Shown here: positions 1-22,885 of the stretch, one piece after another
How the letters are laid out: each line of letters begins with the position of its first letter
Numbering within the stretch: position 1 is the first letter of the stretch
Source: Octopus sinensis
Lineage: Eukaryota
Length of the DNA: 22,885 bases
NCBI RefSeq assembly: GCF_006345805.1
Contig: NW_021836630.1
Span: 1-22,885, forward strand
Direction of reading: 5' to 3'
Notes under the pieces: model-generated
Databases searched by the model: none
What the model was told of the DNA's origin: nothing
The model's input: the letters and a program-made list of their open reading frames with translations, nothing else
Program-made: the position numbers and the translations under genes

Positions 1-120
1 AGTACTAGACTTACAAAGAATAAGTCCTGGGGTCGATTTGCTCGACTAAAGGCGGTGCTCCAGCATGGCCGCAGTCAAATGAATGAAACAAGTAAAAAGC
101 AAAAAGTAAAAAGTAAGTAA
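1..120 (+). mobile_element. 3' end of SINE family A, cut by the window edge
   Basis: AGTACTAGACTTACAAAGAATAAGTCCTGGGGTCGATTTGCTCGACTAAAGGCGGTGCTCCAGCATGGCCGCAGTCAAATGA matches the 3' ends of the copies at 9652-10038, 16727-17128 and 20440-20842; A-rich (GTAAAAA)-like tail. Confidence 0.9.
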
Positions 121-429
121 ATAAAGTATATACATGTGTTAACAAACTATCCTAATTCATTTTAGAATAGTTTGGTTAAAATTATTTCCACAAGTGCCTC
201 TACTCTTTACTAATTTAGAAATAAACGCTGAATATCATAATGAGGCCATTAAACGATGTAGAACAAAGATATACTTTTCTATTATGGGAACACTAAACTT
301 AAACTAACACACATTTACAATGCAAACTATTGTAGGAAAACTAAGGATAAGAATAATAGCAGGAAAGCTAAATGAAACACTTTTGATTGAACAGCTTCCA
401 ATACTTCAACTAATCTAGAACAGTGGACA

Positions 430-744
430 GTGCATGTATCGTTGAAAATAATTGCACCTATAATCAAGACAGAATACAAGGAAATAATAAGCCTGCAAAC
501 GATTCGATTACGGGAGATCTTTATTTCCGTGGGGTTGATATTACCGCTGGGAAATATAACCCTAGCGCTAGTAGTAGGAAAAATCGTTGGAAGTCCGAGT
601 ATAATCCTCTCTTCACCATAATATGTAAACTACTCAGAAGTTATTTTTCGAGTTACTGGAAAGAAATTTTCCTCCTAAAGAATATTTAATAAGAGGCCGA
701 TTAAACTGTCATATTCAGCAATCTCTAACCTTGCAGCTATTATA
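430..744 (+). pseudogene. Decayed Penelope-like element (PLE), RT thumb/linker segment
   Basis: Frameshifted translation gives RKNRWKSEYNPLF (from 576) and RIFNKRPIKLSYSAISNLAAII (to 744), resembling the PLE motifs RxxxWFNPPF and KIFNRNTxKLSYSCMxNxxxII. Confidence 0.75.
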
Positions 745-1017
745 GTAGAACTTAGCTGCTCTTCTTTTAGTGACATTCAAATCACTTTTCTGTCTTTCAG
801 AAATGCCATCCTACTATAGATTAAAGCAATAAATATGAGCCTTGAATAGGGTCAACATTTGAAGTTTATATCTAGAAATGCCGTTTGATGAAAATAGGAG
901 TAAAATAAATTATCATAATGGACATGCCAAATCTATAAATCTGGAACGAATAACTGCAAAGAATGAACATATGATCATGGATTCTAAGGAAATTTAAATA
1001 AGCCTCCAGGTACGGAA

Positions 1018-1140
1018 AATAACTGTAATTGTACATCTAAAAATGATTGTTCCTTAGTTGGTTACTGTATCCTCAAGAATGTACTGTATAAGTGCATAGT
1101 GTATCGGAACTACAGCAAACCCGGTCAAGAAAAGAATATC
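1018..1140 (+). pseudogene. PLE Cys-rich linker and start of the GIY-YIG endonuclease
   Basis: NNCNCTSKNDCSLVGYCILKNVLYKCIV matches the PLE pattern CNCxxKxxCPLxGxCLxxNVIYKAxV. Confidence 0.8.
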
Positions 1141-1241
1141 TGTTCATGAGCATTTCTTTATTAATGGAAAATTAATTTTTTCTAGATCATTTGCAGAGTA
1201 TATTTTTACTGTGAAATCTAAAAATATAATGAAGTTACACA

Positions 1242-1750
1242 AAGCAGCGTTGAGTAAGTTATATTTGTGTAATGTCGTATTAATACGTTCGTGTACACTC
1301 AGGCATGGAAAAGCCTTTCTCTGCGGTATTAGTCTCGAAAGAACAACTTCCTTTAAATACTATGTGTGAAAATACATTAAGTTTAAATGACGTTATTGGA
1401 TCATAAAACGCTTGCGTTTTTTCTTTGCGTTCTTTTGCATCGTCAGCTACGAATATCAAATCTCTCCTTCACAACCTCCCAAAAATTCGTTCTTATATTA
1501 GAACAGCAAGCGGCAGGTTTGCTGAAGCAGCGTTGAATAAAATGTATTCATATAAAATCATATTCAACACGTTCGAGTACACTCGAACGTGGGAAAAAAT
1601 ACCTTTCATTGTGGAAGTAGTTTCCGATTAAAAAAAATTCTTTTCTTAAATGACATGGATGAAAACACATTAAGCTGTGATTAACATCGTTGGGTTGAAT
1701 GACACGTGTATTTCTGCAGTCTTTTGCATTGTCGGCTCCGAATATCAAAT
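1242..1750. repeat. Diverged ~285-bp direct duplication (1242-1461 and 1525-1750)
   Basis: Shared anchors AAGCAGCGTTGA, ACGTTCGNGTACACTC, TGAAAAYACATTAAG and TCTTTTGCATYGTCRGCTMCGAATATCAAAT recur at an offset of 283-289 bp. Confidence 0.8.
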
Positions 1751-1869
1751 GTGTCTTTAACAGTACCGTAGCAGTCCTTCACAGTACCATAACATAAGAA
1801 TAAATTGTTCTCTTATGTATTAGATCATTCCTCTAAAGTGCAAATTCTCTGTCAAAACATCTAAGAGCG

Positions 1870-2150
1870 TTCATAGGTTCTACTGCTTCAAAATTCAAGA
1901 CCAGAGTACATATTTTCTGTCATTCTTTTAAACACAAAAGAACAGAAAACCGCTCTTCATTGTCCAAGTTCATCTGGGACCTCAAAGAGAGGATTAGAGG
2001 CTACTCTATTTCGTGGTCTATAATAGGTAGCACCTTTCTTTGCAGAGGGGGACAGTAGTCGCTGTAATTTGTGTTCGGTGGACAAGCAAGACTCTCAATT
2101 TTAAATCCAACAAAATTAATAAACGTAATTGGTAATTAATTCTCCGTTCA
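1870..2150 (+). pseudogene. PLE GIY-YIG endonuclease C-terminal part, decayed
   Basis: FIGSTASKFKTRVHIFCHSFKHKRTENRSSLSKFIWDLKERIRGYSISWSIIG, then after frameshifts RCNLCSVDK and LNFKSNKINKR. This matches the PLE pattern YIGxTxxxFKxRxxxHxxSF...LSKxIWxLK...WxI...CNLCxxEK...NKR. Confidence 0.88.
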
Positions 2151-2442
2151 CATATTTAATAAAAAAAAACATTCTTAAATTTTCGAAATGAAAATCTTAT
2201 CTAATTAACTTACTTTAAGTCTAACTACGATTAATGCCTGCGTTCCCTTCTTACGGATTATCCTACTGCCTACTTAAACTATTATGTAATATTCAAAGTA
2301 CTCATTTCCTAACATATTTTTAGTCTTTTATCTAATTGCACTAATTTATCTATTGCACTAATTTAACTCAATTTTACTTTATTCTCTTTTATTTTATTCA
2401 CTTTAATTATAACGATTAAGTTATAACTTTTACATGCATATA

Positions 2443-2662
2443 CAGTAATCCCTCGCCATATCACGGTTCACCTATCGCGGTTTATTATTTAATCTTACGT
2501 CGATTCCTCCGTGGTGATGTTTTGCATTTATAATACAATAAATATATACAAATTATAAAAAGTAGTTTTTAAAAAATATACAGTACTGTTTCTACTTCGT
2601 GGATTTTCACTTATCGCGGGGCATTTTGGAACGTAACACCCGCGATAATCGAGGTATTACTG
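2443..2662. mobile_element. Tc1/mariner (pogo/Tigger-like) MITE, 220 bp
   Basis: TA|CAGTAATCCCTCG...CGAGGTATTACTG|TA; imperfect TIRs extending to the ATCRCGG motif; TA target duplication at 2441-2442 and 2663-2664. Confidence 0.85.
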
Positions 2663-2746
2663 TATTATTCTCCCAGTAGAACTTAGCTGCTCTTCTTTTA
2701 GTGATATTCAAATTTCTGTCTTTCAGAAATGCCATCCGACTTTACT

Positions 2747-3129
2747 GATGGAAGCACTCCGTCGGTTACGACGATGAGGGTTCCGGTTGATCCGAATCAA
2801 CGGAACAGCCTGCTCGTGAAATTAACGTGTAAGTGGCTGAGCACTCCACAGACACGTGCACCCTTAACGTAGTTCTCGGGGATATTCAGCGTGACAAAGA
2901 GAGTGACAAGGCCAGCCCCTTGAAATACAGGTACACAGAAACCGGAAGAAGAGTGAGAGAAGTTGTGGTGAAAGAGTACAGCAGGGATCACCACCATCCC
3001 CTGCCGGAGGCTCGTGGAGCTTTAGGTGTTTTCGTTCAATAAACACTCACAACGCCCGGTCTGGGAATCGAAACCGCGATCCCTATGACCGCGAGTCCGC
3101 TGCCCTAACCACTGGGCCATTGCGCCTCC
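2747..3129 (-). mobile_element. tRNA-derived SINE family C, full length with TSD
   Basis: The minus strand starts GGAGGCGCAATGGCCCAGTGGTTAGGGCAGCGG (A box) and has GGTTTCGATTCCC (B box). 11-bp TSD with one mismatch: CCGACTTTACT (2736-2746) / CCTACTTTACT (3130-3140). The 5' half is shared with 8518-8701. Confidence 0.9.
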
Positions 3130-3392
3130 CCTACTTTACTATAGATTAAAGCAATAAATAAGAGGTAGGGATTCTTTTTCTCAATTATCATTGGTCTGGC
3201 ATAATTTTTACACTTGCTAACATCTTGATCTCTCAAGACTGCAAGTTTATAATAAAGTAATTTGGTATGTCAGTTATCTACACTCTTCATCTAATGAATT
3301 ATTCAGATAAGCAATTCTTGATGTTTATAATTCTAACAGAGTGCAACCTACTTCCACAGTATCTATGCTTGTTGGAACCCTGAAAATATACC

Positions 3393-3619
3393 TATTTCTT
3401 TACTACCCACAAGGGGCTAAAAACAGAGGAGACAAACAAGGACAGACACATGGATTAAGTCGATTACATCGACCCCCAGCGTAACTGGTACGTATTTAAT
3501 CGACCCCGAAAGGACGAAAGGCAAAGTCGACCTCGGCGGAATTTGAACTCAGAACGTAACAGCAGACGAAATACGGCTACGCATTTCGCCCGGCATGCTA
3601 ACGTTTCTGCCAGCTCGCC
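3393..3619 (-). mobile_element. tRNA-derived SINE family B, monomer
   Basis: Minus strand GGCGAGCTGGCAGAAACGTTAGC...GAGTTCAAATTCC...GCCTTTCGTCCTTTCGGGGTCGATTAAATACGTACCAG. Perfect 15-bp TSD CCCTGAAAATATACC (3378-3392 / 3618-3632, overlapping the 5' end). The central block resembles the Meta-domain type of SINE core (recalled, not searched). Confidence 0.92.
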
Positions 3620-3695
3620 CTGAAAATATACCATATTAACTTTAAGGTCTGATGAGAACGGTTGTGGGCCAACTGTTTTATTAAATAAATGATTA

Positions 3696-4207
3696 CCGTA
3701 AATCCTCGAGTATAGTCCACCCTTGAGTATAATACGCAGTGGATTTTTAGAGGGCTGTACCTCTGAAAAACCTAAACCTTGTGTATAATACTCACCCCTT
3801 CTCTAACTTGAGTCAAGGAGGTCAATATTACGTCCTTGATTTGTAAAAATGTATCCGGTAACGTCCTTTATTATTAATGTATATATAACATAATGCAAAC
3901 GTGTAGCATTTTTGTGCATTTTGTTTGCAGAAAATAAAGAAATAACAGTAATAACGTTTAATGAATGTTGCTTACTGCAATTTATGGATGATTCTTTTAT
4001 GACTTCATTGCTTTCAGGCTTAGCTTAAGGTATTTTCGCGCCCGAAATCACAAAATGCGTCTGAATAAAGATTATAGGACAGCAAATAGAGACTGGGACA
4101 TTGCTTAGAAAATAATTTTCATTTTTAACCTCGTATATAGTACGCACGGGGGATTTTGACCTTTAGATTTTGGGGAAAAAATGCGGATTATACTCGAGGA
4201 TTAACGG
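3696..4207. mobile_element. Tc1/mariner (pogo-like) non-autonomous element, 512 bp
   Basis: TA|CCGTAAATCCTCGAGTATA...TATACTCGAGGATTAACGG|TA; TIR matches 18/19; TA TSD; subterminal GAGTATAATACGCA-like repeats; no ORF. Confidence 0.85.
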
Positions 4208-4335
4208 TAGTTATTTGAATAGTTGTGCATACAAACCAATGCATAGCGAGGAAACAGTTCCTCCCATCACTCTAAACGATCGTAATCTTGAATAAAGTTA
4301 TGTAACAACATAATATTCATTTTTCTGGTTGATAT

Positions 4336-4365
4336 AGACAGACAGGCAGGCAAACAAACAAACAA

Positions 4366-4442
<77 letters not shown>

Positions 4443-4465
4443 TAGATAGATAGATAGATAGATAG

Positions 4466-4502
<37 letters not shown>

Positions 4503-4524
4503 TAAAATGTAGAATGAGTATATA

Positions 4525-4561
<37 letters not shown>
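4336..4561. repeat. Compound microsatellite (CAAA)n-(CAGA)n-(TAGA)n followed by (GT)n
   Basis: Read directly from the sequence. Confidence 0.97.
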
Positions 4562-4564
<3 letters not shown>

Positions 4565-4767
4565 AGTGCAGCAAAATTTAGATTCTAATGAATATGGTCA
4601 GATGCACCAGAATTTTGTACGGTATTATCCATATAAATCCATGGGGTGATTATAATCAAAGTAAGCATTTTAAAACTGATGTAATGCTTACAATGTTTAA
4701 TAAAATGATGTAGCATGAAACGATCGTACCAAATTACCGAAGATATTCTTGTTGCTTACTTTGATTG

Positions 4768-4828
4768 TGTATATATATATCATATATATACTTTGATTGT
4801 ATATATGATATATATTATTATATATATC

Positions 4829-4860
<32 letters not shown>
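4768..4860. repeat. Imperfect (TA)n tract
   Basis: Read directly from the sequence. Confidence 0.9.
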
Positions 4861-5060
4861 GCAGGGGAGTGGGCAACATCCTTTCTATGAGAGGAGATGC
4901 TAACCTTCCTGCGCATGCGTAAAGATTTTCAAGTCGGTAGGAAGCGCCATCTCCTGGTTGTTATGCCTAGAGTACAGACGTGTAGTGCGCGCTCGTCGTG
5001 AAAATTTCCACATATGCAGAGCAATTTTGTCCAAGTCGGATACTATTTGAACACACCTTG

Positions 5061-5520
5061 TATGTATGTATGTATGTATGTATGTATGTATGTATGTATG
5101 TATGTATGTATGTATGTGTGTATGTATGTATGTATGTATGTATGTATGTATGTATTTATGTTTGTATGTATATATGTAAGTATGTATGTATGTATGTATG
5201 TATGTGTATGTATGTATGTATGTATGTATGTATGTGCATTTGTATGTATGAATGTATGAATGTTTGTATGTATGTATGTATGTATGAATGTTTGTATGTA
5301 TGTATGCATGCATGTATGTATGTATTATGCATGCATGTATGTGTGTATGCATGCATGCATGTATGTATGTATTATGCATGCATGTATGTATGTATGCATG
5401 CATGCATGTATGTATGTATGTATGTATGCATGTATGTATGCATGTATGTATGTATGTATGTATGTATGCATGTATGTATGTATGCATGTATGTATGCATG
5501 TATGTATGCATGTATGTATG

Positions 5521-5554
<34 letters not shown>

Positions 5555-5623
5555 TGTATGTATGTATGTATGTATGCATGCATGCATGCATGCATGTATG
5601 TATGTATGTATGTATGTATGTAT
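5061..5623. repeat. ~560-bp (TATG)n array with CATG, AATG and TGTG variants
   Basis: Read directly; explains the MYVC/HTYI pseudo-ORFs. Confidence 0.98.
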
Positions 5624-6256
5624 CGCACAGATCTTTGGAAATGATTTCGAGAGAAAACAATACGTTTCATTTAACAGGGAAGTTAAGAAAACATTGTAAT
5701 TCATAAGCATAACTTGCTACACATCTCCATACAATCAACAAAATATTTATTAAAATAACAACAACAACAACAGTGTGACCAGCTAAATAAAAAAGCAAAA
5801 ACACCCCGTGCCTCCTCCGCAAATTCAGCTGAAGACAATTGATAAGGAACAACAGTGGAGGCTGTTTAACGCGAGAGTTTTAATTACTACAAGCTATTAA
5901 TATACACAGAGCCAAAGATATGAATATTAGAAATGAGCGACAAGATTCATATCTCGTGTGAAAGTGAACCACAAAACCTCTCTTAAACTTACAACTCATT
6001 TAGCTGCAGTTTAATGTAATTATCGGCGAAAATTGGGGGACTGAACCTCATGTTAACGCTAATTAATATGCGAAAGCCAAAGCTCCCAAAACTAAAAAGT
6101 GAAAAACAAAAAACAAAAAAAAAAGAAGTAAGAAAGAAAAAAATGAAAGTAAGAAAATGAAAAATACTTCTTTAATGAGCTACTGATACCCAGATATAGA
6201 TGGCGAGAGATGATGAGATCATGAAAATAATCTCGCGCAGTCGGCTATCTATACGT

Positions 6257-6257
<1 letters not shown>

Positions 6258-6313
<56 letters not shown>

Positions 6314-6486
6314 TATGTGTGTGTGCCTGTCTGTATGCACGTATGCATGTATGCATCCGTATATATATATATATATATATATGCATACATATAAACATAT
6401 ATATATACATATATATTTATACATATATATATACATATATATATATGTATGTATATGTATGTATATATATATATGTGTGTGTGTAT
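6258..6486. repeat. (GT)n / (TA)n compound microsatellite
   Basis: Read directly from the sequence. Confidence 0.95.
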
Positions 6487-6487
6487 A

Positions 6488-6670
6488 GGGGGAGAATTCA
6501 CGAAAAAAACAAAAGACGAAGACAGGTGGTGTACAATACAAACAGATGTATTAGTATAACGCTCAGGAATTGAAAAAGTCTTTTACGTTTCGAGCCTACG
6601 CTCTTCTACAGAAAGGGAGATAGAAAAAACAAGGAGAGAAATAAATGTGTGTAGTGGCTAACGATCTATC
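6488..6670 (-). mobile_element. Microsatellite-embedded ~180-bp element with a minimal hammerhead-like core (6578-6617)
   Basis: Minus strand CTTT-CTGTAGA-A-GAGC-GTAG-GCTC-GAAA-CGTA-AAAG. The core has a substitution (CUGUAGA rather than CUGANGA). Flanks resemble 21066-21282. Confidence 0.6.
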
Positions 6671-6912
6671 ATGGCGATATAGATAGATAGATACATACAT
6701 ATTTCTTTTTTATTTGTTTCAGTCATTACTGCGATATGTGTGTGTGTAAGTATATGTATATTACATACACACATACTTATGTGAATAAAACAAAATTCAA
6801 AATCGAAAAACTTTACACCGTCACCGCCAGCAAAACGAAAAGAAATCTTCAAAAACAATAAGTCAAAGATAATATTATGAAACGGCTTCAGTGAGCCTAA
6901 AGATTAAAGCAA

Positions 6913-6927
6913 AGGAAGAAAGAAAGC

Positions 6928-6979
<52 letters not shown>

Positions 6980-7012
6980 ATGCAAGAAAGAAAGGAAGGA
7001 AGGAAGGAAGAA
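6913..7012. repeat. (GAAA)n/(GGAA)n purine tract
   Basis: Read directly from the sequence. Confidence 0.95.
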
Positions 7013-7689
7013 GTCCGTACTGATATTTTAGTTATCTCAGATGAAGAACGGAAGTTTATGAAAAACTAAATAAGAGACGTCATTGTCTGGCACCAATAGA
7101 ACTGGCCGTATGACAGGGTTCTATGGAACTCTCTTTCTCCCTCCCTCCCTCCCTCACTTTTTCCCGCTCTTTCTCTCTTCCTTTCACTCATCTTTCCTCT
7201 TACACCCTCTCTAATTTCTTCGTTTGATTTGATTTGATTTTTTTTGTTTTGTTTTGTTTTATTCTTACAATTAAACGTTTCTTTTTCTGTGGAACGAATT
7301 CATGAGTTGTGCATTCAAATGTATGTATGCACGCATGTGCACACACACACACACTCACACACTCACACATGTATACATGAATACTTATAGGACTTGTATG
7401 TATGTTTTACTATGAGTTTTAAGTTCGTAAGAAGGTTCAAACCGATCGCTAACAAAAAAGTGACAAAACTTTTTGAGTTCCCAGTATTTGTAAATATATC
7501 GTTGAGGTGGTGTGTTTGTTGGACTGTCAATACACATCGCCCCAAAATATATGCATCTATTCATCTAAAGAATCTCAAATGGAGTATTTTGGGAATGTCT
7601 CACAAGTTGCCACTGTGCCAGATTAGATTTGGAGAATGCGCGTCATTTTCTTCGAAAACCCTAGCATTTCTTGGTACATAAGAATTTTT

Positions 7690-8075
<386 letters not shown>

Positions 8076-8276
8076 ATTTTTAAGGATGTATGTATGTGTA
8101 TATATATGTGTGTGTGTGTGCGCGCGCATGTATGTATGCCTACGTGAATGTATACATGAATGCATGTATGTACAACTCCATCCCATGGATGGTCATCATG
8201 GTTGAGTCCATGAAATCCCTCAAATCACTTCCAAAAAGAAAAGAACCTAAAAGAAAATTAACGCCCGTTCCAGTTT

Positions 8277-8515
8277 AGGCGAATGGCTTTGCGGTCAGGG
8301 CTTTGCACTCACGATCGCTAGATCGTGTGTTCGATTCCCGGAACTGATGGCGTCGTGTTGTGTTCTTGAGTAAAACATTTCATTTCACTGCTGTGTCCAG
8401 GTCCTGTATGCCAAAGAATAGATCCAACGTTTTCTCTGAGTGTCGTAAAAGGCGACTAAAAGAGGTTGAGTTAGGGTTTGCTCTCCGACATCTAAAACCC
8501 TCAACAGCATCGACA
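8277..8515 (+). mobile_element. Diverged tRNA-headed SINE family D
   Basis: B-box-like GTTCGATTCCC, then GTTGTGTTCTTGAGTAAAACATTTCATTTCACTG (CORE/V-type-like central block), then TGTCGTAAAAGGCGACTAAAAGAGG...CTCCGACATCTAA...CAGCATCGAC, shared with 11103-11180. Confidence 0.6.
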
Positions 8516-8517
8516 GT

Positions 8518-8825
8518 GGAGGGGCAATGGCCCAGTGGTTAGGGCAGCGGACTCGCGGTCGTAGGATAACGGTTTCGATTCCCAGACCGGGCGTTGTGAG
8601 TGTTTATTGAGCGAAAACACCTAAAGCTCCACGAGGCTCCGGCAAGGGGGTGGTGGCGATCCCTGCTGTACTCTTTCGCCACAACTTCCTCTCACTCTTT
8701 CATCTGTTGGCCTGCTCGCTTAGCCAGCGGGGTGGCGTCATGTGAAGGCGCAAAACAATGCGAAGCGCATTGTGACCAGCGATGTGTAGCAACATCTGAT
8801 AGCCTGGTCTGTCACGTGGTGGGAC
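8518..8825 (+). mobile_element. tRNA-derived SINE family C variant with a different 3' tail
   Basis: GGAGGGGCAATGGCCCAGTGGTTAGGGCAGCGG...GGTTTCGATTCCC. Near-identical to the 2747-3129 copy up to ...CTCTCACTCTT (~8700), unrelated afterwards. Confidence 0.85.
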
Positions 8826-8845
8826 ATATATATATATATACACCC

Positions 8846-8882
<37 letters not shown>

Positions 8883-9273
8883 TATATTTACATATATTTT
8901 CATTACACGTCCCACATTCCTCTTGCTTTTACATCACATTCACGCCTGCTTCCACTTTTTTACTTCAGCACATTCTACCCACACACTAAAAGATAGCACA
9001 AACCAACACCCCCAAACGCCAGCTAATATAAGTACTACACTTCCGTACATGCACGTCTCTACAACGCATACACGCACACCAAAACTACACACTCACAGCA
9101 CTTCTTCCTTATGCATATGTCAAAACACAGATACATGTCTAAACGTGTACGCACACATACTACAGTCTTTCCTCCTTTATAACTCCCCTATAGAATTGCG
9201 TCCCCACCCTATCGTGCATTTTCTTCCTCAGTCACTTTTTCTCTTTTACCCGCTACCTTTACTTCTAGACTTT

Positions 9274-9310
9274 TCTTCTGATGAAGGACTAGCGTCCGAA
9301 ACGTTACCTC
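9274..9310 (+). ncRNA. Minimal type I hammerhead ribozyme core candidate
   Basis: CTGATGA (9278-9284)-A-GGAC-TAGC-GTCC-GAAA (9298-9301)-CGTT; palindromic AACGTT at stem III; stem I is weak. Confidence 0.65.
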
Positions 9311-9651
9311 TCTTTCCCTTATTTTTTTAAGCCTTACACTAATACAATATTACTTAAAACGTGTACCTTTTTTCTGCTCCGCTAAATTATTCACCTATAT
9401 TTAATATTTGCATATTTTTCATCATAAAGTTCAAGAAAGAACTGACAAAGAAGGCCTCACATCAAACTCCCTGGTGAGACGGGAATTTTCAAAGGATTTT
9501 GTCGATGGTATCATTCCCATATGACCCGCAGTGATTAAACTTTAAGGATATAATACCACAGGCTTTTCCCGCGTTCTTTAGCATAAACTATCGCTATTAA
9601 CAGAGTCTGTGATTTAACAAAATAATACCAGGTCAGAATCATGAACAATTA

Positions 9652-9812
9652 GGGCGTAGCAGTGGCTGTGTGGTAAGTAGCTTGCTTACGAACCACATGG
9701 TACCGGGTTCAGTCCCACTGCGTGGCACCTTAGGCAAGTGTCTTCTACTTTAGTCTCGGGCCGACCAAAGCCTTGTGAGTGGATTTGGTAGACGGAAACA
9801 TGTGTGTGTGTG

Positions 9813-9845
<33 letters not shown>

Positions 9846-10038
9846 ACGTTTGTGTGTCTGTGTTTGTCCCCCCAGCATCGCTTGACAACCGATGCTGGTG
9901 TGGTTACGTCCTCGTAACTTAGTGGTTCAGCAAAAGCGACCGATAGAATAAGTACTAGGCTTACAAAGAATAAGTCTTGGGGTCGATTTGCTCGACTAAA
10001 AGGCGGTGTTCCAGCATGGCCACAGTCAAAATGACTGG
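9652..10038 (+). mobile_element. SINE family A, near full length
   Basis: GGCGTAGCAGTGGCTGTGTGGTAAG (A box), GGTTCAGTCCC (B box), GGCAAGTGTCTTCTACT central block, internal (GT)n, family A tail. Confidence 0.92.
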
Positions 10039-10074
10039 AGCTAGAGTAAAGCATATACCTAGAGTTAACAGAAT

Positions 10075-10076
10075 AC

Positions 10077-10113
<37 letters not shown>

Positions 10114-10275
10114 ATATATTATATATAGATCTATATATAATATACACCAAATATATACGTATATATGCGCATATATATATATATATATATAAATTATATA
10201 TATATAGAGAGAGAGATACATGCATACATACATACATATATGCATGCAAGTATACATATATGTACACATATCTAC
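10075..10275. repeat. (TA)n/(CATA)n tract
   Basis: Read directly from the sequence. Confidence 0.9.
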
Positions 10276-10336
10276 ATGCATGTGTTTGGGGTGCGTGAGT
10301 ATCTGTGTCTGCATGGAAGTGTGTGGTAATGCTTTG

Positions 10337-10408
10337 TTCTGAATTTACTAGACAACGTGATCGACTTTCCCTTTCATCGTTTAGCTCTAACTGGATATCC
10401 AGTTACAT
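10337..10408 (+). mobile_element. Old, diverged SINE-B-like fragment
   Basis: GTTCTGAATTTACTAGACAACGTGATCGACTTTCCCTTTCATCGTTT versus family B GTTCTGAGTTCAAATTCCGCCGAGGTCGACTTTGCCTTTCATCCTTT. Confidence 0.55.
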
Positions 10409-10560
10409 GTCTTATGCCCAAGGAAAACATATCTTACATATTTAACAGTTATCATAGACAGCAAGTATTAGTGACACCGAATACTAATTAATATGTAGTT
10501 TGTAAATGTTTAAAGCAAGAAACTGATGCCACAGACTACTGTTGTTGTTTGACGTAATAT

Positions 10561-10951
10561 GTATTTCTTTATATATAGGGGACAAACAAGGACAGACAAA
10601 CGGATTAAGTCGATTACATTGACCCCAGTGCGTAACTGGTACTTAATTTATCGACTCCGAAAGGATTAAAGGCAAAGTCAACCTCGGCGGAATTTGAACT
10701 CAGAACGTAGCGGCAGATGAAATACCTATTTCTTTACTACCCACAAGGGGACAAACACAGAGAGGACAAACAAGGATAGACAATCGGATTAAGTCAGTTA
10801 TATCGACCCCAGTGCGTAACTGGTACTTATTTAATCGACCCCGAAAAGATGAAAGGCAAAGTCGACCTCGGCAGAATTTGAACTCAGAACGTAGCGGCAG
10901 ACGAAATACTGCAAAGCATTTCGCCCGGCGTGCTAACGATTCTGCAAGCTC
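10561..10951 (-). mobile_element. SINE family B dimer (one head plus two bodies)
   Basis: Junction GAAATAC|CTATTTC at 10725/10726; 10-bp TSD GACGTAATAT (10551-10560 / 10952-10961). Confidence 0.92.
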
Positions 10952-11094
10952 GACGTAATATATTTTTATGAAATCGTTACTGCTTTTCGTCATACGTTAA
11001 ACGATAGTGTTTGAATATATGTGCCTATGCGAGTATCTCTCTATATATATAAACGGCAAAATATCTGTCTGTGTAACCTTTTAGATCTGACGTT

Positions 11095-11295
11095 TCCTCT
11101 GGGTGTCGTAAAAGGCGACTGAAAGAGGTTGTGTTAAGGTTCGCTCTCCGACATCTAAGAACGTCTCAACAGCATCGACAAACAGATCCATGTGTTGGAA
11201 GGTTGTGGCCTGAGTCGTGCAAAGTCGTCATCCACCATGTGTAGAGAACCTTCAACAAACCCCCAACACTGTTACAGTGCATTCCTCACTGCTGA

Positions 11296-11327
<32 letters not shown>

Positions 11328-11343
11328 TACTACTACTACTACT
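11095..11343 (+). mobile_element. 3' part of a family-D-like retroposon ending in (CTA)n
   Basis: TGTCGTAAAAGGCGACTGAAAGAGG...CAGCATCGAC as at 8441-8514; (TAC)n tail at ~11297-11343. Confidence 0.6.
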
Positions 11344-11670
11344 GTCCTTTATAAAAATCCATAATTTTTAATTTAGATGGCTCGCACTTTCTATGGTCAT
11401 TCAGAACCGTCCAAGGGTGGTCGTGCACATCTTTACATTTCTCCAGTCACCCTGCAAAGCCATTAAAAAATCAATAGAAGTGACTTTTTTTGTGAATTTT
11501 CTATCCAAAAACCCAATCAAAATGCCCGAAACTTGATGCGCCAATTGAATGCCAGCTAGCTGTATGTGATTGGTTGGAGATTTGGACAGTACTCGCGTGT
11601 ATGTGCGCACGCACGCAACTGTATATGCATGCATTAGCACTATGACCCGGCAACGCCATATTATAAAAAC

Positions 11671-11824
11671 ACTGTGTGGTAAGTAGCATGCTTACGAACC
11701 ACATGGTTCCGGGTTCAATCCCACTGCCTAGCACCTTGGGCAAGTGTCTTCTACTATAGCCTCGGGCCGACCAAGCCTTCTGAGTGGATTTGATAGACGG
11801 AAACTGAAAGAAGCCAGTCGTATG

Positions 11825-11881
<57 letters not shown>

Positions 11882-12116
11882 ATCAAAAACTGATGCCACA
11901 TACTACTGTTGTTGTTGTTTGACGTAATATATTTTTTTATGAAATCGTTACTGTTTTTCGTCATACGTTTGCCATAGCTTAAACGATAGTGGTATGAATA
12001 TATGTGTCTATGCGAGTATCTCTATATATATATAAACGGCAAAATATCTGTCTGTGTAACCTTTTAGATCTGACGTTTCCTCTGGGTGTCGTAAAAGGCG
12101 ACTGAAAGTGGTGAGT

Positions 12117-12147
<31 letters not shown>

Positions 12148-12161
12148 ATATATATATATAC

Positions 12162-12249
<88 letters not shown>

Positions 12250-12475
12250 GCATGTATGTGTGTATATATGTTGTGTGGCTGTGTTTTCCCCCCAACATCG
12301 CTTGACAATCGATGCTGGTGTGTTTACGTCCAGTAACTTAGCGGTTCGGCAAAAGAGACTGATAGAATAAGTACTAGGCTTACAAAGAATAAGTCCTGGG
12401 GTCGATTTCCTCGACTAAAGGCGGTGCTCCAGCATGGCTACAATTAAATGACTGAAACAAGTGAAAGAGTAAAAA
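11671..12475 (+). mobile_element. SINE family A split at its internal (TA)n by a ~230-bp duplicated segment
   Basis: 5' half at 11671-11822 and 3' half at ~12275-12475. The intervening 11881-12115 matches 10520-10560 plus 10952-11125. Confidence 0.85.
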
Positions 12476-13071
12476 AAAGTATTATACATAATATAAATAA
12501 TATATATATGCATATAGACATACATATATATATATACCTACATATATATGTATATATACATGCATATATGGGTATAGGACGTCAAAAACGTAAACCAAAT
12601 GAAAAACGAGAACATAAAAACAAAAACATGGAAAACAAATTTTTTTTCGAACAACGAAAGAAACAAATAGAGAAACGAGACATGCAACATAAAGAACATT
12701 CCCTTCATCAGTTGTCCCCTGTTTTATCTACTCTGCGTTTTCGAACGTTGGGACAAGACGCGACTTCATTAAAACAAACGTTCCCGCAAAGCATATTAAA
12801 TAAAATTTGAGATTTACAGAGGATTAAAGTGGTAACAAAAGCAGGACAGTAAGAACAAAACAGTAAAAACAAATGGTAAGGGCTGTTAAGCCATAACGAG
12901 GTGAAGTGATGAATGCTGGAGAAACGAGCTTTGACAGGAGACAGGCAAAATATATATATATATCTCTAATCAAAGCGAGTGGAAGAATAGAAACTCTGAA
13001 TACACTTTTGTGAATTTCTGTTCACTTGTAATAATTATAAAAGTTAATCACTTAACATTTAAATTTGATTT

Positions 13072-13106
13072 GTTTTCGTTCAGCATACGCTCTCATATCA
13101 GGTCAC
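13072..13106 (-). other. Degenerate hammerhead-like motif in a TA-flanked island (12964-13128)
   Basis: Minus strand CTGATATGAGAGCGTATGCTGAACGAAAAC resembles the 6578-6617 motif (GAGCGTAGGCTCGAAACGTAAAAG) but the core is disrupted. Confidence 0.35.
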
Positions 13107-13127
13107 TTCTATGCCATACATCTCCGT

Positions 13128-13140
13128 AATATATATATAT

Positions 13141-13201
<61 letters not shown>

Positions 13202-13479
13202 TACATATCATCATACATACAACATATATATATTATGTGAAATAAAGATGAATAATCTTGGTAGTAGATTAATCAAAAGTTTAACCGATACCTTAGTAGC
13301 AAAAATCACGCAGTGAACAGCTTGGATACATCTGGCGTTGCAACCGTGCGTTGGTGCGGATAATGAAATTAAAACATTATTGGTGAATTGAAGAATGGAG
13401 CTGAAAACGCAGATTGAACAGAATAAACGATTTCTGTTCAATCTGCGTTAATATATTTCTTCATACCATAGCATATATA

Positions 13480-13537
<58 letters not shown>

Positions 13538-13540
13538 TAT

Positions 13541-13605
<65 letters not shown>

Positions 13606-13632
13606 ACATAAATATATATACATAATATATAT
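13128..13632. repeat. Long (TA)n tracts (13128-13200 and 13473-13632) around a ~240-bp island
   Basis: Read directly from the sequence. Confidence 0.9.
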
Positions 13633-13643
13633 GTACACACACA

Positions 13644-13697
13644 TTAGGATTCCTGGCTTTCACCCAGGCGGCTCAGGTTCGATTCCCGGCATGGGAA
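13644..13697 (+). pseudogene. 5'-truncated tRNA-Glu(TTC) copy
   Basis: TTAGGATTCCTGGCTTTCACCCAGGCGGCTCAGGTTCGATTCCCGGCATGGGAA closely follows metazoan tRNA-Glu(TTC) from the D-arm 3' side to the acceptor 3' strand. Anticodon arm CCTGG-CTTTCAC-CCAGG is intact; the 5' acceptor strand and most of the D-arm are missing. Confidence 0.85.
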
Positions 13698-13819
13698 CGT
13701 ATTTTTATTTAATGGTGGTGCTCCAGCATGACCGCAGTCAATTGACTGAAACAAATAAAAGAATAAAAGAATATATACATATATATACATATTTATATGT
13801 ATGTATATGTATATGTATA

Positions 13820-14095
13820 TGATGATGGCTGTCCACTCGTGACCGAGGATGACCATTGCTGACTTTCAGGAGCATTGTGTGCTCTAAGACTAATATTTTG
13901 CATTTGCGGCTCCGTTGGTGGCTGATGAGCCCTGCTCTTGGCAAGCATACACGACTGCAAACATTGCAGACCAAGCTTTCCCCATTCACTACACCAGCAG
14001 TGCACCTTCAAACAGCACGCCAAGTTCTTTATGCAGAATACGTGCTCCCTCAAAGATGTCGACCCCCTCCTTAGCTTCTTCCTCCATCTGGGACA
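13820..14095 (-). mobile_element. RTE-clade LINE 3' end, decayed
   Basis: Minus-strand translation across frameshifts gives WRKKL..KEGVDIFEGARILHKE and CNVCSRVCLPRAGLISHQR (RTE-type terminal C2H2 motif CxxCxRxCxSRxGLxSHxR); short (CAT)n tail. Confidence 0.8.
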
Positions 14096-14568
14096 CATAT
14101 TCTCAGTTTTATATATAGAGATTTTCTCTCTGTTGCTGATGAAAATCAGGAAGATTTCGATTCAAATATTTCAAAGATGTGAGATTTTGCATGTTCCTTG
14201 ACTAAAAGCAACAGCAATTCATATCGTAGATCGCGGATTCCCTCCTGATGTGAATTTAGTTCAATTTAGTGTTTCTGAACACACACGTGCGCGCGCGCGC
14301 GCACACACTCACACACAAAGACAAAATGTCTATCACAAAATCCACATCTTTTTTTATCTTGCATAAGCAAATGAGAGAGCTATGTTGTGGCTCGGCTTGC
14401 TGAAAATAGCAGACAAATCTCCCTTAGACTGCATACAAGTCATAAAATAAAGGCAGTATATGTTGTACAACATAGATCTGTGTATACCAAACAAAAAAGG
14501 GCGTGATGGTCATGATAGATTATAGTTTCCTTGATCAATTTTAATCTTGGTGTAAACAATTTCGATAT

Positions 14569-14981
14569 CTATTTCTTTACTACCCACAAGGGGCTAAACA
14601 TAGAGGGGTCAAAGACAGACACACGGATTAAGTCCATTATATCGACCCCAGTGCGGAACTGGTACTTATTTAATCGACCCCGAAAGGATGAAAGGCAAAG
14701 TCGACCTCGGCGGAATTTGAACACACAACGTAACGGCAGACGAAATACATATTTCTTTACTACCCACAAGGGGCTAAACACAGAGGGGACAAACAAGGAC
14801 AGACAAACGGATTAAGTCGATTATATCGACCCCAGTGCGTAACTGGTACTTATTTAATCGACCCCGAAAGGATGAAAGGCAAAGTCGACCTCAGCGGAAT
14901 TTGAACTCAGAACGTAGCGGCAGACGAAATACTGCTAAGTATTTCGAACCGGCGTGCTAACGATTCTGCCAGCTCGCCGCC
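14569..14981 (-). mobile_element. SINE family B dimer
   Basis: Junction GAAATAC|ATATTTC at 14748/14749; TSD CAATTTCGATAT (14557-14568) / CATTTTCGATAT (14986-14997). Confidence 0.92.
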
Positions 14982-15691
14982 TTTGCATTTTCGATATGAT
15001 TTCGTTGCTGCATTTGCCATTTCCTCTTCGATGCCAAAGTATTGTGAGATAAAATCTAATTCTTAGAATACGTTAAATTACTAGTTACCAAACATTTTAT
15101 TACGGAACACTCATATAGTTATTCAAATACCGTGGAACCCATATCTGTATCTTTTACGGTCAGTTCTTGCCACCATCAAAGAGATTAAACGAAGCTAAAA
15201 TTACTTTAGTAAGAGCATTATTCATATAAAAAGTATATACTTTTTTAAATTGGAGAATACGATCTCTTTTAGTATATACCACAGTTTCAGTAATTGGTTT
15301 AGGTACCCATGTAAACGCAAGCAGACATTAAAAACTCAGACTTGCCACCCTTCACTGAGCGAAAGAACTACGTTGTGCTAGTTGGAGGGGTGATGGAATG
15401 TTTATAAAACAACTTTTTATTAAATTCTATTAAAATAAGTTTTTATTAAATTTTATTTAAAGACGTTTTATCTTGCGAAGGTTTCGAACGTGCGATGGGC
15501 ACCTTCGGTTGTGTACTATTTCTTCAACGGGATTTTAATTTATATTAGTGTCTATTGTCATGGTACTAATGCTATGACAACTGACTATTGTACCATCTTG
15601 CGAAATATATATTTAGCAATGCAAGCAATCATTCGTGTCCAAGGACAGACTTTAATGCTTACCCCGGGCTTTGGAACTGCGAGCGATATAA

Positions 15692-16085
15692 ATCATCATC
15701 ATTGTTCGACCGCGGTCGAGACAATGGAATTTACTATGTTACGCCAGACTTCAACGGTCCATCATAGCATTACGGAGGTCCTGTTGCTGGATGCCTGTAT
15801 CCCTGGAGATTACATCAGGGTAGGAGAGTGTGCGCCCTCTGTTATCGCGAGTAGATGGCTTCCAGAGGAGAAAGTAGTAGAAATTACCACCCTACCCTCG
15901 TTTTCAGCTCTACAACAATGTCCAGCAAACTGGACTCTTCTAAACCTTTCACAAGAGATGATACAGGTGGTAGTTTCCCATATATTTGTACTTTGGTTGG
16001 ATGACGCTTCCATGAGAGATTTTGAGCTCTCATAAGGAGGCGAGTGTAAGTTCCATCCAACCGCCTCTCAAAATTCACTATTCTC
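15692..16085 (-). mobile_element. RTE-clade LINE 3' end, 5'-truncated and frameshifted
   Basis: FERRLDGTYTRLLMRAQNLSWKRHPTKVQIYGKLPPVS..RRVQFAGHCCRAENE..LLWKPSTRDNRGRTLSYPDVISRDTGIQQQDLRNAMMDR; (GAT)n tail. Confidence 0.85.
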
Positions 16086-16549
16086 AAAATAAGTTGGAAT
16101 TTTTCATGTCACGTGTTATCCATAAGATAGTTACATTCTTAAAAATTGCATAATGGTTCCGCAACGAAATAATTTAAAGGAACCATTAGTCAGACATATT
16201 CCGAAACGATTATGATTACATATTTCTCACTGTGTAAACGGAGCTCTAAAGAACATGGCATACAAACATTTTATGAAAACTGATCGATCAAACTATGATC
16301 GAAGTCATGATATTTTTATTTTTATCCTTTGTGTATCTAATAACTACAATATCCGAAGTGTACTTACTTTTTTTTAAAGATTGTAGTGTGTAATCTGTGC
16401 GAAATTTGACTGCTGTTTCTAGCAGGTTGAGTGACCATTTAGGAGCTCGGATCTTTTCGGTTTGAACGTCAGTTTTTTCTAGCGGTGCCATATGAAATTG
16501 TCACCCATAATTATGACCCTAGTATCGATCTATTGCATTTCAATCTGTT

Positions 16550-16579
16550 TTAGGGTTAGGGTTAGGGTTAGGGTTAGGG
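16550..16579 (+). repeat. Interstitial telomeric repeat (TTAGGG)5
   Basis: Five perfect units followed by TT and a G run. Confidence 0.95.
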
Positions 16580-16726
16580 TTGGGGGGGGGTATCTTTTTT
16601 TCTTCAGAAATGTAAATAAACCCAATCTGTTTCTTAAACGAGGGACATATTCATACGGCACAGAATGTTTTTTACCTCAATACGCGTTAGTGATTGGTTG
16701 AAATTGAAGAAAAAAAACATCTTATA

Positions 16727-17128
16727 GGCGCAGGAGTGGCTGTGTGGTAAGTAGCTTGTTTACCAACCACATGGTTCCGGGTTCAATCCCACTGCGTGGC
16801 ACCTTGGGCAAGTGTCTTCTACTATAGCCTCGGGCCAACCAAAGCCTTGTGAGTGGATTTGGTAGACGGAAACTGAAAGAAGCCCGTCGTATATATATAT
16901 ATATATGCGTGTGTGTGTTTGTGTGTCTGTGTTTGTCCCCTAGCATTGCTTGACAACCGATGCTGGTGCGTTTATGTCCCCGTTACTTAGCGGTTCGGCA
17001 AAAGAGACCGATAGAATAAGTACTGGACTTACAAAAGAATAAGTCCCCGGGTCGAGTTGCTCGATTGAAGGCGGTGCTCCAGCATGGCCGCAGTCAAATG
17101 ACTGAAACAAGTAAAAGAGAGAAAGAGA
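16727..17128 (+). mobile_element. SINE family A, full length, nested in the TIR element
   Basis: GGCGCAGGAGTGGCTGTGTGG start, GGTTCAATCCC B box, complete tail; probable TSD AAACATCTTATA (16715-16726) / AAATATCTTACA (17128-17139). Confidence 0.93.
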
Positions 17129-17677
17129 AATATCTTACAAACTATAGAATTTTCTCAAGAAAGCCAAGAGAAAAAGATGTTTTATAAACACATTCTACCA
17201 GTATACGAAGTTTAAAATTTTTTAGTTACGTGGAAACTATTTTTAAAAACTGCCGTTCAAACCGAAAAGATCCAGGAGCCCTTTCATTGGTTTGCACAAT
17301 ATCATAGGATAGTGGAAAGTTGGAATTTGTAATGGATGTTTCGTTTATATTTTATTTTATCTTATTTATTTATTCCTTGACTTGAATTAGTGGAAAAAAG
17401 TAAATGAAACTGAACTTACTGCTGCAGTGAATTACACTCTACGCCATTAAAGATGTTTTTATCTAAGGAACACGTAAAATCTCAAATTTTTGAAATAGTT
17501 AGAAAAAAACAATTATTGCATTTTCATCTGCCACGGAGAGATCGTTTATGCTGTTTCTATCTTTAGGGTGTCTTTAAACAGTGGGATGTTTTTAAAAGTT
17601 TGCAATACAAGCGTCTGTTGTCATGGCAACATACTACGACAACTAACAGTTGCATCATCACGTTAAACTTCTTATAT

Positions 17678-17892
17678 TTAGTGTTGATATTCTTTATTGC
17701 CGTGCCCTGCGGTCATGACAGCGATGGCGTTGCTGCAGAAAATGGCCAGTGACACCCGCTGCAGCAACCATTCCACCTCGCAGGGGCCACAGTTATTCCT
17801 ATTTTGCGGAGGAAATCAGGAGTATGGGGTGTTAAAATACCTGACGTCTCGGCGGCGACCGGTACAAACTGATAGCAGCCCTTGTATTTATT
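17678..17892 (-). pseudogene. C-terminus of a CRE-like non-LTR retrotransposon (restriction-like endonuclease)
   Basis: NKYKGCYQFVPVAAETSGILTPHTPDFLRKIG, one frameshift, then EVEWLLQRVSLAIFCSNAIAVMTAGHGNKEYQH*. This matches the CRE-type pattern KY...F.P.A.ET.G......FL..L...WL.QR.S.AI..GNA. Confidence 0.75.
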
Positions 17893-18289
17893 GAATTTTC
17901 TCTCCTTAAAATTAGTGTTTCTGTTGAAAATAAGATTATTGGTGTTTCACTCAGACTTCGAACCTAAGTGCAACATACATGTTGTTGTAAGTCTACAGTA
18001 GACATCTGAGTTCCGATTGCTTACTCAGACTTGAAACCCTCATTAATATCTTTGGATGCCAAAAATTTTCTATCGCAAATCGAGTCGGTGAGGCTAGACC
18101 ATAGCACAACAAAAGACTAGACATCATCACAATCTTTCGGTTGAGAGAGAGCAAATCTCTCATCTGGGGTCCGACCTATAACGATACTTTCTTCAGCGTC
18201 AATCGGGTGAATTAGCTTGTTATCTGTGGTCCGAAAAACCACAGATGCCAAACAATATCTAGTTTAATTCATGCCACCCAAAACACCAA

Positions 18290-18606
18290 AATTTACCAAT
18301 GCTACATAAGGACCCCAAATTAATGAAAATTTTACACTCACATAAAATCATTAAAAGCCACAAACAACCGAAATCACTAAAAAAGATCGTCACAAAGGCA
18401 AAATTATTTTCTAAAATGACGGACGCAAAAATGAAAAAAAATGTGGTCGACCAAATTGCGCAAACCTTGTAGAAGGATCAGAATTTCTTTTCAAAGAGGG
18501 ACAAAAATTCAAAATCAAATCTGACTTTACTTGTGCCTCAGAAAACCTGATTTATGTTATAAGATGCTCGGGCTGCCACCAAAACTACATTGAGTCCACG
18601 GGATAA
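18290..18606 (+). pseudogene. Second PLE fragment: linker and GIY-YIG N-terminus
   Basis: NLPMLHKDPKLMKILHSHKIIKSHKQPKSLKKIVTKAKLFS, frameshift in an A-run, then KCGRPNCANLVEGSEFLFKEGQKFKIKSDFTCASENLIYVIRCSGCHQNYIESTG*. Confidence 0.88.
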
Positions 18607-18729
18607 TGTGTTTTTTACACTATTCTTCAATTCGTTTCGCAATCGGAATGACTGCCAAACGGCTCATTCGTCTGTGGTTTGAAACCCGGATGGTCATGTA
18701 ACAGTCATCCCGGCTTTCTTGTGCTGTTT

Positions 18730-19263
18730 TTATGAGTTTTTAGTCCTTTTTATGTCTCTTTCAAATACAGTTTTCACAGGGGAGGTTGGTATAATCTTTC
18801 TTTTCGCCGTCATCCAAACCTCCCCTTTATTGTTGCTTTCTGGTGTTGTCTTGTAGCTTTCTGTTGTAGCTTTATTGCCTTCTGGTGTTGACGCTCCTTT
18901 CTCAGGTCCCTTCGCTGCCTCCTCCTCCTCCTCCTCGTTGGATTCTTCTCGAGGCGGATTACACTCAGCTCGGATATGTCCCTTTTTACCACAACCGAAA
19001 CAACGAGGTTTTTGCCCTTCGACTACTACGACGAGTCGGGCCTCCACCACCTCCGGGATCTCTTCCAAGGTCAGGGGCTCAGTTTGAATTGTTATTTTAA
19101 TGCTTTGCCCCTGCCAGTATTGTTCTTTCATTGCAATTGCCTCCAGTATTCATATAAGTTGTTATTCTGTAGTATTTTAAGATATTTTTGCCAATAGAGA
19201 AAGAGCCGCTTTCTAATCGAGATCCAACGCTCCTCCATTGGAATTTCAACATTAACAGCAGGG

Positions 19264-19297
<34 letters not shown>

Positions 19298-19560
19298 TGT
19301 ATGTATGTATGTATGTATGTATGTATTTATGTGTGTATGTATGTATGTATTACGTATGTATGTATGTATGTATGGATGTATGTATGTGTGTATGTATGTA
19401 TGTATGTATGTATGTATTACGTATGTATGTATGTAGCGATGTATCTCCTCTACAGTAGCACACCTAATTCTGCCTTCATTCTTGGTCACTCTCGTTTTCT
19501 CATTCTCTTGCTTTTCTCTCTGACCAGGTAACTAAGTATTTCCTTTTCATCAGCACCACC
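18730..19560 (-). pseudogene. Non-LTR retrotransposon ORF1/gag-like fragment with CCHC zinc knuckle, interrupted by (TATG)n
   Basis: ORF 18730-19131 contains LVVVVEGQKPRCFGCGKKGHIRAEC (CX2CX4HX4C, L1/Tx1-ORF1-like context). Possible frameshifted upstream pieces at 19140-19255 and 19436-19560 are less certain. Confidence 0.7.
19268..19434. repeat. (TATG)n array
   Basis: Read directly from the sequence. Confidence 0.97.
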
Positions 19561-19612
19561 TGTTTCTGTCTTCTTTCTTATGCTCTCTCTCCATCTCCTC
19601 TCTTTCTCTTCC

Positions 19613-19837
19613 TATTTCTTTACTACCTACAAGGGGCTAAACACAGAGGGGACAAACAAGAACAGACAAATGGATTAAGTCGATTATATCGACCCCAGTG
19701 TGTAACTGGTACTTATTTAATCGACGCCGAAAGGATGAAAGGCAAAGTCGACCTCGGCGGAATTTGAACTCAGAACGTAACGACAGACGAAATACCGCTA
19801 AGCATTTCTTCCATCGGGCTAACGATTCTGCCAGCTC
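19613..19837 (-). mobile_element. SINE family B monomer in CT-rich sequence
   Basis: Body matches the other B copies; head slightly diverged. Confidence 0.9.
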
Positions 19838-20139
19838 TCTTCCTCTTTCTTCCTCTCACCTCTCTCTCTCACTCTTCATCCCTCTCTCTTCCTCCCACTC
19901 TCTTCCTCTCTCTCTCTTTCTCTCGCTGGGTAACCATGTACTTCCTCTATAGCCACACACCTGTTTCTACCTCTCTATTTCTCTGTCACTCTCTAAACTT
20001 TCATCATTTGACCCCAGATCATTTCTTCCAATGACCTCTCCGTTATAGCAAGACACCTGTTTCCACATCTTGGTCCCTTTGTCACTTGCTAACCTTTCAT
20101 CCTCTGACACAAGTCCCCCTCCTCAAATGCTCCTGCCCC

Positions 20140-20437
20140 TCTCAAAATCCCTTGTCTTGCGAGTTACTTGGTGGCCCTGCCAAGTAAAAAGTGCCACGTA
20201 AAAAGTATCCAGTTCATGCTGTAAAGTGATTGGCATTTGGCATCCAGCAGTAAAAATCATGCCAAACTAACCTCACCTACGCTAGTACCAGAGTGGTTTC
20301 TGTTAGGAAGGGCATCCAGCCGTAAAAATCCTGCCAAAACAAACAGTGGCTTATGGTAGTCTTCCATCTGGCCGGTTCCTGTCAACCGTCATACCCATAA
20401 CATGCATGGAAGATGGACTTTAAGCGATGATGATATA
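20140..20437 (+). mobile_element. Non-autonomous retroposon, probably RTE-related
   Basis: AGGAAGGGCATCCAGCCGTAAAAA motif (plus a diverged tandem copy at ~20238-20265) and 3' CATGGAAGATGGACTTTAAGCGATGATGAT ending in (GAT)n, like the RTE tails in this window. Confidence 0.55.
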
Positions 20438-20439
20438 TA

Positions 20440-20840
20440 CTCTTTACTCTTTTACTCTTTTACTTGTTTCAGTCATTTGACTGCGGTCATGCTGGAACAC
20501 CGCCTTTAGTCGAGCAAATCGACCCCGGGACTTATTCTTTGTAAGCCCAGTAATTATTCTATCGGTCTCTTTTGCCGAACCGCTAAGTGACGGGGACGTA
20601 AACACACCTGCATCGGTGCTAGGGGGACAAACACAGACACACAAACACACACACACATATATATATATATACATATATACGACAGGCTTCTTTCAGTTTC
20701 CGTCTACCAAATCCACTCACAAGGCATTGGTCGGCCCGGGGCCATAGCAGAAGACACTTGCCCAAGATGCCACGCAGTGGGACTGAACCCGGAACCATGT
20801 GGTTGGTTAGCAAGCTACTTACCACACAGCCACTCCTGCG

Positions 20841-20842
<2 letters not shown>
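20440..20842 (-). mobile_element. SINE family A, full length
   Basis: Reverse complement of the 16727-17128 copy; (AGAGTAAA)n tail; internal TA/CA tract. Confidence 0.93.
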
Positions 20843-20886
<44 letters not shown>

Positions 20887-20982
20887 TATAATAATATAAT
20901 ATATATATATAATATATAAATATAACATATACTATATACTATACGACGTACCTACCGTACATACATTACACGCATATATGAG

Positions 20983-21065
<83 letters not shown>

Positions 21066-21067
<2 letters not shown>

Positions 21068-21282
21068 TCAAATGTGACCGCCCGCGTGTGTATCGTTGGC
21101 GATTTTTTCCCTCCGTCATCCCTTCCTTGGATCTTTCCTTTTCCTGTTTCTGACGAAGAGCTCCGCTCGAAACGTTAAATCTCCTTCTTTCTTTCCCTTT
21201 CCTAAGCGTCCAGTAACACTATACTTGTCCCACGTCCTCGCGTTGTTGTGTTTTCTCTTTGTGTTTTCATGTTTGAATTAAC
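21066..21282 (+). mobile_element. ~215-bp island between (TA)n tracts carrying a minimal hammerhead core (21146-21180)
   Basis: GTTT-CTGACGA (21150-21156)-A-GAGC-TCC-GCTC-GAAA (21169-21172)-CGTT-AAAT; (TA)n at ~20985-21062 and 21283-21348. Confidence 0.7.
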
Positions 21283-21297
21283 TATATATATATAGAT

Positions 21298-21350
<53 letters not shown>

Positions 21351-21740
21351 CTACCTCTGTGCGTGTGTGTTCCGGAACTCTACTTGTTTGGTAGGGACTT
21401 GTTTTTAGATCATTTAGTGAAAGTTAACTATCACTCAGTTTTTATTGGCCTATAAAAACTAACCAGCAGCCTACAATCACAATGAAAGAAAGAATATATC
21501 GAATAATCATAAGACTGCCCGATCAGGATTGATCTAGGGTTACAGAGCGGCCACAATAGTAAGAACAACCGCATCTATCCCGGTTCACTTTACCTACAGA
21601 AATAAGTAATTAAGTTTCCCTCAAACTATACTGTGTAAACAAAAGACAGGATGATCAAGGTTGGAGAGGCTTTGATCATAGATCCCCTCGATCAGAACTG
21701 ACCTGCTGTCAAACAACAACGACTACGGACTACTTTATAT

Positions 21741-22338
21741 ATTTCTTTATTGCCCACAAGGAGCTAAACACAAAGGGGACAAGCAAGGACAGACATAGGT
21801 ATTAGGTCGATTACATCCACCCCGGTGCGTAACTGGTACTTAATTTATCGATCCCGAAAGGATGAAAGGCAAAGTCGACATCGGCGGAATTTGAACTCAG
21901 AACGAAATAGCAGACGGAATACCTATTTCTTTACTATCCACAAGGGGCTAAACATAGAGGGGCAAACAAGGATAGACAAACGGATTAAGTCGATTACATC
22001 GACCCCGGTGCGTAAGTGGTACTTAATTTATCGACCCCGAAAGGATGAAAGGCAAAGTCGACCTCGGCGGAATTTGAACTCAGAACATAACGGCAGACGA
22101 AATACCTATTTCTTTATTACTCACAAGGGGCTAAACACAGAGGGGACAAACAAGGACAGACATAGGTATTAAGTCGATTACATCGACCCCAGTGCGTAAC
22201 TGGTACTTAATTTATCGACCCCGAAAGGATGAAAGGCAAAGTCGACCTGGGCGGAATTTGAACTCAGTACGTAACGGCAGACGAAATACGGCTAAGCATT
22301 TCGCCCCGGCGTGCTAACGGTTCTGCCAGCTCGCCGCC
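21741..22338 (-). mobile_element. SINE family B trimer (one head plus three bodies)
   Basis: Junctions after 21922 and 22105 (both G(G/A)AATAC|CTATTTC); head at 22290-22338; 17-bp TSD CTACGGACTACTTTATA (21723-21739) / CTACGAACTACTTTATA (22341-22357). Confidence 0.93.
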
Positions 22339-22744
22339 TTCTACGAACTACTTTATAACGAGACAGCAGCGCTTACGGTTACAATAGAAAATCGGTGATT
22401 TATGGTTACGTCACAGCGAGATTTCAAGTTGAGACGGTTTCCTTTTGCTTGTCCGATTGACCAAACCAGAACGTCATTTGTTTCCCTTCCTTCTTCTCTT
22501 CCTCTCCCTCCTCCTCTCTCTCCCCCTCCTCCTCCCTCTAGCCCTTGTATTGATCAGCGTTATGGCTCGCTGGTTAGAATTCTCAAATTAATTAAGCCTA
22601 CAACTTAGTTATTATTACAGAGAAATGAACTTATCTCTTCTCTCATTTGTTTGATTGTTTTGTATTTTTTTTTGTTTTTACTATTTTTTGATTGATTCTT
22701 TTTGTCAACGCTATTTTAAACAATATTTTGTCGCATTTCGTTCA

Positions 22745-22885
22745 TATGCGCGCGCCCGCGCGTGTGTGTGTACAAACACACACACACATATATATATTCA
22801 TGCATACATACATAATACATACACACATGCATACACACACATATATATGTTCATACATACAAATCAGCACACATACATACATACA
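22745..22885. repeat. Mixed (CG)/(GT)/(CA)/(CATA) microsatellite
   Basis: Read directly from the sequence. Confidence 0.85.

What the first reader, a model, noticed from the sequence alone, without database searches (positions are those of the whole stretch)
21066..21282. Microsatellite-embedded mini-elements carrying minimal hammerhead ribozymes (retrozyme-like or PLE-derived)
Seen: this island sits between two long (TA)n tracts and contains CUGACGA-A-[GAGC/UCC/GCUC]-GAAA-CGUU with a short stem I (GUUU/AAAU). Related cores occur at 9278-9305 (+), 6578-6617 (-) and, degenerate, 13072-13106 (-). Stem II differs between copies but stays paired (GAGC/GCUC versus GGAC/GUCC), which looks like covariation. 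The flanks also share blocks: ATCGTT(A/G)GC upstream, and CT(G/A)AGCGT..A(C/T)ACTA(A)TAC ~25-35 nt downstream. Known: Penelope-like elements carry minimal type I hammerheads with a tiny palindromic stem III (here ACGU/AACGUU) proposed to act as dimers, and non-autonomous hammerhead retrozymes exist in animals. Inference: this is a non-coding, self-cleaving mobile RNA family that favours TA microsatellites and may be mobilised by the PLEs whose remnants are in this window. I cannot tell whether it has been described in this taxon.
Basis: partly seen in the sequence, partly recalled or inferred. Interest (0 to 1): 0.8.

Follow-up and report, generated by a model that had tools for sequence, protein, structure and literature searches.

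The report
Hammerhead-bearing Penelope-type mini-retroelements in TA repeats
The island is a real but old, decayed copy of a roughly 220-base non-coding repeat that carries the minimal hammerhead ribozyme typical of Penelope-like retrotransposons and sits inside a TA microsatellite; this is a new, octopus-type example of something already well described in other animals.

Summary
The observation mostly holds. The window has three copies of one diverged repeat family: A 21063-21282 (+), B ~9190-9395 (+) and C 6488-6677 (-). Each carries CUGANGA-A-[4-bp stem II]-GAAA-CGU. A strict descriptor finds 2 sites against 0.06 expected by chance. A covariance model built only from unrelated external hammerheads scores A, B and C at E 7e-11 to 2e-7 and nothing else. 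The fourth proposed copy (13072-13106) is not supported.

[quoted passage not shown] The repeats in the window point to an octopus genome. Five more family copies lie in 62 kb of Octopus bimaculoides. They show compensatory stem II changes, TA flanks, 5' truncation and a head-to-head pair, all PLE-style insertion marks.

No PLE reading frame adjoins any copy, and no tandem array is present in the window. Only A has an intact core plus helix I.

Best reading: dead copies of a short PLE-dependent element inserted into (TA)n. It is a new member of a known kind, of modest interest.

The parts
20843..21062 (.). (TA)n microsatellite abutting the 5' end of copy A; the presumed insertion target
   Evidence: TRF, period 2, 111 copies; sequence
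21063..21282 (+). Copy A of the ~220-bp element. It starts at CACATTCAAATGTGACC and ends at TTTGAATTAAC. It is the only copy in the window with an intact core plus helices I and II.
   Evidence: Family profile E 2e-38. It shares its 5' start with copy E5 of O. bimaculoides. Sequence.
21146..21180 (+). Minimal type I hammerhead of copy A. Helix I 5' strand GUUU is at 21146-21149, the core CUGACGA at 21150-21156 and the bulge A at 21157. Helix II GAGC/UCC/GCUC spans 21158-21168 and GAAA spans 21169-21172. The palindrome ACGU is at 21172-21175 and U17 at 21176, with predicted cleavage after it. Helix I 3' strand AAAU is at 21177-21180.
   Evidence: Descriptor hit; covariance model R1, 40.1 bits, E 7e-11; pair counts
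21283..21349 (.). (TA)n microsatellite abutting the 3' end of copy A
   Evidence: TRF, period 2, 34 copies
9190..9395 (+). Copy B. The 5' limit is uncertain. The 3' end runs into a degenerate TA-rich stretch (TATATTTAATATTT).
   Evidence: blastn to A, 148 nt, E 3e-4; family profile E 5e-36; sequence
9278..9305 (+). Hammerhead of copy B: CUGAUGA-A-GGAC/UAGC/GUCC-GAAA-CGU-U. The core and helix II are intact. Helix I is reduced to 1 bp (UCUU against ACCU).
   Evidence: R1 35.9 bits, E 1.5e-9
6488..6677 (-). Copy C, of subfamily 2. It is flanked by (TATC/TATG)n on its 5' side and (CA)n(TA)n on its 3' side.
   Evidence: Family profile E 4e-40; sequence. Its closest relatives are E5 and E3 in O. bimaculoides.
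6580..6615 (-). Hammerhead of copy C: CUUU-CUGUAGA-A-GAGC/GUAG/GCUC-GAAA-CGU-A-AAAG. Helices I and II and the ACGU palindrome are intact. The core carries A6 to U, a change at a conserved core position, so activity is probably lost.
   Evidence: Descriptor with 1 mismatch. R1 29.6 bits, E 1.7e-7, although it does not match the pattern used to collect the model's training set.
13072..13106 (-). Proposed 'degenerate' fourth core. Rejected as a family member.
   Evidence: No profile hit; no R1 hit at E<=10
18415..18603 (+). Tentative GIY-YIG-like trace (CGRPNCANL...NLIYVIRCSGCHQNYIE). It is the only PLE-like coding remnant seen and is not linked to any hammerhead copy.
   Evidence: Motif scan. 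No GIY-YIG match in Pfam. 7 of 18 identity to the EN of a real PLE, pairwise E 0.02. No homologue found.

Best explanation
The island and its two relatives are old, dead insertions of a short (~190-230 bp), non-coding, pyrimidine-rich retroelement.

Its centre is a Penelope-type minimal type I hammerhead: CUGANGA, one bulged A, a 4-bp helix II, GAAA, then ACGU with no loop 3. ACGU cannot fold back on itself. Helix III can therefore form only between two copies of the motif, so the ribozyme would act as a dimer, either on a multimeric transcript or on two RNAs. This dimer mechanism is inferred from published work on this class, not shown here.

The element has no reading frame. It was most likely copied in trans by the RT and GIY-YIG endonuclease of autonomous Penelope-like elements. 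Those enzymes nick AT-rich or (TA)n DNA and prime reverse transcription from the nick.

This mechanism accounts for four features seen here:
- TA repeats directly at both ends of copies.
- 5'-truncated copies.
- A head-to-head inverted pair.
- A common 3' end (TTTGAAYT...).

I favour a dedicated unit with a discrete 5' end about 85 nt upstream of the core, meaning a pLTR-like or SINE-like PLE derivative. The alternative is a random stump of a full-length PLE.

The genomic copies have since decayed neutrally. Only copy A still has the sequence needed for cleavage.
For: The family is real.
- There are three copies in the window and five in 62 kb of Octopus bimaculoides.
- The link to octopus comes from the window's repeat ORFs hitting O. 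bimaculoides proteins.

The hammerhead class is right.
- All four features that Cervera and de la Pena (PMC4209133) list as emerging beyond their search descriptor are present: an extra base between positions 9 and 10.1, a G10.1-C11.1 pair, a palindromic 15.2-16.2, and covariation within the family.
- On the 7 octopus copies, helix II is paired in 96% of cells, with two positions changed on both sides (A-U to G-C twice, G-C to A-U once). ACGU pairs in 100% of cells. Slid controls give 17-41% paired.
- A pattern that left the two inner stem II pairs free found at least 120 loci in metagenomes. In 121 of 127 matches both free pairs are complementary, against 14% expected by chance.
- On 38 distinct external examples the covariation score is 0.518 against 0.18 in shuffles (0 of 500 shuffles reach it), and helix I covaries at all 6 pairs.
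- The covariance model built from those external sequences alone recovers A, B and C in the window and F, H and E5 in octopus, and nothing else significant. C, F, H and E5 do not match the pattern used to collect the training set.

The PLE link.
- One external locus, L118, is a genuine PLE. It has RVT_1 at E 1.6e-12, the motifs DVVSLFTKVP, GASMGSPLSP and RYVDDVF, and a GIY-YIG frame. It carries this same hammerhead architecture about 100 nt after the stop codon.
- Published work reports hammerheads near PLE 3' ends, (TA)n as a preferred target, inverted 5'-truncated partners and 30-40-bp tails (PMC8557442). It also reports PLE cleavage of both DNA strands and cleavage at AT-rich DNA (PMC11167929).

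The TA association.
- A random point has (TA)>=5 within 12 nt with probability 0.046.
- The 3' ends of A, F and E3 and the 5' ends of A, E3 and E5 abut TA directly. E3 is 5'-truncated, which argues that the TA is the target rather than part of the element.

The 5' end looks discrete.
- A starts at -87 and E5 at -84 relative to the core. F's homology to A starts at about the same point, -83, and is preceded by 28 further nt.
- No copy runs into coding sequence.
Against: - No autonomous PLE that shares sequence with these units was found. No RT or EN remnant lies next to any of the 8 copies. The partner is therefore inferred only from the ribozyme type and the insertion marks.
- Only 8 copies could be examined. 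The 5' ends of B, C, H and I differ, which random 5' truncation would also produce.
- Only 2 of 7 cores are intact. F and H read CCGACGA (U4 to C) and I reads CCUACGA, also with U4 to C. C and E5 read CUGU(A/U)GA (A6 to U). These changes are shared within subgroups, so some source copies may already have carried an altered core while still spreading. That would weaken any claim that cleavage is needed for mobility. Consistent with this, hammerhead mutants did not affect insertion by a purified PLE in vitro (PMC11167929).
- Helix I is only 3-4 weak pairs.
- Rfam's hammerhead models do not score the motif at all.
- Octopus DNA is rich in microsatellites, and the TA statistics rest on about 6 loci.
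Confidence: 0.55

Rival explanations
1. The islands are ordinary, heavily 5'-truncated 3' ends of an autonomous Penelope-like element. Each is the last ~200 nt of the 3' untranslated region or pLTR, including its hammerhead. They are not a separate non-autonomous family.
For: Cervera and de la Pena state that most min-HHRs occur as single motifs 'probably related to truncated PLEs'. In the L118 PLE the hammerhead lies about 100 nt after the ORF stop, so short stumps would look like this. The 5' ends vary among B, C, H, I and E3. PLEs are abundant in octopus genomes, with 30 recently active Penelope families reported in O. vulgaris (PMC13282606).
Against: None of the 8 copies extends into EN-coding sequence. 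A and E5 start within 3 nt of each other, right next to the TA. Homology between F and A also begins at about that same point.
Confidence: 0.3
2. They are animal non-LTR retrozymes. These are tandem units transcribed into multimers, cut by the hammerhead, ligated into small circular RNAs and reverse-transcribed from the circle.
For: One O. bimaculoides locus is circularly permuted: 3' part, then (AT)12, then 5' part with the hammerhead. Both breakpoints fall at the same CCCGAGC, as expected from one turn round a circular or tandem template. The unit size of ~220 nt is within the published 170-400 nt range (PMC7229834). A 2026 preprint argues that animal retrozymes derive from PLE pLTRs.
Against: The window has no tandem array of the unit, and all three window copies are solitary. 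Retrozymes carry canonical type I hammerheads with a helix III and loop; this motif has none. The permuted copy's breakpoints are 20-30 nt away from the cleavage site, and it is a single case.
Confidence: 0.1
3. The hammerhead resemblance is incidental. This is an unrelated SINE or low-complexity repeat that happens to contain CUGANGA...GAAA.
For: Rfam gives no hammerhead hit. Most cores are mutated. The flanks are low-complexity CT-rich sequence. Octopus genomes hold hundreds of unclassified SINE families.
Against: Chance expectation is 0.06 sites against 2 observed. Helix II shows compensatory changes. The bulge, the G10.1-C11.1 pair and the ACGU palindrome were not part of my descriptor, yet all are present in every copy. 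An externally trained covariance model finds exactly these sites. ARAGORN finds no tRNA-like head.
Confidence: 0.03

Closest known systems
Minimal hammerheads (min-HHRs) of metazoan Penelope-like elements (Cervera and de la Pena 2014, PMC4209133)
   Same: The catalytic boxes match, as do the bulged base after A9, the G10.1-C11.1 pair and the short helix I. There is no loop 3 and the 15.2-16.2 positions are palindromic, so a dimer is required. Sequence variability within one genome is high. Most copies are solitary.
   Different: Helix II here is 4 bp with a 3-4-nt loop, as in canonical hammerheads, not the 6-8 bp reported for Schistosoma or Drosophila PLEs. No adjoining PLE body was found. The host is an octopus, for which I found no specific report.
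Neptune- and Naiad-type PLE insertions into (TA)n (Arkhipova 2006; Craig et al. 2021, PMC8557442)
   Same: TA microsatellites flank both sides and no target duplication is discernible. The family also shows 5' truncation, head-to-head inverted partners and a possible 28-nt extra 'tail' on copy F.
   Different: These units have no RT or EN reading frame. Naiads lack canonical hammerheads, so if the partner is TA-targeting it would be Neptune-like. This is inferred, not shown.
Animal non-LTR retrozymes and the SINE-like Sm-alpha elements of Schistosoma (PMC7229834; bioRxiv 10.64898/2026.07.22.740005)
   Same: All are short, non-coding, hammerhead-bearing units that depend on another element's RT. 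All are proposed PLE derivatives.
   Different: Retrozymes are defined by tandem arrays, canonical type I hammerheads and circular RNAs. Here the copies are dispersed single units with a loop-less minimal motif, embedded in microsatellites.
Rfam Hammerhead_1 (RF00163) and related hammerhead families
   Same: The catalytic core and the helix I and helix II layout are the same.
   Different: The motif does not reach even E 10 against any Rfam hammerhead model, because helix III and loop 3 are absent.

Membership tests
PLE-type minimal type I hammerhead (min-HHR) | Catalytic boxes CUGANGA and GAAA in type I order | tested here: met
   Exact in A (21150-21172) and B (9278-9301). C has CUGUAGA. The majority consensus of the 7 octopus copies is CUGANGA.
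PLE-type minimal type I hammerhead (min-HHR) | Helix II closed by a G10.1-C11.1 pair and supported by covariation | tested here: met
   96% of cells paired. G-C at 10.1/11.1 in 6 of 7 copies and G-U in 1. Two pairs carry compensatory double changes. External set: 96.7% paired.
PLE-type minimal type I hammerhead (min-HHR) | One unpaired nucleotide between A9 and G10.1 | tested here: met
   An A in all 7 copies. The feature is listed in PMC4209133.
PLE-type minimal type I hammerhead (min-HHR) | No loop 3, with a palindromic 15.1-16.1 segment (ACGU) that can pair only between two copies | tested here: met
   ACGU in 6 of 7 copies and AUGU (a CpG-to-TpG change) in 1, so 100% standard pairs.
PLE-type minimal type I hammerhead (min-HHR) | Helix I of about 4-5 bp flanking the core and the cleavage site | tested here: inconclusive
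   4 bp in A (GUUU/AAAU) and in C (CUUU/AAAG), but 1 bp in B. 68% of cells are paired over the 7 copies.
PLE-type minimal type I hammerhead (min-HHR) | Mg2+-dependent self-cleavage, as a dimer | not testable with these tools
   Needs in vitro transcription. Published min-HHRs cleave poorly in vitro. MFE cofolding was uninformative.
Penelope-like element (autonomous) | Single ORF with a telomerase-like RT and a GIY-YIG endonuclease | tested here: not met
   No RVT or GIY-YIG match in Pfam over 15000-19250. tblastn with the L118 PLE RT and EN gives nothing in the window or L121. Motif scans find only one GIY-like trace.
Penelope-like element (insertion signature) | AT-rich or (TA)n target, 5' truncation, inverted head-to-head partners, partial tandems | tested here: met
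   TA directly flanks A, E3, E5 and F, against a background of 0.046. E3, H and I are truncated copies. H and I form an inverted pair. E3-(AT)12-E5 is a permuted or partial tandem. The sample is small.
Animal non-LTR retrozyme | Head-to-tail tandem repeats of a 150-450-bp unit | tested here: not met
   TRF finds no array containing the unit in the window. The three copies are 2.5-12 kb apart and one is on the opposite strand.
Animal non-LTR retrozyme | Canonical type I hammerhead with helix III plus loop 3 | tested here: not met
   ACGU is followed directly by H17 with no loop. No Rfam hammerhead hit.
Animal non-LTR retrozyme | Expression as small circular RNAs | not testable with these tools
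   No transcriptome data were available.
Rfam Hammerhead_1 / HH9 / HH10 / type II / type III | Score at or above the family's gathering threshold | tested here: not met
   0 matches at the gathering threshold. No hammerhead family reaches E<=10 on 21100-21240.
tRNA- or 5S-derived SINE | A pol III-type tRNA-like or 5S-like head | tested here: not met
   ARAGORN finds no tRNA-like sequence in the window, and no Rfam tRNA or 5S hit overlaps the units.

The most novel reading that the evidence does not exclude
Octopus genomes may hold a very large family of discrete ~220-nt PLE-dependent units that spread as single copies into TA microsatellites. A rough extrapolation from 5 copies in 62 kb of unselected O. 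bimaculoides DNA gives on the order of 1e5 copies. These units would be copied from tandem or circular RNA templates, as the one circularly permuted copy (3' part-(AT)12-5' part, both breakpoints at CCCGAGC) hints. Subfamilies with altered cores (U4 to C, A6 to U) would have kept spreading. That would mean the hammerhead fold or sequence serves as a recognition or priming signal for the PLE enzyme rather than as a nuclease.
Probability: 0.15. Interest if true: 0.55.

Novelty: new member of a known kind. Interest (0 to 1): 0.3.

Why it matters
The finding adds a cephalopod example to the known link between minimal hammerheads, Penelope-like elements and TA microsatellites. It also suggests that part of the 'unclassified SINE' or unknown repeat fraction of octopus genomes is PLE-derived.

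The modest wider value lies in two leads.

First, some subgroups share the same altered-core change. If those changes predate the insertions, the result bears on the open question of what PLE hammerheads are for.

Second, one copy is circularly permuted. That is the kind of product a circular or more-than-unit-length template would give.

Practically, the case shows that Rfam-based annotation misses this whole class of ribozyme motif.

Tried and rejected
- Rfam cmscan on the whole window, at gathering and at E<=10, and on 141 nt around the core gave no hammerhead. The many 'microRNA' hits are microsatellite artefacts.
- Pfam on six-frame translations of 15000-19250 found nothing.
- Protein homology searches with the GIY-YIG-like fragment and with the CCHC gag-like ORF both came back empty. 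Two exact-product look-ups were not on record.
- I first guessed a decapod crustacean from the repeats. The only protein hits were to Octopus bimaculoides, so I dropped that guess.
- MFE folding and cofolding of the cores predict the helix II hairpin in A, C and F. Otherwise they give trivial symmetric duplexes and say nothing about the hammerhead fold.
- A search for the U3-A8 core variant and for longer stems or loops added nothing in the window.
- The family profile against 120 metagenome loci matched only the ribozyme segment, so none is a member of the octopus family.
- The fourth copy at 13072-13106 was rejected.
- A covariance-model hit at 18177-18203 (-), E 0.02, has only CUGAAGAA between a short stem and lacks helix II and GAAA. 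I treat it as chance.

Full report
**What is in the sequence**

The stretch 21063-21282 lies exactly between two TA arrays, 20843-21062 and 21283-21349. On the + strand its centre reads as follows:
- GUUU at 21146-21149.
- CUGACGA at 21150-21156.
- A at 21157.
- GAGC-UCC-GCUC at 21158-21168.
- GAAA at 21169-21172.
- C, G and U at 21173-21175.
- U at 21176.
- AAAU at 21177-21180.

In hammerhead numbering this gives, in order, helix I (5' strand), C3-A9, one bulged base, helix II, G12-A15.1, C15.2, G16.2, U16.1, H17 and helix I (3' strand). No loop 3 exists. A15.1-C15.2-G16.2-U16.1 is the self-complementary ACGU.

**Is it more than chance?**

CTGANGA-N6-30-GAAAC occurs twice in the window (9278 and 21150, both +) against 0.21 expected. 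My own descriptor also demands a paired helix II of at least 3 bp. It finds the same two sites against 0.06 expected, and 0 of 200 dinucleotide-preserving shuffles reach two. Allowing one core mismatch adds 6588-6611 (-), where the core is CUGUAGA.

All three sites also share features the descriptor did not ask for: a bulged A, a G10.1-C11.1 pair and CGU after GAAA.

The flanks are homologous too. A~B match over 148 nt at 65% (E 3e-4) and A~C over 57 nt at 75% (E 1e-4).

The fourth, 'degenerate' site at 13072-13106 is not supported. The family profile finds nothing there even when only that stretch is searched, and the hammerhead covariance model does not report it at E<=10.

**Which genome, and more copies**

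Protein searches with a GIY-YIG-like fragment and with a gag-like ORF found nothing. A search with the ORF-like translation of the window's abundant 184-bp repeat hit uncharacterised proteins of Octopus bimaculoides. So the window is from an octopus or a close relative, not a crustacean as I first guessed.

One hit gave 76 kb (62 kb without N) of O. bimaculoides chromosome CM046612.1 as locus L121. A profile built from the family found five more copies there:
- F, about 21540-21770 (-), a full-length relative of A.
- E5, 74706-74840 (+), and E3, 74599-74680 (+), both relatives of C.
- H, 16140-16309 (+), and I, 15945-16120 (-).

Two subfamilies are visible, A/F and C/E, with B nearer the second.

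The density is about one copy per 10 kb in DNA that was not chosen for hammerheads. If that density is typical, it suggests on the order of 1e5 copies per genome. This is a rough inference.

**Is the motif a hammerhead of a known class?**

Rfam says no. There is no hammerhead family at gathering score, nor at E<=10 on 141 nt around the core. This is expected for a motif without helix III.

Cervera and de la Pena 2014 (PMC4209133) defined this very architecture as the 'min-HHR' of Penelope-like elements (PLEs). They list four features that emerged beyond their search descriptor:
- Families full of covariation.
- An extra base between positions 9 and 10.1.
- A G10.1-C11.1 pair.
- Palindromic 15.2-16.2 positions.

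All four are met here.

On the seven octopus copies helix II is paired in 96% of cells. Two positions are changed on both sides: GAGC/GCUC, GGGC/GCCC and GGAC/GUCC. The ACGU palindrome is kept in 100% of cells and helix I in 68%. Slid-partner controls give 17-41%.

As an independent test I scanned public metagenome contigs for CTGANGAAGNNCN{3,4}GNNCGAAACGT, leaving the two inner helix II pairs free. At least 120 loci matched, mostly host DNA in what look like coral-associated samples. In 121 of 127 matches both free pairs are complementary, against 14% by chance, with more than ten different pair combinations.

On 38 distinct examples all six helix I pairs and both free helix II pairs covary. 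The covariation score is 0.518 against 0.18 in shuffles, and 0 of 500 shuffles reach it.

A covariance model built from these external sequences alone gives the following scores:
- Window: A at 40.1 bits (E 7e-11), B at 35.9 bits (E 1.5e-9) and C at 29.6 bits (E 1.7e-7), with nothing else significant.
- L121: F at 30.7 bits, H at 28.3 bits and E5 at 22.5 bits.

A and B fit the collecting pattern, so their scores are partly circular. C, F, H and E5 do not fit it. E-values from this shortened calibration are rough.

**Link to Penelope-like elements**

One external locus, L118, is a genuine PLE. It has an RVT_1 ORF at E 1.6e-12 with the motifs DVVSLFTKVP, GASMGSPLSP and RYVDDVF. A GIY-YIG frame follows (VVYEIPCMDCSMVYIGET...). 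About 100 nt after the stop lies GUCAA-CUGAUGA-A-GACC/UACG/GGUC-GAAA-CGU-U-UUGAC.

The literature adds the following:
- Hammerheads lie in the pLTRs, near PLE 3' ends.
- (TA)n is a preferred target of Neptune and Naiad PLEs.
- Insertions show 5' truncation, adjacent inverted 5'-truncated copies, partial tandems and 30-40-bp tails (PMC8557442).
- A purified PLE cleaves both DNA strands at AT-rich sites and starts reverse transcription internally. Its hammerhead is protein-assisted and dispensable for insertion in vitro (PMC11167929).
- Penelope elements are abundant in octopus genomes (PMC13282606 and PMC8967140).

**Do the octopus copies show those insertion marks?**

Yes, within a small sample.
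- A pure (TA)>=5 tract lies within 12 nt of a random point with probability 0.046. It directly abuts the 3' ends of A, F and E3 and the 5' ends of A, E3 and E5.
- C is flanked by TATC/TATG and CA/TA repeats. B ends in a degenerate TA stretch. H ends at an assembly gap followed by TA.
- E3 is a 5'-truncated copy, yet TA still sits directly at its truncated end. This argues that TA is the target, not part of the element.
- H and I are two 5'-truncated copies joined head to head, the inverted-pair arrangement described for PLEs.
- All complete 3' ends share a TTTGAAYT-like terminus.

**What kind of unit?**

No copy adjoins a PLE reading frame. Pfam on the six frames of 15000-19250 finds nothing. 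tblastn with the L118 RT and EN finds nothing in the window or L121. Motif scans find only one GIY-like stretch, at 18415-18603. Pfam does not recognise that stretch as GIY-YIG, and it matches the L118 endonuclease at 7 of 18 residues.

The 5' ends of A (-87 relative to the core) and E5 (-84) coincide and abut TA. F's homology to A starts at about the same point (-83) and is preceded by 28 further nt that could be a PLE 'tail'. C starts at -66. H, I and E3 are shorter.

I therefore favour a dedicated unit of about 220 bp, pLTR-like or SINE-like, mobilised in trans (0.55). Plain truncated stumps of a full PLE come second (0.30). The broader statement, that this is a PLE-type hammerhead element inserted by PLE machinery, I put at about 0.85.

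**Not a retrozyme by definition**

Animal retrozymes are head-to-tail arrays of 150-450-bp units with canonical type I hammerheads, expressed as circular RNAs (PMC7229834). The window has no such array, and the motif lacks loop 3.

A 2026 preprint argues that retrozymes are PLE pLTR derivatives, so the two categories are related. One octopus locus hints at a tandem or circular template. E3-(AT)12-E5 is one unit circularly permuted, with both breakpoints at the same CCCGAGC. This is a single case, and the chance of such a coincidence is roughly 5% (my estimate).

**Function**

Only A and B keep CUGANGA, and only A also keeps helix I. C and E5 share A6 to U. F, H and I share U4 to C. H also has G12 to A, and I has G5 to U plus a damaged helix II.

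With copies 65-75% identical to one another, roughly 2 of 7 intact cores is about what neutral decay predicts. However, the shared changes suggest that some source copies may already have carried altered cores. If so, cleavage was not required for spread, in line with the in vitro PLE result.

Solitary genomic copies cannot form the dimeric helix III by themselves. Self-cleavage of this locus is therefore unlikely in practice and is untested.

**Verdict**

It belongs to a kind described since 2014. It is a new member (octopus, TA-embedded, 4-bp helix II) rather than a new kind.

Noticed in passing
L121 74581-74840 (O. bimaculoides): A circularly permuted copy of the element. The order is (TA)9, the 3' part starting at ATTCCCGAGCGT, (AT)12, then the 5' part with the hammerhead ending at TTTTCCCGAGC. 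Both breakpoints fall on the same CCCGAGC, as if one turn of a circular or tandem template had been copied.
   Followed up: partly
L121 15945-16309: Two 5'-truncated copies of the element are joined head to head in inverted orientation. Both have degenerate hammerheads (CCUACGA and CCGACGA...AAAACGU). This is the arrangement described for PLE insertions.
   Followed up: partly
window 14570-14932, 21740-22289; also 3459-3620, 10698-10955, 19641-19949: A 184-bp unit occurs in short tandem arrays (2-3 copies) and as dispersed copies. Its ORF-like translation (…STPVRNWYL.NRPRKDERQSRPRRNLNSE…) matches 'uncharacterized proteins' annotated in Octopus bimaculoides. This is probably repeat DNA mis-annotated as genes, and it is what revealed the likely host.
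   Followed up: partly
window 9613-9750, 16744-16982, 20560-20842: Several copies of another dispersed repeat, whose translations read …SGCVVSSLLTNHMVPGSVPLRGTLGKCLLL… and …FDCGHAGAPP…. One copy abuts the large TA array upstream of copy A, so TA tracts here border more than one repeat family.
   Followed up: no
window 16550-16585: An interstitial (TTAGGG)6 telomere-type repeat.
   Followed up: no
window 18730-19131 (-): A 133-aa ORF with a CCHC zinc knuckle (CFGCGKKGHIRAEC) and an acidic tract, resembling a gag-like retroelement remnant. Pfam zf-CCHC scores only E 0.016, and no homologue was found in the protein database.
   Followed up: partly
window 18415-18603 (+): A GIY-YIG-like stretch preceded by a CX4CxxL motif (CGRPNCANL…NLIYVIRCSGCHQNYIE). 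It is possibly a decayed Neptune-type PLE endonuclease fragment. The evidence is weak, and no hammerhead lies next to it.
   Followed up: partly
L121 71187-71218 (-): A different hammerhead-like motif: CUGAUGA-A-GGCUGG/8-nt loop/UCAGCC-GAAA-UGC, with a 5-bp helix I (GACAC/GUGUU). It lies between microsatellites. It is not a member of this family, scores only 11 bits on the model, and the site expected to be H17 is unclear.
   Followed up: no
window 5050-5625, 6260-6480, 7790-8030 and other microsatellites: Dozens of sub-threshold Rfam 'microRNA' matches (mir-297, mir-3149, mir-466 and others) fall on TGTA, TA and TG microsatellites. They are artefacts of repeat hairpins, not genes.
   Followed up: yes
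L001, L030, L032, L078, L083, L087 (metagenome contigs): In the external, probably cnidarian, loci the same minimal hammerhead often occurs as two copies in opposite orientation only about 10-40 nt apart. This matches the 'dual motifs on opposite strands' noted in the 2014 paper.
   Followed up: no
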